Notes under the pieces: model-generated
Database searches by the model: none
What the model saw: only the letters and a program-made list of their open reading frames with translations
Told to the model about the DNA's origin: nothing
Origin: Candidatus Aenigmatarchaeota archaeon
GTDB lineage: Archaea; Aenigmatarchaeota; Aenigmatarchaeia; QMZP01; QMZT01
DNA length: 64,000 nt
Assembly (NCBI GenBank): GCA_016932735.1
Contig: JAFGCI010000006.1
Location: 36,167 to 100,166 of the forward strand
Direction of reading: 5' to 3'
Shown: piece by piece, positions 1 through 64,000 of the stretch
Layout of the letters: each line of letters opens with the position of its first letter
Numbering within the stretch: position 1 is the stretch's first letter
Made by a program: the position numbers and the translations under genes

Positions 1-1612
1 TTGTTTTGCCCGTCCCGGGAGGGCCGTATAGGAGGATGCCTTTTGGGGGCTTTATTCCGATATTCTCGAATGATTTGGGATATTTCAGGGGCCATTCTAC
101 CATTTCCTTTAATCTTGACTTTACTTCCTCAAGGCCGCCGACATCTTTCCATGTGACCTTCGGAATCTCTATCATGACTTCCCTCATTGCGGACGGCTCG
201 ACCATCCTTCTCGCATTTATGAAGTCTTCCTCCGTGATGACAATCTTGTCTATGATGTCCTTTGAGAGCGTGTGCTCCTTCTTCCATGATATCTGCGGAA
301 GATGACGCCTGAGAGCCGACATTGCCGCCTCCTTGCAGAGCGCTGCAAGGTCTGCACCAATGAAGCCGTATGTGACTGATGAGAGCTTCTTGAGGTTGAC
401 CGACTTATCCATCGGCATGTTCCTTGTATGTATCTCAAGGATTTCCCTTCTTCCCTTCTGGTCAGGAACGCCTATCTCTATCTCGCGGTCAAACCTTCCC
501 GGCCTTCTGAGTGCGGGGTCAAGCGCATTCGGGCGGTTCGTTGCCGCTATAACGATGACCTTTCCCCTTGCGTTAAGGCCGTCCATAAGGGTAAGAATCT
601 GCGATACAACGCGTCTTTCGACCTCGCCTGAGACCTCTTCTCTCTTTGGAGCGATTGAGTCTATTTCATCAATGAATATTATCGAGGGAGCGTTCTTCTC
701 GGCCTCCTCGAACTTGCTTCTCAAATTGGCTTCTGATTGACCGTAGAACTTGTCCATTATCTCAGGGCCGTTGATTGATGTGAAGTTGGCTCCGGATTCG
801 TTCGCGACAGCCTTTGCGAGAAGCGTCTTTCCTGTTCCGGGTGGTCCATATAAAAGGACTCCTTTAGGCGGTTCTATCCCGACCTTCTCGAACAATTCAG
901 GATGTCTTAACGGAAGTTCTACCATTTCCCTTATTTTCTCTATGGCGTCCTCAAGGCCGCCTATATCCTCATAAGTTATCGCTGTAGGTCCTATGACTAC
1001 CGGCTCCTCTCGGAGCTCGATTTTTGTATTTTCTGAAATCCTTACAATGCCTTCAGGAGATGTTGAGAGAATCATGAGCCTTGCCTCGCTTCCGACAGGC
1101 ATAAATGAGTATTCGCTCATTCCCTCGACGCGGATACCGAAGTTCCTCATTATATCCTCAAAGAAAGGGTCTGTATCCCTTTTTCTTGCTATGGGAAACG
1201 GCATAAGGACATCGCCTTTGTTCACGGGACGCATGAAAAGGTTCCTTTGAAGTATAGTCGGATCTGACTGGCTGAAGCCCTGTATGGGCCCGTCAGCAGG
1301 AGCAATGACTATCTTTGTTGCATCCTTTACATCAGCTTTCGAGACCTTTACAGATTCGCCTACGCCGATTCCGGCATTCTTTCTCGTGATGCCGTCTATC
1401 CTTATGACATTAAGCCCGACATCTGCGGGGTAGGCTCCGACTGCTATTGCTGCTGTCTTTTTTGAGCCTTCAATCTCAACAATATCACCTTCGCGGATTC
1501 CGAGGGACGACATATTCCTTGAGTCAATCCTCGCTATCCCTCTTCCTGACTCAGAACGGTTGGTCAGTTCGCCAACCCTCAAAGTTATTCCGTTTGCAGT
1601 TTTTCCGACCAT
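1..1612 (-). CDS. CDC48/VCP-like AAA+ ATPase (two AAA domains), partial; C-terminus lies beyond the window start
   Basis: Minus-strand translation starting at ATG (complement of 1610-1612) reads [20 protein letters not shown]... The + strand ORFs 6..305 and 750..974 are antisense shadows of two 'GPPGTGKT' Walker A motifs. The plus-strand ORFs tiled across 6-1250 are all antisense. Confidence 0.85.
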
Positions 1613-1656
1613 AAATACCACCTTCCTTAACCATCAAATCTGCAATATTCTACTTA

Positions 1657-1866
1657 TTATTTTTCAACCCTTAATATCACTGACCTCGTCGTCTTGATTA
1701 TCTCTACGCGGTCTCCCTGGACCCTTTCTATTATCTCCACATAGCGCTTCACAGTCACGTTATGAAGGCCCGTCTCCCGGGCTATTGCATTGACGCTCAT
1801 CGCGCAGCGCGACCTCTCAAGTATTCCCAGTATTTCTTCCATTATAACCAGAGGGTCTTTCCGCAT
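1657..1866 (-). CDS. small winged-helix/HTH DNA-binding protein (69 aa)
   Basis: ORF with HTH-like segment 'SVNAIARETGLHNVTVKRYVEII'. Assignment by motif resemblance only. Confidence 0.4.
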   Translation of the reverse strand: MRKDPLVIMEEILGILERSRCAMSVNAIARETGLHNVTVKRYVEIIERVQGDRVEIIKTTRSVILRVEK

Positions 1867-1943
1867 ATTGACACCTTTCTATATTTCAGATATAAGAGTT
1901 TTATATTGTAGTGTATAACATCTGACATTTAAATACTTTTGCA

Positions 1944-2987
1944 TCAGAGCAAAAGATACCCCATGAAAGCGGCGAAAAGCGCGATGAATAGAATTCCTTC
2001 ATTCCTCGTTATCCTGCTCCCCGTCTTCATGAAAACTATGAGCAGCAGTGAGACAAATATCATGAATGGTATCTCAATGAAGACTGTTCTTGATGCTATA
2101 TCGGATATGGGTCTTACCAGAGCAGCGGCGCCTCCGACTAAAAGGATGTTGAAAATATTGCTTCCTATGACGTTTCCTATTGTTATATCGTGCTTCTTTT
2201 TCATTGCCGAAATGACGCTTGCGGCAAGCTCCGGAAGAGACGTTCCGAAGGCCATGAGCGTCAGCCCTATTATGAGCTCCGGTATCCCGAAAGCGTACGC
2301 AAGAGACCTTCCGTTATCAACGAGCATCTGGCCTCCGAGTCCTATCCCCGCAATACCTATTATAACCATCAGGATGCTTACAGGCATCCTCTTGTTGGGC
2401 GGCCTTTTCTTCCTTTCTTCAGAGTGCGCTTCCTTTTGTTTCTTTGCATCCCCGAGGGTTTTCCATAGATAGAATGCGAAGCAGGCAAGAAGTATGATTC
2501 CGTCGATTGCTCCGATTATGTAAATATCCATCGCCGTTTCGAAGAGTCCGAAAGAGAGGATAAACAGAAGCGTTGCTGCAAGCATCATGAACTTTGAATC
2601 AAAACCGGTTGCTTCCTTTACAAGAAGCGGTGATATTATCGCAGGAAGACCGAGGACTATCAGTATGTTGAAGATATTGCTTCCGACGATGTTCCCGACA
2701 GATATTCCGCCTGAGCCTATGAAGCTTGCATAGACGCTGACCATGAACTCGGGCATTGAAGTCCCGAAAGCGACAATTGTCAGCCCTATAATCATGTGCG
2801 ATATTCCGTAATGCTCCGCAATCTCAGAACCTCCATCAACGAGAAAATCGGCGCCCTTGATAAGGATTGCAAGACCCGCGACAAGAAGAGATGTGGACAG
2901 GGAAACGCCGGAACCTGAAATCAGCGCCGCTATCAGCGATAGGGCGATTATCAGTATGAATATCCTGTCCGTCCGGGATATTTTCAT
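1944..2987 (-). CDS. Ca2+/cation antiporter (CaCA family, Na+/Ca2+ exchanger-like)
   Basis: 347 aa polytopic membrane protein with two alpha-repeat signatures 'GTSMPE' and 'GTSLPE' plus 'GSNIFNIL' motifs typical of CaCA exchangers. Confidence 0.8.
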   Translation of the reverse strand: MKISRTDRIFILIIALSLIAALISGSGVSLSTSLLVAGLAILIKGADFLVDGGSEIAEHYGISHMIIGLTIVAFGTSMPEFMVSVYASFIGSGGISVGNIVGSNIFNILIVLGLPAIISPLLVKEATGFDSKFMMLAATLLFILSFGLFETAMDIYIIGAIDGIILLACFAFYLWKTLGDAKKQKEAHSEERKKRPPNKRMPVSILMVIIGIAGIGLGGQMLVDNGRSLAYAFGIPELIIGLTLMAFGTSLPELAASVISAMKKKHDITIGNVIGSNIFNILLVGGAAALVRPISDIASRTVFIEIPFMIFVSLLLIVFMKTGSRITRNEGILFIALFAAFMGYLLL

Positions 2988-3050
2988 AAGAAATAATTAC
3001 ATGCGCTTTTTTATATTACTCAATATTTGCATATTTCTTAAGAAGTGAAA

Positions 3051-3133
3051 CGCTGGAACTGGGATTTGAACCCAGGAACCCCGAAGGGAACAGGGTTAGC
3101 AACCCTGCGCCTTAACCGCTCGGCCATCCCAGC
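3051..3133 (-). tRNA. tRNA-Ser (anticodon GCT), long variable arm, no intron
   Basis: Reverse complement is GCTGGGATGGCCGAGCGGTTAAGGCGCAGGGTTGCTAACCCTGTTCCCTTCGGGGTTCCTGGGTTCAAATCCCAGTTCCAGCG. It forms a 7-bp acceptor stem (one GU), an anticodon loop TTGCTAA (GCT), a long variable arm, a T-arm CTGGG/TTCAAAT/CCCAG and discriminator G. Confidence 0.8.
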
Positions 3134-3184
3134 ATTGGTATATCTTAAATGAAAACAATTAAATAAAAAGAAATGTGTTTGTTT

Positions 3185-3802
3185 TTACTGTTTTTTCTTG
3201 GTTGGTTTTCCCACGTCTTCTTTTGATGACGGTTTGACTTTGAGCCCGATTTCTTCAAGTTTTATCTTGAATTTGTCAAGCGCCTTGTATATGTCATCAA
3301 TCTTGTGGGCGCCTGTGCAGATTATCTTTCCCGAGCTGAACAGAAGGAATGCAACTCTCGGTTCCTGAATCCTGTAGACAAGTCCCGGGAACTGCTCCGG
3401 CTCGTATTCTGCATCCTCAAGAGCGAATGCGATATCATCAAGGCTTAATTTAGCATCGATTTTCGATGATGCTACTATATTCTCAATGTTCACCGGATAT
3501 TTCTTTGGCATCTTTATTCCTATTTCCTCAAGCTTGTCTGTTACCTTTTTCATTGCCGTGTGCGCAAGCTCGATGCTCTTCGTTCCGGTACAGACAATCT
3601 TACCTGATGAAAAGATAAGTGCCGCTGCCCTCGGGTCCTGCGTCCTGTAGACAAGTCCTGGGAACTGCTCCGGCTCGTATTCAGCGCTCTTAATAGAAGA
3701 GACAACATGATTCAAAGATATATCGACCCCCAGAACAGAAAAAGCTACAACGTTCTCAATCTTTATAGAGAACTTGCTCTTAGTCTCAGTTGGTTTTGGC
3801 AT
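3185..3802 (-). CDS. tbp: TATA-box binding protein (TBP)
   Basis: Two direct TBP repeats, each with 'EYEPEQFPGLVYR', 'FSSGKIVCTG' and 'KLEEIG'. The C-terminal tail is basic (KPSSKEDVGKPTKKKQ) rather than the usual acidic archaeal tail. Confidence 0.9.
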   Translation of the reverse strand: MPKPTETKSKFSIKIENVVAFSVLGVDISLNHVVSSIKSAEYEPEQFPGLVYRTQDPRAAALIFSSGKIVCTGTKSIELAHTAMKKVTDKLEEIGIKMPKKYPVNIENIVASSKIDAKLSLDDIAFALEDAEYEPEQFPGLVYRIQEPRVAFLLFSSGKIICTGAHKIDDIYKALDKFKIKLEEIGLKVKPSSKEDVGKPTKKKQ

Positions 3803-3836
3803 AAAAAATCCCCCTTTTCGAAAAATCTATAGGCCC

Positions 3837-3867
3837 TTTATAAAGGGTTTATAAAGTATTTATAAAG
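3837..3867. promoter_or_regulatory. three tandem palindromic TATA-like elements (tttataaag at 3837, 3848 and 3859; 11-bp period) upstream of tbp
   Basis: Sequence cctttataaagggtttataaagtatttataaagagg lies 35-65 bp upstream of the tbp start codon, which is on the minus strand. Each unit contains the palindrome TTTATAAA. Confidence 0.4.
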
Positions 3868-4015
3868 AGGTATTTAAAGCTATCGGTCCAATCCAGCAGA
3901 TACCGGGATATACCTAAACCTTGTATTCATAAAATTATTGTATGTCAGAAACTTTTATATCGACATCAGAATAGTCCATAAAGAGCTATGAGCTATGGTT
4001 AGTTATAATTAAAAA

Positions 4016-4591
4016 TCAATATCTCACAATATTCACTTCTTTTCCTGAAAGATCAAAAACTCTCGACGGGAGGCCGTCAATCTCGCCGGCATCTATTGCT
4101 ATATCTGTCAGAGCCTTTATATCTTCCGGAAGCTCGCTTATCTTCTTTATCGGCTCTTCGCCGGAAAGGTTCGCGGAAGTGGTTACAAATGGTATTCCGG
4201 TTGTCCGGACAAGGTCTGTGAATTTGTTCAGCGGTATCCGGATTCCTATGGTTTTCTGTAATGAGACGAGTTCTTTCGGGGCTGAAGGCGTTGCCTTAAG
4301 TATCACTGTATAAGGTCCCGGAAGGAGTGATTTTACGAAAGCGAGATTCTCTTTCGTTCCCGTCGCGTTTTCCTCAATCCAGTCAAATGATGGAGCTATG
4401 ACTGACATCGGCTTTCCGGGGTCTCTCCCCTTTGCGTTCTTGATTCTCGAAACAGAGCCGGAATTGTTAGCATCGCATCCTATTCCGTAAACCGTGTCCG
4501 TCGGATAGACGAAAACCTTTCCGGCTTTTACCGACTCTATGATGTAATCCTTTTTAGAACCAAGGGCGTCACTGAGCCTTATTATTTCCAT
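4016..4591 (-). CDS. L-threonylcarbamoyladenylate synthase (TsaC/Sua5/YrdC family)
   Basis: The 'VFVYPTDTVYGIGCDA' motif and overall YrdC-domain pattern; 191 aa. Confidence 0.8.
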   Translation of the reverse strand: MEIIRLSDALGSKKDYIIESVKAGKVFVYPTDTVYGIGCDANNSGSVSRIKNAKGRDPGKPMSVIAPSFDWIEENATGTKENLAFVKSLLPGPYTVILKATPSAPKELVSLQKTIGIRIPLNKFTDLVRTTGIPFVTTSANLSGEEPIKKISELPEDIKALTDIAIDAGEIDGLPSRVFDLSGKEVNIVRY

Positions 4592-4641
4592 AATGTTATA
4601 TTGTCGATTCAGTATTTATTTATCAAATCGAATCTGATATT

Positions 4642-5673
4642 ATGTTTAATTTTATGCAGAGGCAGAAACGCCTAAAGGAAAGCATGAAGGAAGCCGGACT
4701 AGATTGTCTTATAGTTTCTGACAGAAAGGACATTTATTACCAGACAGGCTTCCTTCCGCTTGACGGCGATTTCGCTTTTCTTATATTCACCACAGAAAAA
4801 AGGCCGGAACTCTTCGTAAATCCGGTTTCCAACAGGGCGGAGAGCCTGAAAACAGCCGATACATGTTTCGTAAAGGATGTAAAAGAGATGGTCGGTAATG
4901 CAGGCTTATCGGGAACAATAGGATTCGATGAGAAGAGTTTGTCTGTCTCATCTTTTATGGATATATCAAAGCACCTGAGAAAGCATCGCCTGAAAAAGCC
5001 GTGCTCAGATTTAATCAGGTCGCAGAGAGCGGTAAAAGATGAAAGCGAAATATCGGAAATGGGAAATGCCGTGGCAGTTACTGAAAAGATTCTTTCCGAT
5101 GCCAGAGGCTATATGGAAGGAAAAAGAGAATTCAATATCGCGAAAAAAATCGAGAAGTCCATGCTCGAAAAACTCATGGAGAGATCCTTTGAGACCATCG
5201 TCGCTTCAGGAAAGAACTCATCTCTCATACATTACATTCCGGGCAAAGGTCTTATCGGGCAGAAGAGTCTTGTTGTCATTGACATGGGGATTATTTCCAA
5301 TAACTATTGCTCTGACATGACGAGAACATTTTGTCTGAAGCCCGGCCCGAAGGAGCAGAAGCTCCATGATAATATTCTTGAGGTTCAGGAAACTCTTATT
5401 GACAGAATCCATGAAGGCGTCCGCGTAGAGGAAATCAATAGAATCTATCAGGAAGAAATGGCAAAAAAAGGATATGCTGTCAATCATGGCTGGGGACATT
5501 CCATCGGACTGGACGTCCATGACCCCGGCTTTAAGGAATTCAGGAAGGGGATGGTCATAACAGTCGAGCCGGGCGCATACATCAAAGGGTTCGGAGGCTG
5601 TCGCATCGAGGATATGATTCTTGTTGGGAAGGCTAAAAGTAAGAAAATGACGAAAATGAAGAGTTCGCTTTAG
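4642..5673 (+). CDS. M24 family metallopeptidase (Xaa-Pro dipeptidase/aminopeptidase-like)
   Basis: Pita-bread fold signatures 'HGWGHSIGLDVHDPG', 'GMVITVEPGAYI' and 'GGCRIEDMILV'. Confidence 0.8.
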   Translation: MFNFMQRQKRLKESMKEAGLDCLIVSDRKDIYYQTGFLPLDGDFAFLIFTTEKRPELFVNPVSNRAESLKTADTCFVKDVKEMVGNAGLSGTIGFDEKSLSVSSFMDISKHLRKHRLKKPCSDLIRSQRAVKDESEISEMGNAVAVTEKILSDARGYMEGKREFNIAKKIEKSMLEKLMERSFETIVASGKNSSLIHYIPGKGLIGQKSLVVIDMGIISNNYCSDMTRTFCLKPGPKEQKLHDNILEVQETLIDRIHEGVRVEEINRIYQEEMAKKGYAVNHGWGHSIGLDVHDPGFKEFRKGMVITVEPGAYIKGFGGCRIEDMILVGKAKSKKMTKMKSSL

Positions 5674-5677
5674 AGTG

Positions 5678-6499
5678 TCAGAATCTCTGAAAGTATTTTA
5701 CAAGCTCATTTGCGAATTCCCTTTTTTTATCCGGAAAGGCATGAGTCCCATCAAATTCAATCGTTTTGACATTTGCCCCGAATTCTTCTAGTCTTCTGGA
5801 AAGCAGCCTTGAGTTGTGTATAGTCATTATTTCATCGCCTTTCGCCGAGATTGTAAGAACATTAAGTCCTGTCAAATCTGGCTCCATATCACTAAAGGGC
5901 GTCTGCATCGACATAAGATTAATTAGGCTGCTTGCAATCTGGTAATATCCTTCTCCTCTAAGGTCGTTATACCCGAAAACTGGCTTCAGTACGTTGCCAT
6001 CGAGAAAAAACCCTTTGCCGTTTTTGCTGTTATGAAGTTCCGGATGCTTGAAAGGTCTCTGAAACATGTTCAGAAGCCCCTTACGGATATCGGTTCCTCC
6101 GCATCCTATAGCCATGCAGGATATATAGTCCTTTATTTGTTCTGCAACTCTTGCCATTGGATAACTGCTCAGGCTGATTGCAGCAAACATTCTCTTTTTT
6201 CTTTCGGGGTTTCTTCTTGCATATCCAATCAGCTGTTCTTCATGGACTATGTGATCATATCTCCTGATGGGGTGGCGGCCATGCCCCGGCAGGAATATAT
6301 AAGTCACTCCTATTCCTTCTCTGTTTGCTGTTTCATGTAAATACTGAAAAGTTTCTTTTTGTGGGTTTTCCAGATCGTTTCCCACGCCTGCAGAAAAGAC
6401 TATCTCTGAATCATTATTTCCGTATCTTATGAAAGGGACTTCGTATCTTCTGGATTTTCTTCCGACTGAATATGTCCCTTCGGCTGCCTGTAAACTCAT
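5678..6499 (-). CDS. hypothetical protein (273 aa)
   Basis: Long ORF with coding-like composition. No family recognised from the sequence. Confidence 0.5.
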   Translation of the reverse strand: MSLQAAEGTYSVGRKSRRYEVPFIRYGNNDSEIVFSAGVGNDLENPQKETFQYLHETANREGIGVTYIFLPGHGRHPIRRYDHIVHEEQLIGYARRNPERKKRMFAAISLSSYPMARVAEQIKDYISCMAIGCGGTDIRKGLLNMFQRPFKHPELHNSKNGKGFFLDGNVLKPVFGYNDLRGEGYYQIASSLINLMSMQTPFSDMEPDLTGLNVLTISAKGDEIMTIHNSRLLSRRLEEFGANVKTIEFDGTHAFPDKKREFANELVKYFQRF

Positions 6500-6523
6500 A
6501 AGATTCTAATGAAAGAAAATTAT

Positions 6524-7351
6524 TTATTCAAGTATTACACGGTCAATCTTTGCGACTTGTGACTTGGTTTTTCCTAAACCTGAGAATTTGACTGATGAAG
6601 AACCTATCCCAACTATGCTTCCTTCGATTGCGAAGAAAACATTATCTCCCTTCTTTATTCCTGAATCGAAATCGCTGACATAATCCCCGATTATCGGTTT
6701 CCCGTTTCTTACGTCCTGCCCGTTTTCTTTTTTTATCGAAATCCTTTTTACCCCGACCTTCAGGAGGACATCCTCTATCTCAAGAAGATGAGCTTCAGGC
6801 TCCTTCTCCAGCCTTTCAAGCGTGACGGCCTCATCGACGCTGAATGGTCCTACTCCCGTCCTCCTGAGCCATGACATCTGCGCTCCGCTTCCGGCCTTTT
6901 CGCCCATGTCGTGGCAGATTTTTCTGATGTATGTTCCGGCCTCGCAGAGAATCCGGAAGGAAACCAATCTTCCGTTAGTTTCAAGGATTTCAAAGGAACG
7001 GACGATCCTTTCCCTTTCCTTTCTTGCGACTGCCGATTTCACAGGCGGAATCTGCTTTATTTTTCCGGTGAACTGTTTTGCAAGTTCTTTTACAGAATCT
7101 TCTGAAATATCTTCATGAAAAAGCATCTCGCCTTCATACTCCTTGTCCATTCCATTAAGGAGGGGCATACACTTCCTCGCTTCACCAAGAGCTATAAGAA
7201 GGAGTCCTGTGACGTTTGGGTCAAGCGTTCCTGCATGACCTGCCTTTTCTATTCCCAGAATTCTCGTGACTGATTCGACTACATCGAATGATGTCGGGCC
7301 TGCTGGTTTGTCTATTAGGACGACGGACTTTTGTAAATTCGCCATAACCAT
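6524..7351 (-). CDS. cbf5: tRNA/rRNA pseudouridine synthase Cbf5 (TruB family, with PUA domain)
   Basis: The 'GHAGTLDPNVTGLL' catalytic motif, N-terminal 'IDKPAGPTSFDVV' and a C-terminal PUA-like region. Confidence 0.85.
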   Translation of the reverse strand: MVMANLQKSVVLIDKPAGPTSFDVVESVTRILGIEKAGHAGTLDPNVTGLLLIALGEARKCMPLLNGMDKEYEGEMLFHEDISEDSVKELAKQFTGKIKQIPPVKSAVARKERERIVRSFEILETNGRLVSFRILCEAGTYIRKICHDMGEKAGSGAQMSWLRRTGVGPFSVDEAVTLERLEKEPEAHLLEIEDVLLKVGVKRISIKKENGQDVRNGKPIIGDYVSDFDSGIKKGDNVFFAIEGSIVGIGSSSVKFSGLGKTKSQVAKIDRVILE

Positions 7352-7383
7352 GAATTGTTTTATATCTTATTTAATTCCTTCAT

Positions 7384-8004
7384 CTAGAATACTTTCCTTT
7401 CAAAGAATGTTTCCACAGTATCCAATATTCGTTTTGATTCTCTCCGGAAATCGTCCCTCCTTTGAACGGTTTCGAATCTTTTCCCTTTTCTGCGGAGAAT
7501 CAGACTCCCGTATGCTTCTCTGGAGTATAATTCAATGCCTGAATATCTGGAAAGGAGAAGATAACCATCATCTGAAACCAGCCTTGAAACCTGCCCCAGT
7601 CTTTCTTCTGTCATCTCAGGTGTCATTATATGCATTGCTTGGAGAATGCCGTTCAGGAAGAAAACCGCCTTGAATCGTTTATCGGGGAAACTGTTTCTAT
7701 ACCCGTCCTGAACAGAATAAATTCCCTTCTTCCTGTTCCTTCTTGCAATCCATATGTTGCCGGGCATTATATCGATTCCCTCTGCATCATTGCCACAAGC
7801 ATATGATATCTCTTCGGTCGTCCTGCCCCCCGAGCATCCTATATCAAGAAGTCGTCTTCCTTCCACTCTTCTCGGATATATGTTACCTCCAAAAACCAGA
7901 CCGACTCTACCGTAAAAACTGAAATTACTGAGATGATATCCCGAACTTCTGTCATAATTTTCTCCGGATGTCTTTTTTGAAAACATGTTCAGTAGCATGT
8001 GCAT
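7384..8004 (-). CDS. class I SAM-dependent methyltransferase
   Basis: Motif I 'LLDIGCSGG' and overall Rossmann MTase pattern. Confidence 0.6.
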   Translation of the reverse strand: MHMLLNMFSKKTSGENYDRSSGYHLSNFSFYGRVGLVFGGNIYPRRVEGRRLLDIGCSGGRTTEEISYACGNDAEGIDIMPGNIWIARRNRKKGIYSVQDGYRNSFPDKRFKAVFFLNGILQAMHIMTPEMTEERLGQVSRLVSDDGYLLLSRYSGIELYSREAYGSLILRRKGKRFETVQRRDDFRRESKRILDTVETFFERKVF

Positions 8005-8058
8005 AAACCCTAAGTCCGGTATAATAAGAAAAGAAGCGGAAAAAATAAAAACAGACCC

Positions 8059-8328
8059 TTATCCAATCTTCCTCAGAGTTATCGTAAAGAACAAATCCTT
8101 TCCAGCCAGCGGATGGCCACCCGGCTTCTCCCCATATGCATCTTTAGCTTTGATTTCGACCTGCTTCGTCTGGCCGGTTTCCATTCCCATGACAGCGTCA
8201 TCAAAACCCCTGATGACCTTTCCTGCCCCGAGGACGAAATCGAACTCGCCTTCGTCGAAGACCGAGCCGTTCTTCAGCTTTCCCTTGTACTTTACTGTTA
8301 CTTTATTCCCTTTCATAGCTTTCGTCAT
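8059..8328 (-). CDS. FKBP-type peptidyl-prolyl cis-trans isomerase (short form)
   Basis: 'VKYKGKLKNGSVFD...FVLGAGKVIRGFDDAVMGMETGQ' is an FKBP-domain signature. Confidence 0.8.
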   Translation of the reverse strand: MTKAMKGNKVTVKYKGKLKNGSVFDEGEFDFVLGAGKVIRGFDDAVMGMETGQTKQVEIKAKDAYGEKPGGHPLAGKDLFFTITLRKIG

Positions 8329-8384
8329 AAAATCTCCTCTAATTCTATGAATTATATATTTTCTTTTTAAATCAAAGCAAAAAC

Positions 8385-8816
8385 TTGAATATTAGAGACG
8401 ACTTTATGGATTCAGTAACATTGACCATAGGAGACCTTAAAAGCGGTGATAATAAAACATGGAACTATCCAAGGTTTCAGCTCAACCTTACAAATGAAGA
8501 CGCGGAAACCCTCAGTCAGCCGCTTCATGAGAACTTCAGAATACATCTCAAATTTCCGCATGGAAAGATAACCGATGAAAAGGGCAACGAATACGAAGAT
8601 GGTTTCTTTACTACAAGACTTGTAAAAGATCATCCCGGAAGATTCGGCAGAAATATTGTTTATGCCATATGCGCTGTCTGGGAATCAAGAAAGAGCAGGG
8701 ACGGACTTCTCACCGGCTGGCTCAAAAGCCATAAACTTAAAGCAGGAGATAAAGTAAAAATCAGCCTTGAGGGCAACAACTATTATTTGGAACCAAGCTC
8801 TATTTGCAATTATTGA
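8385..8816 (+). CDS. hypothetical protein (143 aa)
   Basis: ORF only. Confidence 0.45.
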   Translation: MNIRDDFMDSVTLTIGDLKSGDNKTWNYPRFQLNLTNEDAETLSQPLHENFRIHLKFPHGKITDEKGNEYEDGFFTTRLVKDHPGRFGRNIVYAICAVWESRKSRDGLLTGWLKSHKLKAGDKVKISLEGNNYYLEPSSICNY

Positions 8817-9483
8817 TATTGGCTTTCATAACATTAAATGTGATTGTTGCCATATCCTGTAAAGATATTGATCTTGGAGATGATAAACCACCTATTTTTG
8901 TCTGTATTCTTATATCAAATCTCAAGAATTTACCTTGGTGTGCAAATGGACATCTTGATTCATCATAAACATGTCCAATAGCCTTTCTAAACTCAGTCAA
9001 ATATTCATTGATATCATTATATCCTTCTGTTCTGTATGTAGTCTTTTCTACTCCGTTTTTAACTACTGTTTTGAACTTCATGAATCCGGGAATAATATTT
9101 AGCGTCTTATAGGTATCAACAATTATATTAATGAAATTCTTTCGGGGACCATAAGTTTCTCTGTATATTATATGCCACTTTTCTATTATTTTTCTTGGTT
9201 CATCGGTTTCCTTAATTTCTTTTATGAAATTATCAAAATCTCCCATATTAGAAACCCAATAATCAAATGTCTTGTATTCTTCATAGTTCCTTTTTGCAGC
9301 AATTGATTCTATTACAGTACAGAGAAGTAGCATTCCGATTTCTAAATGTTCATTTTTAATGTTGTCAAGAGCTTGTTCAAACAAATAGCACATCCTCTTC
9401 CCGAAATTATCAGTTTCGTCTATAGTTTCTATAAATTCAGAGAATTCTGAAACCACCTGTTTAAATTTATCAGATTCAATCAT
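8800..9483 (-). CDS. hypothetical protein (227 aa), AT-rich
   Basis: ORF convergent with the 8385..8816 ORF, with a 17-nt overlap. It is markedly more AT-rich than its neighbours. Confidence 0.45.
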   Translation of the reverse strand: MIESDKFKQVVSEFSEFIETIDETDNFGKRMCYLFEQALDNIKNEHLEIGMLLLCTVIESIAAKRNYEEYKTFDYWVSNMGDFDNFIKEIKETDEPRKIIEKWHIIYRETYGPRKNFINIIVDTYKTLNIIPGFMKFKTVVKNGVEKTTYRTEGYNDINEYLTEFRKAIGHVYDESRCPFAHQGKFLRFDIRIQTKIGGLSSPRSISLQDMATITFNVMKANINNCK

Positions 9484-9525
9484 TTCTTCAACTCCTTTTA
9501 TCTAAAACGTCCTTCTTAGCTCCTG

Positions 9526-10164
9526 TCATAAAATCTCCTCTAATTCTGTTAAAGAATGAATTATATCTTCTCCTTTTCTTTTGCCTTTCCTGTCAATAAG
9601 AATGCATCTTATTCCAAGGGTTGATGGTATACTGACATCGGTTATCGGATTGTCTCCGATATGGACGATTTCAGAAGGTTTTACGCCTTCTTCTTCTATT
9701 ATATAAAGGAAGAGGTTTTCATCCATCTTGGATACGCTTTTTCCGCCGGTGATATCATCGCAATACGTCTTATCAAAATATTTCGAAAGGCCGGACGCCT
9801 TCATCTTTATCTCCAGCGTCTCTTTGCTGTTCAGCGTGGACAATATTAACCTGTGTTTCTTTTTCAGGCTCGAAAGAGCTGTATTTGCATCATCGTATAC
9901 TTTGATGAATTTCTCTATCTCCGATGTATTGATTTTCTCCCGGATTCCAAGACGCTTAAGCCAGTATGTTATATCTGCCCATTCATGTATTTTCTCCTGG
10001 TGCTCGGCCTTGTAGTATTCGGAAAACACAAACATCTTCGCTTCATCCAAAGAGACGTCCTTCTCTTTAGCGTAAAGGGAAGGTATTGCATCATCCCACA
10101 AAATCCTGTCGAAAGTCCCGTCAATAAGAGTGCTGTCAAGGTCAAAGGATATTACTTTAATCAT
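9526..10164 (-). CDS. HAD-superfamily hydrolase
   Basis: Motif I 'VISFDLDSTL' and motif IV 'HIGDNPITD'. Confidence 0.7.
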   Translation of the reverse strand: MIKVISFDLDSTLIDGTFDRILWDDAIPSLYAKEKDVSLDEAKMFVFSEYYKAEHQEKIHEWADITYWLKRLGIREKINTSEIEKFIKVYDDANTALSSLKKKHRLILSTLNSKETLEIKMKASGLSKYFDKTYCDDITGGKSVSKMDENLFLYIIEEEGVKPSEIVHIGDNPITDVSIPSTLGIRCILIDRKGKRKGEDIIHSLTELEEIL

Positions 10165-10324
10165 GTAAATTAATCCCCGTGCAGAACTATTAAAGATTGC
10201 ATTCCGAAAAGAGTTTCACTTTTCACAAATCTTGCCCTTTAAACATTATTTTATAAATACCATTGCAAAAAAAAATACAAAAGAACTGAAAAGAGGTAAA
10301 TAGTATAAAATTTGGAGGGATTTA

Positions 10325-11272
10325 ATGAACAAAAAAGGAAGTTTAGCCTTAGCAGGAATCATTGCGGTGGTATTGATTCTTGCTGTAGGTTTGTTCGCAC
10401 TTGCACCGGCAACCAATGCGGCAAAACCGGAATGCTCAGATAAAATCGATAATGACGGCGACGGAAACGTGGACTATCCGGCAGACGCGGGTTGCACAAG
10501 CAAACAGGATAACGATGAATCCAACTGCGGAGACGGCGTCTGCGAAGGTGGGGAAACATGCGCTACATGTGTAGCAGACTGCGGACCATGCGATTCCTGC
10601 TCTGATACGGACGGAGGTATTACAATCACAACATTCGGGACAACATCAGGATACTACGGAGGCAGTTCTTACAGCAACGACGACTACTGCGTCGATTCAG
10701 GCAATGTAATGGAATACTATTGCAGCGGAGATTATGAGCAAAGTTCACAGCAGAGCTGCGGTACAGACGGCTATGGAGGACTTTACTGCGCTGCAGGCGA
10801 CGAAGTGTATAAGGATTACACAGACTACTTCTGCGCTTCAGGAAAATGCGACAGTGACGTAACTCCTGTATTCCAGGAAGACTGCGACGACAATGACGCA
10901 TATGGAGCCAATTACTGTCTGAACAATACAGTATTCAGGGATTACAGCAACTATTACTGCAGCAATGGTGCATGCGACTTCACAACAACTCCGGAATTCG
11001 TTGAAGCATGCGAGGAGCCATATGTATGCATGTACGGACAGTGCATGATGCCGAATTCATGCTCTGACACTGACGGAGGATTCGTACCACCCACTACAGG
11101 AACAGTAAGCGGATACTATATGGGAAGCCCTTACAGCAATACAGATTATTGCGCTGACAGCACGACACTGGTAGAATACTGGTGCGGAGGAATCTATGCA
11201 GGCAATAGTCAGGTATCTTGCTATGATCCCGGAAACTCCACAACGATGTGTTTAAATGGCGCATGTGTTTAA
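10325..11272 (+). CDS. secreted/membrane-anchored cysteine-rich protein with internal duplication
   Basis: N-terminal hydrophobic signal/anchor (LALAGIIAVVLILAVGLFALA). A 'DNDGDGNVDYPADAGC' stretch resembles a Ca-binding motif. More than 30 Cys. The module 'CSDTDGG...T(T/V)SGYY(G/M)GS.YSN.DYC.DS....EY(Y/W)C.G' occurs twice. Confidence 0.7.
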   Translation: MNKKGSLALAGIIAVVLILAVGLFALAPATNAAKPECSDKIDNDGDGNVDYPADAGCTSKQDNDESNCGDGVCEGGETCATCVADCGPCDSCSDTDGGITITTFGTTSGYYGGSSYSNDDYCVDSGNVMEYYCSGDYEQSSQQSCGTDGYGGLYCAAGDEVYKDYTDYFCASGKCDSDVTPVFQEDCDDNDAYGANYCLNNTVFRDYSNYYCSNGACDFTTTPEFVEACEEPYVCMYGQCMMPNSCSDTDGGFVPPTTGTVSGYYMGSPYSNTDYCADSTTLVEYWCGGIYAGNSQVSCYDPGNSTTMCLNGACV

Positions 11273-11365
11273 AATAAAACCATTTTTTCTTTTTTCTTTT
11301 AATGTTATCAAAATTTATTTCTGATTATCTTATCTTATTATCTGAAATGGCCGAAATGACCTTTT

Positions 11366-11956
11366 ATGATAAAGCAATATCAGGAATATCAGAACTTCGG
11401 AGAGCAGTATACTACGGCTTTGTCTCTGCTTGAGTCAAATCCTCGGAGCGGTGCAATCCTGTTTCTCAGGAACAGTCCTCTAGCAAATTTTTTCATGATT
11501 AGGAAAGGTCTTAAGGATGGGTATGATATTTCGCCGATAGCCGCCACGCATCCAATAACATATTACGAGTCGCAGATAATCGGAATGGATCCTGTTGATA
11601 TATTCCTGAGATATTTAAGAGGGGGCTTTACTGCTGAAGGAAATTCAGAAAACGCTGTTTTCGGCGACCGTGGTTTTGAGTGTCCAATAACGTGTTGCCG
11701 TTCCAAGAAAAGGGGATTCGAGGGGGACAAATTATACCTTAAAATAAGAAGAGGATTCACTCCGGAAAGAGGTCCTAAACTTCTTGGAGAAAAAAATAAA
11801 ATCTTCATAGAAAGCGCGACTCCTGAAGATGTCGAAGGCATTCTGGAGCTGGGGTGGACAAGAGTAGAGGACAATCATGCAGAAAGACAAACAAGGATGA
11901 TGTATCTTGAAAAGTATTTTCCGATCGCCAGAGAAAAGATAAAAATCTTCAGATGA
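11366..11956 (+). CDS. hypothetical protein (196 aa)
   Basis: ORF only. Confidence 0.5.
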   Translation: MIKQYQEYQNFGEQYTTALSLLESNPRSGAILFLRNSPLANFFMIRKGLKDGYDISPIAATHPITYYESQIIGMDPVDIFLRYLRGGFTAEGNSENAVFGDRGFECPITCCRSKKRGFEGDKLYLKIRRGFTPERGPKLLGEKNKIFIESATPEDVEGILELGWTRVEDNHAERQTRMMYLEKYFPIAREKIKIFR

Positions 11957-11958
11957 TG

Positions 11959-12411
11959 TCAGTCTCCGTGCAGGACTATCAGTGACTGTGTATTATCTAT
12001 CCCTTCTATCAGCTGAATCCTCTCCAGAAGTATCCTGTCATATTCCTCGACGTCCTTCGCCCTGACGAAAGCAATTATATCGGTTCCTCCCGAGACTATG
12101 TGAACCTTTTCGACATTTGGGATTCTGTTCAGCTCTTTCACCACATCATACTGGCTCATGTGTTTTTCTTTCAGGACCCGAAGGTTTGCCGAGATCAGAA
12201 TGTAAGCTGAGAATCCCCTGCCGGTTTTTTTGCTGTCAATATCAATCGTATATTTCCTTATCACACCCTCCTTTCTCAGAGACTTTATCCTGTTATGGAT
12301 TGTAGTCGGCGGAAGAAGGGTCTTCTTCGAAATCTGCCTTGTCGTGAATTCGCCATGCTCCTTTAAGACTTCAAGAATCTTCCTGTCCTTTTCATCTATT
12401 CTATATTCCAT
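11959..12411 (-). CDS. Lrp/AsnC family transcriptional regulator
   Basis: N-terminal HTH 'IDEKDRKILEVLKEHGEFTTRQISKKTLLPPTTIHNRIKSLRKEGVI' and a C-terminal RAM domain. Start set at the internal Met (MEYRIDEKD). Confidence 0.8.
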   Translation of the reverse strand: MEYRIDEKDRKILEVLKEHGEFTTRQISKKTLLPPTTIHNRIKSLRKEGVIRKYTIDIDSKKTGRGFSAYILISANLRVLKEKHMSQYDVVKELNRIPNVEKVHIVSGGTDIIAFVRAKDVEEYDRILLERIQLIEGIDNTQSLIVLHGD

Positions 12412-12516
12412 AATGGAATATATGTTCCATAATTTATTTAAATCTAACACGAAATGGAACTATTGTCCATATTTTATGGAATATGTTTATCTAATATACC
12501 GGATAATAACCTTCTC

Positions 12517-13047
12517 ATGTTCAGACTGCACCCGGAACAGGGTTATGTTCATGAGATTGCGGGCACGTATGAAATCAAGACTGATATGAGGTATCATACA
12601 GTTCCGACCAAAACATGCGACGAGAAGGCAGCCTTGCTGGGCTGGCCTTCCAGCCGTGTCGTTAAAGCACTTTATCTTTGTGATGGGAATGGTTATATTG
12701 GTTTAGTGACGCCTGAAACAGGACAGCCTATAGACTTCAGGGCTGTTCTCGCTGAAGGCCTCGGGATCACAAAGAACAAGGCAGGCAGATACAGGTTCAA
12801 CGGAACCCCGGCGGGAATGACATACGGGACCTGCACCCCTTTCATACTTGAATCAAGCGCGGGAAAACAGGTTTCTAAAATAATCATTGCCGACCCGTTC
12901 AGCCTGAAAGATACTGTTGTTGACATATCCGTCGGCGGGGAAACCGATGATGCATTCCTGACATCCATGCACATTCCATACGATGCCATACATGAGATAC
13001 TTTACAGGAAGTTCGGAGAGGGTTTTGTGAAAAAACAAGAGCAGTAA
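12517..13047 (+). CDS. YbaK/ProX-like aminoacyl-tRNA deacylase domain protein (tentative)
   Basis: Pattern resembles YbaK ('GTPAGMTYGTCTPF', 'IIIADPFS', 'DISVGGETD'). Start uncertain; the ORF track begins at 12454. Confidence 0.45.
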   Translation: MFRLHPEQGYVHEIAGTYEIKTDMRYHTVPTKTCDEKAALLGWPSSRVVKALYLCDGNGYIGLVTPETGQPIDFRAVLAEGLGITKNKAGRYRFNGTPAGMTYGTCTPFILESSAGKQVSKIIIADPFSLKDTVVDISVGGETDDAFLTSMHIPYDAIHEILYRKFGEGFVKKQEQ

Positions 13048-13116
13048 AACTTACTCTTTCTTACCTATTTCTCTAATTATATTTTCAAAAATCCAAATGT
13101 TTATAAAGGTGCTAGA

Positions 13117-13164
13117 ACAACAATATATTGTTAAATTCTGGGGGGAAGACACAACATATTGTGT
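13117..13164. promoter_or_regulatory. two tandem NrdR-box-like palindromes upstream of nrdR-nrdD
   Basis: The first box is acaacaatatattgtt at 13117-13132; it contains the perfect 14-bp palindrome aacaatatattgtt. The second is acacaacatattgtgt at 13149-13164. The second matches 15/16 of the consensus acaCwAtATaTwGtgt as I remember it. The box centres are 32 bp apart. An archaeal TATA-like tttataaa sits at 13100-13108. Confidence 0.6.
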
Positions 13165-13207
13165 TTTTTCATTCCTAAGTAACACAAATCATTTTTCTGG
13201 TGTTAGC

Positions 13208-13672
13208 ATGAAGTGTCCATATTGTTCCAGTCAGGAATCGAAGGTCGTTGACAAGAGAACTTCCGAGACTTCTGATGCTATCAGAAGACGAAGAGAATGC
13301 CTGAAATGCGAGAATCGGTTCACTACTTTTGAGCGCGTTGAAAGGGGAGACCTCCGCGTCGTCAAAAAGGACGGAAGAAGGGAGCAGTTCGACCGCCAGA
13401 AACTCCTTGCAGGAATTAACAAGGCATGCGAAAAACGACCGGTGACGGCGGAGCAGATTGATGATATTGTTGATAAGATTGAAGCCGACCTCAGGAAGAA
13501 GGGGGAACAGGAAATACCAACCACAACAATCGGCAACACTATAATGAAGCATCTCAAGAAGCTGGATAAGGTCGCATACATCAGGTTCGCTTCTGTCTAC
13601 AAGGACTTCGCGGACCTTGAGGACTTCGGCCGCGAAGTCGATAAATTGATAAAAAGGCCTGCATCGCAGTAG
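13208..13672 (+). CDS. nrdR: transcriptional repressor NrdR (zinc ribbon + ATP-cone)
   Basis: 'MKCPYCSSQESKVVDKR...CLKCENRFTTFERVE' zinc ribbon followed by an ATP-cone ('VVKKDGRREQFDRQKLLAGINKAC'). Start taken at the internal ATG at 13208 (MKCPYC). Confidence 0.85.
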   Translation: MKCPYCSSQESKVVDKRTSETSDAIRRRRECLKCENRFTTFERVERGDLRVVKKDGRREQFDRQKLLAGINKACEKRPVTAEQIDDIVDKIEADLRKKGEQEIPTTTIGNTIMKHLKKLDKVAYIRFASVYKDFADLEDFGREVDKLIKRPASQ

Positions 13673-13682
13673 CGATCGGGGA

Positions 13683-15791
13683 TTGGAATTGAGATTAAAT
13701 AAGAGAAAATACATTGAGAGGGAGAGGAAAATGGGACTTGAAAAAATCAAGAAAAGGGACGACAGGATTGTTAAATTCGATAATGATAAAATAAAGAACG
13801 CGATAATGAAGGCTGTCAAGGCGGTCGGCGGCAAGGACGAGAAATCCGCCGAACAGCTTGCAACCCAGGTCATAACGCTTCTTAAGAGAAAATTCAGGGA
13901 CCAGATTCCTTCTGTTGAAGATGTCCAGGACATGGTCGAGAAGGTCCTGATAGAGAACGGCCATGCAAAAACGGCGAAGGCTTTCATACTATACAGGGAG
14001 CAGAGAGCCGCTGTCAGGGATGTCAAGAAGCTTTTATCGGACACTGAGATTGTTGATGATTACCTCAAGGAAACGGACTGGCAGGTCAGGGAGAACTCTA
14101 ACATGAGCTACTCTCTTCAGGGATTGAACTCCCATCTGTCATCCCAGATAATATCAAATTACTGGATGAGCAAGTTATATCCGAGGGAAATTCAGGAAGC
14201 CCACAGGACAGGGGATTTCCACATTCATGACCTCGGCGTCCTCGGCGCATACTGCGTCGGGTGGGACCTCCGCGACCTTCTCATTTCAGGATTCAAGGGA
14301 GTCCGCGGAAAGATTGAGTGCAGGCCGCCCAAACATTTCCGCGTGGCGCTTGGGCAGATTGTGAATTTCTTTTATACACTGCAGGGAGAAGCCGCGGGAG
14401 CGCAGGCTTTCTCGAACTTCGATACATATCTTTCGCCTTTCATCAGGGCGGACAACCTTGATTTTAAGCAGGTCAAACAGACACTCCAGGAATTTATCTT
14501 CAACATAAACGTCCCTACCAGAGTTGGATTCCAGACACCTTTCACCAACATAACGCTTGATCTGATCGTCCCCGCTAACATAAAAGATGATGCAGTGATA
14601 ATCGGCGGGAAGATGACCGAGACGACCTATGGGGACTATCAGAAAGAGATGGACGTCTTCAATGAGGCCTTTGCCGAGGTCATGATGGAAGGAGACGCCT
14701 CCGGAAGGGTCTTCACATTTCCCATACCGACTTACAACATCACAAAGGACTTCGACTGGGACAGCCCCAAGTACAAGGGCATTTGGGAAATGACTGCAAA
14801 ATACGGAATACCGTATTTCTCGAACTTCATAAATTCCGACATGAAGCCGGAGGATGCAAGGTCTATGTGCTGCCGCCTCAGGCTTGACAACAGGGAACTG
14901 CGAAAAAGGGGCGGAGGCTTATTCGGAGCCAACCCATTAACAGGCTCAATCGGCGTCGTGACAATAAACATGCCGAGGCTCGGTTTCCTTTCAAGGAACG
15001 AGAAAGAATTCTTCGCAAGGCTCGACAGCCTCATGGACCTTGCAAAGGAGAGCCTTGAGATAAAGAGGAAAATAATAGAGAGCTTCACTGACAAGGGCCT
15101 TTATCCATACTCAAAATTCTACCTGAGGGCGACAAAGGATGCGACCGGGTCCTACTGGACTAACCATTTCTCGACAATCGGTCTGGTCGGCCTGAACGAG
15201 GCCGTCATGAATTTCATGGATGCTAACATCGCAGATGAGAATGCAAGGAAATTCGCCATCAAAGTGCTTGAGTACATGAGAGAAAGAATATCGGGTTATC
15301 AGGAGGCGACAGGCCATATATACAATCTGGAGGCTACGCCGGGAGAAGGAACTTCCCACAGGCTTGCAAGGCTCGATAAGAAGCTCCATCCTGAAATTGT
15401 CGTTGCCAATGAATACAATGTAAGGAAGTTTGGAGCTGCTCCTTACTATACGAACTCAAGCCAGCTTCCTGTCAATTACACGGATGACATTTTCACAGCG
15501 CTTGACCTGCAGGAAGAGCTTCAGACAAAATACACAGGAGGGACGGTCCTCCACGGTTTTGTCGGGGAGAGAATGCCGTCGCCTGAGGCAACGAAGATGC
15601 TCGTGAAAAAGATTGCGGAGAACTACAAGATACCGTACTTTACGATAACGCCGACATTCTCGATATGTCCGAAGCACGGATATCTTGCAGGCGAGCACAA
15701 GTTTTGTCCGAAGTGCGACGAAGAGATTGGATATGTGAAAAAACCGGTTGCTGCCAGCGAGCCCGTCAGGGCAGTGGCAGAAGTCAAATAA
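13683..15791 (+). CDS. nrdD: anaerobic ribonucleoside-triphosphate reductase (class III, NrdD) large part, lacking the glycyl-radical motif
   Basis: N-terminal ATP-cone (KRDDRIVKFDNDKIKNAIMKAV), a central class III core (CCRLRLD) and C-terminal Zn site 'CPKHGYLAGEHKFCPKC'. There is no RVxGY glycyl radical motif before the TAA at 15789-15791. Confidence 0.9.
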   Translation: MELRLNKRKYIERERKMGLEKIKKRDDRIVKFDNDKIKNAIMKAVKAVGGKDEKSAEQLATQVITLLKRKFRDQIPSVEDVQDMVEKVLIENGHAKTAKAFILYREQRAAVRDVKKLLSDTEIVDDYLKETDWQVRENSNMSYSLQGLNSHLSSQIISNYWMSKLYPREIQEAHRTGDFHIHDLGVLGAYCVGWDLRDLLISGFKGVRGKIECRPPKHFRVALGQIVNFFYTLQGEAAGAQAFSNFDTYLSPFIRADNLDFKQVKQTLQEFIFNINVPTRVGFQTPFTNITLDLIVPANIKDDAVIIGGKMTETTYGDYQKEMDVFNEAFAEVMMEGDASGRVFTFPIPTYNITKDFDWDSPKYKGIWEMTAKYGIPYFSNFINSDMKPEDARSMCCRLRLDNRELRKRGGGLFGANPLTGSIGVVTINMPRLGFLSRNEKEFFARLDSLMDLAKESLEIKRKIIESFTDKGLYPYSKFYLRATKDATGSYWTNHFSTIGLVGLNEAVMNFMDANIADENARKFAIKVLEYMRERISGYQEATGHIYNLEATPGEGTSHRLARLDKKLHPEIVVANEYNVRKFGAAPYYTNSSQLPVNYTDDIFTALDLQEELQTKYTGGTVLHGFVGERMPSPEATKMLVKKIAENYKIPYFTITPTFSICPKHGYLAGEHKFCPKCDEEIGYVKKPVAASEPVRAVAEVK

Positions 15792-15805
15792 GGCAAGGTG
15801 ATAAT

Positions 15806-15955
15806 ATGGAAAAAGAAATAACTGAAGAAATGAGAACTAAATGCGAGGTCTTCTCGCGTGTTGTCGGTTACTTAAGGCCGGTCGACCAGTGGCACGACGG
15901 CAAGCAGGCAGAGTTCAGTGACAGAGTGACCTTTGATAAGCAGATAGAGAAGTGA
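15806..15955 (+). CDS. stand-alone NrdD C-terminal glycyl-radical domain (49 aa)
   Basis: MEKEITEEMRTKCEVFSRVVGYLRPVDQWHDGKQAEFSDRVTF contains the glycyl radical motif RVVGY and the NrdD C-terminal pattern N/D-x-G-K-x-x-E-x-x-D-R-V. It has its own SD (aaggtga) and ATG 14 nt after the nrdD stop, in a different frame. Confidence 0.6.
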   Translation: MEKEITEEMRTKCEVFSRVVGYLRPVDQWHDGKQAEFSDRVTFDKQIEK

Positions 15956-15960
15956 CTCTA

Positions 15961-16647
15961 ATGAATATCGGGGGGTTTGTCAAGAACACGCTAATAGACT
16001 ATCCGGGAAAGATGTCGTGCATCATATTCACACAGGGATGTTCTTTCCGCTGTCCCTTCTGCCAGAACAAAGAGCTGGTTGACGTCCCCGATGATGCAGA
16101 ATCCATAAAGGAGTCATACATCTTTTCATTTCTCAAAAAAAGAAAAGGCTTGCTTGATGCGGTTGTAATAACCGGAGGAGAGCCGACACTTCAAAAAGAC
16201 CTTCCCGATTTCATAAGGAAAGTCAGGGAGCTTGGATTTCTCATCAAGCTCGATACCAACGGATGGGCTCCTGAAATTCTTGAAAGGTTGTTAAAAGAGA
16301 ACCTAATCGATTTTGTTGCAATGGACATCAAGGCTTCAAAGGATAATTATGAGAAGGCGGCAGGCGTCAAAGTAAATATATATAATATAGAGAAGTCAAT
16401 CCGCCTTATACGTTCATCAGGACTCCCATACGAATTCAGGACGACTGTCGTCCCCGGAATCCACGATAAAGACGACATCAGGAAAATGGCTCAGTGGATT
16501 GAAGGCTCAAACCTCTTCCTGCAGAAGTTCGTCCCTCAGAACACGCTTGACCCCGAATACGAAAAGAAGAATCCATTCACTAACAAGGAAATGGAAGAGA
16601 TGAAAAAGATTGCGGGGCAGTTTGTGAATTGTGGGCTGAGAGCTTAA
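15961..16647 (+). CDS. nrdG: anaerobic RNR activating enzyme NrdG (radical SAM)
   Basis: The 'GCSFRCPFCQN' CxxxCxxC cluster and 'VVITGGEPTLQ'. An alternative GTG start at 15952 overlaps the stop of the preceding small ORF. Confidence 0.8.
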   Translation: MNIGGFVKNTLIDYPGKMSCIIFTQGCSFRCPFCQNKELVDVPDDAESIKESYIFSFLKKRKGLLDAVVITGGEPTLQKDLPDFIRKVRELGFLIKLDTNGWAPEILERLLKENLIDFVAMDIKASKDNYEKAAGVKVNIYNIEKSIRLIRSSGLPYEFRTTVVPGIHDKDDIRKMAQWIEGSNLFLQKFVPQNTLDPEYEKKNPFTNKEMEEMKKIAGQFVNCGLRA

Positions 16648-16751
16648 TGTTCGCTTTCTGCCCGAATAGGGCGCAAATAACGAATAAAATTCGTTAAATA
16701 GTTGTTTTTCTCAATAGATTTTTCACTACTGGCTCTTGCTTCAATTGGTTA

Positions 16752-16765
16752 GGAAAACGGGGGGG
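16752..16765. repeat. left inverted repeat aaaacGGGGGGGGG (G9 homopolymer) of cassette 1
   Basis: Perfect reverse complement of 19299-19312. A second shared 12-mer (tagatttttcac, about 16716-16727) lies about 30 nt outside. Confidence 0.7.
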
Positions 16766-16810
16766 GGAGCTATAATACTATTTTATAAATAATGTTTTCA
16801 ATTTTGGAAT

Positions 16811-17683
16811 ATGCCGAAAAGAAATATGTTGTGGATTTCATTTGCTGTCATTTTTTTGATTTCATTTAGTGGGTGTATCCAACAAAACACGAAAGAAAAT
16901 GCAGAATCAATCGCACAGGAATTTGCTATAAATTTACAAAAATCAGACTATGAAAGCTTATATGATTTATTCATACCTGATCTCAAAAGCATGAGAAAAA
17001 AATCAGATTTCGTTAAATATGTGAATATAAAAGGATCGCCACTTGATAACAATTATATAATTTTTGACAAAGTCGTAATGCAGGGAGATAATGAAGCTTA
17101 TGCATATTATACGTTATCAAGTGGCATATTTGAGGCTAAAGTTCCTCCTATGCATTTGATTTTTACGTCGGAAGGTTGGCGTGTTGACGCATTTTCAGAT
17201 TACTTTTCTGCTGGATGCATCATAGATGATGACTGTTCAGCAGATTATCCTCGGTGTAGCAAAAATTTAGAATGTGTAAAATGTGTAAGTGATGCAGATT
17301 GCTCCGATTCGGGAAAGAAGCATTGTGATAGTGTTCTTAATATCTGTCATGAATGTATAGAAGATTACCATTGTCCCAAAGATAAACCAATATGCTATGG
17401 GTTTAGTTGTATTGAATGTAGGAAAAATTCAGATTGCCCAACAGAAACTCCATATTGTAATTATGTGTTAGGCAGTGGTTATGTTTGCAATAATAATCCT
17501 ACCGGGATAGAATGTATAGAGGATGTAGATTGTATCGTACTTTATGGAACAAAAAAGATGTATTGTAATGCGAATGGAAAGTATATTAGATTTACTCACG
17601 AGGATGAATGCATTTATTGCAGAGACGAATCAGACTGTCCTAGAGGAAAAGATTATTGCATTTCAGGTGAATTCTGTGTCTAA
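16811..17683 (+). CDS. putative lipoprotein with C-terminal cysteine-rich repeats
   Basis: Signal and lipobox-like 'FLISFSGC'. The C-terminal half has four 'C-x2-C-x3-5-DC-x5-8-C' repeats (e.g. CVKCVSDADCSDSGKKHC, CIECRKNSDCPTETPYC). Confidence 0.6.
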   Translation: MPKRNMLWISFAVIFLISFSGCIQQNTKENAESIAQEFAINLQKSDYESLYDLFIPDLKSMRKKSDFVKYVNIKGSPLDNNYIIFDKVVMQGDNEAYAYYTLSSGIFEAKVPPMHLIFTSEGWRVDAFSDYFSAGCIIDDDCSADYPRCSKNLECVKCVSDADCSDSGKKHCDSVLNICHECIEDYHCPKDKPICYGFSCIECRKNSDCPTETPYCNYVLGSGYVCNNNPTGIECIEDVDCIVLYGTKKMYCNANGKYIRFTHEDECIYCRDESDCPRGKDYCISGEFCV

Positions 17684-18104
17684 ACTTGGATATAGTGAAG
17701 ATGATAAAAGAAAACACCTTGAGTTTATTCAGTTGGCTATAAACAGAATGGCGGCTAATTCATTTATCCTAAAAGGTTGGAATATTACACTTGTTGTAGG
17801 TCTATTTGCTGTTTCAATAACAAAAAACCAAAATCTTTTTTTAATACTTGCTTTATTACCGGCCATTGCTTTCTGGGGTTTGGATTCATATTATCTGAGA
17901 AAAGAAAAACTGTTTCGTGAACTGTATAACTTTGTAAGGATGAGAGATAAGAGTCTAATAGATCCTTATTCATTGGAGACAAAGGAATTTGAGAAAAATA
18001 TCAAAAGTTGGTTTCATATACTATTTTCACGAACCGTGATAGTATTACATGGCCCCATAATTATATTTATTTTATGTTTTTCTATGATTCTATGGGGTGG
18101 TTAA
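17676..18104 (+). CDS. small 2-3 TM membrane protein (SLATT-like candidate effector), partner of the TIR-like protein
   Basis: It has an N-terminal amphipathic helix (DDKRKHLEFIQLAINRMAANSF). Three hydrophobic segments follow: 'WNITLVVGLFAVSI', 'LFLILALLPAIAFWGL' and C-terminal 'VIVLHGPIIIFILCFSMILWGG'. The stop TAA at 18102-18104 lies 2 nt before the TIR start. Start uncertain (GTG 17676 or ATG 17748). Confidence 0.5.
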   Translation: MSKLGYSEDDKRKHLEFIQLAINRMAANSFILKGWNITLVVGLFAVSITKNQNLFLILALLPAIAFWGLDSYYLRKEKLFRELYNFVRMRDKSLIDPYSLETKEFEKNIKSWFHILFSRTVIVLHGPIIIFILCFSMILWGG

Positions 18105-18106
18105 AT

Positions 18107-18598
18107 ATGGCAAGAAAAGTATTTTTCAGTTTTCATTATGAAAAGGATGCATGGAGAGCTGGACAGGTTAGAAATAGTAATGTCGTGCGTTCAGAAGATA
18201 CTACTGGATTCATAGATGCATCTGAATGGGAGAAAGTTAAAGAGAGAGGACAAGATGCAATTAAGAACTGGATTAATGAACAATTAAAAGGTACTTCGAT
18301 CACAGTAGTTCTAATTGGAAGTGAAACATCTGAAAGGGATTGGGTTAAATACGAACTTCAGAGAAGTTATGAAAAAGGAAATGCCTTTTTGGGGATATTC
18401 ATACATAATCTTGAAGATCAAGAAAAAAGAACAACGTCAAAGGGGGATACCCGATTTGGTGAATTAGGAAAAGATTCTGAAGGTAAATCTGTCTATTTAT
18501 TCCAACTCGCTAAGTTTTACGATTGGAAAAATGATGATGGTTACAACAATTTTACAAAATGGATTGAAGAAGCTATCTCAAACCAAAATGGAAACTAA
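18107..18598 (+). CDS. TIR-like domain protein (DUF1863 / ThsB-like)
   Basis: 'MARKVFFSFHYEKDAWRAGQVRN...ITVVLIGSETSERDWVKYELQRSYEKGNAFLGIFIH' carries the FFSFHY-x-D signature and the 'VLIGSET..R.WV.YE' pattern of Thoeris ThsB-type TIR domains. 163 aa from ATG 18107. Confidence 0.75.
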   Translation: MARKVFFSFHYEKDAWRAGQVRNSNVVRSEDTTGFIDASEWEKVKERGQDAIKNWINEQLKGTSITVVLIGSETSERDWVKYELQRSYEKGNAFLGIFIHNLEDQEKRTTSKGDTRFGELGKDSEGKSVYLFQLAKFYDWKNDDGYNNFTKWIEEAISNQNGN

Positions 18599-18975
18599 CT
18601 CTTCTTATACCCAAACTTCTTCTCATAATCCCTGTGGTTCATGATATCTAATATCAAAGAAATAATCTCGACTTCGTTGCCTCTTATAGTATATATCATT
18701 CTCCATGCTCCCGAAAGGTTGATTTTCCACAGGTTGTTTACATCATAATTTTTGATATATTCTTTTGGTGTTCTGTCTTTCGGGATATGAATTCCATATT
18801 GCGGGTTATCTCTTAACAACTCGATTTTCTGTTTAATAGAGTTAAGAAGCGTTTGGTGGTCACTGTTAGTAATACCCTTGGAAATCTCTTCGCCTACGAG
18901 TTTGTTCAAATCATCAAACTCTTCTTTAGCTTCTCCGGTAATAATGACTTTGGTGATCTTTCCTTTGAACATCAC
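18595..18975 (-). CDS. RelE/ParE-family type II toxin
   Basis: C-terminal 'NLWKINLSGAWRMIYTIRGNEVEIISLILDIMNHRDY' matches the RelE/YoeB-fold pattern. A 4-nt ATGA overlap links it to the upstream ORF. Confidence 0.7.
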   Translation of the reverse strand: MMFKGKITKVIITGEAKEEFDDLNKLVGEEISKGITNSDHQTLLNSIKQKIELLRDNPQYGIHIPKDRTPKEYIKNYDVNNLWKINLSGAWRMIYTIRGNEVEIISLILDIMNHRDYEKKFGYKKS

Positions 18976-19244
18976 AACTCAACTCCCTCTTTTATCGCCT
19001 TGTCAAGTTTCGGGCTGGGATTGTATATCCATAAAATTCCTTTCCTGCCGTCAATTATTTTACCGCTGTTCTCTAAATAGCTTAATATGACATTCAGCGT
19101 TTGGTGCATTATTTTTACAGGCAGTTTTTTCTTTATATCTTCCCGTGTCATTAATTCATTTGATTCCTTTAGAACTTCTTCTACCATTAACACAGTCTTC
19201 AGATTCGGGTAATGAATGACCTCGGCTTTTTGCATACAAAACAC
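18972..19244 (-). CDS. putative cognate antitoxin (90 aa)
   Basis: Upstream of the RelE-like gene on the minus strand and overlapping it by 4 nt. No antitoxin family recognised. Confidence 0.45.
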   Translation of the reverse strand: MFCMQKAEVIHYPNLKTVLMVEEVLKESNELMTREDIKKKLPVKIMHQTLNVILSYLENSGKIIDGRKGILWIYNPSPKLDKAIKEGVEL

Positions 19245-19298
19245 CTTGTATAAACTTATATAATATTATATATAGAAATATATAAACTTTTGCTTTCG

Positions 19299-19312
19299 CC
19301 CCCCCCCGTTTT
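19299..19312. repeat. right inverted repeat CCCCCCCCCgtttt (C9) of cassette 1
   Basis: Perfect reverse complement of 16752-16765. The 12-mer gtgaaaaatcta at 19343-19354 is the reverse complement of tagatttttcac at about 16716-16727. Confidence 0.7.
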
Positions 19313-19634
19313 CAATAACTTTGCGAGTTGGTTAGCTGTGAAGTGAAAAATCTACTCTCGCCTTCGGCTCGGTTTCCCTGCGGTCAACGAGAAAAACAGG
19401 AAATATGCGGGAAAACTATACAAAGTTGTTGAATTTTCCCCAAATTTCAGCTTCGCTGAAACTATCGCATATTTCCATCGGTTATGCTCAATTGCGAATC
19501 CGCCTCTGGCGAGGTTACCATAGAAAATTCTCTTGTTGTTGCCTTCGTTAAAATTCACAAAACGAAAAAATAACGAAATTGCTTTGCAAATCGTCTAACA
19601 AAATTTTAACGAAATTTTTTCTTATCTTTAACAA

Positions 19635-19645
19635 GGGTTGCCGCC
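19635..19645. repeat. inverted repeat gggttgccgcc (preceded by ttttttctt) bounding cassette 2
   Basis: Reverse complement of ggcggcaaccc at 20990-21000, which is followed by aaaagaaaaaa. Confidence 0.6.
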
Positions 19646-19646
19646 T

Positions 19647-20468
19647 TTACTTATCTTTCTCAATCAATACAAATAACATTAGAAGAAGCATAGTAGACCT
19701 TTGTTCATTATCATAGTTAATCTCTCTTCCATGTAAAATTGGGTGTCTGAAATCCTTTGAATAAACATTACTTTTAGTATGCTCGCCGAATTTTGAAGAA
19801 TTATTAAAAATTTTTATAATTAGTTCTCCCAGCGAACATTCTATTGGTTTTCCATTTTTCCCTAAAATTAAATTCCCTTTAACATCTATCAGATTTTTGC
19901 TATTAAATTTATTCTCGATTAATCCTTGATTAATTCCAATATCCCAAAGTATACCTTCAATTTGCGATAACAAAAGAGGAATAGAGCTTATATAATCCTT
20001 ATTTTTATGATGCTGAATAGCCTTTTCTAAAATCTTTTCTCTTGCTTTAATAATCTTATCCGTTCTTACCTTTGAAATCAATTCATTCAATAACTTGTCA
20101 TCTTCAAAATCAGATATTAGTTGTTTCCATACTTCTTCTTTTCCGCTCGCTTTAAGCTTATCCTTGAGTTCAGAAGCGTAAGACATTGATATTGCTTCAA
20201 TCCACCCAAATTCTTTAAGAAATTCTTCCCAGCCTTTGAAATCAAAATTTTTTGCTATCTCAGTAAGAGGTTTTAATGATTGTGCAATTGATTGAGATAG
20301 TAATTGCATTCTTTTAAATGGTTCAGTAAGTGCTTCCATTTGTGCCTGAAATTGCAGATTGAATAATTGAATTGGTGCCAGAGAAATAGAAATTTTATCA
20401 TGAAGTTCTTTCATTATTTTGTTTATTTGATCCAGATTATTCATTTGTATCATCTTCAAGTTCTTCAT
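19647..20468 (-). CDS. hypothetical protein with C-terminal HEPN-like Rx4H motif (candidate Abi-like nuclease)
   Basis: 273 aa, AT-rich. 'SKDFRHPILHGREI' fits R-x4-H. Lies 18 nt downstream of the SHOCT gene on the same strand. Confidence 0.45.
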   Translation of the reverse strand: MKNLKMIQMNNLDQINKIMKELHDKISISLAPIQLFNLQFQAQMEALTEPFKRMQLLSQSIAQSLKPLTEIAKNFDFKGWEEFLKEFGWIEAISMSYASELKDKLKASGKEEVWKQLISDFEDDKLLNELISKVRTDKIIKAREKILEKAIQHHKNKDYISSIPLLLSQIEGILWDIGINQGLIENKFNSKNLIDVKGNLILGKNGKPIECSLGELIIKIFNNSSKFGEHTKSNVYSKDFRHPILHGREINYDNEQRSTMLLLMLFVLIEKDK

Positions 20469-20486
20469 TGTCCATTTAAGACAGAA

Positions 20487-20942
20487 TTATAATCCAAGCA
20501 ATTTTTTCTTTTTTTGCTCAAATTCTTTTTGAGTTATAACTCCTTTCTTCATTAAACTATATAATTTCTCTATCTCATCTGCATCGCTAGAAGTAGATTT
20601 TTCTGAAGAACTATTTGCTTTCTCAATGTGTTCTTTTATTTCAAGAGCCTTTTCGTAATTATCTTTACCATTGAACGAAACCGTATTTTCATCACTTACT
20701 GCATTAAAAACGCCACCTCTAGCCTCAATACCTCCTGGCAAGGAAAATTGAATATATCCTGCGGTAAACCCTGGTTTTTTAATCTGAATTGAGGTTATAT
20801 TTTTGAAGTAAATATCTTTCTTTCCTTTTAACCCATGAATCATGAAACCCATTGCTGTTCCTCTATCTAGCCTAACAAATTTTTCATAAAGTTCTATTCT
20901 TCCATTTGTTCCTTTGAATTCAATTATTGGTTTTTGTTCCAT
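20487..20942 (-). CDS. SHOCT-domain protein with N-terminal bPH/DUF4429-like domain
   Basis: C-terminal 'EIEKLYSLMKKGVITQKEFEQKKKKLLGL' is a typical SHOCT motif. Start set at the internal MEQKPIIEF. Confidence 0.6.
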   Translation of the reverse strand: MEQKPIIEFKGTNGRIELYEKFVRLDRGTAMGFMIHGLKGKKDIYFKNITSIQIKKPGFTAGYIQFSLPGGIEARGGVFNAVSDENTVSFNGKDNYEKALEIKEHIEKANSSSEKSTSSDADEIEKLYSLMKKGVITQKEFEQKKKKLLGL

Positions 20943-20989
20943 GATAACACTATTATATCTAAGGAATTTATAAATTCTTCTAATTGAAC

Positions 20990-21000
20990 GGCGGCAACCC
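20990..21000. repeat. inverted repeat ggcggcaaccc (partner of 19635-19645)
   Basis: See the partner repeat. Confidence 0.6.
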
Positions 21001-21251
21001 CCAAAAGAAAAAACTACGGCAACAACGAATTTTCGGCGGACTCGCAACTCGAAATTTTTGCCTTCGGCATTGTTGCACTAAAATTTCGTCCTAACGGAGA
21101 GCATAACAGGGCTTAACCGACTACGAAACCTTGCAGGTTTCTCCGACCCAAATTTTTTCTTCAGCTCTGTTCCGCTTCGCTCCACGAGGAAGAAAAAACT
21201 TCCCTTAAGCCCGATGTTATACGCAGTTTCTATAACTAAAAAACAAGTCTC

Positions 21252-21371
21252 TACATCAAATCAACAAAGCTCGACCTTCCTTCGCCTGCAATCTTCTTCT
21301 CCTTCTTCTTCGGCTTTTTCAGGTAAGACATTCTTGTCTTGACCTTCTTGGTGGAAGTTGGCGCTTTCATA
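21252..21371 (-). CDS. small basic ORF (39 aa, MKAPTSTKKVKTRMSYLKKPKKKEKKIAGEGRSSFVDLM)
   Basis: Hand translation of the minus strand. Lys-rich; could be a small ribosomal or nucleic-acid-binding protein, or spurious. Confidence 0.2.
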
Positions 21372-21463
21372 TCCAATAATTAGCATTAAGATTAAAAACA
21401 GTTTTGCATGAAAACAACGCCCAAATTTAAATATTCTTCCTGACAATAGGTATTGATATAAAT

Positions 21464-21673
21464 GGGCTCGTAGCTCAGCCTGGTGAGGCTTTAAGCCTTT
21501 AGGCAATTAGAGCACCAGACTCTTAAACCCAGGATATGCCGAATTTCCTTCTGGAAATGATGACTTGGAGATATCTGGGGGTCGCGGGTTCGAAACGGTA
21601 TTTGCAAAGTAATTTGTAAATGTGTTTCATGATGCACCATGCATCAGTTGCCGGTGAAATCCCGTCGAGCCCA
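21464..21673 (+). tRNA. tRNA-Lys (anticodon CTT) with three putative introns
   Basis: Exon 1 is GGGCTCGTAGCTCAGCCTGGT (21464-21484). Exon 2 is AGAGCACCAGACTCTTAA (21509-21526). Exon 3 is TCTGGGGGTCGCGGGTTCGAA (21574-21594). Exon 4 is TCCCGTCGAGCCCA (21660-21673). Spliced, they give a 74-nt cloverleaf with a 7-bp acceptor stem, D-stem GCTC/GAGC, anticodon stem CCAGA/TCTGG, loop CTCTTAA and T-arm GCGGG/TTCGAAT/CCCGT. The introns are about 24 nt (D-loop 20/21), about 47 nt (37/38) and about 65 nt (T-loop 59/60). Confidence 0.55.
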
Positions 21674-21676
21674 TTT

Positions 21677-22315
21677 TTATTTATCAGGAAGCCTGTTTCT
21701 TGTATTCCTTTCTACCTGCTTCTTGTAGCCGTAATCGACTTTCTTTGCTGTTGCGAAAAGGGCCGCCGGTATAGCGAATATTCCGATTGCGCTTTTCCAC
21801 GCGGCTTCCTGAACGGTTTTGGGCGGTTCTTTTAAGAAATAATTGGCCGTTGCCCCGACTGCGGCAGCTTCTGCAATCATGCCGGCTGGGTGCAAAATCC
21901 TTCTGGATGTGGTTTTGAACTTCCTCCTCACATGCTGTCCAAATCTTCTGAAATGGCTGTCATAATTGAAATTGCTCCTTCCTGTAATCCTCTTCCTGCT
22001 CTCGCTGTAATTGAAATACACGCGTCCCGTCTTGCCTGAGTCGTTGTTTGTGACGTAAGCAACACCATCATAAGAATCCGTTTTGTTGGTTCTTGCCCTG
22101 AATTTTTTATCTCCTGTAGCTATTTCTATAGTGCCAATACTGTAATCAACGCCAATCTTTCGTCTTGGGACAAGGCTGTTCCTTAGTTTGGTATAAATTG
22201 CAGAATGCTGATATCCTTTTAACCTGCTGGTTTGCTTCTTCGGGTCAAGATATACACTCTTCATTATTTCACCAATTACGAGTATTTTGTCACCAAATCT
22301 TATAAAACTAACCAC
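21677..22315 (-). CDS. hypothetical protein (212 aa)
   Basis: The ORF ends 4 nt downstream of the tRNA-Lys 3' end. Confidence 0.45.
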   Translation of the reverse strand: MVSFIRFGDKILVIGEIMKSVYLDPKKQTSRLKGYQHSAIYTKLRNSLVPRRKIGVDYSIGTIEIATGDKKFRARTNKTDSYDGVAYVTNNDSGKTGRVYFNYSESRKRITGRSNFNYDSHFRRFGQHVRRKFKTTSRRILHPAGMIAEAAAVGATANYFLKEPPKTVQEAAWKSAIGIFAIPAALFATAKKVDYGYKKQVERNTRNRLPDK

Positions 22316-22341
22316 TATAGAATGATAATTGGTGTGGTTTT

Positions 22342-22737
22342 ATGGCAGAGCTGTATTTGCATAAGATTCCTGCAGGAACAAGCAAAAGGATAGGCGGTGT
22401 AGTTTATTCTTTTAAAAAAGATTTTGTGATTCAAAGCACTTCAAGGAACATTGCTCAATCCCCGGGAAGCCCCCATTACGCGCGCTTCACCTTGGAGTCG
22501 GGAACCGTCATAGATGCGACAGGAAGAATCCCTGAAGATTGCCATGTTTATGTTACAGGGAAGGTGTTTGAAACATATAGAAGGCTTAGCAAAAAGAAGA
22601 AGAGGGCCGGAGAGAGTCCGTTTAAGATGGGTAATGAAGAAAGGATGGACTTAATGGAACTCTCTGAAATCGTCAACGAGGAGAAAGTCCGTAAAAAACC
22701 CGGAATCTGGAGATTGTTTCCGGTTATCGATTTCTGA
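22342..22737 (+). CDS. hypothetical protein (131 aa)
   Basis: ORF only. Confidence 0.4.
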   Translation: MAELYLHKIPAGTSKRIGGVVYSFKKDFVIQSTSRNIAQSPGSPHYARFTLESGTVIDATGRIPEDCHVYVTGKVFETYRRLSKKKKRAGESPFKMGNEERMDLMELSEIVNEEKVRKKPGIWRLFPVIDF

Positions 22738-22846
22738 AAACCAAATAAAGTATTTAAAGATTCCCATCCATATAAGATGACAGCTAACTCCACACATCTA
22801 TAAATAGATACGTCTATATAATGAAATTGTCTTTAGCGGTGGTTCC

Positions 22847-23188
22847 ATAACATTTGATATACTTGCGCATGAGCTCGTTCCTGATTTTAAGATTCTAAAG
22901 AAAGAAGAAAAAGCCAAAGTCCTGGAGAAATACGGCGTTGATGAGTCCAAAATGCCCAGGATACCTGATTCAGACCCTGTTGTACAGGTGATAGGTGCAA
23001 AGGTTGGCGATCTTCTTGAGATAACAAGGGCTTCAAAAACCGCGGGAACGTCTCTTTATTACAGGATCGTAACAGGCAAGAAGGTCGTTGTAGAGGAGCC
23101 TGCCGAAGTGGAAGAAGCCGTCGATGAGGAGCTGGAAGACGATTCTGATGATGAAGATTCCGACTCCGAAGGCGGCGATGAGGACTAA
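22847..23188 (+). CDS. rpoH: DNA-directed RNA polymerase subunit H (Rpo5/RpoH) with acidic C-terminal tail; start codon uncertain
   Basis: 'HELVPDFKILKKEEKAKVLEKYGVDESKMPRIPDSDPVVQVIGAKVGDLLEITRASKTAGTSLYYRIV' is the RpoH signature. The reading frame is open from 22808 but has no ATG/GTG/TTG before the conserved HELVP, so a non-canonical start such as ATA at 22847 may be used. A 33-aa D/E-rich tail follows. Confidence 0.75.
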   Translation: MTFDILAHELVPDFKILKKEEKAKVLEKYGVDESKMPRIPDSDPVVQVIGAKVGDLLEITRASKTAGTSLYYRIVTGKKVVVEEPAEVEEAVDEELEDDSDDEDSDSEGGDED

Positions 23189-23219
23189 AGTCCTCGTATA
23201 ATGATTATTAGAGGGGAGC

Positions 23220-24701
23220 GTGTACGGGATGCCATATATCGATATAATTGACTCTTTCTACAAGGAGAGGGGATGGGTAAAATTCCAGATTGAATCTTTT
23301 AATAATTTCATTGATTTCGGGCTTCAGAAAATCATCAATGAGGTCGGAACGATAAACATAGGACAGGAAGGTCTTGAAGACTTCAAGATAAGGTTCGGGA
23401 AAGTCACTGTCGGGAAGCCGGCGATAAAGGAAGCGGACGGTTCCGTAAGGATGATATACCCTAACGAGGTCAGGACAAGAAGCCTGACATACATAGCTCC
23501 GGTCCATGTCGAGATTATCCCTATTTTCAACGGCGTCCAGGAGAGGAGCGAGACTGTCCATATAGGCGATCTTCCAATCATGATAAAGTCGAAGCTCTGC
23601 AACATCACGAACCTCACTGAGAATGAGCTTGTCAAATACGGCGAGGATCCTTCCGACCCGGGCGGGTATTTCATTATAAACGGCACGGAAAGAGTCCTTA
23701 TTCTGATTGAGGAGATTGCATCGAACAAGCCCATATTCGAAAAGACCGAAGACGACGGGGCCATTAAGGTCAGAGTCAATTCGCAAAGAAGCGGATTCAA
23801 GCAGAGGCATCTGGTCGAGATGACGAATTACGGCGAGATAACGATTTCCTTTGCCAATATACACAAGCTTCCCATTGTTGTTCTGTTAAAATCGCTCGGT
23901 GTTGAAACCGATAAAGACATTTGTTCTATGATTTCTTCCGATGAAAAGATGCTGAATGCATTTTATGTGAATCTATATGAAACCAATGTCATAAGCATGG
24001 CCGAAGCCGTGGATTTCATAGGAAGGAAGCTGAAGATATCCGAGGATTACAGGGTTGAGAGGGTCAGCCAGATTCTCGACCGTTACCTGCTTCCGCATCT
24101 GGGACAGGATCCTGCGGATAGGTTAAGGAAGGCCAAATACCTTTCAAGAATAATTAAGAGGACTATCAAGGTCCAGATGGGCGATGCTCCGAGGGATGAC
24201 ATAGACCATTATTCCAACAAGAGGCTGCTAATGTCCGGAAATCTTCTGGAAAACCTTTTCCGTTCCATCCTTTTAGGAAGGTGGGGCCTGATAGCAAAGA
24301 TGACTTACAACTATCAGAAGCTTATCAAAAGAGGGAAAATCCCGTCTCTGCAGTCTATAATTGAAGCTAATACGGTAACGAAGCAGATACTTTCATCGCT
24401 AGCGACGGGAAACTGGATAGGAGGCCTTACAGGCGTTTCACAAAGGCTTGACAGAGGCTCCCACAGGAAGACCGTCTCCCATCTGAGGTCGGTGGTATCG
24501 CCGCTGACAACAACCCAGGAGCATTTCAGGGCGCGTCAGATTCATCCGACAGAGTGGGGACGACTTTGCCCGGCCGAGACGCCGGAAGGTTCTTCAATCG
24601 GACTGAGAAAGCATCTTGCTTTATTGAGCGAGATAACCCCCGGTTTATCGATTGAAGAGGAAAGGGGCATAATGAAGCTTGTCGAGGGCAAGTGCAGTTA
24701 A
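23220..24701 (+). CDS. rpoB2: RNA polymerase subunit B'' (N-terminal part of split RpoB)
   Basis: Shows the conserved N-terminal RpoB/Rpb2 regions. It sits immediately upstream of B'. Confidence 0.9.
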   Translation: MYGMPYIDIIDSFYKERGWVKFQIESFNNFIDFGLQKIINEVGTINIGQEGLEDFKIRFGKVTVGKPAIKEADGSVRMIYPNEVRTRSLTYIAPVHVEIIPIFNGVQERSETVHIGDLPIMIKSKLCNITNLTENELVKYGEDPSDPGGYFIINGTERVLILIEEIASNKPIFEKTEDDGAIKVRVNSQRSGFKQRHLVEMTNYGEITISFANIHKLPIVVLLKSLGVETDKDICSMISSDEKMLNAFYVNLYETNVISMAEAVDFIGRKLKISEDYRVERVSQILDRYLLPHLGQDPADRLRKAKYLSRIIKRTIKVQMGDAPRDDIDHYSNKRLLMSGNLLENLFRSILLGRWGLIAKMTYNYQKLIKRGKIPSLQSIIEANTVTKQILSSLATGNWIGGLTGVSQRLDRGSHRKTVSHLRSVVSPLTTTQEHFRARQIHPTEWGRLCPAETPEGSSIGLRKHLALLSEITPGLSIEEERGIMKLVEGKCS

Positions 24702-24707
24702 GGTGTT

Positions 24708-26522
24708 ATGATGACAGCAAAGAAAGAGCAGGAAAGAGCTGACGTTTATACCAACGGAATCTTCATAGGGGAAACAATAAAGCCTCTTGAGCTTGTGGAA
24801 GAGATAAGGAAAAAGAGAAGATTCAACATCATATCCTCCCAGATTAATGTGGCTTACTTCCCTGAAACAGAAGAGATAAGAATAAATACCGATTCGGGCA
24901 GGGCCAGAAGGCCTGTTGTTATTGTTGAAAATAAAAAACCGAAGCTTACCGACGAGCATATCAAGAAACTGCAGTCTGGTGAGATTGGGTGGTCATACCT
25001 GATTGAACATGGCATAGTTGAATATCTCGATGCTGAAGAGGAAGAAAATTCCTGCATTGCGATGAACCCTGATGGGGTAGAAAAGAACCACACACATGTT
25101 GAAATCCACCCTTCCATAATGCTCGGAACATCCGCCAATCTCATACCCTTCGCGGAATTCAACCGTGGCGACCGTGTAAACTACGGAGCCAAGATGGTGG
25201 GGCAGTCCATCGGAATGTTTACCAACAACTTCCTTGTAAGGACCGATACAAAATTCAACATACTCACATATCCGCAGGGGCCTCTGGTGACGACAAAAAT
25301 AGACAACATAATGGAAGAACATCCATACGGACAGAATATTGTCATTGCTGTAATGTCATGGGACGGTTACAACCTTAACGATGCTGTTGTGCTGAACAAG
25401 TCTTCAATTGACAGGGGCATGTTCAGGTCATTCTATTTCAGAACATATGAAACCCTCAAGAAAAAATACTGGGGAGGCCAGGAGGATACCATTGGAATCC
25501 CCGAGCCAGGAATAAGAGGTCATAGAGGCGATTCGGCTTATACAGAGCTGGATGTGGATGGTCTCATAAACCCGGAGACTGTGGTAAGTTCAGATGATGT
25601 GCTTATAGGAAAGACATCACCCCTGAGATTCCTTTCCAGCGAGGACATGATGAGCGACATCGAGAACAAGAGGGAATCGTCGCTGACCGTCAGGTATGGC
25701 GAGAAAGGCATTGTCGATGGCGTCTTCATGAGCGAAACAGTTGATGGTAACCAGATGTTCAAGATAAAGATAAGGGATGAAAGGATACCGGAACTGGGCG
25801 ACAAGTTCGCCACAAGGCACGGCCAGAAGGGTGTTGTTTCCCTCGTTGTTCCGGGAGAAGATATGCCTTATACCAGAGATGGCGTTGTTCCTGATTTAAT
25901 ATTCAATCCGCACGGCATTCCTTCAAGAATGACCGTCGGGCAGCTGCTCGAAATAATAGGCGGCAAGGCCGCGGCCCTTCAGGGCGAGAAGGTTGAAGCA
26001 TCAATCTTCAATGCAACGAAAGAGGAAGACATAAGAAAAGCGCTTGAGAAATTCGGTTTCAGGAATGACGGCAAGGAAATACTTTATGATGGAAGGACCG
26101 GAAGGAAGTACGAGGTCATGATATATACCGGTATGGCATTCTATATGAAACTTGACCATATGGTCGCCAACAAGATACAGACAAGGGGACGCGGCCCGGT
26201 TGCTCTTCTCACGAAACAGCCAACAGAAGGCCGTTCGAAGAAGGGCGGTTTGAGATTAGGAGAGATGGAGCAGCAGTGTCTGATGGCGCATGGCGCATCA
26301 CTCACTTTGAATGAAAGATTCAACTCCGATATGGTCTCCCTGCCGATATGCGCTAAATGTGGATTGCTGGCAATACACGACGAGATAAAGAACAAGAGCC
26401 ATTGTCCGGTGTGCAAGGAAGCCGACATCATATGGGTCAACACATCATTTGCATTCAAGCTTATGCTTGAAGAGATGAAATCCATGATGATATACCCGAG
26501 ACTCGGGGTTGAGGAGATTTGA
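24708..26522 (+). CDS. rpoB1: RNA polymerase subunit B' (C-terminal part of split RpoB)
   Basis: Contains 'GDKFATRHGQKGVVS' and 'NPHGIPSRMTVGQLLE' plus a C-terminal Zn-binding CPVC. Confidence 0.9.
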   Translation: MMTAKKEQERADVYTNGIFIGETIKPLELVEEIRKKRRFNIISSQINVAYFPETEEIRINTDSGRARRPVVIVENKKPKLTDEHIKKLQSGEIGWSYLIEHGIVEYLDAEEEENSCIAMNPDGVEKNHTHVEIHPSIMLGTSANLIPFAEFNRGDRVNYGAKMVGQSIGMFTNNFLVRTDTKFNILTYPQGPLVTTKIDNIMEEHPYGQNIVIAVMSWDGYNLNDAVVLNKSSIDRGMFRSFYFRTYETLKKKYWGGQEDTIGIPEPGIRGHRGDSAYTELDVDGLINPETVVSSDDVLIGKTSPLRFLSSEDMMSDIENKRESSLTVRYGEKGIVDGVFMSETVDGNQMFKIKIRDERIPELGDKFATRHGQKGVVSLVVPGEDMPYTRDGVVPDLIFNPHGIPSRMTVGQLLEIIGGKAAALQGEKVEASIFNATKEEDIRKALEKFGFRNDGKEILYDGRTGRKYEVMIYTGMAFYMKLDHMVANKIQTRGRGPVALLTKQPTEGRSKKGGLRLGEMEQQCLMAHGASLTLNERFNSDMVSLPICAKCGLLAIHDEIKNKSHCPVCKEADIIWVNTSFAFKLMLEEMKSMMIYPRLGVEEI

Positions 26523-26578
26523 AGTTCGGAAAGCCAAGACGTGCTTGGCAGGAATTCGCATGATATGGGTGGAGATAA

Positions 26579-29074
26579 ATGACAAGTAATATTAATTCAC
26601 TGGAATTCGGAATACTAAACCCCGAAATGGTCAGGCAGATGGCAACGATACGCATAGTTACATCTGATCTTTACGATGCTGACGGCTACCCGGTTGATGG
26701 CGGTGTAATGGATTCAAGGATGGGTGTCATTGACCCCGGAATGAGATGCAGGACATGCGGCGGCAACATTGACCAGTGCAAAGGTCATTTCGGCTATCTG
26801 GAGCTTGCAAAGCCTGTTGTTCATGTTTTATTTATCAAGGTCGTTTACAGCCTGATAAAGTGCACCTGCCAGAAATGCGGCAGAATCCTTACGAAATCAG
26901 AGAAGATCGGCCTTGAGAAGCTTGCAAAGAACATCCCTGCAAAATGCCCTTACTGCGATGCGCAGCAGAAAAAGGTTGTTTTTATCAAGCCGTACACGTT
27001 CAATCTGGGAAAAGATGAATTCGATTCAGAGAAAGTCAGGGAGATGTTTGAGAAAATACCGGACGAGGATCTGAAAAAAATCAAGTTCAGAGGCGGAAGG
27101 CCTGAATGGCTAGTGCTCACTCTTCTGCCGGTTTCGCCTGTCAATACAAGACCGTCAATTACGCTGGAAACGGGTGAAAGGTCCGAAGACGATCTTACAC
27201 ACAAGCTTGTCGACATTGTCAGGATAAACCAGTCACTCAGGGAGAACATAGACATAGGCGCTCCCGAATTCATTATCAACGATTTATGGGAACTTGTGCA
27301 GTATCATGTTTCAACCCTTTTTGATAACGAGCTTACGGGAATACCACAGGCACGGCATAGGTCGGGAAGGCCTTTGAGAGGGATGATACAGCGTCTGAAA
27401 GGCAAGGAAGGAAGAATAAGGGGAAATCTTCTCGGTAAGAGAGTCAACTTCTCAGCAAGGACTGTCATTTCACCTGATCCCATGCTTTCGGTAAATGAGG
27501 TAGGGGTTCCCGAAGAAGTTGCCAGCGAACTGACTATACCTGAGCATGTCACACCACTGAATATTGAGGTGGTAAAGAATATGATACTCACCGGCAAGGT
27601 TAATTACGTCCTGAGGCCGGATGGAAGAAAGATTAAAGTCACTGACGATAACAGGAATGACCTGATAAGGCTCATTGACAAAGGATGGATTATCGAGAGG
27701 AAGTTAAAAGATGGCGATGTGGTTCTTTTCAACAGACAGCCTTCGCTTCACAAGGTTTCAATAATGGCTCATTATGCTGTAGTCATGCCTTACAAGACTT
27801 TCAGGATGAATCCCTCGGTCTGCCCGCCATACAATGCAGATTTCGATGGGGACGAAATGAACCTCCATGCCCTGCAGACGCAGGAAGCAAGGACTGAAGC
27901 CTCCCTGCTGATGGATGTCAAGCATAACATAATATCACCGAAATTCGGAGGATCCCTTGTCGGCTTGGATCTGGACCAAGTTACAGGAATTTATATGCTT
28001 ACGAAAAACGGCGTGGAGTTTACACCTGAAGAGGCTGCAGACATGCTGGCAAGCGCCGGCATCGACGCCGAGCTTCCCAATAAAAAGAAAATAACAGGGA
28101 AGGATCTTGCAAGCATTCCCATCCCGAAAGAAATAAATATGAAATTTAAGGCCAATATATGCAGGCAGTGCGCAAAATGCGTCGGAGAGGATTGCAAGAA
28201 TGAGGGAATGGTTGTTATAAAGAAAGGCCAGCTGATATCAGGTGTCCTTGACAAGACGGCTATCGGCGCTTTTAAGGGAAAGATAATCAACAAGATAAAC
28301 ACGCTTGGTGACGACGAGCAGCTCAAGAATTTCATTGACGTTATGGGAAGGCTCGGGACTGCATATCTCATGAAGAGAGGCCTCACCATTGGTATTTCTG
28401 ATATAGATCTTTCGAAAAGCGTTATGAACGATATCCAGAAAGATATACAGGACGCTGTCAGTAAAGCCAACAAGCTCATTTCCAAGTATAATGAAGGGAG
28501 CATAAGGGCACTTCCGGGAATGACTGCCAAAGAGTCTCTCGAGGCACAGATGCTCAACACTCTTGCAGGTGGTCTGAACGAAGTCAGCAAGATAGTCGTG
28601 AAGAACATCTCATACAGTGATATTATCGCGATGACAGAATCCGGGGCAAAGGGGTCCAATATCAACACGACCCAGATGGCGGCATGCGTAGGTTCGGAGA
28701 CCATCCTCGGTGAAAGGATACAGAGAGGGTACATGGGCAGGACTCTTCCCCATTTCGAAGTGGGCGATTTGTCTGCCGCATCGCATGGTTTTGTAGCCCG
28801 CGGTTTTAAGGAAGGTCTTCTTCCGTATGAGTTCTTCTGGAACCTCATGAACGGAAGGGAAGGACTTATGGATAAGTCACTGAGGACAAGGAAATCCGGT
28901 TACATGCAAAGACGTCTTATAAACTCTCTTCAGGATCTCAAGGTCTTTGATGACATGACTGTAAGGGGTTCCAACGGGGAGATTATCCAGTTCTTTGCAG
29001 GCGAAGACGGAATAGACCCGTCCAAGTCGGACTGGGGCAAGCTGGAGTGGCAGAATTATATTACGGTTGGATGA
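26579..29074 (+). CDS. rpoA1: RNA polymerase subunit A' (RpoA1)
   Basis: N-terminal Zn motifs and the catalytic '[13 protein letters not shown]' motif. Confidence 0.9.
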
Positions 29075-30503
29075 TGTTATGATGAAGTTACCGGAAAAGA
29101 TTGAACAGCAGGTTGAGGAATTCGCCAAAGAGAAGAAAATGACTCCTGATAAGAAGAAGAAGCTTCATGAAGAGGTCATGACGGCGTACAAAATGATGCT
29201 CTATTCACCTGAAGAGGCTATAGGCATCATAGCGGCCCAGTCTTTATCTGAGCCTGCCACGCAGATGACAATGCGAACATACCACTTTGCAGGTACTGCA
29301 GGTATACAGGTCACGCTCGGTCTGCCGAGGATTCTTGAGATATTCGATGCCAAAAAGGAACCAGAAACCCCCGCAATGACTATTTATATTGACAAGAAAC
29401 ACCAAACAGAACCCAAAGTTACCCATATAGCGGAGATGATTAAGGAAGTCAAGCTGAAGGATGTCGTCACAACAAGCATCATGGATGTCATAAACATGGT
29501 AGTAAAGTTCAGGCTGAACGATGAGAAAATCAAGAGGCTCGAAATAGATATCAAGAAGGTGTCATCCAAGATAAAAATCAAGAACATTGAAATAGGAGTT
29601 CAGGGAAAGGACCTCGTTGTGACTTCAAAGAAGGAAAATATAAACATCCACAAGCTCAGGTACAAGATACTTGAGAGCCATGTAAGCGGCATCAAAAACA
29701 TATCACAGGTCATAATTCAGAAAGATGAATTCGACGAATGGGTCATACATACCTTAGGTTCGAACCTGAAGAAGGTATGCGAGATAGAAGGCGTAGATGG
29801 AACAAGAACTACGACGAACAATATATTCGAAATCAAGGAAGTATTCGGTATAGAAGCCGCAAGGAACGCCATAATAAAGGAGGCAATGCACACCATAGAA
29901 GAGCAGGGCCTTGGTGTTGATATAAGGTATGTCATGCTTCTTGCGGACATAATGACATTCAATGAAAAGATAATGGGCATCGGCAGGTATGGCATTGCCG
30001 GGCACAAGCATTCAATAATCGCTAGGGCTTCCTTCGAGGAAACAAAGAAACATCTTATTGATGCGGCTGTCAAGGGTCTGAAAGACGACCTTTCCGGCTC
30101 AGTCGAGAATATAATAATGAACAAAGTCGCTCCCATGGGAACAGGAAGCTTCACGCTCATAGGCAGTCTTCCAAAGGTCCCTTCCGAAATCAAAAAGGAG
30201 TACGAGAAGATTGAAAAGGAAATGACAAAAAGAAGGGAAGAGGTTGAGGCTGAAAGGCTGAAGGTTCTGGAAGAACAGAAGCAGGCCGAAAAGGTTGCTG
30301 AAGAACCAAAAGCTGAACTCCTCACAGAAGAACCGAAGACAGAAAAACAGAAAGAGGAGAAGGCAGCCAAAAAGACTGAAAAGAAGGCAAAGGTTGGGGA
30401 GAAGACCAAGAAGGAGCCAAAGACAAGAATTGCTAAGAAAAAACCGGCTACAGAAAAAGCCAAGAAGTCTGCTTCTTCTGAAACGAAAAAGAAAAAGAAA
30501 TAA
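29067..30503 (+). CDS. rpoA2: RNA polymerase subunit A'' (RpoA2) with about 110-aa K/E-rich C-terminal extension
   Basis: A''/Rpb1 C-terminal homology ('[24 protein letters not shown]', '[18 protein letters not shown]'). The tail after about residue 370 is lysine/glutamate-rich low complexity ending in KKKKK. Confidence 0.85.
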
Positions 30504-30603
30504 ATACTTAACTTTTTATCTATTAGTACACCTATACATACAACATATAAAGAACGGCTGCTAATAGATTCTGAATAAAGCGGGCCATTAAAAGGCGGAT
30601 ATT

Positions 30604-31140
30604 ATGCTCAAAACAGGATATGAATTCCCCGAAGGCGTTACGGCAACGCTGGAAGACACGGAGATTGTCGTAAAAGGTCCCAGAGGGGAGCTTAAAGAGA
30701 AGATGTCGCACCCTAAAATAGACCTGAAGGTGGACAAGAACGTAATGATTGTAACTTCTGAAGACGAAAACAAAAGGACAAAGGCTGTCATGTGGACATG
30801 GAAAGCCCTCGCAAAAAGCATGACAATCGGCGTCACTGAGGGATGGCAATGTGATCTCAAGCTTGTATACTCGCATTTCCCTGTAAAGCTTAAGCAGGAA
30901 GGCAGCAAGCTCATCATAGAGAATTTCCTTGGCGAAAGGGAAAAGAAGGAAGTTACTATTCCAAGCGAGGTTAAGCTCGAAATTAATGGCAATGACCTGA
31001 AAGTTACAGGCAATGACAAGGAAAAGGTCGGGCAGGCAGCGGCTCTGATAGAGCAGAGGGTCACTGTCAAGAAATTCGACAGAAGGGTATTTCAGGACGG
31101 TATTTACAAGATAGGAAAAACCCATACACTTGAAACTTAA
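30604..31140 (+). CDS. rpl6: ribosomal protein uL6
   Basis: Two-domain L6 pattern: 'EFPEGVTATLEDTEIVVKGPRGEL' and 'IPSEVKLEINGNDLKVTGNDKEKVGQ'. Confidence 0.8.
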   Translation: MLKTGYEFPEGVTATLEDTEIVVKGPRGELKEKMSHPKIDLKVDKNVMIVTSEDENKRTKAVMWTWKALAKSMTIGVTEGWQCDLKLVYSHFPVKLKQEGSKLIIENFLGEREKKEVTIPSEVKLEINGNDLKVTGNDKEKVGQAAALIEQRVTVKKFDRRVFQDGIYKIGKTHTLET

Positions 31141-31142
31141 TA

Positions 31143-31535
31143 TTGATGATGATTATGGTCGATTCAAAGAAACTTGAACTAAAGAAAAAAATTAAGAAGA
31201 AGAAACCCTCATTCAAGAGGCAGGAAGAGTACAGGCATGTCAGGCTCAAGGATACCTGGAGGAAGCCCAGGGGAAAACAAAGCAAACAGAGGATGCATGA
31301 AAAGGGCAGAGGCGCACAGCCGAATCCCGGGTATGGGACTCCTGCAGAGCTGAGAGGCTTTAACAGGGACGGATTTGAGGAAATCCTTGTAAATAACATC
31401 AGCGATATTTCATCAATTGACCCAAAGACACAGGTAGCTGTAATAGCTTCCGGCGTAGGCGCGAAGAAAAAGGAAACAATTATGGCGAAAGCCATTGAAT
31501 TAAAGATAAAAATAACCAACGCCAAATCATTGTAG
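31143..31535 (+). CDS. rpl32e: ribosomal protein eL32
   Basis: 'FKRQEEYRHVRLKDTWRKPRGKQSKQRMHEKGRGAQPNPGYG' and 'VAVIASGVGAKKK' are L32e signatures. Confidence 0.8.
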   Translation: MMMIMVDSKKLELKKKIKKKKPSFKRQEEYRHVRLKDTWRKPRGKQSKQRMHEKGRGAQPNPGYGTPAELRGFNRDGFEEILVNNISDISSIDPKTQVAVIASGVGAKKKETIMAKAIELKIKITNAKSL

Positions 31536-31547
31536 AGGCGTTTGAGA

Positions 31548-31718
31548 ATGAACACAGTTCTGATATCTTTCCATAACCGTTGTCCCATTTGTGGGACCAA
31601 CGGAAGCATCTGGAACAAAAAGCCAGAGATATTTATGTGCCCTCACTGCTCAAGCGTATATTCTGAATTCGGGCTCGTTCTGACACCGCAGGAAGATCAG
31701 GAAGAGCTTTGGTCTTAG
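31548..31718 (+). CDS. small zinc-ribbon protein (56 aa; CPICG...CPHC)
   Basis: Hand-translated ORF MNTVLISFHNRCPICGTNGSIWNKKPEIFMCPHCSSVYSEFGLVLTPQEDQEELWS. It sits directly after rpl32e and falls below the ORF-track cutoff. Confidence 0.35.
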   Translation: MNTVLISFHNRCPICGTNGSIWNKKPEIFMCPHCSSVYSEFGLVLTPQEDQEELWS

Positions 31719-32011
31719 AATTTACAACCAAATTTTTCCAAATCTATTTTATTGTTCTTAATCTCAATACCTTCTTTTCTTAGAAGTTCTATCTTCTTTT
31801 TCGTTCCTTTTGCGAATCCTCCCGCCTTCCCATCGGAACGAACAACCCTATGGCAGGGAACGATTATAGGAGTCGGATTCTTATTAAGTGCATTGCCGAC
31901 AGCTCTTGAAGCATCCGGATTTCCTATTATTTCTGCTATCTCAGAATATGTTGAAACACTACCTTTTGGAATGCGCTTTACGGCTTTAAAGACTTTCTCT
32001 GAGAAATTCAT
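31715..32011 (-). CDS. ogt: methylated-DNA-protein-cysteine methyltransferase (Ogt/MGMT), short single-domain form
   Basis: Active-site 'PCHRVV' and the HTH 'YSEIAEIIGNPDASRAVGNALNKNP'. Confidence 0.75.
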   Translation of the reverse strand: MNFSEKVFKAVKRIPKGSVSTYSEIAEIIGNPDASRAVGNALNKNPTPIIVPCHRVVRSDGKAGGFAKGTKKKIELLRKEGIEIKNNKIDLEKFGCKF

Positions 32012-32015
32012 AAAA

Positions 32016-32399
32016 TCATGCTGATTTTTTGACTGGCCTGCCTCTCTGCTTTATTATATAAGTGGTTCCAAGCCATTTCTTATCAAGGAACTGTTCCGCT
32101 CCGGTTCCTGCGACAAGCTGTGCATTCGTGACTTCGGTGGCACCGCTTCTTATCGCATTGCGGTAATTGTTAAGCATGAGCTCTGCGGCATTTCTCAGAA
32201 GCGAATGCGTGTGTGCCTGCCTGTAGGAAGTTATATCCCTGATCCATGGCTTTCTGATAGTGCATCCGGAGACGCCAAGTGCACCGGCTAAATACGTGAC
32301 GATATTAACTCCATCAGGAACCCCGTCGATTCTTTTGCCATCATACTCGTCTGCCACCTTCCGGTACATATCCATTAGTCTGTTCATATCTCCTCTCAT
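32016..32399 (-). CDS. hypothetical protein (127 aa)
   Basis: ORF with a 4-nt gap to ogt. Confidence 0.45.
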   Translation of the reverse strand: MRGDMNRLMDMYRKVADEYDGKRIDGVPDGVNIVTYLAGALGVSGCTIRKPWIRDITSYRQAHTHSLLRNAAELMLNNYRNAIRSGATEVTNAQLVAGTGAEQFLDKKWLGTTYIIKQRGRPVKKSA

Positions 32400-32798
32400 A
32401 AAACCGCCTTAAAGATGATTGGATAAAGAAAATAAAAGGTTGATATGTTCAGAAAAATCAGTCTCATTCTCCGGATGCTGCATATTGTTCAGAAGAATCG
32501 ACCCCAAGAACTCTGCCGTAAGCAATGCTACTAATTTTACTATAAGAACTACTTTTTGATATCGGGTCATCAATGCTATAACTTCATGAGTATGGTTTAA
32601 ACCTCTTCTCAATTTGAATGATATTTGCTTAATTAAACTAATGTTTCTATTAGTCAAATTCATATTTACCAAAACTACAATAATCAAGACTTCAATGATT
32701 TTATTATTGAAGAATCTTGGCTCGAAACGCTTTCTAAACTCATCTTCCTTATATATTTATAAAATTTAATTATTATATAGTAACAATAGGTAATATCG

Positions 32799-33407
32799 AT
32801 GACAGATTTCATAAGCTTTGTAGCTTTCTATCATTTAATGGGTGATAATAACAACGATTCATATGATTTCAATAAAATATACTCTGATTATACCAGACAG
32901 AACGGAGTAATGAGTGATGAGTTTGCAGATATTGCGTTTGGTCCTCTAATTCGAACCGTGGAAACTCTACTGCCAGAAAAATCTAGAATAGGTGAAATGG
33001 GATGCAGCTACGGGGATTTTCTTTTGTCCCTCAGACGGAGAGGTTATAACAACACTGTAGGTTTTGAAAGTCAGAAAGGCCCTCTTGAAACCGCAAGAAG
33101 ACGTGGGCTTGATGTGCAGCAGATAAATAATTATACAGGCTCACATGAGCTTAAAAGAAAGGGACCATTTGACGGAATTATAGCCAATCGGGTATTTGAG
33201 TACCCTGTCATGAATAGAGTTGATTCAGAGTTCTTATCAAAGCAAATCGTGAGGTCTCTGAAGAGTGGCGGTTACCTTGTATTGGGCTCAACAGAAAAGG
33301 AAAGAATATATCTTTACGAGTTTGACAGAATCCTGAAAAGGGTTTTCTGCAAAAATATGCCCGATGAAAGTTATGTGAGAGCTTTAGTAACATACAGAAA
33401 ACAGTAG
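32799..33407 (+). CDS. class I SAM-dependent methyltransferase (tentative)
   Basis: Motif I-like 'IGEMGCSYGDF' and 'GGYLVLGS'. Confidence 0.5.
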   Translation: MTDFISFVAFYHLMGDNNNDSYDFNKIYSDYTRQNGVMSDEFADIAFGPLIRTVETLLPEKSRIGEMGCSYGDFLLSLRRRGYNNTVGFESQKGPLETARRRGLDVQQINNYTGSHELKRKGPFDGIIANRVFEYPVMNRVDSEFLSKQIVRSLKSGGYLVLGSTEKERIYLYEFDRILKRVFCKNMPDESYVRALVTYRKQ

Positions 33408-33447
33408 TTATGTGATTATTTAATAAGCAAAAAAACAAGAAATAGAT

Positions 33448-33843
33448 ATGACTGACACCAAGGAACATAAAAAGATAGCAAAGGATGATGTAATCCGCTT
33501 CGTCCTGAAAGAAGTGATGAAGGAGAAGAAAAGGGTCGAGAGCCAGCAGGAGCTAACCGAACTGGTTAAGAAAAGGCTCTCTAAAACAGAAGGAGCGACA
33601 GTCTCCGCCCAGAGATTAAGGCTCCTTGCGACAGAAACTCCGGGAATAAGCATACTGGCCGAGACAAGGGAAGGCGACGTCCCCGAGAAATGCCCTGTCT
33701 GCTATCGCTCCCTGAAGAAAAGAAAAATGAAGAACCTTAAAGGGAAAAACATCGTATTCGGATACACTTGTCCGAAGTGCGGCTTTGAATCGGACAGCAC
33801 GAAGATTGCCCCCAGAAAATATGTCTTCGTTTATGATGGATAA
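33448..33843 (+). CDS. hypothetical zinc-ribbon protein (CPVC...CPKC)
   Basis: ORF with a C-terminal CxxC-x18-CxxC. Confidence 0.45.
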   Translation: MTDTKEHKKIAKDDVIRFVLKEVMKEKKRVESQQELTELVKKRLSKTEGATVSAQRLRLLATETPGISILAETREGDVPEKCPVCYRSLKKRKMKNLKGKNIVFGYTCPKCGFESDSTKIAPRKYVFVYDG

Positions 33844-33879
33844 GCACTTGTTTTTAAAATTTGCCATGATTTCTATTTC

Positions 33880-34443
33880 ATGAATTATAGGCATATTAGC
33901 AAGGTTCCGGGATGGAGAGGTCTTTACGCTCCCGATAGAAGCGCAGCTTTAGACGGAACCAGTAATTTGCTAATAGGGGTCCATTCTTATTTCAATGGAA
34001 TTGGCGGCTATTATGATACAGTATTGCCAAAGCAAGATGAAGAAATCCAAAAACGCCTGATTTCTAAAATGAGATTTAACGGTAGGTACAGGAATAATGT
34101 CGACCAGGCAATTGTAAATTGGAACGGTACAGTGCTTTTAATGGAGGAAAGAGATAGGATAAGCCTCAATTCAGCTCATGTTGTCGGTAATCTGGGAAGA
34201 CGTAATAACATTTATTTTCTTAGAACGGGTATTGCAGATACTGAATTTGAGGATATGGGATGGGAAGAATTTACTGAATTCGCAGGAAATTTCCCGCGTC
34301 CTGTCTTTCTTATGGGAGGGAGATTAAGGAAATTCTCGAATGATATTAACGAAGATATGGGTTGTCTTGGATATCATGCATATGAGATGGAAGAAAGCGG
34401 CATTCCTGTCAGGTTCTTAAGGGGGGTAACGTTCTTTGGATAG
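33880..34443 (+). CDS. hypothetical protein (187 aa)
   Basis: ORF only. Confidence 0.4.
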   Translation: MNYRHISKVPGWRGLYAPDRSAALDGTSNLLIGVHSYFNGIGGYYDTVLPKQDEEIQKRLISKMRFNGRYRNNVDQAIVNWNGTVLLMEERDRISLNSAHVVGNLGRRNNIYFLRTGIADTEFEDMGWEEFTEFAGNFPRPVFLMGGRLRKFSNDINEDMGCLGYHAYEMEESGIPVRFLRGVTFFG

Positions 34444-34449
34444 AAATAT

Positions 34450-35475
34450 TTATATATATTTCAGAACCGCGTTCCTTCTCAGTTCTTCTAAATTCGATGC
34501 GTTCACTAAGAACATCGCTGTCCTGAGTTCTTTTGCAATCCTTTCAAAATAAGCGACAACCTCCTCAAAACCTTCCGTTGCGGGCTTGAGGACAGGCAGC
34601 GCGAATCCGACAAGGTTCGCCCCCATGACCAATGCCTTTGCGGCATCAATCCCGCTCCTGATTCCACCTGAAGCGATTAACGGGAGCTTGACTTCCTGCC
34701 TGACTTCCGTAAGGGCCTGAGCTGTGGGTATTCCCCATTCATTGAAAGTGTCAGAGCTGTTGTTCCTGTATTGCTCGACCTTGGTCCATGATGTTCCGCC
34801 TGCTCCTGCTATGTCTATGGCAGAAACCTTGCACTCTTTCAGCTCTTTTGCAACCCTTCCGGATATGCCGTTTCCGACTTCCTTCACTATAACCGGAAAT
34901 TTAACGGAGGATGCGACTTCCTTGATTTTATGGAAGACTCCCTGCCAGTTGGTGTCGCCTTCTTTCTGGACAGCCTCCTGAGCCGCATTAAGATGGATGC
35001 ACAGCGCATCAAGCCTGAGGTCTGAAACGAGCGAATCTATCTGCTCTATGTTGTATTCAGGCAACTGAACAGCGCCTATGTTGCCCGCGATGAACGCGGA
35101 AGGCGCGACATCCCTTACTTCATAGCTCTTTTTCTTTGAGGGGTCTTTCAGCATGGCTCTCTGGCTTCCGAGGCCGAAGCCTATGCCAAGGCTCTCGGCG
35201 GCCTTTGCAAGCGTCTTGTTTATTTTTTCCGCCTCATTGGTCCCGCCCGTTATCGCGCAGATGAAAAAAGGATAATTGAACGGCTTCCCAAGGAATCCTG
35301 TCGAAAGGTCGATATCGCCGATATTCACATCCGGAAGGGCGCAGTGTTCGAGTTCATACCGCTCAAATCCCGTCTTCTTACTGAAAGAAACATCCTCATC
35401 AAGGCAGATTCTTATGTGGTCTGCCTTCCTGTTCTCAATTGTCTTGTCTTCTGCCATAAAATACCTAATTATCAT
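34450..35475 (-). CDS. fni: isopentenyl-diphosphate delta-isomerase type 2 (FMN-dependent, Fni/IDI-2)
   Basis: 'RKADHIRI' N-terminus, 'CAITGGT', a 'GAGGTSW' FMN/TIM-barrel motif, 341 aa. Confidence 0.85.
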   Translation of the reverse strand: MIIRYFMAEDKTIENRKADHIRICLDEDVSFSKKTGFERYELEHCALPDVNIGDIDLSTGFLGKPFNYPFFICAITGGTNEAEKINKTLAKAAESLGIGFGLGSQRAMLKDPSKKKSYEVRDVAPSAFIAGNIGAVQLPEYNIEQIDSLVSDLRLDALCIHLNAAQEAVQKEGDTNWQGVFHKIKEVASSVKFPVIVKEVGNGISGRVAKELKECKVSAIDIAGAGGTSWTKVEQYRNNSSDTFNEWGIPTAQALTEVRQEVKLPLIASGGIRSGIDAAKALVMGANLVGFALPVLKPATEGFEEVVAYFERIAKELRTAMFLVNASNLEELRRNAVLKYI

Positions 35476-35618
35476 TTATGATAACTTTCTTAAATATGAT
35501 TCAATAAAGCATCTAACTGCATAATTTGAACAATCATTTAATTGTTTACCGGTATAAAGGCCTTATATATCCGGATTGAATCTGTGAGATATATAAGACA
35601 AGGTACCAATAGCTTTGT

Positions 35619-36195
35619 TATGAAAGATAAAGACCTTGTCAACCTGATTTTCGAATGGGGCCACCTCAGGAAGATAAAGCATGAAGGCTTCCGCTATCTC
35701 GGTGTATCGGACCCGGAGAGCGTCGCCGAGCATAACCTGCACGCAGCACAGATAGCTTATGTTATTGCCAAGATGGAAAAATACAAAAATCCTCTTGAAG
35801 TCGTCGCCATATCAGTATTCCATGAAATAGGAGAATCGAGAATAGGCGATGTTCACAGGATAGGAGACCGATACATAACAAAGGATGAGGAGAGAGCCGT
35901 AAGAGACCAGCTTGAGAAGTTCGATTTCAAAAATGAAATCCTGAAACTTTGGGAGCAGTCTGAGAATCGTTCAACGAAGGCCGGTAACATCGCGAAGGAT
36001 GCAGACCTTCTCCAGACATGCTTTGTCATCAGGGAGCTTCAGGAGCACGGCCATAATACAGGAGACTGGATTGAGAACACAAGGAAATACCTGAAGACAG
36101 AATCAGCAAAGAGTCTTCTTGATGCGCTTGAAAAGACCAGTCCATTGGATTGGATGAAAGACCTAAAGACTTTCAGAAACCTCGAGAAAAAATAG
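35619..36195 (+). CDS. HD-domain phosphohydrolase (YfbR-like 5'-deoxynucleotidase)
   Basis: 'HNLHAAQIAYVIA...VFHEIGESRIGDVHR' H...HD...D motif set. Start uncertain (the ORF is open from 35542). Confidence 0.65.
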
Positions 36196-36840
36196 CTCGA
36201 TAACATCTTTATGGACTGTAAAAACGATGTATATAGAAAAAGAATTAACCCTGGAACTTTCTGGAGTCATCCATGTGTATTTGTTCTTCAGGGAATGTCT
36301 CATGTCCCTTCTCGAATCCTTGTAAGTCTTTACATAAGTGTCGAAGGCGTCTTCGTTAGTGCCCTTTATGTTTATTGCGATTATTCTTCCATAGTCGCTG
36401 TTTATCCTGTATCCCTTTATGGCCAAGTCATTTCCTATGGTTTTTGCGAATTTGTATATTTCGTTCTCGCCTTTCAGTTTAGACGGGTCAAGCCTCTTCA
36501 GAATCTCATCTATCTTGTCTTCGGTCCTCCTGTCGTTTTCTATCTGCTTCTTTCCGGACAGGAATTTGAATATTCCTTTCACTATCCCTGTCTTGTCTAT
36601 CTCGGCTATCGCGGACAGCTTGTTAAGCGTCTTCTCGTCTGAGAGCTTCGACTTCAGGTAGGCATATTTCAGCGAGATATCCCTTCCGACTTCGTCTAAT
36701 CCGTAGGTCTCTGCAATCAGCCTGAAATCGAACGGTTTTTTGCCCTGATAGTCATCTATCTGTGGAGTCGTAAGGTATCGGATTGCATCTTTGTATGCCC
36801 CGTATTCTCTTGCAATCGAGCGAGAAATTTTCTTTATCAT
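36163..36840 (-). CDS. hypothetical protein (225 aa)
   Basis: ORF only. Confidence 0.4.
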   Translation of the reverse strand: MIKKISRSIAREYGAYKDAIRYLTTPQIDDYQGKKPFDFRLIAETYGLDEVGRDISLKYAYLKSKLSDEKTLNKLSAIAEIDKTGIVKGIFKFLSGKKQIENDRRTEDKIDEILKRLDPSKLKGENEIYKFAKTIGNDLAIKGYRINSDYGRIIAINIKGTNEDAFDTYVKTYKDSRRDMRHSLKNKYTWMTPESSRVNSFSIYIVFTVHKDVIELFFLEVSESL

Positions 36841-36927
36841 ACTACCCGACCAATTAAGAATTGGACATAAGAAATAAAAGTTTTACTATCGATAAGTTGC
36901 TACTATATTAATTAATAAATTAATCAA

Positions 36928-38010
36928 CTATATCTCGAAAAGATCGCTTACGGATTCTCCGGTTTGATTCCTGTATATTGCCTGGGCGAAAAGCTCTGCT
37001 GTGGATAATTCTCCCTTAAGCCATCCTTTATTCCTTTCAAAGAACTGAGGAGGTACATATCTTGCATCGGTTATCCACATTGATGTGTCATTCGTCCTTT
37101 GCATCTTCTGCTCAGCGCTCTCGTTTTTCTTTTTGTCATGGCTGAAGAGGCCGACGGTTTCAAATCCGTAGACATGCTTTGCTCCGCCCCTTTCTATGTA
37201 AGTCTGGCTGGCGTTCGCGAACGTGCCGCATGTATCAGCCACGTCTTCAATAACGACAACGTCTTTTCCTGATACGTCTCCAGTGATTCCCTTTATGACA
37301 GAAACGCCTGGCTGCGGACGGCCCTTGTCAATGTAGGCTCTGGGTATCGCTGTATTGAATCTTCTCTCGAGAAATCTGTGCATCCTGTCAGACCTTTTAT
37401 CTCCGCCGGAATCACACGTTCCGATTACTATGTTTCCTCCGATTTTATCGTATATGTAATCCCCGAAAAGCCCTGTGGTCTGAAGAGCATCTATCGGACA
37501 ATCATAGAATCCTGATATCTGGTCGGCATGCAGGTCGATTCTTATCATTCTTGTCATTCCGGCAGTCTCAAGAAGCTTAGGCCACAATCTTGCAGGAATG
37601 GATTTTCTGGATGACGGCTTCCAGTCACCCCTCTCGTACGGCATGAAGGGAGCCACGACAGTAATCGAACTTGCGGATCCCCTCTTAAGTGCATCAATTG
37701 TGAGAAGAAGTGCTGCCATCCCCCCGTCAGGGTTTTCGTGAAAATCGTGCAGAAGATATACATCGCCTTTTCTTATACTGGGCGATATTTTGATATCGGT
37801 CTCAGGATAATTGAACTTCGTGATTGTGGCTTCTGCCCGGTCAGGCTCGTGGCCTATAATCCGTGTAAGGCTCTGATACGTCTTGTCCCCGAGCGGATAT
37901 TGATTCAGAGGCTCAGAGTCAAGACTCTCTCTGTAAACACTTTTCACGATAACTGCGTCCCCGATGTTCCCCTTGTGACGGGTCTCGCTGTCTCTCCAAT
38001 TTATAATCAT
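36928..38010 (-). CDS. ribose-phosphate pyrophosphokinase (PRPP synthetase) family protein, divergent
   Basis: 'ITVVAPFMPYERGDWK' matches the (V)IPYF-Y-RQD(K/R) motif. 'VVVIEDVADTCGT' matches the PRPP-binding loop. Confidence 0.55.
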   Translation of the reverse strand: MIINWRDSETRHKGNIGDAVIVKSVYRESLDSEPLNQYPLGDKTYQSLTRIIGHEPDRAEATITKFNYPETDIKISPSIRKGDVYLLHDFHENPDGGMAALLLTIDALKRGSASSITVVAPFMPYERGDWKPSSRKSIPARLWPKLLETAGMTRMIRIDLHADQISGFYDCPIDALQTTGLFGDYIYDKIGGNIVIGTCDSGGDKRSDRMHRFLERRFNTAIPRAYIDKGRPQPGVSVIKGITGDVSGKDVVVIEDVADTCGTFANASQTYIERGGAKHVYGFETVGLFSHDKKKNESAEQKMQRTNDTSMWITDARYVPPQFFERNKGWLKGELSTAELFAQAIYRNQTGESVSDLFEI

Positions 38011-38091
38011 TTAAAGTCTTGTTTTCGAAAAGATTAAAAATGGAGGCATTTCATCTTTTATTTCTGCAATCCAAAAATTAATTTAAAAAAA

Positions 38092-38424
38092 TCATTTTGA
38101 AACTCTTCTGAAATTTATCTTATTTGAACCGTCATACCGGGTTCCGTATAAGTCGTTATCAACTATTCCCCAGCAGGCCTTTTCGTTTAATCTAATAAAA
38201 AATCCATAATCCTTTCTCTGAACCTCAATGCCGTCGCCCAGATGTTCAAATTGCTGTCTCTGGATAACGGCTTTCATCTTAGTTCCGTCTTGGGTTTTCA
38301 AAGGAATTTCCACTGGTTTATACTGAATTTTTCTGTTTTTGATTTCCAGCATATCGACAGTACATGCTTCTTGCTGGGTGAAATATATATCAATATCATC
38401 TCCGATGAAAGTTCCTCTGGACAT
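38092..38424 (-). CDS. hypothetical protein (110 aa)
   Basis: ORF only. Confidence 0.4.
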   Translation of the reverse strand: MSRGTFIGDDIDIYFTQQEACTVDMLEIKNRKIQYKPVEIPLKTQDGTKMKAVIQRQQFEHLGDGIEVQRKDYGFFIRLNEKACWGIVDNDLYGTRYDGSNKINFRRVSK

Positions 38425-38459
38425 AAGGGAATGTTATATTAAAGAAATTAAAATAAAAG

Positions 38460-38738
38460 TCCCGGGAAGGAGAATTTCAGCCTTATTTTCCCAAATTTCC
38501 TTTGAACTTGAGTTTCATCTCTGCGCCAGCAGAGTGGTTCCGACTTTTGAACTCCTAACCTATCGGTCTCAAAACCGAGCGATTGCGTCCAACAAACACA
38601 CTCCACAGACCGTGGCTTCGTCATCGTGCGCCCGTCTACAGCCGATCGCTCTAATACCCGAAAACTCCGTCGTTGAATTTCTTTGCCGACACATGAAATG
38701 TGTCTTTCCAGAGTTCCACCAGGTTGAGCTACCCCGGG
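38460..38738 (-). tRNA. tRNA-Tyr (anticodon GTA) with three putative introns (same positions as tRNA-Lys)
   Basis: GC-rich ORF-free 279-nt segment flanked by cccggg on both sides. On the minus strand, exon 1 is CCCGGGGTAGCTCAACCTGGT (38738-38718). Exon 2 is AGAGCGATCGGCTGTAGA (38652-38635). Exon 3 is CCGATAGGTTAGGAGTTCAAA (38566-38546). Exon 4 is TCTCCTTCCCGGGA (38473-38460). Spliced, they give a 74-nt cloverleaf with acceptor CCCGGGG/TCCCGGG, anticodon stem ATCGG/CCGAT, loop CTGTAGA and T-arm AGGAG/TTCAAAT/CTCCT. The introns are about 65, 68 and 72 nt. Confidence 0.55.
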
Positions 38739-38786
38739 ATTATAACATATTATGATTAAAAAGTATAAAAGTATTATTGCAGGGTA

Positions 38787-39140
38787 TTATTCAAGATAGG
38801 AGCTGAATTTGCCTTCAAGAGCCGTTTTCGGCAGGGCTCCTATGATCGTATCTATGTGCTCACCGTTTTTGAATACGAGCAGCGCCGGTATCGACATGAC
38901 GCCGAATTTCTGCGCTATGGCCATGTTCTTGTCAATCTCGGCCTTTCCGAAAACAATCTTTCCCTCAAAGCTTTTTGCGAGTTCGTCTATGACCGGGGAA
39001 ATCATCTTACATGGCATGCACCACTCAGCCCAGCAATCTACAATTGTCAGGGGGTATTTCTTTATGAATTCATCGAAATCGGAATCATTCACTTCCTGCG
39101 GTTCATTAGGGAATTTAGCCATAAAATCACTCCTTATCAT
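38787..39140 (-). CDS. trx: thioredoxin
   Basis: The 'WAEWCMPCKMISPVIDELA' active-site CxxC motif (Cys-Met-Pro-Cys). Confidence 0.85.
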   Translation of the reverse strand: MIRSDFMAKFPNEPQEVNDSDFDEFIKKYPLTIVDCWAEWCMPCKMISPVIDELAKSFEGKIVFGKAEIDKNMAIAQKFGVMSIPALLVFKNGEHIDTIIGALPKTALEGKFSSYLE

Positions 39141-39495
39141 CCTTTATGGATTCGTTAATGCCTTCTTCATCCGTGAGAAGGTTGCTTTCAAAGAATATCT
39201 TCTCCATCACCTGCGATATGAAAAGCTGTTTTTCAGCAAGCAATGGGTCATTATGCGAATTGATGCTGCACCATATCTGCAATCTCAGAAGGGCGTCCCT
39301 TAGCTGTTCCCTCGATTTCTCTTTCATATTATCTGCCACTTTCTCCATCAGGCTGAGATTGAAAATGAATTCCATTGGCTCCTTAATTGATTTAAGAAGC
39401 ATCTGGGCGAATTTAAGGTCTATGCTGTATTTTTTCGTCCAGACCGGAAGAGACATCTGCCTGTCCCCTGTAATCACGTTTTCAAGTTTTACCAT
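39127..39495 (-). CDS. hypothetical protein (122 aa) between trxB and trx
   Basis: ORF only. Confidence 0.4.
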   Translation of the reverse strand: MVKLENVITGDRQMSLPVWTKKYSIDLKFAQMLLKSIKEPMEFIFNLSLMEKVADNMKEKSREQLRDALLRLQIWCSINSHNDPLLAEKQLFISQVMEKIFFESNLLTDEEGINESIKDDKE

Positions 39496-39532
39496 AATAT
39501 ATACACCAATTACGCTTTTTTGTAACCAATAC

Positions 39533-40462
39533 TTATAAACTCGTTTTCCCGGAAAGATATCTGTAAGCTGATTCAGCCGCTATCGCGCCTTCGGCAACTG
39601 CTGTGACCAGCTGCCTGAACATATTGGAGCCCGTCGTAACGTCGCCTGCTGCGAAAACACCCGGGATACTGGTGCTCATATCCTGGCCGACTTTTATATA
39701 ACCATTAACGTCCTTTTCGAGCTTCAGCATCGCTGTCAGTGTGTCCTCAGGGGTTGAGCCGATTTCAATGAATATCCCGTCGAGAGGTATTTTCCTCTCC
39801 TTACCGTTTTGCTTGATGACCACAGACTTAACGACTTTTACACCTTGTATACGCAGGGGAACTGCATTATAAACATATTCAATATTGCCTTTCGAATCTA
39901 TTCTGTCGGCAAGTACGGGCTCCGCCCTTATCTTATCCTTCCGATAGATTATATAGACCTTCTTTGCAATGTCAGCCAATACGAGAGCTGCCTTTGCCGC
40001 TGAATCGTTTCCGCCTATTATAGCGACTGTCCTGTCTTTAAAGAAGGCGGCGTCACATGTCGCACAGTAGGAAACTCCTCTCCCCGCGAATTCCTTTTCA
40101 CCGGGGATTTCAAGCTTTCGTCTCTTTGAACCCAGAGCCACTATCAGCGCTTTCCCAGAAAACTCCTTTCCATCCTCAAGCCTGGCTATGAATTTGTTTC
40201 CATGCTTCTTTACAGAGACTATATCAGAATATATGAACACTTTCGAACCAAGCGACTGGACATGGCCCCTGAACTTCTCCATCAGCTCAAGACCTGTTAT
40301 CTTCTTGAAACCCGGATAGTTCTCGACTTCCGATGCTTCTGATGCGACTCCGCCAGGCTCCTTACCTATGACCGCTGCTGACATGTTATACCTTGATGCA
40401 TATATTGCAGCTGAGTATCCTCCGGCACCAGAGCCGAGTATCAGAACATCATAATCTTCCAT
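39533..40462 (-). CDS. trxB: thioredoxin-disulfide reductase (TrxB)
   Basis: 'YDVLILGSGAGGYSAAIY' FAD motif and 'SYCATCDAAFF' redox CxxC. Confidence 0.85.
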   Translation of the reverse strand: MEDYDVLILGSGAGGYSAAIYASRYNMSAAVIGKEPGGVASEASEVENYPGFKKITGLELMEKFRGHVQSLGSKVFIYSDIVSVKKHGNKFIARLEDGKEFSGKALIVALGSKRRKLEIPGEKEFAGRGVSYCATCDAAFFKDRTVAIIGGNDSAAKAALVLADIAKKVYIIYRKDKIRAEPVLADRIDSKGNIEYVYNAVPLRIQGVKVVKSVVIKQNGKERKIPLDGIFIEIGSTPEDTLTAMLKLEKDVNGYIKVGQDMSTSIPGVFAAGDVTTGSNMFRQLVTAVAEGAIAAESAYRYLSGKTSL

Positions 40463-40471
40463 TTAAATCCC

Positions 40472-40762
40472 TCAAAAAAATTCCTTAAAAGTCTTCTTAA
40501 TACATGCCCTTTCATCAACGCATGCTTTCTTTCCTCTTTCTGTGAGCGAATAGACCTTGCGTTCCCTCTCCCCGGTGCTTTCCGATTTGACCTTCAGGAA
40601 GCCCTTCTTTTGCATTTCGTTCAGGACAGGATAAATGTATCCCGGTCCGGCTTTCTTTCCTGTTCTCGCTTCCAACTCTTTCATCATGTCATAGCCGTGC
40701 ATCGGCTTAGTGGAGAGCATGCACAGAAGGCAAATCTTTTTCATATCGAGGGTTTTTTCCAT
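40472..40762 (-). CDS. PadR-family transcriptional regulator
   Basis: 'MHGYDMMKELEARTGKKAGPGYIYPVLNEMQKKGFL' is a PadR wHTH signature. Confidence 0.7.
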   Translation of the reverse strand: MEKTLDMKKICLLCMLSTKPMHGYDMMKELEARTGKKAGPGYIYPVLNEMQKKGFLKVKSESTGERERKVYSLTERGKKACVDERACIKKTFKEFF

Positions 40763-40915
40763 GTTATATTATGGATATATCTATTTATAAATATATCTCT
40801 TTTATGATATAAACTAACCGGACAGAAATCAGCCAAAGAACCATTATGACCCCCTCAGTTCCTTCCTTTGGCAGAATTAATAGTTAAAGTATAATGTTTT
40901 GATTTATAAACTTTA

Positions 40916-41380
40916 TCACTGTTTTACGATTTTCAAAACTTCTATCACAGTCTCATCAACGTTTCCTGAACTGTTAATTTCATAAAATTTCTTCCCGGAT
41001 TCGATAGCTTCGCTTTTAATGACTTCCATGATTTCCGAATCCATATTTTCCTCTATCTTCTTTCCATCCCAGCCTCTTTTCTCCATCCGTTTTTTCAGTT
41101 CCTTTAATCCGCATGTGAGTATGATAAGAATATCAGAATAAACATCATGCGCATAATGGGATTCTATGAAAATATTTTCTTTCTTTCTCTTTTCTATCTC
41201 ATTTGAGATAGCTTCTGTATCGACTATTTTACACTCCCTATCTTCATCATAACCGACGTAAAGGTCTTTCTCTTCAGCTAAATGATTGAGAGAAATATAC
41301 ATAAATCCTAGTTTATTTGCTGCCTTTTTGGCCACTTCAGTCTTTCCTGTTCCGGGGGTTCCTGATATTGCTATTATCAT
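40916..41380 (-). CDS. P-loop nucleoside/adenylate kinase (AK6/Fap7-like, archaeal type)
   Basis: 'MIIAISGTPGTGKTEVAKKAA' Walker A at the N-terminus; small (154 aa). Confidence 0.6.
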   Translation of the reverse strand: MIIAISGTPGTGKTEVAKKAANKLGFMYISLNHLAEEKDLYVGYDEDRECKIVDTEAISNEIEKRKKENIFIESHYAHDVYSDILIILTCGLKELKKRMEKRGWDGKKIEENMDSEIMEVIKSEAIESGKKFYEINSSGNVDETVIEVLKIVKQ

Positions 41381-41410
41381 AAGTAAAATGGAGAAAGAAT
41401 CAATAAAAAC

Positions 41411-41761
41411 CTAATAAGACTGGATGAAGTTGCAGTTCTCGTCAAGTTCTATGAAATGGTGCGCTTCCTGTTTGAGGAAGGATTGACACTGGTTTTCTGC
41501 AACATTATCAACATTCTGCCTCGGATTATGCGCTATGTCACATACCCAGTCCCTGACAACCTGATTGGAAAGGCAGGGGCCATCCGACAAGTCAAGACCG
41601 GCCGCCTTAGAATTTTTGCAGAGCTCCTGGCAGGCTGCCAGCGCTTCATCTCTGGAATATGCTTTATTGCCTGCAGATTCGGATTCCACGCATCCTGCTA
41701 CGAATACAAGAGCAATCATAACGACTCCTAACAGAATAAAAACTATCCTATTCATCCCCAT
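41411..41761 (-). CDS. putative small lipoprotein/secreted Cys-containing protein
   Basis: Signal peptide and lipobox-like 'ALVFVAGC'. Start set at the internal Met. Confidence 0.4.
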   Translation of the reverse strand: MGMNRIVFILLGVVMIALVFVAGCVESESAGNKAYSRDEALAACQELCKNSKAAGLDLSDGPCLSNQVVRDWVCDIAHNPRQNVDNVAENQCQSFLKQEAHHFIELDENCNFIQSY

Positions 41762-41882
41762 CCCTTGAACTATAGTGGAAGCTTCGTCTTTCACTATATT
41801 TTCATGGCATCTCCCATTTAATGCCATGAAACATAAGTAAAATATTATTTGCTATCAATTAGTATATAAATCAGATGAGTTG

Positions 41883-42332
41883 TCAGTTGCTCTTTGGCAC
41901 TTTTATGTGATCTTTCTCGGTTATCTTCCCGGCGGACGCCTCATTTACCTTAGTGGCTATCTCATTCATCTTTTCAACTATTTGCTTCATGTCTGTCTCC
42001 ACCTTCGCCGCGGCAAGCATTATCTCCCTTTTCCTTTCCTCGACGAACCTGCTCGCATCATCCGGCTTCTTGTTAATCAGAACATTCGCGCCGACATTCA
42101 CCAGGACCCTGTCAGAATGAGCTATCTTTCCATGGCCGTAGACACCGGCTCCTATCGGAAGCAATATTTCCTTTTCTTTCTCGACACCTTCTATCTCGAG
42201 GATAGCCATCTTGGTGGCTTCAAGCTCGACAAGCTTCTTCTGGACTGCCATCATCTGCTTTTCGAGCTGCTCGAACGTCGCCTGCAGAAGCTGGTAAAAA
42301 ACAAGATGTTCCTGCATTTCTTTCTCGTCCAT
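41883..42332 (-). CDS. pfdA: prefoldin alpha subunit
   Basis: Coiled coil - beta hairpins ('ILLPIGAGVYGHGKI...VLVNVGANVLI') - coiled coil architecture. Start at MDEKEMQ. Confidence 0.75.
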   Translation of the reverse strand: MDEKEMQEHLVFYQLLQATFEQLEKQMMAVQKKLVELEATKMAILEIEGVEKEKEILLPIGAGVYGHGKIAHSDRVLVNVGANVLINKKPDDASRFVEERKREIMLAAAKVETDMKQIVEKMNEIATKVNEASAGKITEKDHIKVPKSN

Positions 42333-42472
42333 GATATTCACTATAGTATAGTGGAGGACATAAATTTCAGAACTATGTCGTTCACTATATTTCAACGGCA
42401 TCTTCTAGTTTGTTGTGCCGGTGATTATAATTATGTCGTATGTATTTATACCATTGACTCATAAATCAACTC

Positions 42473-43474
42473 ATGAAAACCTGCTCAACATGCGGAAAGC
42501 CCGCTGTCATTAACAGGAAGCACGAAGGACGCCATCTTTGTGAGACCCATTTCTTTCGAAGCTTTGAGAAGAAAGCAAAGGCAACTATGAGCAAGTTCGA
42601 AATGGTCGGAAAGGATGACATCATATGCGTAGCACTTTCCGGCGGAAAGGATTCATGCGCGACACTCTACTTTCTGCACAAGGTTTTTGCAAAAAGGCCG
42701 GACATCAGAATATTCGCCCTGACGATTGATGAAGGCATCAAAGGCTACCGCGATGAGAGCATAGAAATGGCTTCAAGACTATGCAAAAAGCTAGGCATCG
42801 AGCATCATGTTGTCTCTTTCAAAGACGAATTCGGGAAGAGTCTGGATGATAAAATAAAGAATAACCAAAAAAATGTAAATTCGTGCATGCCTGCTAAAAC
42901 CGATATAAAAAAGCAGGATCCGTTACAGGATACAGGGCGAAGTTTTTGGGAGGGAGGCCCCTGCACATACTGCGGTGTTGCGAGAAGGTTCATGATGAAT
43001 AAATACTCCCGAAAATTCGGGGCGACGAAGCTTGCTACGGGGCATAATCTTGATGATGAAGTCCAGTCGATTCTTATGGATTATATAAACGGGAACCTAA
43101 GCAGGGCTTCGCGCATGGGAAAGACCCCGGTTACAACTCACAAACTATTTATCCCCAGAATAAAGCCTTTTCGGGAAATCCCTGAAAAGGAAGTCGCTTT
43201 GTATGCTGAACTAAAGGATATGGGGGCCCAGTTCGCTGAATGTCCTTATGTTACCGGAATCCGCTTCATAACAAGAGATTTCATAAACGACCTTGAAGCC
43301 AATTCAAGCGGAACGAAATTCACGATTCTCGAAACGTTCCAGAAGATTCTTCCCCACATAAAGAAAGTCGTCGAAAAAGAGCTCGAAGAAGGCAAAGGAA
43401 AGCTCATAAAATGCGAAAAGTGCGGGGAGCCGAGCTCAATGAAATTATGCAAAACTTGTGAGTTGTGGAGATAA
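42473..43474 (+). CDS. PP-loop tRNA thiolation enzyme (NcsA/Ctu1/TtuA family) with N- and C-terminal zinc fingers
   Basis: N-terminal CSTCG...C, PP-loop 'CVALSGGKDS', C-terminal 'CEKCGEPSS...CKTC'. Confidence 0.75.
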   Translation: MKTCSTCGKPAVINRKHEGRHLCETHFFRSFEKKAKATMSKFEMVGKDDIICVALSGGKDSCATLYFLHKVFAKRPDIRIFALTIDEGIKGYRDESIEMASRLCKKLGIEHHVVSFKDEFGKSLDDKIKNNQKNVNSCMPAKTDIKKQDPLQDTGRSFWEGGPCTYCGVARRFMMNKYSRKFGATKLATGHNLDDEVQSILMDYINGNLSRASRMGKTPVTTHKLFIPRIKPFREIPEKEVALYAELKDMGAQFAECPYVTGIRFITRDFINDLEANSSGTKFTILETFQKILPHIKKVVEKELEEGKGKLIKCEKCGEPSSMKLCKTCELWR

Positions 43475-43476
43475 AA

Positions 43477-44046
43477 TCAATTCTTCTGATGCTTTTCGGG
43501 GTCCTCTCTTCCCCACGGTTCTTTTGATCCATTATCTCCTGTTCTTATGATCCTAACATGAACATATATTGCATCTAAATCGGCTGGCGTTTCGTTACCT
43601 TTGAGCTTCCGTGTATACATTCTTCCCTCTTCAATCCTGCCTCCCCTGACTGTTATTTCATATCCATGCTTCAAAGGGTATGTCGCTCTATCGAAAAGTT
43701 TTCTACCTAACATCATTGTCGTTATTCTCTTTGGATCTATTATATCTCCTTCCCTGCATACATATCCTACCGAATCGTCAATTTCGCAGGAAACTGATGA
43801 AGTTGAGCCTTGATGCATGAATCTTTTTGATGATTCGGTATCAATTCCATTATAATCAAGAATTGATATTACCGGTATTGTTACTTCTCTTTTTTCACCT
43901 TCACTAAAAAATCCTGCCTGATATGTCTTTTTTCTTCTGGGAGAATTAGGATCCACAGAAAGGTTTGTATATAAAGAAGGAAAACTCAAGACTCCCTGAC
44001 CTATTATTGAAAAACCTGAATCTTCTTTTGTGTAATCATCAATCAT
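43477..44046 (-). CDS. hypothetical protein (189 aa)
   Basis: ORF only. Confidence 0.4.
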   Translation of the reverse strand: MIDDYTKEDSGFSIIGQGVLSFPSLYTNLSVDPNSPRRKKTYQAGFFSEGEKREVTIPVISILDYNGIDTESSKRFMHQGSTSSVSCEIDDSVGYVCREGDIIDPKRITTMMLGRKLFDRATYPLKHGYEITVRGGRIEEGRMYTRKLKGNETPADLDAIYVHVRIIRTGDNGSKEPWGREDPEKHQKN

Positions 44047-44149
44047 GGAAAAATATTGAGATTTATCTTTAAATAATTATCACTTTAAAATAACAACATA
44101 TATTGTAAATTTATTCTCAAAGATAAAAACCTCCCTTACCATCTTTCAA

Positions 44150-45694
44150 ATGATTGGTATGAAGAAAGTAATGCTCATTATACGGGATGGATGGGGTCAC
44201 GGTGAACATGATGCAGGAAACGCGATATTCAAGGCAAACACCCCCAGTCATGATTTCTACAAGAAGAATTATCCGACAACAGTCCTGCAGTGCACGGGTA
44301 ACGCCGTCGGGAACCCGGAAGGCGTTCAGGGAGGCTCGGAAGTCGGGCACCTGACAATCGGCGCCGGACGTATTGTATGGCAGCCTTACGAACTGATAAA
44401 CCAGGAAATAAAGAACGGCAACTTCTTCAAAAACAACATTCTTATTGATGCGATAGAACACGCAAAAAGTAATGGAACGGATTTGCATATTGCAGGTTTG
44501 TTTTCAGACCAGGGCGTCCATGCCGACTACAGGCACATGTCAGCATTTCTCGAGCTATGCAAACAACAGTCATTCGACAATGTCTTCATACATCTGATTC
44601 TTGACGGGAGAGACGTTCCCGAAAAATCGGCGATGAAATTCCTGACAGCTTTCGAGGAAGACATTGAGAGGATAGGGATAGGAAAGATTGCGACGGTTGT
44701 CGGCAGGTACTATTCAATGGACAGGGACAAGAACTGGGACAGGACTCTGAAAGGATATAATCTTATGGTAAATGGCGATGGTTTCGCTGCGGAATCCGCA
44801 AAAGAGGCTATAGAAAAAGCTTATGAGCGCGGTGATAAGACAGACTACTACGTCCAGCCGACCGTAATTGTAGACCAGTCCGGAAACCACGTTGGTCTCA
44901 TCAAAGAAAACGACTCATTCATATTCTACAACTTCAGAAGCGACAGAGCAAGGCAGATTACTGCTATGATGACAGGCCTCGATTATTGCCCGCAGAAACC
45001 GGAACATTTTGTAAATGTTTATTATACATGCTTCTGCAGATATGAGCCTTCGTGGACACTTCCCGTAGCGTTTCCGCAGCACAAAGTGCTAAACAATCTC
45101 GGGCAGATAATAAGCGGGAACAAGCTCCGCCAGTTAAGGATTGCGGAAACGGAAAAGTATGCCCATGTCACATTCTTCTTCAACAGCCAGGACGAAGAGC
45201 CGTATGAGAATGAGGACAGGATAATGGTCCCTTCTCCGAAAGTTTCAAGCTACGACCAGAAGCCGGAAATGTCTGCTTACGAAGTGACTGAAAAGCTTCT
45301 GGAAAAAATTGGCGAATATGATTTCATTGCAGTCAATTACGCGAATCCGGACCTTGTCGGCCATTCCGGTGTCTTTTCAGCGGTCGTAAAAGCCTGCGAA
45401 GTCGTTGACGAATGCGTCGGAAATGTTGTTAAGAAAGCGTTAGAAAATGATTATACAATCCTTCTCATGGCAGACCATGGCAATGCAGACCACATGCTTC
45501 ATGAAGACGGCTCAAAAGACCCGTCACATGGTCTTAACCCGGTTCTTATGACGCTCATCTCAAATGATAAAAAACTGAAGACTGTGAAGCTGAAAGAAGG
45601 CAGAGGTCTTCAGGATATAGCTCCCACAATTCTCGGTATAATTGGAATAGAGAAGCCAAAAGAGATGACGGGGGAGAGTTTGATTATTAAATAA
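44150..45694 (+). CDS. gpmI: 2,3-bisphosphoglycerate-independent phosphoglycerate mutase, bacterial GpmI type
   Basis: 514 aa with 'RDGWGHG', 'SEVGHLTIGAGR', 'ANPDLVGHSG' and 'ADHGNAD' motifs of the alkaline-phosphatase-fold iPGM. Confidence 0.9.
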   Translation: MIGMKKVMLIIRDGWGHGEHDAGNAIFKANTPSHDFYKKNYPTTVLQCTGNAVGNPEGVQGGSEVGHLTIGAGRIVWQPYELINQEIKNGNFFKNNILIDAIEHAKSNGTDLHIAGLFSDQGVHADYRHMSAFLELCKQQSFDNVFIHLILDGRDVPEKSAMKFLTAFEEDIERIGIGKIATVVGRYYSMDRDKNWDRTLKGYNLMVNGDGFAAESAKEAIEKAYERGDKTDYYVQPTVIVDQSGNHVGLIKENDSFIFYNFRSDRARQITAMMTGLDYCPQKPEHFVNVYYTCFCRYEPSWTLPVAFPQHKVLNNLGQIISGNKLRQLRIAETEKYAHVTFFFNSQDEEPYENEDRIMVPSPKVSSYDQKPEMSAYEVTEKLLEKIGEYDFIAVNYANPDLVGHSGVFSAVVKACEVVDECVGNVVKKALENDYTILLMADHGNADHMLHEDGSKDPSHGLNPVLMTLISNDKKLKTVKLKEGRGLQDIAPTILGIIGIEKPKEMTGESLIIK

Positions 45695-45744
45695 TTTTAC
45701 TATTTATTGGTAACATATTTAAATACAAAAAACATATAGATAAT

Positions 45745-46119
45745 ATGGTAATATTGGAAAGACCTATTTCCTATAATCTTACAAAAACGCAGTATATGGA
45801 TGCACTCTTAATTTCAGGATATAGACATAATCTACCACAAGATGAGGTTGACTTGCTTCTAGAAACTTTATTAGGAGATAAAAATGTTCAGGGCTTCATA
45901 ACAAGAACAGATGATTTATGGAATTTCAGATATGTCAGGACTCATAGAACTGAACCAAAGAATGCTGTAAATAATGATAAAGTTTGTGGAAATGCCGTAG
46001 CTTCAATAACAGAAAAATATATAGCGAAAAAGGGATTAAAAAAAGAGCTTTCAGCCACATACAAGACAGCGAAAGACAGGGATTTTCCCGCGTCTTTACC
46101 GATAAGAAGGAGAAGATGA
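45745..46119 (+). CDS. hypothetical protein (124 aa)
   Basis: ORF only. Confidence 0.35.
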   Translation: MVILERPISYNLTKTQYMDALLISGYRHNLPQDEVDLLLETLLGDKNVQGFITRTDDLWNFRYVRTHRTEPKNAVNNDKVCGNAVASITEKYIAKKGLKKELSATYKTAKDRDFPASLPIRRRR

Positions 46120-46120
46120 T

Positions 46121-47197
46121 TTATTCTTCCCATTCTTCCAGCAATTCCTTCTGCTTCTTAGATAATTTATCAGGGACTTTAACTATAACCCTTACCAGCT
46201 GGTCGCCCCGTTTCCATGAATTGACGCCTTTGATACCCTTTCCTTTGAGCTTGAAGAGCGTGTGGCTCTGGGTTCCGGCCGGGACTTTTATCTCCGCTTC
46301 GCCTTCAAGTGTCGGAACGGTGATTTTTGTTCCTAATGCCGCCTCAGGGAAGCTTATCTCTTTTTCAATATAAATTATGTCACCCTCTCTTCTGAAGATA
46401 TCATCTTCTTCGACATAGACGCTCACATACAGGTCTCCTGCATCTCCGTTCGGAATCCTGTTTCCCTCTCCGCGAAGCCTCAGGGTGAATCCGTCGTCAA
46501 CACCTTCGGGAATCTTAATCTTGATTTTTTTCTTAGTTCTCAGCCTTCCCTGTCCTCTGCATTCTTTACAGGGATAGGTTACTATATGACCTTCGCCCCT
46601 GCATTTCGGGCAAGTGGAAACAGTCGTGAAAGCGCCGAAAGGCGTCCGCTGGACAATTTTCATCTGCCCTGTCCCGTTGCACTGAGGGCATTTCTCCGGC
46701 TCATGACCTTTCTCTGACCGGCTTCCTTTGCATTTCGGACATGTATCAAAGATGTGAGCTTCTATCTCTTTCTCCGTTCCAAAGGCCGCTTCTTTCAGGG
46801 TTATATGCATATTATATTCAAGGTCTTCGCCCTTCGGTCTCTGCGGGCTTCCTCCGAATCCGTGGCCGAAGAATGAGCTGAATATGTCTTCAAAGCCTCC
46901 GCCGAAGCCGAAATTCTTGAAAATGTCCTCAAAATTCGCTCCGCGGAATATGTCCTCCTCGGTGTACTGGCTGTCTATCCCTGCATGTCCGTACTGGTCA
47001 TACTGGGCTTTCTTTTTCTCGTCTGAAAGAACTGCGTATGCCTCTGAAATCTCCTTGAATTTCTCTTCAGCATTCGGGTCTTTGGAGACGTCCGGATGAT
47101 TCTGCATGGCCAGCTTTCGGTAGGCCTTCTTTATCTCTTCCTTTGAAGCTTCCTTTGAAACTCCTAGAATCTCGTAATAATCACGTTTCACTGTCAT
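46121..47197 (-). CDS. dnaJ: chaperone DnaJ (Hsp40)
   Basis: J-domain '[31 protein letters not shown]', G/F region and four CxxCxGxG zinc repeats. Confidence 0.9.
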
Positions 47198-47263
47198 TAA
47201 TAACCGCCATGAGTATTGGTAATAGCCAATCTGTATATATGTACTGGGAATTTTTAAAAGAAA

Positions 47264-47542
47264 CTAACGCCGTCTTGTCCATCCATTTCCGGTTGTCAGT
47301 ATATATGGTACTACACTTCCCATATTTGCATTTTCTTTTTGTTTCATTATTGCAGAAAATGCGCGATATGCTTCCGTTTCTTTTGCTTTCGGAGCGCATC
47401 CGGAACATGCAACATATTCTCTTGATTTATTGTCCCTATATGATACTGCAGGTATCTGGTTCTCAAAATGATTGCCACAGAAATCGCAGGTATAATTTCT
47501 CATGTCGCTGTTCCCGCTTATAGGCTTCTTGTCTCTTGGCAT
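47264..47542 (-). CDS. hypothetical zinc-ribbon protein (92 aa)
   Basis: CDFCG...CSGC. Confidence 0.35.
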   Translation of the reverse strand: MPRDKKPISGNSDMRNYTCDFCGNHFENQIPAVSYRDNKSREYVACSGCAPKAKETEAYRAFSAIMKQKENANMGSVVPYILTTGNGWTRRR

Positions 47543-47601
47543 AAGTTAGATTAATAGAAGGTTAAGAATTAAAATCAATCGTTTTCTCATAAACATTCTG
47601 T

Positions 47602-47817
47602 TCAATCATCAAGAGTATTAAAATCCAGATCCATTTCAAACTTTGCGTGTTTTCTTATCATATTATACAACTCAAGCTCGCCTCCGCTAAAATTATCAAC
47701 GCATTTTTTACAGTATTCTTGAGAGCCGTTTCTGAATTCCGGCGGTCTCTGATAAAATTTTCCGCACTTGAAACATATATATTGTCCCTTTCCTGGTTTT
47801 CTTTCCTCATTTCCCAT
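47602..47817 (-). CDS. hypothetical zinc-ribbon protein (71 aa)
   Basis: CFKCG...CKKC. Confidence 0.35.
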   Translation of the reverse strand: MGNEERKPGKGQYICFKCGKFYQRPPEFRNGSQEYCKKCVDNFSGGELELYNMIRKHAKFEMDLDFNTLDD

Positions 47818-47909
47818 AAAAGCACTTGAATAAAAATGAGCACAATCTATATATTTTCTGTCTGTTCCATGAAATCCTATTTAAGAGTTTTCAGGAAATA
47901 ATTAATTGA

Positions 47910-48410
47910 ATGAGCAAGAGAGGCGAAAGACAGCTACTTATTGCCGGCATCGATGTCGGGTTGCATACAGGCGTTGCGCTGCTCGACTTGGACGGAGAGA
48001 TAATATTTCTTGAGAGCGTTTATTCTCCAACGATGTCCTACATCACAAACACCATTTCAAAGCACGGCAACGTAATCTCGATTTCGACTGACAGGGAGAA
48101 GACTCCCGCAAAGGCCAGGAAAATAGCATCCGCGCTCGGAACGAGCATCCTCGCTCCTATGAAAAATATGACCAACAAGAAGAAGAGGATTCTCATAGAA
48201 AGCTTCACCAGACAGGAAAAGCTCAAGCTTGATTCGCACCAGAAGGCGGCGCTTGCGTCAGCGATATTCGCATACAGGAACTATACTCCGCGCCTGAAGA
48301 AACTCAGGGAAAGACTTGAGAAAGAGAGATTGCCTGAACGCTACGAGGAAATCAGGGAAGATTTCCTGCTCGGGAGATACAGGCTTTCCGAAGAGCTGAA
48401 GAACATTTAG
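47910..48410 (+). CDS. RNase H-like fold protein (YqgF/RuvC-like, archaeal DUF460-type)
   Basis: N-terminal 'LLIAGIDVGLHTGVALLDLDGEII' resembles the first acidic motif of RuvC/YqgF-like nucleases. Confidence 0.45.
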   Translation: MSKRGERQLLIAGIDVGLHTGVALLDLDGEIIFLESVYSPTMSYITNTISKHGNVISISTDREKTPAKARKIASALGTSILAPMKNMTNKKKRILIESFTRQEKLKLDSHQKAALASAIFAYRNYTPRLKKLRERLEKERLPERYEEIREDFLLGRYRLSEELKNI

Positions 48411-48415
48411 AAAGT

Positions 48416-50179
48416 TCACATCTTTGATATAGCATCAAACAGCTCTTTTGCAGAGGCCTGCGGCCCGTCCGTTTCAAAACCAGGAATACCAAGTCTTGTT
48501 CTAAGATGACCTATGAAGGTTCCTGACTCGAAAACGGTCTTAAAATATTTCTGTGCAAGAGGCCCGCATATTTTTTTGTACTGTAGAGGACCGAACGGAT
48601 TTGCATAATAAGAATCCGTTATTCCCTTTTCTCCTGTCGTTCCTTTGGCCATTCTTGCGCTTGTCCTGAAAATGTCAATTATCTTTTCAAACGATTCGAA
48701 CCTCTCAAGAATCGGATGGTCGTCGTCTATGTTTTCATAGTTGTTTGCATAAAGAAGGAAGTCTATTGTATGTCCTCTTGAGACTTCTTCCTGAGTCGTA
48801 ATCGGAATGACCGCCCTTGCATTTATCTTCTGAGGGCTGTGTATAATAGCCCTGTCCATGTTACCGAAAGCGAATCCGGGTTGCAGGTCGTCGAGACGGA
48901 CAAATGCTCCCGTCTCCGTTCCGTAGGCTCTCACCTTTCCATCCTTTCCTATATCAAGCGAGCCCATATCATCAAAAACAACTGTCATGTCTCTTATGTA
49001 TTTGTCTCCAAGAACCCTGAATGCTTCCAGCGTCTCGGATTTTCCTGTGCCTGTGTCACCCCAGATAAGAATGTTTGCAGATTTCCCGTTTTTCAGGGAG
49101 ATTCTGGTCATCGCCCCGTGAACCGGGAGTCTTCCTCTTTTTATGGAAACAGAGTTATGGAGTGTCAGCATCATCTTCTTCAGATAGCCGAAATAACCGA
49201 ACCTGTCGCCTATTGGAACAGCTCCGACCAATACTCCTGTCTCCTTGTCATCATAAAAAACAGTTGGCGGGTCGCCGTATTTTTCCAGTTTTTTCAATGG
49301 GACGCCGTAAGCATAGATTGCATCCGGCTTTTTCTTAAGGTCGTTCTCGTCTGCAAGGTCGAAAAGGTTCGCAAGCGAACCGCCAAGTCCTATGAACTCT
49401 ATGTTAAAGAAAACATAAACGACTGTATCAAATATCTTTGCAGGATAACATAACCATTCCCCATTATTGAAATCGACTCCTTCTATAGGGTTCGTGTCGA
49501 CTTTCTGTATGAATCCTATCCTTTTGTTCATCGGAGGGTCAAGGATAAGAGGAGGCGACATGTACATCTGCCTTACAACAGGTATATTTTTTACTGCATT
49601 GTATTTTTCAGGGCACGGCCAGTTCTTCTCCACCGCGATAAATCCCATCGGGCATCCTGCAGCGACCTGTCTGTATATCCTTGGATGGTCGCCTGTAATA
49701 TTTTCCCTTATGTCCCTGTAGACCTTCCTGACCAGATGATCGAGCCATTCGACAGTGTCGTTGAAAATTCTGAAAGGCTTTTCATCGATTGGCTGCATCT
49801 CTCCATTCTTTGTAAACTGGACAAAGAACCTTTCATGTCCTCTCCAGAAGTTATATAGATGTTCCACGAACTGGTCGATTAGGTAAGTGTCCTTGAAAAA
49901 ATGAGCGCTTTCAGGCCATTTTTCCATTACTTTATCGCTCTTCTCTTCCGAGAGCATCTGCAGAAGCTTCAGAATCATTTCATACTTTTTGGCGTCTGTT
50001 TTGCCTTCTGGGAAGACTTCAAGAAAAACAGAATTGGTGTCTTTCAGGTGCTCCAGATATCTTCTAAGACCCTCCCTGAAAAGGGATGAGCTAAGAAGCC
50101 CCGAGGCTGTTCTTGGAACCTCGCCTTCATTGAAAATGATGGCCTGCTTTCCGTGGAAAGCGAATTTTTTCATTTCCAT
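48416..50179 (-). CDS. PEPCK/HprK-fold P-loop protein (ATP-PEPCK-like), function unknown
   Basis: Segment 'FGYLKKMMLTLHNSVSIKRGRLPVHGAMTRISLKNGKSANILIWGDTGTGKSETL...VVFDDMG' parallels the ATP-PEPCK kinase-1a region '[52 protein letters not shown]...IGDDEHGW', recalled from memory. 587 aa. Confidence 0.5.
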   Translation of the reverse strand: MEMKKFAFHGKQAIIFNEGEVPRTASGLLSSSLFREGLRRYLEHLKDTNSVFLEVFPEGKTDAKKYEMILKLLQMLSEEKSDKVMEKWPESAHFFKDTYLIDQFVEHLYNFWRGHERFFVQFTKNGEMQPIDEKPFRIFNDTVEWLDHLVRKVYRDIRENITGDHPRIYRQVAAGCPMGFIAVEKNWPCPEKYNAVKNIPVVRQMYMSPPLILDPPMNKRIGFIQKVDTNPIEGVDFNNGEWLCYPAKIFDTVVYVFFNIEFIGLGGSLANLFDLADENDLKKKPDAIYAYGVPLKKLEKYGDPPTVFYDDKETGVLVGAVPIGDRFGYFGYLKKMMLTLHNSVSIKRGRLPVHGAMTRISLKNGKSANILIWGDTGTGKSETLEAFRVLGDKYIRDMTVVFDDMGSLDIGKDGKVRAYGTETGAFVRLDDLQPGFAFGNMDRAIIHSPQKINARAVIPITTQEEVSRGHTIDFLLYANNYENIDDDHPILERFESFEKIIDIFRTSARMAKGTTGEKGITDSYYANPFGPLQYKKICGPLAQKYFKTVFESGTFIGHLRTRLGIPGFETDGPQASAKELFDAISKM

Positions 50180-50281
50180 AAGTGGTAATATTTGAGATTA
50201 AAGACTATAAACGTTTGTATAGAACCTACATAAATGCTTAAAAAAGTTATTTTCAATATCACTGAACAATGATGTGATTTT

Positions 50282-50551
50282 ATGTTTTCGATGGACCCGC
50301 TTTTCACGGCTGCTCAATATTTTCAACTGAGGAAAAGATACAGAAACAACCCCGACTACGTATCTGAACAGGCAGCAAGATATCTGGAAATACTGAAACA
50401 GAAAAAAGAATTGCCAAATCTTCATGACAGAAATGTTATGCGGTTCATGGGAAGAAGAGATGAAAATTTCATGCATGTTTATATAGACAAGCTTCTCGGT
50501 ATGAATGGTAACAGAGAAGCTACAAAAGAAATAAGGAGATTGCTCCGTTGA
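50282..50551 (+). CDS. hypothetical small protein (89 aa)
   Basis: ORF only. Confidence 0.3.
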   Translation: MFSMDPLFTAAQYFQLRKRYRNNPDYVSEQAARYLEILKQKKELPNLHDRNVMRFMGRRDENFMHVYIDKLLGMNGNREATKEIRRLLR

Positions 50552-50573
50552 TTTTAAAGAAAAAAAGAAAGGA

Positions 50574-52448
50574 TTATTTTTTATCCTTCTTATCATCCTT
50601 GACTTCTTCATAATCGGCGTCTACGACTTTTTCGTCTTTTTTCTTGTCCTTTTTATCTTCTCCGCCGGGAGCACTTCCTGCAGCCTGCTGGGCAGCTGCC
50701 GCTTCCTGATAAATCTGGGCACCGATTTCCTGAAGCTTCTTTGAAAACTCCTCAGTTTTTTTCTTTATTTCTTCAACGTTCTTTTTCTCCATTACATCCT
50801 TAAGCTCTTTTGTCATGTCCTGGATTGTCTTCTTCTTGTCCTCGGAAAGCTTTTCACCCATCTCTGAAATAAGTTTCTCTCCGGCATAGACAGTTGATTC
50901 AGCAGTGTTCATTATTTCAATCTCTTCTTTTTTCTTCTCGTCTTCTGCCTTGTGCTTTTCAGCGTCCTTTACCATCCTGTCAATCTCTTCGTCGGATAAT
51001 TTTGTCGAGGCGCTTATCGTAATCTTTTGCTCCTTGTTGGTTGCCTTGTCTTTTGCGGTGACGTTTATGATTCCGTTTGAATCTATGTCAAATGTTACTT
51101 CAATCTGCGGTATACCTCTCGGAGCAGGCGGAATTCCCGTCAGGTTGAACATTCCGAGGCTCGTGTTATCGGCCGCCATCGGCCTTTCTCCCTGCATTGC
51201 ATGAATTGTCACTGCAGTCTGATTGTCTGCCGCAGTCGAGAATATCTTGCTTTTCTTTGTCGGAATCGTTGTGTTCCTTGGAATCAGCTCAGTGAATACT
51301 CCCCCAAGGGTCTCGATTCCGAGCGTCAGCGGCGTGACATCAAGAAGGACAACGTCCTTTATGTCTCCGGCAAGTATTGCTCCCTGGACGGCGGCGCCTG
51401 TGGAAACGCATTCCATGGGGTCAACGCCTCTTTCGAGAGGTTTTCTGATGTAATTTTCAACATATTTCTGAACAGCGGGCATTCTCGTGGGACCGCCAAC
51501 CATTATGACCTTTCCGACATCTGTTTTGCTCATCTTTGCATCCTTTAATGCCTGATCTATTGATTTTCCGCATTTCTCTATAAGCGGGCTTACAAGCTCT
51601 TCGAGCTTTGCTCTTGTAAGCTTCCTGTTCATATGTTTAGGCCCAGAAGCATCCGCTGTTATGTAAGGAAGGTTGATTTCTGTCTCCATGACTGTCGATA
51701 ATTCTATTTTTGCCTTCTCAGCGGCTTCCCGAAACCTCTGCATCGCCATAGTGTCCTTGGAGATATCGGCGCCAGATTCCTTTTTGAAATCTTCGATGAG
51801 GAAATCCACGAGTACCTTGTCCATGTCTGTTCCGCCGAGCTGCGTATCCCCTGAAGTCGATTTCACCTCGAAGACTCCGTCTCCGAACTCAAGTATTGTT
51901 ACATCAAGGGTTCCCCCGCCGAAGTCGAAGACAAGAATCTTATGCTCCCCCTCCTTGTCAAGCCCGAACGCTAAGGAAGCTGCTGTCGGCTCGTTTATAA
52001 TTCTGACAACATCAAGCCCTGCTATCTTTCCTGCATCTTTAGTTGCCTGGCGCTGATTGTCATTGAAATATGCAGGGACGGTTATTACAGCTTTCTTTAC
52101 TTCCTCGCCTATGAAAGCCTCTGCATCCTTCTTTATCTTCTGGAGGATGTAAGCTGAAATCTGCTGGGGTGTGTATTCCTTTCCATAAATCTTGAACTTA
52201 TGGTCGGTTCCCATCTTCCTCTTGGCCGCCATCACGGTTCCTTCAGAGTTGGTGACGGCCTGCCTTCTTGCAGGCTCCCCGACGAGAAGCTGCCCGTCTT
52301 TTGTGAAGGCGACAACCGACGGGAATGCCTTCCCGTACATCGTGTTTCCTTCAGCGCTCGGAATGATGGTCGGCTTTCCGCCCATCATAACAGATGCTGC
52401 CGAATTCGAAGTTCCTAAATCAATTCCAATAATTTTTTCTTTTCCCAT
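50574..52448 (-). CDS. dnaK: chaperone DnaK (Hsp70)
   Basis: '[15 protein letters not shown]', 'DLGGGTFDV'-type motifs and a C-terminal EEVD-like acidic tail. Confidence 0.95.
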
Positions 52449-52557
52449 AAAACCACCTCTTGAAAGATATGTCTAATCGTAAAATTTGCTTTAATTAATT
52501 ATAGAAGATATTTATAAGTTTTATTAAACTGAGTTCTCTGAAATTAGAAAGAATATA

Positions 52558-53604
52558 TCAATTTTGACCCCATTCAAACAATCTCATTATGAACTCATCT
52601 GGTTTCTTTTCCCTTTGGTACGCAGTTTCGGCAAAACGCAGAAAGTTTTCAACCTGTTCGACTGGTCTTTCCATTATCTGATGCGTCCTATTAGAGATGT
52701 TAGTGACGAGGAAAGGCAAACTTGGAATTCCATACTTCCTTATAGATTTCTCTATCAATTGTCTTAAAATAGAATCATAATAACCTCTTTCGTGACCGTT
52801 TTCAAGGCTGTGAAGACCTCCTAAAACACTCTGTGTTACTTGGACTGTTCTGAACGGGCATTCAGATCGGGATATCTCTATGATTGAATCAAAATTAAGA
52901 TCTTCTGGCCTTACAAGTTGCTTTTTTCTGGAAATCCTTTTCTCTTGTCTGCTCTTATAAAGCAGCTTTTCTACCAGTTCCGGTCTTACACAAAACAATT
53001 CTCTGCTTTTGAAAGGCAATTTCTTATAATCGACGCCCTCTATTATTTCTCCTTTATCTCTCATATCTTTAAATCTTGTCGAAACTGTGTATGAGGATAT
53101 TCCTTTATCATCAAACGCCGGATCATGTAAATAAAGAGTCGCTACTGGATAGAAACCGTCAATTTCTTTCGGAGTTTTTAATTCATTCAGATTTTTCTTT
53201 ACAAGTTTGACTGTTTCTGGTGTATCTTTAACATAATCATATCTTCCTTCAGCATCAGTATACAGCTTCAAAAGGCCTTTCTGATAGAGAAGCCTTATCT
53301 TGGTCCTCGCCTGTGTTCTGGACATACCGGTTTTTTTTCCAAGCTCTCTACAGGACAGGAAACCATTTTCATGTGGAGCAGGTCTTGTTGATCTTGTTAC
53401 TGGGTAAGAAATAGAGTCAATATCATCAACGTTAATATACAACGACACTCCTCCATTTGGCCCCTTTCGGGGTATATTTATCCTATCAACGTGCAATTTT
53501 CTTTTGGCTATTCTCGAGACAAATACATCGTACGGTATGAATTTTTCTTCTGCTAATTGCCTAGCATTTACATATTTTTTGCCATCTATGAGTAGATATT
53601 CCAT
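52558..53604 (-). CDS. hypothetical protein (348 aa)
   Basis: ORF between dnaK and the DRG GTPase gene. Confidence 0.45.
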   Translation of the reverse strand: MEYLLIDGKKYVNARQLAEEKFIPYDVFVSRIAKRKLHVDRINIPRKGPNGGVSLYINVDDIDSISYPVTRSTRPAPHENGFLSCRELGKKTGMSRTQARTKIRLLYQKGLLKLYTDAEGRYDYVKDTPETVKLVKKNLNELKTPKEIDGFYPVATLYLHDPAFDDKGISSYTVSTRFKDMRDKGEIIEGVDYKKLPFKSRELFCVRPELVEKLLYKSRQEKRISRKKQLVRPEDLNFDSIIEISRSECPFRTVQVTQSVLGGLHSLENGHERGYYDSILRQLIEKSIRKYGIPSLPFLVTNISNRTHQIMERPVEQVENFLRFAETAYQREKKPDEFIMRLFEWGQN

Positions 53605-53661
53605 AAATAAAAATGATAGTAAGAATTAAAAAAATATCTTTTATGTGGGTTTTCAGGCGAC

Positions 53662-54792
53662 TCATCTCTCCATATGGAACTCGACGACGTCCTCATCCTG
53701 AAGGATTTGCTCGAAGCCGACTTCCTGCCCCGGGAACCTCGCAGACTTCCCCCAAATCTTTGCGAACTTAAACTTGTTCGCCCATTCCTTATGAATCTTT
53801 TCGCAGACGTCCTTTACAGTGACGCCTTCTTTCATTATGAGCGGCTCCTTCTTATCTGCTTCCTTTCCCAGTCTTTTCATATAAACGCGGACAAAGCCAA
53901 GAGCCCTCCAGACGCCTTCCCTGATGGCGTCAATGTTCTCCTTCTCGGTTGCAGATACAAACAGAGCGCCTTTGAACCTGCTGCTGAGGCTTCTCATTTC
54001 CGCCTGTGACAGGAGGTCAACCTTGTTCACGACGGGAAGCGCCCTTACATATATCCTATTGCCCTGAACGGCGTCTATGAGCCTGTCTATGTTTATATCC
54101 TCCCTGATGACGATTTCCGCATTTAAGAGCTTCATTTCCATAAGGATCTCCTTTATCATGTCCTTAGGGAGGCTGTCCTTTCCGCGGGCGACTGTCTGTA
54201 TATGGAGACCGCCGTCTATCTTCTTATGTATGAAGACTTCCGGAGGCTTCTCGTTCAGCCTGAAACCTGCATCATGAAGCTCTTTGCTGAGGATTTCGTA
54301 CTGCGCTTCCGCCTTTTTGGAATCAAGAACCATTATCACCAGGTCGGCGTTCCTGACGACTGCCAGGATCTCCTTTCCGCGGCCTTTGCCGGAAGCGACG
54401 CCTTCAATGATGCCAGGAACGTCCAGAATCTGGATTTTTGCTCCCCTGTACTCAAGCACGCCGGGAATCACGTCAATGGTGGTAAAATCATAGGCTCCGA
54501 CCTTGGAATCGGCATTAGTGATGACATTAAGAAGGCTCGACTTTCCGACTGACGGGAATCCTACGAGAAGTACTGTAGCATCGCCGGATTTCCGGAGCCC
54601 GTACCCGTATCCTCTGGCACCGCCAGATTTCGCTTTTTTGTCCTTCTCCTTGAGCATGGCGAGCTTTGCCTTGAGCTTGCCTATGTGGAACTGGGTATGC
54701 TTGTTGTATTTTGTATTTTTGAGTTCCTCCTCAATCTGCTCGATTTCTGACTTTGGCTCCTCTTCCTTGGGCATATTAGTAAGAATACGCAA
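53662..54792 (-). CDS. DRG/Obg-family GTPase with C-terminal TGS domain
   Basis: G1 'GFPSVGKSSLLN', G3 'DVPGIIEG', G4 'NKVD' and a C-terminal TGS-like region. Confidence 0.8.
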   Translation of the reverse strand: MRILTNMPKEEEPKSEIEQIEEELKNTKYNKHTQFHIGKLKAKLAMLKEKDKKAKSGGARGYGYGLRKSGDATVLLVGFPSVGKSSLLNVITNADSKVGAYDFTTIDVIPGVLEYRGAKIQILDVPGIIEGVASGKGRGKEILAVVRNADLVIMVLDSKKAEAQYEILSKELHDAGFRLNEKPPEVFIHKKIDGGLHIQTVARGKDSLPKDMIKEILMEMKLLNAEIVIREDINIDRLIDAVQGNRIYVRALPVVNKVDLLSQAEMRSLSSRFKGALFVSATEKENIDAIREGVWRALGFVRVYMKRLGKEADKKEPLIMKEGVTVKDVCEKIHKEWANKFKFAKIWGKSARFPGQEVGFEQILQDEDVVEFHMER

Positions 54793-54821
54793 GTTTAAAT
54801 TTAAAGAAGTGTAGTTTTGAA

Positions 54822-56141
54822 ATGTTTTTAAATCTAATACTACATAATAGTAGTATATTTATGAAGAGAGTATTCAGATATCTGAGAAATGGTATATTAG
54901 CCCTGACTTTGACAGCTGCAGCTGTAAAAAGTTACCACCTATCTGAATATGGGTCTTTCAGGAACCCAAAATACAGTATAATCCGGACAGATAATCAGAG
55001 CAAACCCTTTACATATTCTCAGATACTTTCTGATTATGAACAGTGTTTGGATAAAAGATTACTTGACTATGGTAACGGTAAAGAAATCTTCCTAAATAGA
55101 TGTAGACGCATAGAAGATACGAACAAGACCGTTAGAGATTCAATAAATTTCTCTTCAATAAATAACAGATTCTCATCTTTGTTAGGTTATCTAAAAAATT
55201 TTCCTAAGGATTCACTTGATATAATTTCCATTTCTAAATCACAGAAAAGGATGGAAGAATTCATAGACTCAATAAGTGCATTAGAATCTATAGAATACGA
55301 TCTCAAAGATCGCGCATCTATTGATAATTGGTTTAAAACAACCGCATCATGTCTTGATTCAGAGAAAGTGTGTGACTCAACGGTCCCTAATTCCGAGCTT
55401 ATAAAAGGAAATGCAAATCTTATTCAGAAAATGACAGGAAAGAATAAGCCAAGAAGTCTGTGCCAGATAATATCGGATAATAAAATACTTCTTAAGGGTG
55501 CATCAGGACGTTTTTATCCATTTCTTATTATATCAGGTACTTATAATGGTGAGAATGCTCATAAAGAAGAATATATAAGCGGAGCACTGGCACATGAAAC
55601 AGGTCACGCCTTGGCAAACCATCACGAGGGCAGAATATTAGATTTCATATTTAATGCAAAGAAAGTAAATGCAATGGAAGAGGCATGTGCATTTCTTTTT
55701 GAGAAATCTTCTTATGATTTTTTGGATGACGAATCAATTAAACCGTCTATTAAAAGGAACATCGTTAAAAAAACATTTCGACATTGTGATAATTTCTATC
55801 GCGATGATTCAAGACAACACCATGACTGGGGAATGGCTGTCGCAGACGCAACAGCAGAATATTTTGGAAGTTATCAAAAAGCATTCAATTACCTTCAGGA
55901 AACAAAAATGAGTGAGCTTGAACCGGGCATAATAGATATAATAGAGAGAAACAGGAGCAGATACAAAAGAATTCAGGAGAAGACGAGAAAGGATCCTTTC
56001 TTGGAACTGTTTGAATCGAGAAATGGGGAGATTCAGGAAATAAGACAGGATTTAGAAGAAATAAAACAAAAGTATTATGATTCTATCAAAAGATTTGGTT
56101 CACAAAGATTGGATAAAGAAAATGAGGAAAAGGATAATTAA
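54822..56141 (+). CDS. putative zinc metallopeptidase-like protein (HExxH) with N-terminal hydrophobic anchor
   Basis: 'GALAHETGHALANHHEG' contains HExxH. The N-terminus has 'GILALTLTAAAV'. Confidence 0.45.
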   Translation: MFLNLILHNSSIFMKRVFRYLRNGILALTLTAAAVKSYHLSEYGSFRNPKYSIIRTDNQSKPFTYSQILSDYEQCLDKRLLDYGNGKEIFLNRCRRIEDTNKTVRDSINFSSINNRFSSLLGYLKNFPKDSLDIISISKSQKRMEEFIDSISALESIEYDLKDRASIDNWFKTTASCLDSEKVCDSTVPNSELIKGNANLIQKMTGKNKPRSLCQIISDNKILLKGASGRFYPFLIISGTYNGENAHKEEYISGALAHETGHALANHHEGRILDFIFNAKKVNAMEEACAFLFEKSSYDFLDDESIKPSIKRNIVKKTFRHCDNFYRDDSRQHHDWGMAVADATAEYFGSYQKAFNYLQETKMSELEPGIIDIIERNRSRYKRIQEKTRKDPFLELFESRNGEIQEIRQDLEEIKQKYYDSIKRFGSQRLDKENEEKDN

Positions 56142-56395
56142 TTCTGGATATGGGTATTTACTATTCAAATAAAATAAAAAACAAAAATAGCTTTAACAAA
56201 GAATTAAAAGCTGTTATCAATCTTCAGTTTCTTCTTTTGGTTTTGCAGATTTCTTCTTCTTTCCGAATAATTTTCCTAAGAATCCCATTCTCATCACTTT
56301 ATGAATATATGTGGACGCCAGTTTAAATCTGTGTTATAAAAGGAAATATACTTATTTTTACATAATATACCTATAAGATTCATTCGGGTGTTTTA

Positions 56396-56860
56396 ATGTC
56401 TGCCAAGAAATCTGAGCACAAACCAAAGAGCGATACAAAGGATTTTGAGAAGCTTCTCGAAGAGAAGGAAGAGCTAATAAAGCGCGTTCAGGCGGATTTC
56501 GACAACTACAGGAAGTTTGTCGATCGCGAGAAGAATAATATAGCTATTTCTGCGAGCTCGGAGATTATAAGAGACCTTCTTCCTGTCCTCGACGATATGG
56601 AAGCTGCGGTCAAAAATGAGAAAGACGAGACAATCCGGAAAGGCATTGAAGGCATACTCAGGAATATGTCCGATACGCTCAGGAAGCACGGCCTCCAGCA
56701 GATTGACTCCGTAGAACACAAATTCGACCCCCACCTGCACGAAGCCCTCATGAAGGAGAAGTCGGACAAGGAGGACGGAACCGTTCTTGAGGAGTTCCAG
56801 AAGGGATATATGCTTAATCACAGAGTCCTAAGGCATTCCAAGGTCAAGATTGCAGGATAA
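56396..56860 (+). CDS. grpE: nucleotide exchange factor GrpE
   Basis: 'RVQADFDNYRKFVDREK' and the C-terminal 'GYMLNHRVLRHSKVKIA' GrpE pattern. Confidence 0.85.
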   Translation: MSAKKSEHKPKSDTKDFEKLLEEKEELIKRVQADFDNYRKFVDREKNNIAISASSEIIRDLLPVLDDMEAAVKNEKDETIRKGIEGILRNMSDTLRKHGLQQIDSVEHKFDPHLHEALMKEKSDKEDGTVLEEFQKGYMLNHRVLRHSKVKIAG

Positions 56861-57021
56861 AAGGCTTATTTTATTGCTATTTTTAAATCTTTCTATTATT
56901 TCTAATTATATGTCACTCTAGAGTCAGAACAACCGAAAGGTTTATAAAGTTGGAGTCTAAATAATTGTCATAATTTACTATGAAATGGTAAAAAGAGATG
57001 AATAATTGGGGGTAAGAGACC

Positions 57022-58965
57022 ATGAAAAATATTATATGTTCATTGGCCGTTATGGCTGTATTGTTCGTTCTTATAATATCACCGGTACAGGCTTTCGAGC
57101 GTCCAACAGCAGTGCTTTCTGCAAGTCCGACAACTGTCTGCAAGGGCGAATCCGTCAGATTCTTCGGCGGAAGCTCATATGACCCGGACGGCTACGTCAG
57201 GCAGTACAGATACGAATACGGCGACGGAGAGACATCCGACTGGATATACGGTCTCGACTATTCAAGCCATACATTTGACAGCACAGGCACTTTTTATGTA
57301 AAATTAAGGGTAATGGACAACGAAGGCTATATGTCTGATTACAGCAATACAGTGACAGTCAGGGTTAATGACTGCGGCTCCACGGGCAACGGCCCTGAGA
57401 TAACTTCTTTATACATAACACCGAGCAATCCCGGAACATTTGAGGATATCAGCTGTGTGGCTGAATTCAGGGACACCAACTATTACGACCTCAGCCACAT
57501 CAACTTCAGATGGTACAGGAACGGTGTGATTATGTGGACACACACATATACTGCTTCCGGGAAAAACGGAGCAGAGGATTCAATTCCATCGCATCTGACA
57601 ACTTCAGGCGACACTCTTCGCTGCGAGGCAATTGTTTATGATTATCAGGGAAACTGGGACACTGAAACAAGAAGCGTCACTATCGGTTCCGGAGGAACAA
57701 GCGACAGCCCGTACGCAGACCTCAGGGCAGACCAGACTAACATCTGCGTAGGTGAATACGTCAAATTCGATGGCTCCCACTCTTATGATAACTCTGGATA
57801 CGTAAGGCAGTATTATTTCGACTTCGGAGACAATCTGAATTCGGCATGGCTTACCGACACTTCATTCACATACCATAAATACGACAGAGTCGGAACGTTC
57901 AATGCAAGACTTAAAGTCAAGGATAACAATTATCAGGAATCTGACTGGAGTAGCACATTGAGAATAAATGTAATGGATTGCAATGGTCAGAATACATGTA
58001 CGGGAAGCTGCTGCGGATGCGGTTATCAATGCGATTCATGCAGTACCTGCAATACATGTAATCAACCCACTCAGCCGACAACGTCCTGCGGAGTCCAGAT
58101 AACAGACTTCGACTTCCTCGCATCGGGAATGACAGGTAACCAGGTCTGGGCAAAGGCAACGGTCAAGAACACCGGCGAACAGACAGAATCGGTGACCCTT
58201 TATCTTTATGTAGATGACGTCCTTGAAGACCAGCAGTCTATGTCTTTGAACAAGGATAATTCCCAGACAAAGAAATTCTACTTTTATGTAGATGAGGCGG
58301 GAAGCAAGAATATCCGCATATCCGCATATGCGGCATGCGGCTCTTCAGACGAATCCGAAGGAACAATGACAATCAGGGAAGGGTTCATCCCGACGCCTGC
58401 ACCTGAACCGGATCCTCTAAGAGTAAATATATACCCGAAAAGAGTTGACATGAGCGCATGTGAGGGCGGTTCTGTTATTCTGGAGCTGAATTCCCCGGAT
58501 AAGAGGGAGTTCTATCTTGAAGTAACAGGAATCCGTGACGAGTGGATAGAATACCCGGAGAGCGTCATAGTCGACGGAAGCAAGAAGGCTTATGTATTCC
58601 TCAACCCGATGGAAGCAGGAACATATGAAGTCACAATAACTGCAAGCACCGGCGACAAGGAATTCTCGCAGATGATATACGTTTATGTCTCCCCGGAAGC
58701 AGGAGATTCCGGAAGCAAGGGGGACATCCTCTCGGGAATGTTCTCTGCCGGAGCCGGAAACTGGCTTTGGGGGTTGCTTATATTCATATTAATTGTTATA
58801 GTCATCGTGCTCTTCGTCTCAAACAGAAGGGTTGAAGAGCAGAGAGAAACAACTTACATAGGAGGCGATTATAACCAGCCATACTATGGCCAGAACGGCT
58901 ACCGTTACGACCAGTATGGAAACCCGTATCCTGAGTGGTATAATCAGCAAAGAAGCAGATATTAA
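57022..58965 (+). CDS. cell-surface protein with two PKD domains, Cys-rich linker and C-terminal TM anchor + Q/N/Y-rich tail
   Basis: Signal peptide. The PKD consensus occurs twice ('FFGGSSYDPDGYVRQYRYEYGDGETS...HTFDSTGTFYVKLRVMDNEG' and 'FDGSHSYDNSGYVRQYYFDFGDNLNS...HKYDRVGTFNARLKVKDN'). A 'CTGSCCGCGYQCDSCSTCNTCNQ' cluster follows. C-terminal TM 'WLWGLLIFILIVIVIVLFV' and tail 'YNQPYYGQNGYRYDQYGNPYPEWYNQQ'. Confidence 0.75.
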   Translation: MKNIICSLAVMAVLFVLIISPVQAFERPTAVLSASPTTVCKGESVRFFGGSSYDPDGYVRQYRYEYGDGETSDWIYGLDYSSHTFDSTGTFYVKLRVMDNEGYMSDYSNTVTVRVNDCGSTGNGPEITSLYITPSNPGTFEDISCVAEFRDTNYYDLSHINFRWYRNGVIMWTHTYTASGKNGAEDSIPSHLTTSGDTLRCEAIVYDYQGNWDTETRSVTIGSGGTSDSPYADLRADQTNICVGEYVKFDGSHSYDNSGYVRQYYFDFGDNLNSAWLTDTSFTYHKYDRVGTFNARLKVKDNNYQESDWSSTLRINVMDCNGQNTCTGSCCGCGYQCDSCSTCNTCNQPTQPTTSCGVQITDFDFLASGMTGNQVWAKATVKNTGEQTESVTLYLYVDDVLEDQQSMSLNKDNSQTKKFYFYVDEAGSKNIRISAYAACGSSDESEGTMTIREGFIPTPAPEPDPLRVNIYPKRVDMSACEGGSVILELNSPDKREFYLEVTGIRDEWIEYPESVIVDGSKKAYVFLNPMEAGTYEVTITASTGDKEFSQMIYVYVSPEAGDSGSKGDILSGMFSAGAGNWLWGLLIFILIVIVIVLFVSNRRVEEQRETTYIGGDYNQPYYGQNGYRYDQYGNPYPEWYNQQRSRY

Positions 58966-59096
58966 TAATCACCACTGGATAAAGAAAAGTTTAAATATCT
59001 AATCATTAAGAAAAGATATATTCACCAGTTGATGGGAAAAATTAGTGTAAAATAAAGGAGAGCGTGAAAAACGTAAGAGATTCGGAGGTAAAGATT

Positions 59097-61307
59097 ATGA
59101 AAGGAAAATACCTTTTTATTGGGATATTAATGGCGGTGCTTTTGGCAGCTAACATGTCAGCAGCATCTGCTGCAAGCATGGATATGGATGTTTATCCTTT
59201 ATCGACATCAGCATGTCCTTGCACGACCATTAGTGAAGTAAGAGTTTTCGTCACTAACCTTGGATCGGTTTCTGATACATATGACTTGTCATTGGTCCTT
59301 CCGGCAGGATGGGGAAAGGGCTTCATAGGAACTTACCAGGGCGGTCACATGCTGACGCTTGGCCCTCAGGAGACCAGCAAGGAAGGCGACATAACTGTAT
59401 ATATAACGCCTTCATGCACGGCAGAGGCCGGAATGAATGAGGCTAAGATCGTTGCAAAAAACGAGAGGACAGGCGAAGTCATTGAAAAGACTTTCATGAT
59501 CGAAATACTGACGTGCAGGGGAATCGGAATAACCGCTCCCAGCATGGACATGTGCGAAGGCGTTGCTGATTCATATACTTTCAGCGTCGGAAACGTGGGA
59601 AAAGTGGCTGAATCATTTGATGTCGCTGTCTCTGCACCATGGGGCGAACTGACAAGACAGTCAGTGACACTCGGCCCGAATGAGGCTCAGGATATCACAT
59701 TATTGCTTGACATTCCTGAAGAATATAAGGATGTCCAGAAACTTGACATAGAAGTGAAATCGCAGTCATCGTATGCAGAGGCAAAGAAAACGGTCGAGCT
59801 GAACGTCAGGGACTGCTACAAATTCACCGTTTACCCGGCAGACGCTGTCAAGAGCGTATGCATCGGCGACGAGGCAAGATTCGTCTTTGTTATTGAAAAT
59901 AATGGCCTTAAGGCAGACACCTACACAATCGCCACAAACGACAACGTAGAGGTCGACAAGGCCGTGGTTACAGTTGCTCCTCAGGGTCAGGAGAGCGTTA
60001 AAGTCACTGCTAAATCATTTGAGGCAGGGACAACCAGCTTCCAGATTGAGGTAGCCTCCGAAGAGAAGCCTGAACAGAAGCAGACTGTAAGAGGAAAGCT
60101 TAATGCAAAAGAGTGCAAGAGCGTGGCTGTAGTGCCTTCAGAAGGTGCTGAATCCGCACAGGCAGTCTGCTATGGAAAGCCTGCTCAGTTCCAGTTCAAA
60201 GTTCAGAACACAGGAACAATCTTTGCGGTATATGAGCTTTCATCAGACTTTGGAACTCTCAGCGAGACATCGGTCTCATTGGAGTCCGGAGAGAGCAAAA
60301 CAGTAACACTCACTGTTAATACAGCATCCGAAATGGAAATCGGCGATACAGCATACATAACAGTCAAAGCTGTTTCAGACACAGTCGAAAGCGAGCACAA
60401 CCTTGAGCTTACGGCAACAAACTGCTACGGCGCTTCGCTTGAAATAACTTCGGATGATGATGGCAGGCAGATATGTGTATGCGACAACGTTGATTATGTT
60501 GTCATAGTAAAGAACTCGGGCCAGCTTAAGGATGAATTTGAGCTCGAATTCCTTGGTGAAACAAAAACGTTCAGCCTTGAGCAGGGAGAACAGAAAGAGT
60601 TCTCATATGTATATGGAACTCTTGGAAAGGAGCCCGGAATGAAGGAATTCACAGCTGTACTGACATCCAAATACGTCACACTTCAGAAGACTGTAAACCT
60701 TAACGTTGAAGAGCTTGAAGCATGCTTTGATGTAGACATAAGCGTCAATGGCGTAGACCAGAAAAACATACAGAGCCAGACAATCCAGAACACAAAGAAG
60801 GTTGAAGTGTGTGACGGCATTTCCTTCTCGCTTTCAGTCAAGAATGTCGGAAGCAAGGCAGATTCATACATGGTGACCGCTGAAGGTCCTGAATGGGTCT
60901 TCCTCAGCGCGAACAATATAATCCTTGACGTAGGCGAGGAAAGGGAGATATACGTTTATGCAGCACCTGAATACGGAGCAGATCTTGGGGTTTACACTCT
61001 GAACGTAAAGGTCGAATCTCCAAAAGACGCAAAAGATGAGGTAGGTCTTGTAGTCAATGTCGTTGAAAGGGGTACAATAACCGAGATTCCGTCCGGGGCA
61101 GAGCCGCTGACAAACCAGACAGGCAATGTCACGAATGAGATAATCGGCGACATAACCACAGACAATGCGACATCGAACATAACAGTCAACATGACAATAC
61201 CTACAGGAGCATTCACCATAACAGAGGTAAGCGGAAGGGCTGCGATAATCGGGCTTATCGCCCTTGCAATCATTGCAATCCTAGTCATAAGATTCTTTGT
61301 CAAGTAG
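59097..61307 (+). CDS. large repeat-containing cell-surface (S-layer-like) protein with C-terminal TM anchor
   Basis: Signal peptide 'LFIGILMAVLLAANMSAASAAS'. At least 5 homologous modules of about 90 aa with recurring 'C.G(D/E)....(F/V).(V/I).N.G...D.Y.L' CARDB-like patterns. N-glycosylation-type N-x-T/S cluster near the C-terminus. TM 'AAIIGLIALAIIAILVI'. Start taken at the internal Met at 59097 (the ORF is open from 59064). Confidence 0.65.
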   Translation: MKGKYLFIGILMAVLLAANMSAASAASMDMDVYPLSTSACPCTTISEVRVFVTNLGSVSDTYDLSLVLPAGWGKGFIGTYQGGHMLTLGPQETSKEGDITVYITPSCTAEAGMNEAKIVAKNERTGEVIEKTFMIEILTCRGIGITAPSMDMCEGVADSYTFSVGNVGKVAESFDVAVSAPWGELTRQSVTLGPNEAQDITLLLDIPEEYKDVQKLDIEVKSQSSYAEAKKTVELNVRDCYKFTVYPADAVKSVCIGDEARFVFVIENNGLKADTYTIATNDNVEVDKAVVTVAPQGQESVKVTAKSFEAGTTSFQIEVASEEKPEQKQTVRGKLNAKECKSVAVVPSEGAESAQAVCYGKPAQFQFKVQNTGTIFAVYELSSDFGTLSETSVSLESGESKTVTLTVNTASEMEIGDTAYITVKAVSDTVESEHNLELTATNCYGASLEITSDDDGRQICVCDNVDYVVIVKNSGQLKDEFELEFLGETKTFSLEQGEQKEFSYVYGTLGKEPGMKEFTAVLTSKYVTLQKTVNLNVEELEACFDVDISVNGVDQKNIQSQTIQNTKKVEVCDGISFSLSVKNVGSKADSYMVTAEGPEWVFLSANNIILDVGEEREIYVYAAPEYGADLGVYTLNVKVESPKDAKDEVGLVVNVVERGTITEIPSGAEPLTNQTGNVTNEIIGDITTDNATSNITVNMTIPTGAFTITEVSGRAAIIGLIALAIIAILVIRFFVK

Positions 61308-61368
61308 GGTCACGCTCTAGATTTTCGAGCCACCAAAACCTTACTCATCTCATTCACCTTCCCGAAAG

Positions 61369-61857
61369 ATGAAGAATTATGACAGAAGAAGGGCGCTGAG
61401 TTTTTCTAAACTCCCCCCAACCCCGCCCTTCTTCATTTTCTTTATTTATTTGATATGGTTATCTGTGAGTTTAATGAAAAGAGAGAAAAAACAATCATAC
61501 ACGAGAGAAGGTTATTGTTTTCAGTTGATAGCAGACACGACAGGAGTAACGCACCTCAGAGTTTATGATGACGGGGAATACAAAGGCCCCATGAAAAGAG
61601 ACAGACCCGAAACGGAAGAATTCTTTTATCTGACACCAAAAAAAGCGGATTCCCAGCAGATAACAGGATTACCAGACTTATTAGAGGCACTGGTTGATAA
61701 ATTCAGCGAGCTGGATAATAGAATCTCAGAAGCGGGCGTTAAATTTCCTGTTGATTACACGGTAAATGCCATCCGAGGAAAGCGGATTTATTTCTCAAGT
61801 TCAGATGCCGGTTACATAGGAGCACTTTTCCGGTCGGCCAGAAAGGCGTTCCAGTAG
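61369..61857 (+). CDS. hypothetical protein (possible N-terminal TM helix)
   Basis: ORF; start uncertain (alternative Met at 61474). Confidence 0.35.
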   Translation: MKNYDRRRALSFSKLPPTPPFFIFFIYLIWLSVSLMKREKKQSYTREGYCFQLIADTTGVTHLRVYDDGEYKGPMKRDRPETEEFFYLTPKKADSQQITGLPDLLEALVDKFSELDNRISEAGVKFPVDYTVNAIRGKRIYFSSSDAGYIGALFRSARKAFQ

Positions 61858-61911
61858 GACAAAGCTATCCAATACCATCTTATTTAAGTTTAGGTTTCCA
61901 AACATTTCTTA

Positions 61912-64000
61912 ATGTCTGAGAAGATTCTTATCACGGCGGCTCTGCCTTATGCGAACGGGCCTATCCACTTAGGGCATCTTGTGGAGTACGTCCAGGCGGA
62001 TATTTTCAGCCGTTTTCTGAAGCTTAAAGGATATGACGCAATCTACTGCTGCGCCGACGACCAGCACGGAACTCCTATTGAAGTAAACGCTATGAAGCAG
62101 AAGATTACTCCTGAAGAGTTCATAAAGAGATGGCTAGAGCAGCACAAGACAGATTTTTCCGCATTTCACATCGATTTTGATAGTTATTATGAAACGAATA
62201 GCCCGGAGAACAAAAAGCATGCGGATTTCTTCTTTACGACACTCAAGGATAAGGGATTCATTCATACGAAAGAAGTAGACCAGCTCTACTGCGAGAACGA
62301 CAAGCGGTTCCTCCCGGACAGGTTCGTTAAGGGTGTCTGCCCCAAATGCGGAGCGGAAGACCAGTATGGCGACGTCTGCGAAGTGTGTGGAGCAAGCTAC
62401 AATGCGACCGAAATATCCCAGCCAAAATGCGTTATCTGCGGAAATTCTCCCGTGGTCAGGAAATCATCCCATTATTTTTTCAGGCTCGGGTCATTCTCTG
62501 AAAAGCTCAGGAAATGGCTTACTGAAAATCAGGAGATGCAGTCCGACATCAGGAACTATGTCTTAAGCTGGATAGACAAGGGTCTTGAGGACTGGTGCGT
62601 CTCAAGGGACGCTCCATATTTTGGCTTCAAAATACCGGGCGAAGCCGACAAATATTATTATGTGTGGCTTGATGCGCCTATCGGCTATATCTCAAGCACA
62701 GAGAATTACTGCAAAAAAAGAGGGATACAGCTTGATGATTACTGGAGAAAGAAGGATTCCAAGATATATCATTTCATAGGGAAGGACATCGCTTACTTCC
62801 ATTTTTTGTTCTGGCCTGCGATGCTCATGGGAACAGGCTTCAACCTTCCGCATAATATCATAGTCCATGGCTTCCTTACAGTCAACAAGGAGAAAATGTC
62901 CAAGTCAAGAGGAACTTTCATCAAGGCATCAGAATACATTGAAAGCGGACTTGACCCGGAGTTCCTTCGCTATCATTACGCTTCATCGCTCACGAAGAGC
63001 ACGGTCGACATCGACCTCAGCTTTGAGGATTTCCAGAGTCGTGTAAATACCGAGCTTGTCGGAAATATCGCAAACCTTGCTTACAGATGCCTTTCTTTCA
63101 CTTCCAAGAACTTTAACGGGAAACTCGGGAAAACACCTGCCGGCCCCGGCGAGAACGTCATAATAGAGCAGGTCAGAGACCTCAAGAGAAAGATTGACTC
63201 CGACTACATGAGCTGTGATTATCGTTCTGTTGTAAAGAGCATTCTTGAGGTCGGCGATATCGGGAACAAGTATTTCCAGGAGAACGCCCCATGGGAGCTA
63301 ATAAAAACCGATAAAACGCGATGCAGGGAAGTCCTTGCATTCACTGCAAACATTGTAAAGAACCTCGCAATCATGCTTCAGCCAATACTTCCGGACTTCT
63401 CGGACAGTCTGAGGAAACAGCTCGGAATACAGGGCTTCTTCGGATGGGAAGACATTAATTTCGACCTTGAAGAGCATCAGATAGGCGAGCCTGAAATCGT
63501 CTTGAGAAAGATTGAAGAGATTAATATTGGGCCTCCGAAAGAGGAGCCAGAGAAAGACGCTGACCCTTTCTCCAGACTGGACCTTCGCGTCGCTAAAATC
63601 GAGAAGGTGGAACAGCATCCGGATGCAGAGAAACTCTACATTGAGCAAATTGATGTCGGCGGAAAGAAGAGGCAGATTGTCTCCGGCCTGAAAGGCCACT
63701 ACAAGCCAAAGGAGCTTGAAGGGAAAAGGATTATTCTTGTCGCAAACCTCAAGCCTGCCAAATTAAGGGGCGTCGAAAGCGATGGAATGCTTCTTGCAGT
63801 TGAGTCCAAGGATAAGAAAGTCGGTCTCCTGACGTCGAAAGACGAGCCCGGCGAGCATGTCTTCATTGAAGGAATGAAGCAGAAGCCTGCGAAGGAAATT
63901 GACATAAAGGAATTCGCAGAGATGAAGATGCTTGTCAGCGAAGGAAAAGTACTTTACAAAGGAAAGATAATGAAGACGAAGAACGGCGAACTGACCGTCG
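61912..64000 (+). CDS. metG: methionyl-tRNA synthetase with C-terminal EMAP/Trbp111-like tRNA-binding domain, partial (continues past the window end)
   Basis: 'PYANGPIHLGHL' HIGH motif, 'KMSKS' ('EKMSKSRG'), Zn knuckle CPKCG/CEVCG, and a C-terminal 'LDLRVAKIEKVEQHPDAEKLYIEQIDVG' OB-fold domain. Confidence 0.9.
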   Translation, partial: MSEKILITAALPYANGPIHLGHLVEYVQADIFSRFLKLKGYDAIYCCADDQHGTPIEVNAMKQKITPEEFIKRWLEQHKTDFSAFHIDFDSYYETNSPENKKHADFFFTTLKDKGFIHTKEVDQLYCENDKRFLPDRFVKGVCPKCGAEDQYGDVCEVCGASYNATEISQPKCVICGNSPVVRKSSHYFFRLGSFSEKLRKWLTENQEMQSDIRNYVLSWIDKGLEDWCVSRDAPYFGFKIPGEADKYYYVWLDAPIGYISSTENYCKKRGIQLDDYWRKKDSKIYHFIGKDIAYFHFLFWPAMLMGTGFNLPHNIIVHGFLTVNKEKMSKSRGTFIKASEYIESGLDPEFLRYHYASSLTKSTVDIDLSFEDFQSRVNTELVGNIANLAYRCLSFTSKNFNGKLGKTPAGPGENVIIEQVRDLKRKIDSDYMSCDYRSVVKSILEVGDIGNKYFQENAPWELIKTDKTRCREVLAFTANIVKNLAIMLQPILPDFSDSLRKQLGIQGFFGWEDINFDLEEHQIGEPEIVLRKIEEINIGPPKEEPEKDADPFSRLDLRVAKIEKVEQHPDAEKLYIEQIDVGGKKRQIVSGLKGHYKPKELEGKRIILVANLKPAKLRGVESDGMLLAVESKDKKVGLLTSKDEPGEHVFIEGMKQKPAKEIDIKEFAEMKMLVSEGKVLYKGKIMKTKNGELTV

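Follow-up and report, generated by a model that had tools for sequence, protein, structure and literature searches.

In a DPANN-type archaeon, an operon with the gene order nrdR-nrdD(large)-nrdD(small)-nrdG is headed by two tandem NrdR boxes, which probably constitute the operator through which it is autoregulated. This reading is founded on the observed sites, their statistical significance, conservation and position, the identities of the genes and the archaeal host, all of which were studied in a single 64-kb stretch of DNA (hereafter the window) and at related loci. The features of the operon, its promoter and the RNA polymerase genes are collected in Table 1.

Table 1. Coordinates of the operon, its promoter elements and the RNA polymerase genes in the window.
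Feature	Position	Strand	Basis and remarks
BRE-like purine-rich stretch ccaaatg	13093-13099	+	Read directly; putative in function; adjoins the TATA box upstream
TATA box TTTATAAA of the nrdR operon promoter	13100-13107	+	8/8 match to TTTAWAWA
NrdR box 1 (distal), CAACAATATATTGTTA	13118-13133	.	C4, A6, A8, T9, T11 and G13 complete
Linker, 15 bp, non-conserved	13134-13148	.	Read directly
NrdR box 2 (proximal), ACACAACATATTGTGT	13149-13164	.	Score 21/22; one mismatch to ACACWATATATWGTGT
Shine-Dalgarno-like GGTG	13199-13202	+	Read directly; putative; 5 nt before the nrdR ATG
nrdR, 154 aa, Zn-ribbon and ATP-cone	13208-13672	+	Pfam Zn_ribbon_NrdR PF22811, ATP-cone PF03477; TIGR00244 equivalog, 200 bits (cut-off 124.65)
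nrdD large ORF, 686 aa, ATP-cone (residues 5-93), class III RNR barrel and Zn site	13731-15791	+	Pfam ATP-cone, NRDD
49-aa ORF with glycyl-radical motif RVVGYLRP	15806-15955	+	Other frame; own Shine-Dalgarno sequence GGTGAT and ATG
nrdG, radical-SAM activase	15952-16647 (GTG 15952 or ATG 15961)	+	Pfam Radical_SAM, Fer4_12
Split rpoB'' and rpoB'	23220-26522		Rpb2-type domain sets
Split rpoA' and rpoA''	26579-30503		Rpb1-type domain sets

The original prediction described two palindromes with centres 32 bp apart. A direct reading of positions 12800-13700 finds its two strings, acaacaatatattgtt and acacaacatattgtgt, where it had placed them, at 13117-13132 and 13149-13164 respectively, but the distance needs correction. 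The true palindrome of box 1, aacaatatattgtt, is perfect over 14 bp (13119-13132) and has its axis at 13125.5, and the proper 16-mer of this box is therefore the one at 13118-13133 and not the one at 13117-13132. The palindrome of box 2 is partial, with 6-bp arms (ACACAA and TTGTGT) flanking an asymmetric CATA. With box 1 thus re-registered, the centres at 13125.5 and 13156.5 are separated by 31 bp, or about three helical turns; distances of 31 and 32 bp are both canonical for pairs of NrdR boxes. The six positions reported as highly conserved in NrdR boxes, namely C4, A6, A8, T9, T11 and G13 (PMC13584703), are all found in both boxes, and the linker has a length in the range of 15-16 bp that predominates in the literature (PMC13584703, PMC12051234). 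The assignment of the palindromes to the NrdR type by sequence and spacing thus holds, as does their placement in front of nrdR, since the gene whose ATG (13208) lies 43 bp downstream of box 2 is identified as NrdR by a curated equivalog model. The pair accordingly displays the conserved positions, the linker, the location in the promoter of an RNR operon and the conservation at orthologous promoters that mark tandem NrdR boxes.

Across the full 64 kb, the strict consensus ACACWATATATWGTGT with up to three mismatches has box 2 as its sole match, and the core ACWATATATWGT with at most one mismatch matches only the two boxes (0.33 matches expected; two matches in 4 of 100 shuffles). The permissive regular expression of a published survey (PMC12051234), C.[AT].A[AT].[AT].G with a spacer of 20-23 nt, yields 5 pairs in the window versus 4.05 expected from shuffles; as it cannot support the claim, we used a weighted pair score instead. 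Here, 16-mers are compared with the consensus, the six conserved positions receive double weight, and the scores of two 16-mers with centres 30-33 bp apart are summed. The box pair scores 39 of a possible 44, compared with 30 for the runner-up among real pairs in the 64 kb, and with maxima in 500 dinucleotide-preserving shuffles that average 30.1 (sd 1.05) and reach 34 at the most. The pair is unique in the window as a strong pair and far above chance. Two other candidates were discarded. One, a palindrome at 44091-44108 (TAACAACATATATTGTAA; score 17/22), has its ACAA and TTGT half-sites 6 bp rather than 4 bp apart and has no partner box, and so it is not an NrdR box; it sits between divergent genes, one at 43477-44046 on the minus strand and a phosphoglycerate mutase gene at 44150. 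The other, a would-be third box at 13182 (ACACAAATCATTTTTC), matches in the left half-site only and is not conserved in the relatives.

Comparable pairs recur at related loci. Of 80 loci encoding relatives of NrdR, 32 belong to records with archaeal titles. A pair with a score of 35 or more is found in the 200 bp preceding nrdR at 18 of these 32 archaeal (DPANN) loci; five more have pairs with scores of 32-34, and nine have none (best score 30 or less). The archaeal boxes give the logo acACaAtATaTTGTgt, with T11 and G13 present in 38 of 38 boxes, and the distance between centres, measured in 19 archaeal loci, is 32 bp in 12 of them, 31 bp in five and 33 bp in two. Because the selection of these boxes relied on the bacterial consensus, the logo has some circularity, which is offset by a consensus-free search for enriched 7-mers in the 150-nt regions that precede archaeal nrdR genes. 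Its top word is the half-site AACACAA, found in 18 of 31 loci versus 0.9 expected, and ACAATAT, another half-site word of the NrdR box, is found in 19 loci versus 1.4 expected; the enrichment of the half-site words is 14-22 fold with no use of the consensus. TATA words rank next (GTTTAAA in 10 loci versus 1.15 expected). The nrdR gene with its boxes heads class III operons in 14 loci, and in seven further loci a scan of the downstream gene revealed class II-type RNR-barrel genes (L007, L026, L034, L041, L050 and L080) or a divergent nrdD (L023). Box pairs are likewise present upstream of nrdR in five further archaeal loci that were reached via the small NrdD ORF discussed below. Two loci, L084 and L085, carry three NrdR-like boxes in series (ATACAATATATTGT, CACTATATGTAGTGT and ATTCTATATATAGTGT) approximately 40-100 nt upstream of nrdR; a three-box arrangement has been reported at the nrdJ gene of Thermotoga maritima (PMC13584703).

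The product of the first gene has the attributes of a bona fide NrdR: it exceeds the cut-off of the family model, combines the Zn-ribbon with the ATP-cone and keeps the residues that contact DNA and nucleotides. Compared with solved NrdR structures it gives E-values of 1e-44 to 1e-35, and no gap interrupts residues 1-150 in the alignment to the best match, 9fzf, presumed from its sequence to be E. coli NrdR. Its CxxC motifs lie at positions 3-6 (C3/C6) and 31-34 (C31/C34). It further retains D15, R17, the RRRR stretch at 26-29 and R37, which contact DNA in the cryo-EM structure of Streptomyces coelicolor NrdR, as well as the ATP-cone residues K53, E59 and K65, which bind nucleotides in E. coli NrdR (PMC9110341). 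The genes for the reductase and its activase follow in the same direction, as had been predicted, and the Pfam and NCBIfam models support this gene order. The large NrdD ORF aligns with NF006126 over profile positions 3-668 of 684 with 1079.8 bits, and the adjacent activase matches TIGR02495, the NrdG2 equivalog, with 230.8 bits (cut-off 131.15). The genes are closely spaced, with 58 nt, then 14 nt and finally either an overlap or 5 nt separating them, which makes it likely that they form an operon.

The organization of the reductase gene itself departs from that of the family. The large ORF ends right after the CPKC of the Zn site and lacks the glycyl-radical motif, which is found instead, as KCEVFSRVVGYLRPVDQW, in the 49-aa ORF that follows; the latter matches positions 531-562 of Pfam NRDD and 644-683 of NF006126. 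Hence, the class III barrel and the C-terminal RVxGY do not stand on one polypeptide here: no part that the family has is missing, but the parts are shared out between two polypeptides. The gene is divided likewise in L001, L005, L017 and L019, through either a change of frame or a stop codon in frame (split regions: window, 15680-15955; L001, 6100-6445; L005, 6330-6660; L017, 7270-7520; L019, 6350-6660; L081-L085, 5001-5147), and the gene is unsplit in L015, L016 and L035. All 94 of the 94 homologues found of the small ORF are stand-alone, with lengths of 38-84 aa, and independent genomes share the order nrdR, large nrdD, 48-aa ORF, nrdG, with which the gene contexts in L081-L085 agree. Judged by these comparisons, the split is a recurrent gene architecture in DPANN and not a sequencing error, and the operon may encode a two-polypeptide class III RNR. 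Literature searches on split NrdD recovered no description of it. A split RNR is known from class II, namely the NrdJa/NrdJb of Pseudomonas aeruginosa, which is alike in being encoded as two polypeptides and differs in its class. The small piece is also reminiscent of GrcA/YfiD, a separately encoded small glycyl-radical peptide of pyruvate formate-lyase; however, GrcA/YfiD is a spare domain, whereas the 49-aa piece holds the sole copy of the radical motif and the split falls immediately after the Zn site. Several other RNR genes of the set are interrupted in their own ways. In L034, the class II reductase downstream of nrdR comprises two ORFs of 336 aa (4455-5465) and 586 aa (5553-7313), which recalls NrdJa/NrdJb; the nrdD genes of L010 (5359-6320) and L017 (5311-6230) contain insertions, seen as gaps of ~900 bp at residue ~270; and the class II nrdJ genes of L007 (4553-8041) and L041 (4444-8442) harbor inteins with LAGLIDADG endonuclease domains.

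The archaeal setting of the operon, another element of the original prediction, is borne out by the split rpoB''/B' and rpoA'/A'' genes that lie ~10 kb downstream on the same contig. Base composition is even across the window. The closest relatives of its NrdR come from metagenome-assembled genomes (MAGs) of uncultured archaea, Woesearchaeota, Nanoarchaeota, Pacearchaeota and Aenigmatarchaeota, with an identity of 89% to the best of them and 55-64% to the rest of the closest. The contig is archaeal and its host a DPANN-type archaeon.

The boxes are positioned on what, by its TATA octamer, purine-rich BRE-like stretch and accompanying archaeal RNA polymerase genes, is an archaeal BRE/TATA promoter. 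They do lie just downstream of a TATA-like element, as predicted, with a gap of 10 bp between it and box 1, although the octamer ends at 13107 and not at 13108. Of the 25 DPANN loci examined, 19 have a TATA octamer with 7-8 of 8 matches to TTTAWAWA that ends 10-26 bp before box 1. A BRE-like gAAAt often precedes this octamer; orthologous loci show (c)gAAAt(n) immediately 5' of TTTAWAWA. The gap to box 1 is 10-11 bp in the window, L001, L002 and L007, 17-19 bp in L004, L005, L015, L016 and L017, and 22-26 bp in several others; given this variation in distance, the boxes have no one conserved placement with respect to the pre-initiation complex. In none of the archaeal loci examined are the boxes upstream of the TATA box. 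Archaeal TATA boxes are usually centred near -26/-27, with transcription starting ~22-27 bp downstream of them. By this geometry, transcription is predicted to start at ~13128-13133, in the 3' half of box 1, and the operator would span ~-12 to +35 in the window and extend from ~-4 or +1 onwards in other loci. Scans of 12900-13800 returned sigma-70 promoters at chance level only, no terminator and no meaningful match in Rfam. Among the Chloroflexota, the sister bacterial sequences, L008 and L037 present a TTGACW -35 hexamer that abuts box 1 and a -10-like hexamer within the linker. Thus, the operator is common to both domains, and the core promoter in front of it differs.

Two further observations concern the surroundings of the boxes. 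Six loci conserve a GTAGTAA(A/C)A-like motif in what is presumed to be the 5' UTR, after box 2 and before the start codon; in the window it reads GTAACACAA (13179-13187). It lies 10-11 nt downstream of box 2 in L002, L004, L007 and L017 and 15 nt downstream in the window and L001, outside the NrdR box, and could serve as an initiator for a second promoter, as an element of the UTR or as a site of some other kind. The ORF that immediately precedes the promoter (197 aa; 12454-13047) has no Pfam or NCBIfam match and no counterpart in any related archaeal locus compared, including the closest relative, L001. As the promoter and operon of L001 are nearly identical to those of the window, synteny breaks exactly at the promoter.

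In the mechanism that we propose, the operon would be transcribed from the BRE/TATA promoter with a start inside box 1. When dATP rises relative to ATP, NrdR carrying both dATP and ATP would assemble into a tetramer. Its two pairs of Zn-ribbons would occupy the two boxes, which lie three helical turns from each other, and the DNA would be kinked. The complex would cover the predicted span of the operator, such that TBP and TFB could probably still reach the TATA box and the recruitment or escape of RNA polymerase would be blocked. A block of polymerase recruitment is also how MDR1, LrpA and Phr act, archaeal repressors whose sites lie downstream of the TATA box. On the present operon, such a block would lower the expression of the class III reductase, the activase and NrdR itself, amounting to negative feedback by dATP that would come on top of the ATP-cone on NrdD; with ATP alone, NrdR would form oligomers unable to bind DNA and the operon would be expressed. 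Binding and its dependence on nucleotides are here projected by homology from the NrdRs of S. coelicolor and E. coli, and repression, autoregulation and the step of initiation that is blocked are likewise predicted. In bacteria, ATP alone gives NrdR oligomers that do not bind DNA, dATP together with ATP gives a tetramer that sits on two boxes and kinks the DNA, and binding only with dATP and ATP has been demonstrated together with repression (PMC9110341).

We considered other ways in which this promoter could be organized. NrdR might bind the boxes yet compete with TBP, the AT-rich box cores being the real TATA element or elements and TTTATAAA being incidental. The cores AATATATT and ACATATTG (ATATAT) do resemble TATA boxes, and the GTAGTAA-like motif of the six loci lies ~19-31 nt downstream of the centre of box 2 (19-26 nt in L002, L004, L007 and L017; 23-31 nt in the window and L001), about where a start directed by box 2 as a TATA box would fall. 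We nevertheless consider such competition unlikely, for the canonical TTTAWAWA upstream of box 1 in those 19 of 25 loci is statistically enriched and often accompanied by the BRE-like gAAAt, and box 2 ends only 4-6 nt before the ATG in L015, L027, L034 and L057, which would put a start 26 nt past its centre inside the gene. A very improbable reading has the palindromes acting as RNA, that is, as hairpins of the 5' UTR or an attenuator rather than as a DNA operator. Both boxes are probably partly within the transcript, and box 2, which has six T in a row (TTTTTT) after it, can fold into a 6-bp stem. However, this T-run is not conserved across loci, neither a terminator-like site nor an Rfam family was found, and what is conserved is specific bases (C4, A6, A8, T9, T11 and G13), not pairing maintained by compensatory changes; moreover, the motif agrees with the DNA site established by experiment for the very protein that is encoded alongside it.

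Least probable are the readings that dispense with NrdR or with the archaeal host. That the boxes are chance palindromes in AT-rich intergenic DNA, or serve a different regulator, for example the Lrp/AsnC protein encoded at 11959-12450, might be entertained given that the permissive expression finds pairs at about the chance number. It is effectively refuted by a pair score that exceeds the maxima of all 500 shuffles, by the recurrence of such pairs upstream of nrdR in more than half (18/32) of the related archaeal loci, and by the lack of any counterpart in these loci of the gene just upstream (12454-13047). The operon could also be bacterial DNA with an ordinary bacterial promoter, mis-assembled or mis-binned into an archaeal contig, as NrdR is mainly bacterial and four bacterial-labelled sequences nest among the archaeal NrdRs. 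Yet the split archaeal rpoB and rpoA genes share the same 64-kb stretch, the composition is even, the sigma-70 scan stays at chance and the closest relatives are all archaeal MAGs. In independent loci, too, the operon has archaeal markers as neighbours, among them Trm56, the proteasome and a KH/beta-CASP nuclease, and contamination is effectively excluded. We accordingly retain the two boxes as a probable NrdR operator downstream of an archaeal TATA box.

As for its origin, the operon had been predicted to be an acquisition by transfer. In a crude neighbor-joining tree of the best 80 NrdR matches, with a sampling biased towards the query, the archaeal NrdRs group in a single clade, next to sequences from Chloroflexota. 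This tree fits a transfer into DPANN that happened long ago, with lengthy residence since then, and does not fit a recent acquisition by this genome; transfer as such is only loosely supported. Inside the archaeal clade are four NrdRs from MAGs labelled bacterial, namely L014, L018, L065 and L073 (Leptospirales, Spirochaetes, 'uncultured bacterium' and Gammaproteobacteria), which could reflect mis-binning or transfer out of archaea. Strong box pairs occur upstream of nrdR in L014, L018 and L065 (scores 36-39), but not in L073 (best score 30).

The share of genomes reported to encode NrdR is 77% among bacteria and 22% among archaea (PMC13584703), and by such counts NrdR is not rare in archaea. 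A preprint of 2025 presents it as having no archaeal orthologues, and a published survey of NrdR boxes covers bacterial genomes only (PMC12051234). Operons of the form nrdR-nrdA-nrdB or nrdR-nrdB-nrdA were described from haloarchaea in 2010 as transfers from bacteria (Lundin et al. 2010, PMC3019208). These are alike in having an archaeal nrdR as the first gene of an RNR operon read as transferred from bacteria, but they are class I operons of Halobacteria, some of them on plasmids, whereas the operons described here are class III (class II in relatives) and belong to DPANN, whose NrdRs form a clade of their own in our limited tree. In a literature search combining NrdR with DPANN lineage names, NrdR is mentioned in none of the 15 papers ranked best, and one combining NrdR with TATA returned no relevant paper. 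All mechanistic work on NrdR that we are aware of is bacterial, and we know of no experimental work on any archaeal NrdR.

The bacterial operators with which the present one is best compared, those of S. coelicolor nrdRJ and nrdAB and of E. coli nrdAB, nrdHIEF and nrdDG, share its 16-bp partly palindromic boxes, six conserved positions and 15-bp linker; S. coelicolor nrdRJ is further alike in having the boxes in the promoter of an RNR operon that starts with nrdR, and the bacterial proteins have the same DNA-contact residues in the Zn-ribbon and the same residues in the ATP-cone. The difference lies in the promoter: bacterial boxes overlie the -35 and -10 elements, whereas those described here lie wholly downstream of a TATA box, at a predicted ~-12 to +35, on a BRE/TATA promoter served by an Rpb1/Rpb2-type polymerase. 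In this regard, the closest parallels are MDR1 of Archaeoglobus and LrpA and Phr of Pyrococcus, whose operators also lie over the start, downstream of BRE/TATA, and for which a block of polymerase recruitment after TBP/TFB binding is what would be expected here as well. However, these repressors are helix-turn-helix proteins, as opposed to the Zn-ribbon and ATP-cone of NrdR with its oligomeric state set by ATP and dATP. As it is already established that archaea can have NrdR and that regulators of bacterial type can act on archaeal promoters, current views are not overturned; the promoter-level picture may be new in detail, yet it is as a specialist would expect.

A bolder pair of linked readings, which we put forward tentatively and regard as possible but rather doubtful when taken together, is that NrdR is a long-resident master regulator of dNTP supply across DPANN, governing class III and class II operons always from downstream of the TATA on a TBP/TFB promoter, and that the reductase is an undescribed two-polypeptide class III enzyme with its radical on a separately translated peptide of ~48 aa. 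If true, this would offer a natural system for learning how a nucleotide-sensing, DNA-kinking repressor of bacterial type stops a eukaryote-like polymerase, and the ~48-aa radical peptide could be cheaply replaced after cleavage by oxygen, as GrcA is for pyruvate formate-lyase. At the level of the operator itself, this locus and ~20 related ones provide a concrete and conserved operator layout on an archaeal promoter. Their sequences suggest that, besides the ATP-cone of the enzyme, many small-genome DPANN archaea would keep a predicted feedback on dNTP synthesis at the level of transcription.

Follow-up and report, generated by a model that had tools for sequence, protein, structure and literature searches.

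A putative split class III ribonucleotide reductase with its glycyl-radical loop on a separate 49-residue gene product

The nrdD locus of a Candidatus Aenigmarchaeota MAG, analysed here within a window of 64 kb (the whole stretch of DNA examined), very probably encodes a naturally split class III (anaerobic) ribonucleotide reductase (RNR) made of two polypeptides. Judging from the sequences, the large chain carries the catalytic barrel, and the only radical glycine lies on a much smaller chain encoded just downstream. To our knowledge, the radical glycine is found on the same chain as the catalytic barrel in every known glycyl radical enzyme (GRE), with the sole exception of GrcA, the rescue protein of PFL. 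The two-gene design is conserved in hundreds of ultra-small bacteria and archaea, and it is the dominant one in CPR bacteria and DPANN archaea.

Organization of the locus and its two chains

The genes follow each other in the order nrdR, nrdD-large, 49-aa ORF, nrdG (Table 1). The TIGR00244 match spans residues 38-184 of the 191-aa nrdR ORF, which also matches Pfam Zn_ribbon_NrdR and ATP-cone, and ATG 13208 is probably the true start of the gene. Two palindromes resembling NrdR boxes lie upstream of nrdR, 32 bp apart from start to start. A pattern scan recovered the second of them, and the observed count was reached in none of 100 shuffles. From their likeness to the published consensus, we take both palindromes to be putative NrdR boxes; they are likely to form the operator of the operon. 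At the other end of the locus, nrdG starts 5 nt past the stop codon of the small ORF, and the radical-SAM activase expected for a class III RNR is encoded beside the small ORF. Neither a second nrdD nor a second Gly motif was found in the 64-kb window.

Table 1. Features of the nrdD locus (positions within the window)
Feature	Position	Strand	Description
NrdR-box-like palindromes (two)	13117..13164	.	ACAACAATATATTGTT at 13117-13132 and ACACAACATATTGTGT at 13149-13164, read from the sequence
nrdR	13208..13672	+	Transcriptional repressor with Zn ribbon and ATP-cone; TIGR00244 NrdR, E 3.8e-59
nrdD-large	13731..15791	+	686 aa from ATG 13731; ATP-cone, ten-stranded barrel with MCCR finger loop, Zn ribbon; lacks the glycyl radical loop
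Zn-ribbon ligand set (predicted)	15666..15716	+	Cys646-x2-His649 ... Cys659-x2-Cys662 on the large chain
Tail of the large chain	15717..15788	+	24 residues after the Zn ribbon, DEEIGYVKKPVAASEPVRAVAEVK
Shine-Dalgarno site	15795..15802	+	AAGGTGAT, inside the 14-nt gap; read from the sequence
nrdD-small	15806..15955	+	49-aa glycyl-radical subunit; ATG 15806, TGA 15953-15955; RVVGY loop and conserved C-terminal tail
nrdG	15961..16647	+	Radical-SAM activase; TIGR02495 NrdG2, E 8.7e-69

The large chain, which is 100% identical to MBN2101980.1 (Ca. Aenigmarchaeota), scores far above the cutoffs of NCBIfam NF006126 (1079.6 bits, cutoff 548) and TIGR02487 (534.4 bits, cutoff 326) and matches Pfam NRDD (PF13597) with 619 bits (E 8e-186) over profile positions 1-532 of 562. 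It contains the finger-loop cysteines of an NrdD in the motif SMCCRLR, where C380 and C381 are invariant in a 60-sequence alignment; a double-cysteine MCCR subclass of NrdD has been described (PMC9669993). C646, H649, C659 and C662 are likewise invariant in a 60-sequence alignment and line up with the Zn-site region of P. copri NrdD 8P23. These four residues are the predicted ligands of the C-terminal structural Zn site. In the tail that follows, the DEEIGY part is conserved; the remainder, which is variable, predicted to be disordered and widely different among split relatives, is probably a linker remnant. As the earlier note had pointed out, the ORF ends at TAA 15789-15791 without an RVxGY motif, its C-terminus reading '...FSICPKHGYLAGEHKFCPKCDEEIGYVKKPVAASEPVRAVAEVK'. 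The motif is not on the polypeptide of the barrel: it sits on the separate 49-aa ORF.

The translation of nrdD-small is MEKEITEEMRTKCEVFSRVVGYLRPVDQWHDGKQAEFSDRVTFDKQIEK, and the codon of its radical glycine, Gly21, is GGT 15866-15868. This ORF matches positions 531-562 of the Pfam NRDD profile (E 1.3e-9; 37.8 bits, cutoff 26.2), such that both ORFs together tile the 562 positions without loss. Relatives with a contiguous gene have CPxC-x(4-9)-EV[YW]SRVVGY at the junction. Natural fusions that keep the long linker are also known, among them P0097 (73% identical), with CPICDEEIGLKKSAKAKSLERKRTRCEVYSRVVGY. The small ORF does not reach the full-length NCBIfam cutoffs, nor would a 49-aa fragment be expected to. 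In a Pfam scan at E values up to 0.01, NRDD was its only match, and the PFL-type Gly_radical domain PF01228 was not matched. The small ORF does supply, as had been claimed, the NrdD C-terminus with the glycyl radical loop that the large ORF is missing. The description of it as a separate glycyl-radical domain holds for the second half of that domain, namely the Gly loop and the C-terminal tail; the Zn ribbon remains on the large ORF. The core of nrdD-small is under strong purifying selection, with a dN/dS of about 0.04 (141 pairs): between the window and an 88%-identical relative (L085), 23 of the 90 core nucleotides differ, but only 1 of the 30 residues.

The NCBI entry for nrdD-small, MBN2101981.1 ('hypothetical protein JW716_03870'), adjoins MBN2101980.1 on a 217-kb contig, probably the window's own record. 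Mini-ORFs of this kind are annotated as 'hypothetical protein' or are given the full enzyme name at a length of 43-47 aa, and the large ORFs pass without comment for complete enzymes.

Origin and spread of the split

The small ORF begins 14 nt downstream of the large one (gap 15792-15805), in a different frame and with its own Shine-Dalgarno site, exactly as reported in the earlier note, which had left a natural split, programmed frameshifting and an assembly frameshift as possible origins. Programmed −1 frameshifting, or transcriptional slippage at the run of six A at 15738-15743, would fuse both ORFs into an NrdD of about 730 aa. The geometry would permit it, as the frame of the small ORF is −1 relative to that of the large one and the A run falls within the overlap of the large ORF and the open −1 frame. 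This frame had been described as open for about 47 codons, and it is indeed open, over 47 codons to an ATG at 15665 and over 73 to the previous stop; the gene itself starts at ATG 15806 and not at 15665. Fusion by either route is nevertheless very improbable in view of the following data. No canonical X XXY YYZ slippery heptamer was found in the large-ORF frame between 15600 and 15790. In a 97%-identical strain (L082), a TAA interrupts the −1 frame 3 codons ahead of the small-ORF ATG, and in the 88%-identical relative (L085 and L086) both ORFs share one frame, with TGA and TAA between them. The Shine-Dalgarno motif of the small ORF is kept in L082 and L085 despite different gap lengths, which agrees with translation from its own conserved site and ATG. 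Across relatives, intergenic gaps of anything between 0 and about 250 nt are seen, and the two ORFs occur in each of the three possible relative frames. Lastly, one lineage of Halanaerobiaceae, indexed in 205 blocks of the sequence collection, has the order nrdD-large, nrdG, small ORF, and the small ORF located beyond nrdG has its own GGGAGG site and terminator.

Since MAGs often contain single-base indels and the frames of the two ORFs differ, a sequencing or assembly indel could be suspected of having broken a contiguous nrdD. This origin has almost no probability. A junction identical or nearly identical to that of the window is present in assemblies from other samples and pipelines. A variant of the small ORF (P0001) that is 98% identical over 49 aa shows the same split in NCBI GCA_964521635.1 (L082), JGI 3300005235 (L083) and ENA ERZ27293347 (L084), as does the 88%-identical relative in Logan SRR9700624 (L085) and JGI 3300031643 (L086). 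Over 3893 nt, Logan SRR13394437 (L081) matches the window with 100% identity, but it may come from the window's sample and hence is perhaps not independent. In addition, one indel would not create a stop codon, a Shine-Dalgarno site and an ATG at once, the −1 stop of L082 and the two stops between the same-frame ORFs of L085 do not fit it, the split is found with different spacers in hundreds of lineages, and purifying selection acts on the small ORF from its ATG onward. Of the three origins, only the natural split thus accords with the independent assemblies, the hundreds of lineages, the varying gaps, frames and gene order, and the selection on the small ORF. That the split is real biology, and neither a frameshift nor an assembly error, is strongly supported by these sequence comparisons.

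The comparison of related genomes that had been proposed as a check was carried out on 80 species-level loci: 38 were split, 41 were contiguous and 1 was cut by a contig end. Among the 120 homologues that best match the large chain, 76 have no Gly motif. Conversely, all 94 homologues of the small ORF among the word-indexed matches are stand-alone ORFs of 38-84 aa. The same is true of the best 150 cluster representatives (50% identity) matching the small ORF, whose lengths are 48-149 aa and whose first residue is M, V or L; a Zn-ribbon-like motif is found in just 2 of these 150. In some variants, such as L079 and L067, the large chain has only three Zn ligands, and the fourth would be carried on the small chain. 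The split also occurs on CPR contigs of roughly 0.9-1.1 Mb, near the size of a whole CPR genome. CPR spacers of 36-249 nt have no ORF inside, and most CPR spacers show a promoter-like TTGTAA-N17-TATAAT motif ahead of the small gene. The small ORF is directly followed by nrdG on its 3' side in 41 of 41 split loci. A second Gly motif was sought in all loci, which could have revealed a mini-ORF acting as a true spare beside a complete NrdD; the sole case (L076) turned out to be two tandem full-length nrdD paralogues.

Genomes of DPANN and CPR organisms are reduced and often belong to nucleotide scavengers, and a broken nrdD could therefore be a decaying pseudogene on its way to being lost. This is highly unlikely here: both parts are intact and highly conserved, their catalytic and Zn residues are invariant, the dN/dS of the small ORF is very low, nrdG and nrdR are kept together with operator-like boxes, and the architecture persists across deep lineages. 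A one-piece NrdD could also be restored from the two chains post-translationally, by a split intein or some other ligase. 'Fractured' RNR genes with split inteins are known (PMC2677866), inteins occur in some homologues of the large ORF (P0137, P0147; Pfam PF14528, PF14890), and in a phmmer search the small ORF weakly resembled DnaE split-intein chains (E 0.07-0.6). This similarity is not significant and requires a gap within the Gly loop, and we treated it as due to chance. Moreover, the Pfam scan found no intein domain in either ORF, and the 24-residue tail of the large chain and the 12-residue N-terminus of the small one, both highly variable, are far below the size of an intein half. Joining of the chains in this way is thus very doubtful.

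A possible two-chain enzyme and its known counterparts

According to the mechanism that we propose for the split enzyme, the two chains would be obligate partners. The large chain would provide the ATP-cone, the catalytic barrel with its thiyl-radical finger loop (MCCR) and the Zn ribbon. The small chain, with a Shine-Dalgarno site and an ATG of its own for translation, would provide the sole glycyl-radical loop (SRVVG21Y) and the C-terminal tail. NrdG would abstract a hydrogen from Gly21 while the small chain is free or only loosely docked, and the Gly loop would then enter the barrel non-covalently beside Cys380/381, like the tethered loop of a one-piece NrdD. Oxygen would destroy only the 49-residue peptide, and a fresh copy could replace it as a consumable cartridge.

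The AF2 model of the concatenated chains is NrdD-like (pLDDT 84, pTM 0.80) and matches solved NrdD structures. Residues 673-687 are disordered in this model (pLDDT < 50), the EVFS segment forms an ordered strand, and the Gly-loop region is of moderate confidence, with means of 60-83 over 10-residue blocks. As the model is an artificial covalent fusion, it cannot show non-covalent binding. In P. copri NrdD, the GRD consists of the Zn site, then the buried Gly711 loop, then a surface tail, and it is mobile (PMC11226230). The radical glycine is the site at which oxygen cleaves GREs, and GrcA serves as the rescue protein of PFL (PMC13450708).

We tentatively propose a 'radical cartridge': a mini-protein of about 50 aa that may be activated by NrdG off the barrel, dock reversibly and be swapped after oxygen damage or radical quenching. 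It might help CPR and DPANN organisms and some anaerobic Bacillota, in which case fission would have been selected repeatedly, and the Zn site might clasp the chains together in the fourth-ligand variants. The split could instead be real but selectively neutral, with a disordered linker that tolerates a stop and a restart and genes that drift between fission and fusion with no repair function. We regard such drift as conceivable, if rather unlikely. In its favour, a NJ tree shows split and fused states interleaved among close relatives, the junction is predicted to be disordered, and conservation is poor in the tails and N-termini. Natural fusions occur among close relatives (P0097, P0099, P0171), which shows that the split state is not obligatory; it is possibly near-neutral. 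Several observations point away from drift, none of them decisive: in at least 3-4 places of the tree, splits are seen whose breakpoints differ but whose structural position is the same, the small gene consistently adjoins nrdG, promoter-like motifs precede it in most CPR spacers, and the split form is dominant in CPR and DPANN lineages.

The split NrdD belongs by HMM and fold to the same family as the one-piece NrdD/NrdG systems of phage T4, T. maritima, P. copri and S. thermophilus. Both forms have the ATP-cone, the barrel, the finger-loop cysteines, the Zn ribbon, the RVxGY loop and an adjacent nrdG. They differ in that the split chain is broken in the short linker leading from the last Zn-ligand CxxC to the strand before the radical glycine; in the one-piece NrdD of P. 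copri, the same linker has about 6 residues, from the CPKC ending near residue 703 to L710. NrdD of E. coli or T4 that has been truncated by oxygen is cleaved at the radical glycine, lacks the residues from the Gly loop onward and is inactive. The large chain resembles this truncated form, yet here the truncation is genetically encoded and paired with a separate replacement piece.

The analogy with GrcA/YfiD drawn in the earlier note is apt as a likeness of mechanism. Like GrcA/YfiD and phage T4 Y06I, nrdD-small is a small stand-alone Gly-loop protein, which presumably receives its radical from the cognate activase and enters a large barrel that has no usable Gly loop of its own. The analogy does not extend to homology, as shown by the lack of a match to the PFL-type Gly_radical domain. 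Nor does it extend to a spare for a complete enzyme: the only NrdD of the window lacks a Gly loop, so the window has no parent enzyme with its own radical glycine, and nrdD-small is the sole source of a radical glycine in the window. GrcA is roughly 127 aa long. At 49 aa, nrdD-small is much shorter, being made of the Gly loop and the tail only and not of a whole radical domain. According to a June 2026 review, spare-part proteins are known for no GRE class but the formate lyases (PMC13450708).

RNR genes in pieces offer a second comparison: NrdJa/NrdJb of P. aeruginosa and of Thermus phage phiYS40, NrdA-a/NrdA-b of Aeromonas phage Aeh1, and phage nrdD genes interrupted by introns or HEGs. There too, the catalytic subunit comes from two consecutive ORFs and needs to be reassembled; in the present locus, two adjacent ORFs likewise add up to a full-length homologue, and fused homologues exist. 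Short intergenic gaps are known in split RNRs, for example 12 nt in phiYS40 nrdJ (PMC3653736; PMC2988022; PMC9669993 ref. 43). The genes-in-pieces cases are class I or II enzymes, or phage nrdD genes interrupted by mobile elements or for an unknown cause. None was found among them in which the glycyl-radical loop itself is separated, unlike here. The break in the present locus contains neither intron, intein nor homing endonuclease, with only the 14 nt between the ORFs, and the NrdD split defines large cellular clades (CPR, DPANN, the Halanaerobiaceae lineage). In the literature searched, no description of a separately encoded NrdD glycyl-radical loop was found, an absence that is no proof that none exists.

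Meaning for glycyl radical enzymes

An essential enzyme whose only radical glycine resides on a separate gene product of about 50 residues would be a new arrangement for GREs, and one that is dominant in two very large and poorly understood radiations, the CPR bacteria and the DPANN archaea. The split lineages may be misjudged in RNR phylogenies filtered on the Gly motif and in metabolic reconstructions for which NrdD has to be intact. nrdD-small would constitute a natural minimal substrate for studies of Gly-loop recognition by activases and of the passage of the radical domain into and out of the barrel. The arrangement may also be a built-in repair strategy against oxygen, which is directly testable. 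If the cartridge proposal is true, there is a second GRE class in which the glycyl radical cofactor can take the form of a diffusible protein subunit, and ultra-small, host-dependent CPR and DPANN cells, as well as some anaerobic Bacillota, would have a cheap way to keep their only RNR working through fluctuations of oxygen.

Two adjacent genes for one NrdD

The compact operon found on the + strand at 13.1-16.6 kb of the window contains nrdR, a class III ribonucleotide reductase gene (nrdD) in two parts and the activase gene nrdG. The large ORF matches the Pfam NRDD family over profile positions 1-532 of 562 as well as the ATP-cone, and reaches 1079.6 bits with the NCBIfam model NF006126 (cutoff 548). 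It terminates with '...FSICPKHGYLAGEHKFCPKCDEEIGYVKKPVAASEPVRAVAEVK*', which includes the Zn ribbon and lacks the RVxGY motif. The small ORF, MEKEITEEMRTKCEVFSRVVGYLRPVDQWHDGKQAEFSDRVTFDKQIEK, accounts for the final 32 positions of the NRDD profile (531-562; E 1.3e-9). Pfam profile and sequence thus agree with the earlier note, which had placed the missing C-terminus on this ORF: one NrdD is tiled by the two ORFs together. The large ORF is 100% identical to MBN2101980.1, from a Candidatus Aenigmarchaeota MAG; the small one is MBN2101981.1, annotated as 'hypothetical protein JW716_03870', and NCBIfam holds no model dedicated to this mini-protein. A weak likeness of its gene (15806-15952) to Npu-type DnaE split inteins (PDB 4LX3/4QFQ/2KEQ; E.R..C.V.S...Y..PV.QWHD), with E 0.07-0.6, was judged to be due to chance.

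Features of the nrd operon and its immediate surroundings (window numbering)
Feature	Position	Strand	Remarks
NrdR-box-like palindromes	13117-13164		32 bp apart
nrdR	probable start ATG 13208	+	TIGR00244, E 3.8e-59
nrdD, large ORF	ATG 13731 to TAA 15789-15791	+	686 aa
Gap, large to small ORF		+	14 nt, contains AAGGTGAT
Small ORF	15806-15955	+	49 aa
nrdG	15961-16647	+	5 nt past small ORF; TIGR02495 NrdG2, E 8.7e-69
Cys-rich ORF	16811-17683		290 aa

The palindromes upstream of nrdR read ACAACAATATATTGTT and ACACAACATATTGTGT. The ORF directly downstream of nrdG carries a hydrophobic stretch at its N-terminus, and Cys-rich motifs (C..DC, CP.D.P.C) recur many times in it. The window is of archaeal origin and encodes B'', B', A' and A'' as subunits of RNA polymerase (23.2-30.5 kb). 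NrdR is mainly bacterial, and its presence in an Aenigmarchaeota genome suggests that the nrdR-nrdD-nrdG unit was exchanged as a whole between CPR bacteria and DPANN archaea.

The junction in other assemblies and genomes

The earlier note had left the choice between a natural split, a programmed frameshift and an assembly frameshift. The junction is identical (3893/3893 nt) in a Logan assembly, L081, which is possibly from the window's own sample, and near-identical in NCBI GCA_964521635.1, JGI 3300005235 and ENA ERZ27293347. Given this recurrence in several assemblies, we rejected an assembly or sequencing error. Programmed frameshifting was rejected on three grounds. The −1 frame upstream of the small ORF is indeed open in the window, but in a 97%-identical strain (L082) a single substitution makes a stop (TAA) of the −1-frame CAA that lies three codons ahead of the ATG, so that a −1 shift cannot give a fusion there. 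Two relatives with 88% identity (L085 and L086) have a 24-nt gap and both ORFs in the same frame, parted by a TGA and a second in-frame TAA. The proposed search for slippery heptamers detected no canonical X XXY YYZ in the large-ORF frame at 15600-15790, and the only homopolymer in the overlap is an A6 at 15738-15743. The close relatives thus exclude fusion by frameshifting, and it is a coincidence that the −1 frame stays open so long in this genome.

Comparison with related genomes, also proposed in the earlier note, bore out the natural split. Among 80 loci surveyed with one genome per species (NrdD 54-68% identity), 38 show the same kind of split, 41 are contiguous and 1 is cut by a contig end. 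Gaps in the split loci range from 0 nt, the ATG directly following the stop in L001, to about 250 nt, and three of three relative frames are seen. These loci are mostly labelled as Patescibacteria, Falkowbacteria or CPR2, and further as Micrarchaeota, Aenigmatarchaeota, Saccharibacteria and other archaea. CPR contigs of roughly 0.9-1.1 Mb, near whole-genome size for these bacteria, carry the mini-ORF. In a collection of 5.8 billion proteins, 76 of the best 120 large-ORF homologues have no Gly motif. The small ORF matched 94 proteins, each of them 38-84 aa long. A profile built from 50 small ORFs gave 5078 matches at E ≤ 1e-3 among 1.84 billion cluster representatives, C-termini of full-length NrdDs included. 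The best 150 of these 5078 are 48-149 aa long (median 61) and all 150 start with M, V or L; a Zn-ribbon-like motif occurs in only 2 of them.

The break site and its variants

The glycyl radical domain of P. copri NrdD (676-739) comprises a Zn site, a buried Gly711 loop and a surface tail, and is too dynamic to be detected by cryo-EM with dATP bound (PMC11226230). The large chain aligns to its structure 8P23 as far as the CPKC ending near residue 703 and the small chain from residue 710 onward, which places the break within the short linker that connects the Zn ribbon to the strand preceding the radical glycine. By this alignment, the split cuts the predicted radical domain in two and leaves on the large chain the putative Zn ribbon (C646-x2-H649 ... 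C659-x2-C662), whose four ligands are all invariant. An AF2 model of the concatenated chains, computed from a 60-sequence alignment (pLDDT 84.2, pTM 0.80), matches solved NrdDs (Foldseek E 1e-31 to 1e-21). Its small part forms, with moderate confidence, the EVFS strand (700-703) and a helix (717-725), while junction residues 673-687 have pLDDT below 50. The model fits a flexible, cuttable tether; its input was covalently fused, so it leaves non-covalent docking unproven.

Natural fusions with a long linker exist among close relatives (P0097, P0099, P0171); P0097, 73% identical and set in the same nrdR-nrdD-nrdG context, reads CPICDEEIGLKKSAKAKSLERKRTRCEVYSRVVGY, and the other two are similar. 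In a rough NJ tree without support values, split forms occupy several separate positions: a large CPR clade, a DPANN group including the window, L040, and a deep group (L067, L077, L068/L079). Fission and fusion have evidently occurred more than once at this site.

Breakpoints vary between these groups. The CPKCDEEIGY-type break leaves a complete Zn ribbon on the large chain. The end of the large chain in L040 (about 4960-5276), REEELRKEIETLEAQLV, and the start of the small one, AERSELILKIEELKNELANVKG, look heptad-like; this tail and the N-terminal stretch MAERSELILKIEELKNELANVKG resemble amphipathic heptad helices, suggesting that a coiled-coil clasp may hold the chains together. Of the second knuckle, the large chains of L079, L067 and L077 keep just the first Cys, and in their small chains an initial ...KC or ...PC immediately precedes the Gly strand. 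Among L079 (about 4935-5183), L068, L067 and L077, an example of the large-chain end is GEHYECNHVLNKKA*, and MPSKCGKK... or ...VPCEV... forms the start of the small chain, which may thus donate the fourth Zn ligand in trans as an inter-chain metal clasp. The longer stand-alone proteins P0326 (115 aa; CTVC and CPGC) and P0308 (149 aa; CPTC) have two and one CxxC, respectively, N-terminal to the Gly loop. The break may precede the Zn ribbon in some lineages, making the whole radical domain autonomous.

Other variants were noted in this family. Some close homologues of the large chain are 300-400 residues longer: P0103/P0104 (985 aa; L087 60-3017), P0098 (999 aa), P0137 (1080 aa, PF14528) and P0147 (1037 aa, PF14890). 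At least two have Pfam domains of the intein or LAGLIDADG type, so this NrdD clade seems to have acquired intein insertions. A Dojkabacteria contig (L076) carries tandem full-length nrdD paralogues, the first (1102-2973) without ATP-cone and with a canonical RVVGY, the second (3001-5118) with RIVGK; L075 has RVVGK, and it is unusual for a Lys to replace the aromatic residue that follows the radical Gly.

The small gene and the probable two-chain enzyme

The 30-codon core of the small gene has a dN/dS of about 0.04 (141 CPR pairs), and between the window and L085 23/90 nucleotides differ for only 1/30 residues. C13, E14, S17, R18, G21, Y22, R24, P25, K33, E36 and R40 are invariant in 50 diverse mini-proteins. 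nrdG directly follows the small ORF in 41/41 split loci. A Halanaerobiaceae lineage, indexed in 205 of the collection's blocks, has its genes in the order nrdD-large, nrdG, mini-ORF: the 674-aa large chain ends with CPKCDAEMGYQTDIA*, and the 46-aa mini-ORF, MERQKCEIYSRVVGFLTPV..., has its own GGGAGG site and a terminator hairpin downstream. A gene able to relocate beyond nrdG is not a frameshifted tail. Judged from its sequence, the small ORF is a gene in its own right and under selection. The Halanaerobiaceae loci (L088/L089 2001-4961), from anaerobic digesters, have the motif RVVGF, and glutaredoxin-like and integrase genes upstream.

In most CPR spacers (36-249 nt; L010, L013, L016, L017, L022, L023 and L026 among them), TTGTAA/TTGTAT-N17-TATAAT is conserved just 3' of the large-ORF stop and looks like a candidate sigma-70-type promoter dedicated to the small gene and nrdG. 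Small ORFs of the main CPR clade (e.g. L010 5153-5293) read RVVGW-L/I-TPV rather than RVVGY-LRPV; throughout this clade, the residue that follows the radical glycine and the conserved Arg have both been replaced. In the mini-proteins P0215, P0218 and P0227, the Gly-loop segment is duplicated internally in tandem (e.g. ...EVYSRVVGYLSPVSHWNEGKKEEWEVYSRVVGYLSPVSHWNEGKKEEW...); these are assembly repeats or else real radical peptides with two heads.

The window system shares with one-piece NrdD every feature tested except the Gly motif on the barrel-bearing chain. Its working may be compared with that of GrcA/YfiD, yet the mini-protein has no PF01228 match and falls outside that family; moreover, GrcA/YfiD is a spare part, whereas the mini-protein is not spare. 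Formate lyases are the only glycyl radical enzyme class with spare-part proteins according to a June 2026 review (PMC13450708). Split RNRs are known (NrdJa/b, Aeh1 NrdA-a/b, intron- or HEG-interrupted phage nrdD; PMC9669993, PMC3653736, PMC2988022), and we found none separating the radical loop in the literature searched.

Two conserved, separately initiated genes, always adjoining the activase gene, thus make a complete NrdD, which is very probably an obligate two-chain enzyme. NrdG would activate Gly21 on the small chain, and the Gly loop would insert beside Cys380/381. Why the chain was split is a separate matter. The main rival to a functional reason, a neutral split of a disordered linker, seems only slightly less likely. 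Two observations favour function without being decisive: the promoter-like sequence that precedes the small gene in the majority of CPR spacers, and the unvarying proximity of nrdG. As for the functional reason, the site at which O2 cleaves glycyl-radical proteins is the radical glycine (PMC13450708), so that the loss would be limited to a replaceable peptide; we tentatively propose that the advantage of such a cartridge, in which a fresh copy would take the place of the damaged small chain, may account for the split.

Follow-up and report, generated by a model that had tools for sequence, protein, structure and literature searches.

A probable mosaic islet of defence-type modules between nrdG and a three-intron tRNA-Lys gene in a Candidatus Aenigmarchaeota genome

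Extent, composition and strain specificity of the island

Between nrdG and a tRNA-Lys gene full of introns lie 4.7 kb of AT-rich DNA, and the question is how they came to be there, as one integrated element or piece by piece, and what their genes might do. The analysis covered a stretch of 64 kb, called the window here, and the following features define the locus.

16729..21422, no strand: variable AT-rich island between nrdG and the tRNA-Lys promoter, GC 0.339
21423..21463, + strand: conserved tRNA-Lys promoter region with a TTTAAATATT box, right edge of the island, 85% identical to L002 7667-7724
21464..21673, + strand: tRNA-Lys(CUU) gene with three introns at about 21485-21507 (D-loop), 21527-21573 (anticodon loop) and 21595-21659 (T-loop, 59/60)

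The GC content was 0.30-0.36 over 16.5-21.5 kb and 0.44-0.50 on either side. By segment, the 0.339 of the island is below the values of the nrd operon (0.469) and the RNAP operon (0.458), and the sharp drop described in the sequence-only reading was thus reproduced. Codon usage gave the same picture: GC3 was 0.23-0.26 in the island genes, with the exception of the RelE-like gene (0.45), versus 0.476±0.086 in the remaining 59 long ORFs of the window. Several further lone low-GC3 genes without a family match are dispersed across the window.

The island proteins are identical (100%) to JW716_03880 to JW716_03910 at NCBI, from a Candidatus Aenigmarchaeota (DPANN) MAG, and the relatives of its RpoB'' are Aenigmarchaeota MAGs as well. 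The assembly is supported by independent Logan contigs, which are 100% identical to the window over 16677-19249 and from 21196 onward.

Two close relatives were available for comparison. In the first, L002, RpoB'' is 90% identical, and the order is nrdR-nrdD-nrdH-nrdG, 540 bp, three-intron tRNA-Lys and rpoH. The 540 bp are also AT-rich (GC 0.306) but unrelated in content; homology to the window ends at about 16640-16728 and restarts at 21423. In the second, L054, nrdG has 93% DNA identity, and the sequence diverges from the window at 16728/9. Homology is back at 19349-19447, with an alignment score of 60 versus 31.5±5.7 (maximum 48) in 200 shuffles; the L054 sequence stops 234 nt past the breakpoint. 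The nrdG / tRNA-Lys / rpoH backbone is therefore kept in both closest relatives, and the island is absent from them. This absence, together with the deviant composition, supports the view that the island is strain-specific, horizontally acquired accessory DNA, as had been proposed.

The tRNA-Lys gene is as rich in introns as had been claimed. The unspliced gene was not detected by ARAGORN or Rfam, while ARAGORN folds the joined exons into a canonical tRNA-Lys(CTT); in L002 the exons are conserved and the introns divergent. Disrupted tRNA genes are reported to be common in DPANN lineages (PMC5829648), and the combination of D-loop, anticodon-loop and T-loop introns in one tRNA resembles the multi-intron tRNA genes that occur in DPANN and TACK archaea. 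Here, the role of the gene is different, as it forms the border of the island and is not part of its content.

A TIR and membrane protein pair related to Thoeris

Seven protein-coding genes were assigned in the island.

16811..17683, + strand: Cys-rich secreted lipoprotein, 290 aa, JW716_03880, with signal peptide and FSGC lipobox
17676..18104, + strand: small three-TM membrane protein, putative Thoeris-like effector, 142 aa, JW716_03885, PADLOC PDC-M50A 1.6e-43
18107..18598, + strand: ThsB-type TIR protein, 163 aa, JW716_03890, PF08937 ThsB_TIR 1.9e-25, PADLOC ThsB 5e-65, PDC-M50B 6.5e-59
18595..18975, - strand: RelE/ParE/YoeB-superfamily toxin candidate, 126 aa, JW716_03895, four weak concordant matches
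18972..19244, - strand: putative antitoxin, assigned by gene order, 90 aa, overlapping the toxin gene by 4 nt
19647..20468, - strand: HEPN-domain protein of a family without Pfam model, 273-aa ORF, JW716_03905 (265 aa, 19647-20444, with the NCBI start)
20487..20942, - strand: DUF4429 (PH-like) and SHOCT protein, 151 aa, JW716_03910, PF09851 2.2e-8, PF14472 4.2e-7

The first module is the pair of the three-TM protein and the TIR protein. The GTG start of the three-TM gene, which is also the NCBI protein start, overlaps the stop codon of the lipoprotein gene. A pair of a 2TM and a TIR-like protein had been claimed; the TIR domain and the pairing stood, but the membrane protein contains three hydrophobic helices instead of two (AF2 pLDDT 92.5). 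Its family is large (5617 cluster representatives), includes relatives in Pacearchaeota and Nanoarchaeota and a fusion of SLOG with the three-TM protein, and has a weak PF10028 DUF2270 match in four of 29 members. The named relatives of the TIR protein are bacterial without exception (about 60% identity), and a TIR that is 61% identical is found in a Flavihumibacter type I Thoeris system with SIR2-STALD. The order three-TM then TIR is conserved at more than 15 unrelated loci. In one of them the pair adjoins GmrSD, in L145/146 it lies in an archaeal context next to an NgoPII R-M system, and in a nanoarchaeotal locus it is flanked by a methylase and HinfI. Twelve IMG/VR contigs also show this gene order.

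The nearest known system is type V Thoeris, in which a ThsB TIR acts with ThsF (DUF2270, three TM) and the signal is 3'cADPR; the type V TIR subfamily pairs also with SIR2-SLOG (Yirmiya et al. 2025, bioRxiv 10.64898/2025.12.03.692087). Both consist of two genes in an operon, one for a ThsB-type TIR and one for a small three-helix membrane effector, and the TIR of the island shares 47% identity with a ThsB labelled 'DUF2270 - Type V'. In contrast to that system, the putative effector of the island is below the Pfam DUF2270 threshold, its gene precedes that of the TIR, and the host belongs to the DPANN archaea. The resemblance to type I Thoeris (ThsA SIR2-SLOG and ThsB of B. cereus MSX-D12) is confined to the TIR, which is 46% identical over the domain and includes the glutamate of the ThsB WV.YE motif (E83); the island lacks a SIR2-SLOG ThsA, and its effector is a membrane protein. 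Both island proteins match the component models of PDC-M50 (PADLOC-DB v2.0.0) over their full length, and the genes are adjacent and co-oriented. PDC-M50 itself is a candidate predicted by computation, for which no mechanism has been described, and no mention of it was found in the literature searched.

The lipoprotein is indeed rich in cysteines, as had been noted: it has 25, 24 of them in residues 136-290, and a weak match to the TraA Cys-rich repeat region (NF033759, 1.5e-8). It is probably co-transcribed with the first module. No homologue was found beside the TIR pair in the other loci compared, and judging from these the lipoprotein does not belong to the conserved TIR module.

A toxin-antitoxin pair and a HEPN protein

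The second module, claimed to be a RelE toxin-antitoxin pair, held up, with the restriction that the RelE assignment is below the curated cut-offs in all libraries. The toxin candidate has four concordant profile matches (ParE_toxin 3e-4; TIGR02385, RelE_StbE, 1e-5; PHROG RelE-like 2e-3; YoeB 8yxv 2e-3), the genes overlap by 4 nt, and homologous pairs are present at two other loci (L023, L037). A small upstream gene overlapping a toxin gene of about 110-126 codons is the arrangement of RelE/ParE/YoeB type II systems. Unlike these, the island toxin is extended at its N-terminus by about 40 aa, and the antitoxin matches no known family in the domain and profile libraries.

The third module is the HEPN protein. 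It had no sequence-level match to Pfam, NCBIfam or PADLOC HEPN models and no relatives in IMG/VR. Homologues are found in L139/L140, as part of a type I R-M operon, and in L134 and L136, close to integrases. In contrast to HEPN-MNT toxins, AbiV, the AbiA C-terminal domain and the Csm6 HEPN domain, it carries about 130 additional aa at the N-terminus; it has no MNT antitoxin partner, and the neighbours of its family differ from locus to locus. The SHOCT protein matches PHROG 2700 (1.3e-17) and has a 92% identical counterpart at another locus (L173) with other neighbours. The two genes had been regarded as a pair. They are adjacent here, but each has other neighbours elsewhere, and thus they do not form a conserved pair.

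Assembly of the island

Each module has its own relatives and its own neighbours elsewhere, and the island is therefore a mosaic. It is likely that the region is a strain-specific defence islet, which would have been built from independently acquired low-GC modules in the variable hotspot that separates nrdG from the tRNA-Lys promoter. Of the two origins considered in the sequence-only reading, assembly by recombination was thus retained, and a decayed integrated element was not. The description of the modules as defence-type was also upheld, because the TIR and three-TM pair is a PADLOC candidate system that occurs near R-M and GmrSD genes elsewhere and the HEPN family occurs inside a type I R-M operon. 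Several points count against this reading: the defence role of the genes is deduced from their sequences, with a first module that matches a candidate system and a toxin assigned below the cut-offs; no role in defence is known for the lipoprotein and the SHOCT protein; the close relatives are two genomes, one ending shortly after the breakpoint; and a simple recombination hotspot does not account for the inverted repeat of about 55 nt around what is called cassette 1 here.

16715..16767, + strand: cassette 1 inverted repeat, left arm, with outer 13-nt core (16715-27), 8-nt TTGGTTAG (16745-52) and inner 15-nt core GAAAACGGGGGGGGG (16753-67)
19299..19354, - strand: cassette 1 inverted repeat, right arm, with inner core (19299-313), TTGGTTAG (19328-35) and outer core (19342-54)
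19635..19645, + strand: GC-rich 11-nt inverted repeat, left arm GGGTTGCCGCC, directly 3' of the HEPN gene
20990..21000, + strand: GC-rich 11-nt inverted repeat, right arm GGCGGCAACCC, about 50 nt upstream of the SHOCT start

Two cassettes bounded by short inverted repeats had been described, and both pairs of repeats were found. In 300 block shuffles, no GC-rich inverted repeat of 11 nt arose at all. Cassette 1 carries the lipoprotein, the three-TM protein, the TIR protein, the toxin and the antitoxin.

The repeat around cassette 1 suggests another possibility, i.e., that 16715-19354 is a non-autonomous mobile cassette, which was put into an existing intergenic region or islet and mobilised in trans by a transposase or recombinase whose gene lies elsewhere. 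Such an origin would be compatible with a mosaic islet and would supply the mechanism for one step, but it is rather unlikely. In its favour are the imperfect repeat of 53-56 nt with perfect cores of 13 nt and 15 nt, the occurrence of the 15-nt GAAAACGGGGGGGGG pair at just these two sites within the whole 64 kb, the 8-nt direct repeat TTGGTTAG, and L054, which is homologous on both sides and lacks nearly exactly the segment between the arms. However, domain and profile searches revealed no transposase or recombinase inside or adjoining the cassette, a second copy of the arms was absent from the window and the 173 loci compared, and the matches to the arms in IMG/VR were single and at chance level. 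TTGGTTAG touches the left inner core, is 14 nt away from the right one and lies inside the outer cores, and therefore it is no clean target-site duplication. Furthermore, the inner cores are located 45-55 nt upstream of inward-facing starts and just 5' of TATA-like stretches (for the left one, the lipoprotein ATG follows after about 45 nt), and they could represent a duplicated promoter or operator element. The empty site in L054 has one degenerate copy of the motif.

It is improbable that the region is lineage-specific accessory DNA without an immune role, in which the lipoprotein would serve cell-surface or host attachment, the rest would be addiction or stress modules, and AT-richness would be a sign that the genes are young or under weak selection, as in other low-GC pockets of the genome. 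The single low-GC3 genes elsewhere in the window would fit, as would the lipoprotein and the SHOCT protein, for which domain and PADLOC searches gave no defence annotation; surface proteins are also abundant in DPANN genomes. Against this stand the strong matches of the TIR and three-TM pair to defence-specific models, its recurrence beside R-M and GmrSD genes, the similarity of the TIR to an experimentally characterised ThsB, and the R-M operon that contains the HEPN family elsewhere.

Least probable, and largely refuted, is a single decayed integrative element (a provirus or integrative plasmid) with tRNA-Lys as att site and an integrase that was lost later: the adjoining tRNA gene, the low GC, the cargo of toxin-antitoxin and defence genes, which integrated elements typically carry, and the IMG/VR contigs with three-TM and TIR pairs would agree with it, but the distributions of the modules are unrelated, neither the HEPN protein nor the lipoprotein has relatives in IMG/VR, and domain and profile searches revealed no integrase or transposase domain in any island ORF, as had been stated before, and no capsid, replication or other backbone genes in the island. 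The island does end at the 5' side of the tRNA gene, 40 nt before it, at the promoter that is conserved in L002. The proposal that tRNA-Lys is the integration site was rejected because the island lies on this 5' (promoter) side and has no integrase, because no partial copy of any tRNA-Lys exon was found in the island or the window, and because the two junction flanks share no direct repeat of at least 8 nt.

Proposed functions of the modules

Taken together, the mosaic islet would have been built module by module and not inserted as one tRNA-targeting element. Its first module would be a Thoeris-like two-gene system, in which the ThsB-type TIR may sense infection and turn NAD+ into an ADP-ribose-derived signal. 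This could plausibly be 3'cADPR, because both SIR2-SLOG ThsA and DUF2270 ThsF are partners of this TIR subfamily. The signal would switch on the three-TM protein, which would oligomerise and breach the membrane, leading to abortive infection; this chemistry, the effector role and any antiviral phenotype are predictions, whereas the assignments of domains and folds, the order of the three-TM and TIR genes, the composition and the absence from the relatives were observed. The RelE/YoeB-like pair may stabilise the cassette or arrest growth. The HEPN protein may be an RNase of the Abi or toxin kind that is activated by infection or stress, and no role is proposed for the adjoining SHOCT/PH-like protein. 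The islet is real, and its biology is fairly ordinary.

Composition and gene content of the island

The GC content was 0.30-0.36 at about 16.5-21.5 kb, compared with 0.44-0.50 on either side. The island itself, which extends from 16729 to 21422 between nrdG and the promoter of tRNA-Lys, has a GC content of 0.339 versus 0.469 for the nrd operon and 0.458 for the RNAP operon, and the sharp drop described in the sequence-only reading was thus verified. The codon usage, for which that reading had proposed a check, was deviant as well: GC3 of the island genes was 0.23-0.26, with the exception of the toxin gene (0.45), versus 0.476±0.086 for the remaining 59 long ORFs of the window. The island contains seven genes.

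Genes of the island (window coordinates)
16811-17683: lipoprotein with signal peptide and FSGC lipobox; of its 25 cysteines, all but one are in the C-terminal half
17676-18104: membrane protein of 142 aa (three-TM protein); GTG start overlapping the lipoprotein stop, with an identical start in NCBI
18107-18598: TIR protein of 163 aa
18972-19244 and 18595-18975: antitoxin and toxin pair, convergent
19647-20468, minus strand: 273-aa protein (predicted HEPN protein)
20487-20942: DUF4429-SHOCT gene, followed by the 273-aa gene on the minus strand

The first gene thus encodes the Cys-rich lipoprotein that had been noticed before. Also as described before, no integrase, transposase or recombinase domain was found in any of the seven genes with Pfam, NCBIfam, PHROGs or PADLOC. 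Within the island, two non-coding stretches (19245-19646 and 21048-21422, each about 400 bp long) are GC-richer (0.375 and 0.419, respectively) and contain GCCTTCGGC-type hairpins. A structured RNA in these stretches was rejected, as Rfam yielded only snoRNA noise (E ~0.8) and the fold z-scores were -1.9 and -0.9.

Single genes with a low GC3 (0.26-0.32) are scattered over the window, i.e., at 8800-9483, 43477-44046, 45745-46119, 52558-53604, and 54822-56141. Almost none of them has a Pfam family, and they are likely further small acquisitions.

The close relatives of the RpoB'' that is encoded downstream were all from Aenigmarchaeota/Aenigmatarchaeota MAGs. The proteins of the island have 100% identity to the NCBI entries JW716_03880 to JW716_03910, which belong to a Candidatus Aenigmarchaeota MAG. 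Based on these relatives and identities, the host is a DPANN archaeon and not a methanogen-type euryarchaeon, despite the split RNAP B subunit.

A variable hotspot downstream of nrdG

The closest species-level relative, L002 (RpoB'' 90% identical), has the gene order nrdR-nrdD-nrdH-nrdG, 540 bp of unrelated DNA, a three-intron tRNA-Lys, and rpoH. The island is therefore absent from this genome, which answers the question of the sequence-only reading whether nrdG directly precedes tRNA-Lys elsewhere. The homology between the window and L002 breaks off just past nrdG, where a short conserved block (AAATAGTTGTT…CTA) reaches as far as 16728, and it is back at 21423, i.e., at the tRNA promoter. The gap in L002 is AT-rich, too (GC 0.306), and codes for an unrelated 80-aa ORF. 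An even closer relative, L054, was the sole close match in a metagenome scan with NrdG as query; the other 79 matches were about 50% identical and uninformative. The DNA of L054 is 93% identical through nrdG and parts from the window at 16728/9. Three genomes thus carry three different cargos at one site, showing that the site is a variable hotspot and that the island is accessory.

Further differences from L002 were seen nearby. Between tRNA-Lys and rpoH, at 21677-22737, the window has two lineage-specific genes without family match (212 aa, minus strand; 131 aa, plus strand), and L002 retains just a partial relative of the 212-aa gene. This second variable spot has a normal GC content. In addition, the stretch from the YbaK-like gene to nrdR differs by an indel, as it comprises 0.54 kb in the window (12493-13031) versus 1.7 kb in L002 (1856-3554).

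An assembly chimera is unlikely, because independent Logan contigs (run SRR13394437) reproduced positions 16677-19249 and the sequence from 21196 on without a mismatch (100% identity). They span the left junction and the tRNA junction, and thus neither is a product of the MAG assembly; positions 19250-21195 are supported by the MAG contig alone.

A gene pair resembling type V Thoeris

The TIR protein matched PF08937 (ThsB_TIR) with an E-value of 1.9e-25 and 89.6 bits (cut-off 21.2), and it matched PADLOC ThsB with 5.1e-65. In addition, both component HMMs of the PADLOC candidate system PDC-M50 were matched by adjacent genes, i.e., PDC-M50A by the three-TM protein (1.6e-43, profile positions 3-131 of 134) and PDC-M50B by the TIR protein (6.5e-59, profile positions 1-159 of 162). 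With the ThsB of B. cereus MSX-D12, which has been studied experimentally, the TIR protein shares 46% identity, including the glutamate of WV.YE. E83 in the sequence RDWVKYELQ aligns with the Glu in RRWVRYEIM of B. cereus ThsB, which we take to be the catalytic E85. At least 2793 homologues of the TIR protein were found, the best of which are about 60% identical, and every named homologue is from a bacterium (Chitinophagales, Flavobacterium, Omnitrophica, Silvibacterium). In Flavihumibacter a 61%-identical TIR protein sits with a SIR2-STALD ThsA, i.e., in a type I Thoeris setting.

The neighbor of the TIR gene had been described as a 2TM protein. The TIR half of that description was correct, but its partner contains three, not two, hydrophobic helices (AF2 pLDDT 92.5). 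Its family has 5617 cluster representatives at E ≤ 1e-3, and Pfam contains no model for it; 4 of 29 family members matched DUF2270 weakly. Proteins of Pacearchaeota and Nanoarchaeota are among the named relatives (55-60% identity). Fusions of the three-TM domain were seen among its relatives (P0285, P0366), with a SLOG (LD_cluster2) sensor domain in one family member and also with an 8xMP octameric membrane-protein domain, and they favor a predicted role of the three-TM protein as a membrane effector that is gated by a signal.

The three-TM gene comes first, and its end is 2 nt ahead of the TIR start. The same order was found beside GmrSD (L141), beside an NgoPII R-M system in an archaeal context (L145/146), between a methylase and HinfI on a Nanoarchaeota contig (L147), and on 12 of 24 IMG/VR contigs. 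A viral origin was rejected: relatives of the HEPN family and of the lipoprotein were not found in IMG/VR, and the presence of the three-TM and TIR pair on IMG/VR contigs shows only its transport by mobile elements. The lipoprotein was also considered as a part of the TIR system, and this was rejected, because its homologues do not adjoin the pair elsewhere; the lipoprotein is thus either a passenger or was added locally.

Validated Thoeris effector families are ThsA SIR2-SLOG, Macro-TM, ThsF DUF2270, SLATT, and others, and the three-TM protein may belong to one of them. In type V Thoeris, which was validated recently, the three-TM effector is DUF2270 (ThsF), and it responds to 3'cADPR (Yirmiya et al. 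2025, bioRxiv 10.64898/2025.12.03.692087). The TIR protein shares 47% identity with a TIR that Table S1 of that study lists as "DUF2270 - Type V". A ThsB TIR protein, the conserved glutamate, and an adjacent effector gene with a pairing that is kept across genomes are all present. Based on the ThsB-type TIR protein, the weak DUF2270 matches, and the parallel to ThsF, the pair is best read, at the level of sequence, as a putative Thoeris-like system close to type V. We infer the signaling chemistry of the TIR protein and a membrane-breaching role of the three-TM protein.

The toxin-antitoxin pair and the HEPN and SHOCT proteins

The 126-aa toxin candidate had four weak, concordant matches to the RelE/ParE/YoeB superfamily, all of them below curated cut-offs: ParE_toxin with 21.7 bits (cut-off 23), TIGR02385 with 25.8 bits (cut-off 27.9), the PHROG RelE-like family with 2.4e-3, and, in a profile comparison, YoeB 8yxv with 2.2e-3. 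The small gene upstream, the putative antitoxin, has no family match and overlaps the toxin gene by 4 nt. Homologous pairs are present in two other Aenigmarchaeota contigs, L023 and L037. The arrangement is thus that of a type II toxin-antitoxin system, with a small, overlapping cognate gene upstream and a conserved pairing. The RelE toxin-antitoxin pair of the sequence-only reading is a reasonable assignment with moderate support. The homologues (L023 1372-1970, L037 4293-4945) are located 3-5 kb upstream of rpoH, which may be a coincidence or reflect a shared variable neighborhood.

The 273-aa protein has 25 homologues, none of which contains any Pfam domain. In its AlphaFold model the C-terminal domain is predicted with confidence and has the four-helix up-and-down HEPN fold, and the Rx4-6H motif R233-HPIL-H238 is invariant in an alignment of 23 homologues. 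By fold and by motif it is a predicted member of the HEPN superfamily. Its homologues have varied neighbors: they lie within a type I R-M operon (L139/L140), beside SbcCD-like genes and an integrase (L136), and, in L134, beside an unrelated gene of 271 aa with an integrase close by. The SHOCT/DUF4429 gene is therefore not a conserved partner. The same was true from the other side, because other genes come after a SHOCT protein of 92% identity in L173, for which the DNA homology is restricted to its own coding sequence. Thus, the two genes of the presumed SHOCT and HEPN-like pair are indeed adjacent, but the pairing is not conserved. At L173 1010-2954, from another metagenome, the SHOCT homologue precedes three unrelated genes, and an RNIVGH (Rx4H) motif is present in one of them. 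This is a hint that SHOCT may associate repeatedly with HEPN-like proteins that are not homologous to each other. Each module has a history of its own, and the island is thus a mosaic.

Inverted repeats around two cassettes

The short inverted repeats that had been reported around two cassettes are real and non-random. Cassette 1 (16715-19354, from the lipoprotein to the antitoxin) is bracketed by a perfect 15-nt inverted pair, GAAAACGGGGGGGGG, at 16753-67 and 19299-313, and this core has no other occurrence in the 64 kb. Together with an outer perfect 13-nt pair (16715-27 and 19342-54) it forms imperfect arms of 53-56 nt. An 8-nt direct repeat, TTGGTTAG, is found in both arms, asymmetrically inside the outer cores. 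An 11-nt GC-rich pair (19635-45 and 20990-21000) stands on either side of cassette 2, the HEPN and SHOCT genes, and none of 300 block shuffles contained any GC-rich 11-nt inverted repeat.

The G-run 15-mer is not a recurrent element, as it was unique in the window and the fetched loci, and its 26 single matches in IMG/VR appear to be random. It is also not a conserved operator of the toxin-antitoxin family, because it is absent from the promoters of the L023 and L037 pairs. In L054, three copies of a G5 motif (GAAGGGGGCTTAGTG, AGAGGGGGCTTTTAGT, and TAGAGGGGG) are located at 1013-1246, where this genome departs from the window; they are reminiscent of the G9 core of the inverted repeat.

Each inner core is followed, after 45-55 nt, by a start codon that faces inward, and each adjoins a TATA-like stretch; a duplicated promoter or operator region is therefore an alternative to a mobile cassette. 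That cassette 1 is a mobile, non-autonomous element bounded by inverted repeats seems rather unlikely to us. It resembles such an element in that L054 lacks the segment between the arms and is homologous again at 19349-19447 (alignment score 60 versus 31.5±5.7 for shuffles, maximum 48), and terminal inverted repeats as in a transposon or MITE are present. However, there is no transposase, no clean target-site duplication, and no second copy of the arms in the window or in 173 loci. More doubtful still is the further-reaching idea of an undescribed non-autonomous DPANN cargo cassette, which would move the Thoeris-like pair together with a toxin-antitoxin "anchor" between genomes, and in which the G-run cores would be recombination sites or shared operators coupling two convergent operons.

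The border at tRNA-Lys

ARAGORN and Rfam (gathering threshold) both overlook the tRNA-Lys at 21464-21673. Nevertheless, its four conserved exon pieces, when joined, form a canonical tRNA-Lys(CTT) cloverleaf, and the intron-rich tRNA gene is thus confirmed. The three introns of this tRNA-Lys(CUU) are located in the D-loop, the anticodon loop, and the T-loop. The exons are conserved in L002 (7705-7943), where the D-loop and anticodon-loop introns are longer and unrelated to those of the window, and where everything from the site of the third (T-loop) intron on, including the 3' exon, is masked by N. Disrupted tRNA genes have been reported to be common in DPANN (PMC5829648), and the three-intron gene is thus real, but expected for the lineage.

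The position of tRNA-Lys immediately upstream of rpoH is kept across the phylum. In the loci L004-L052, across Aenigmarchaeota, a tRNA-Lys-like gene lies within a few hundred bp upstream of rpoH. The spacing between exon 1 and exon 3 is often >100 nt, which implies introns, and a second tRNA is often found just upstream.

Elements that target tRNA genes usually overlap or abut the 3' half of the gene. The right edge of the island at 21422 is located 41 nt 5' of tRNA-Lys, upstream of a promoter that is conserved in L002. The search for a partial tRNA-Lys duplicate as an att site revealed no exon copy in the island or in the 64-kb window, and a comparison of 21380-21720 with 16400-21379 gave no match above chance length. 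The two junction flanks share no exact direct repeat of at least 8 nt. Integrase, att duplicate, and overlap with or abutment of the tRNA body are thus all lacking, and the integration at the tRNA gene that had been suggested was rejected.

An islet of defense-type genes in a DPANN genome

Taken together, the region is best explained as an accessory defense-type islet that was assembled piecemeal at a hotspot, and not as a tRNA-integrated element. The sequence-only reading had left the choice between a decayed integrated element and a recombination-assembled defense islet; the mosaic of modules favors the latter, and the former largely falls with the missing att site and integrase.

Current concepts are unchanged by the locus, and its points of interest are mild, i.e., the Thoeris-like pair, the repeat-bounded cassette, and two uncharacterized families without Pfam model, the very large family of three-TM effectors and the HEPN family. 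DPANN archaea have tiny genomes. Their density of defense systems is reported to be low, with few recognizable systems and very few defense islands, and Aenigmatarchaeota are among the more diverse phyla (PMC12259885). The hotspot lies beside conserved housekeeping operons, and the AT-rich cargo that it carries differs between three close relatives. The locus puts a Thoeris-like TIR signaling pair in DPANN, with a bacterial-looking ancestry of the TIR protein and effector relatives in Pacearchaeota and Nanoarchaeota. The locus is a clear, well-delimited case of a DPANN genome gaining immunity genes.
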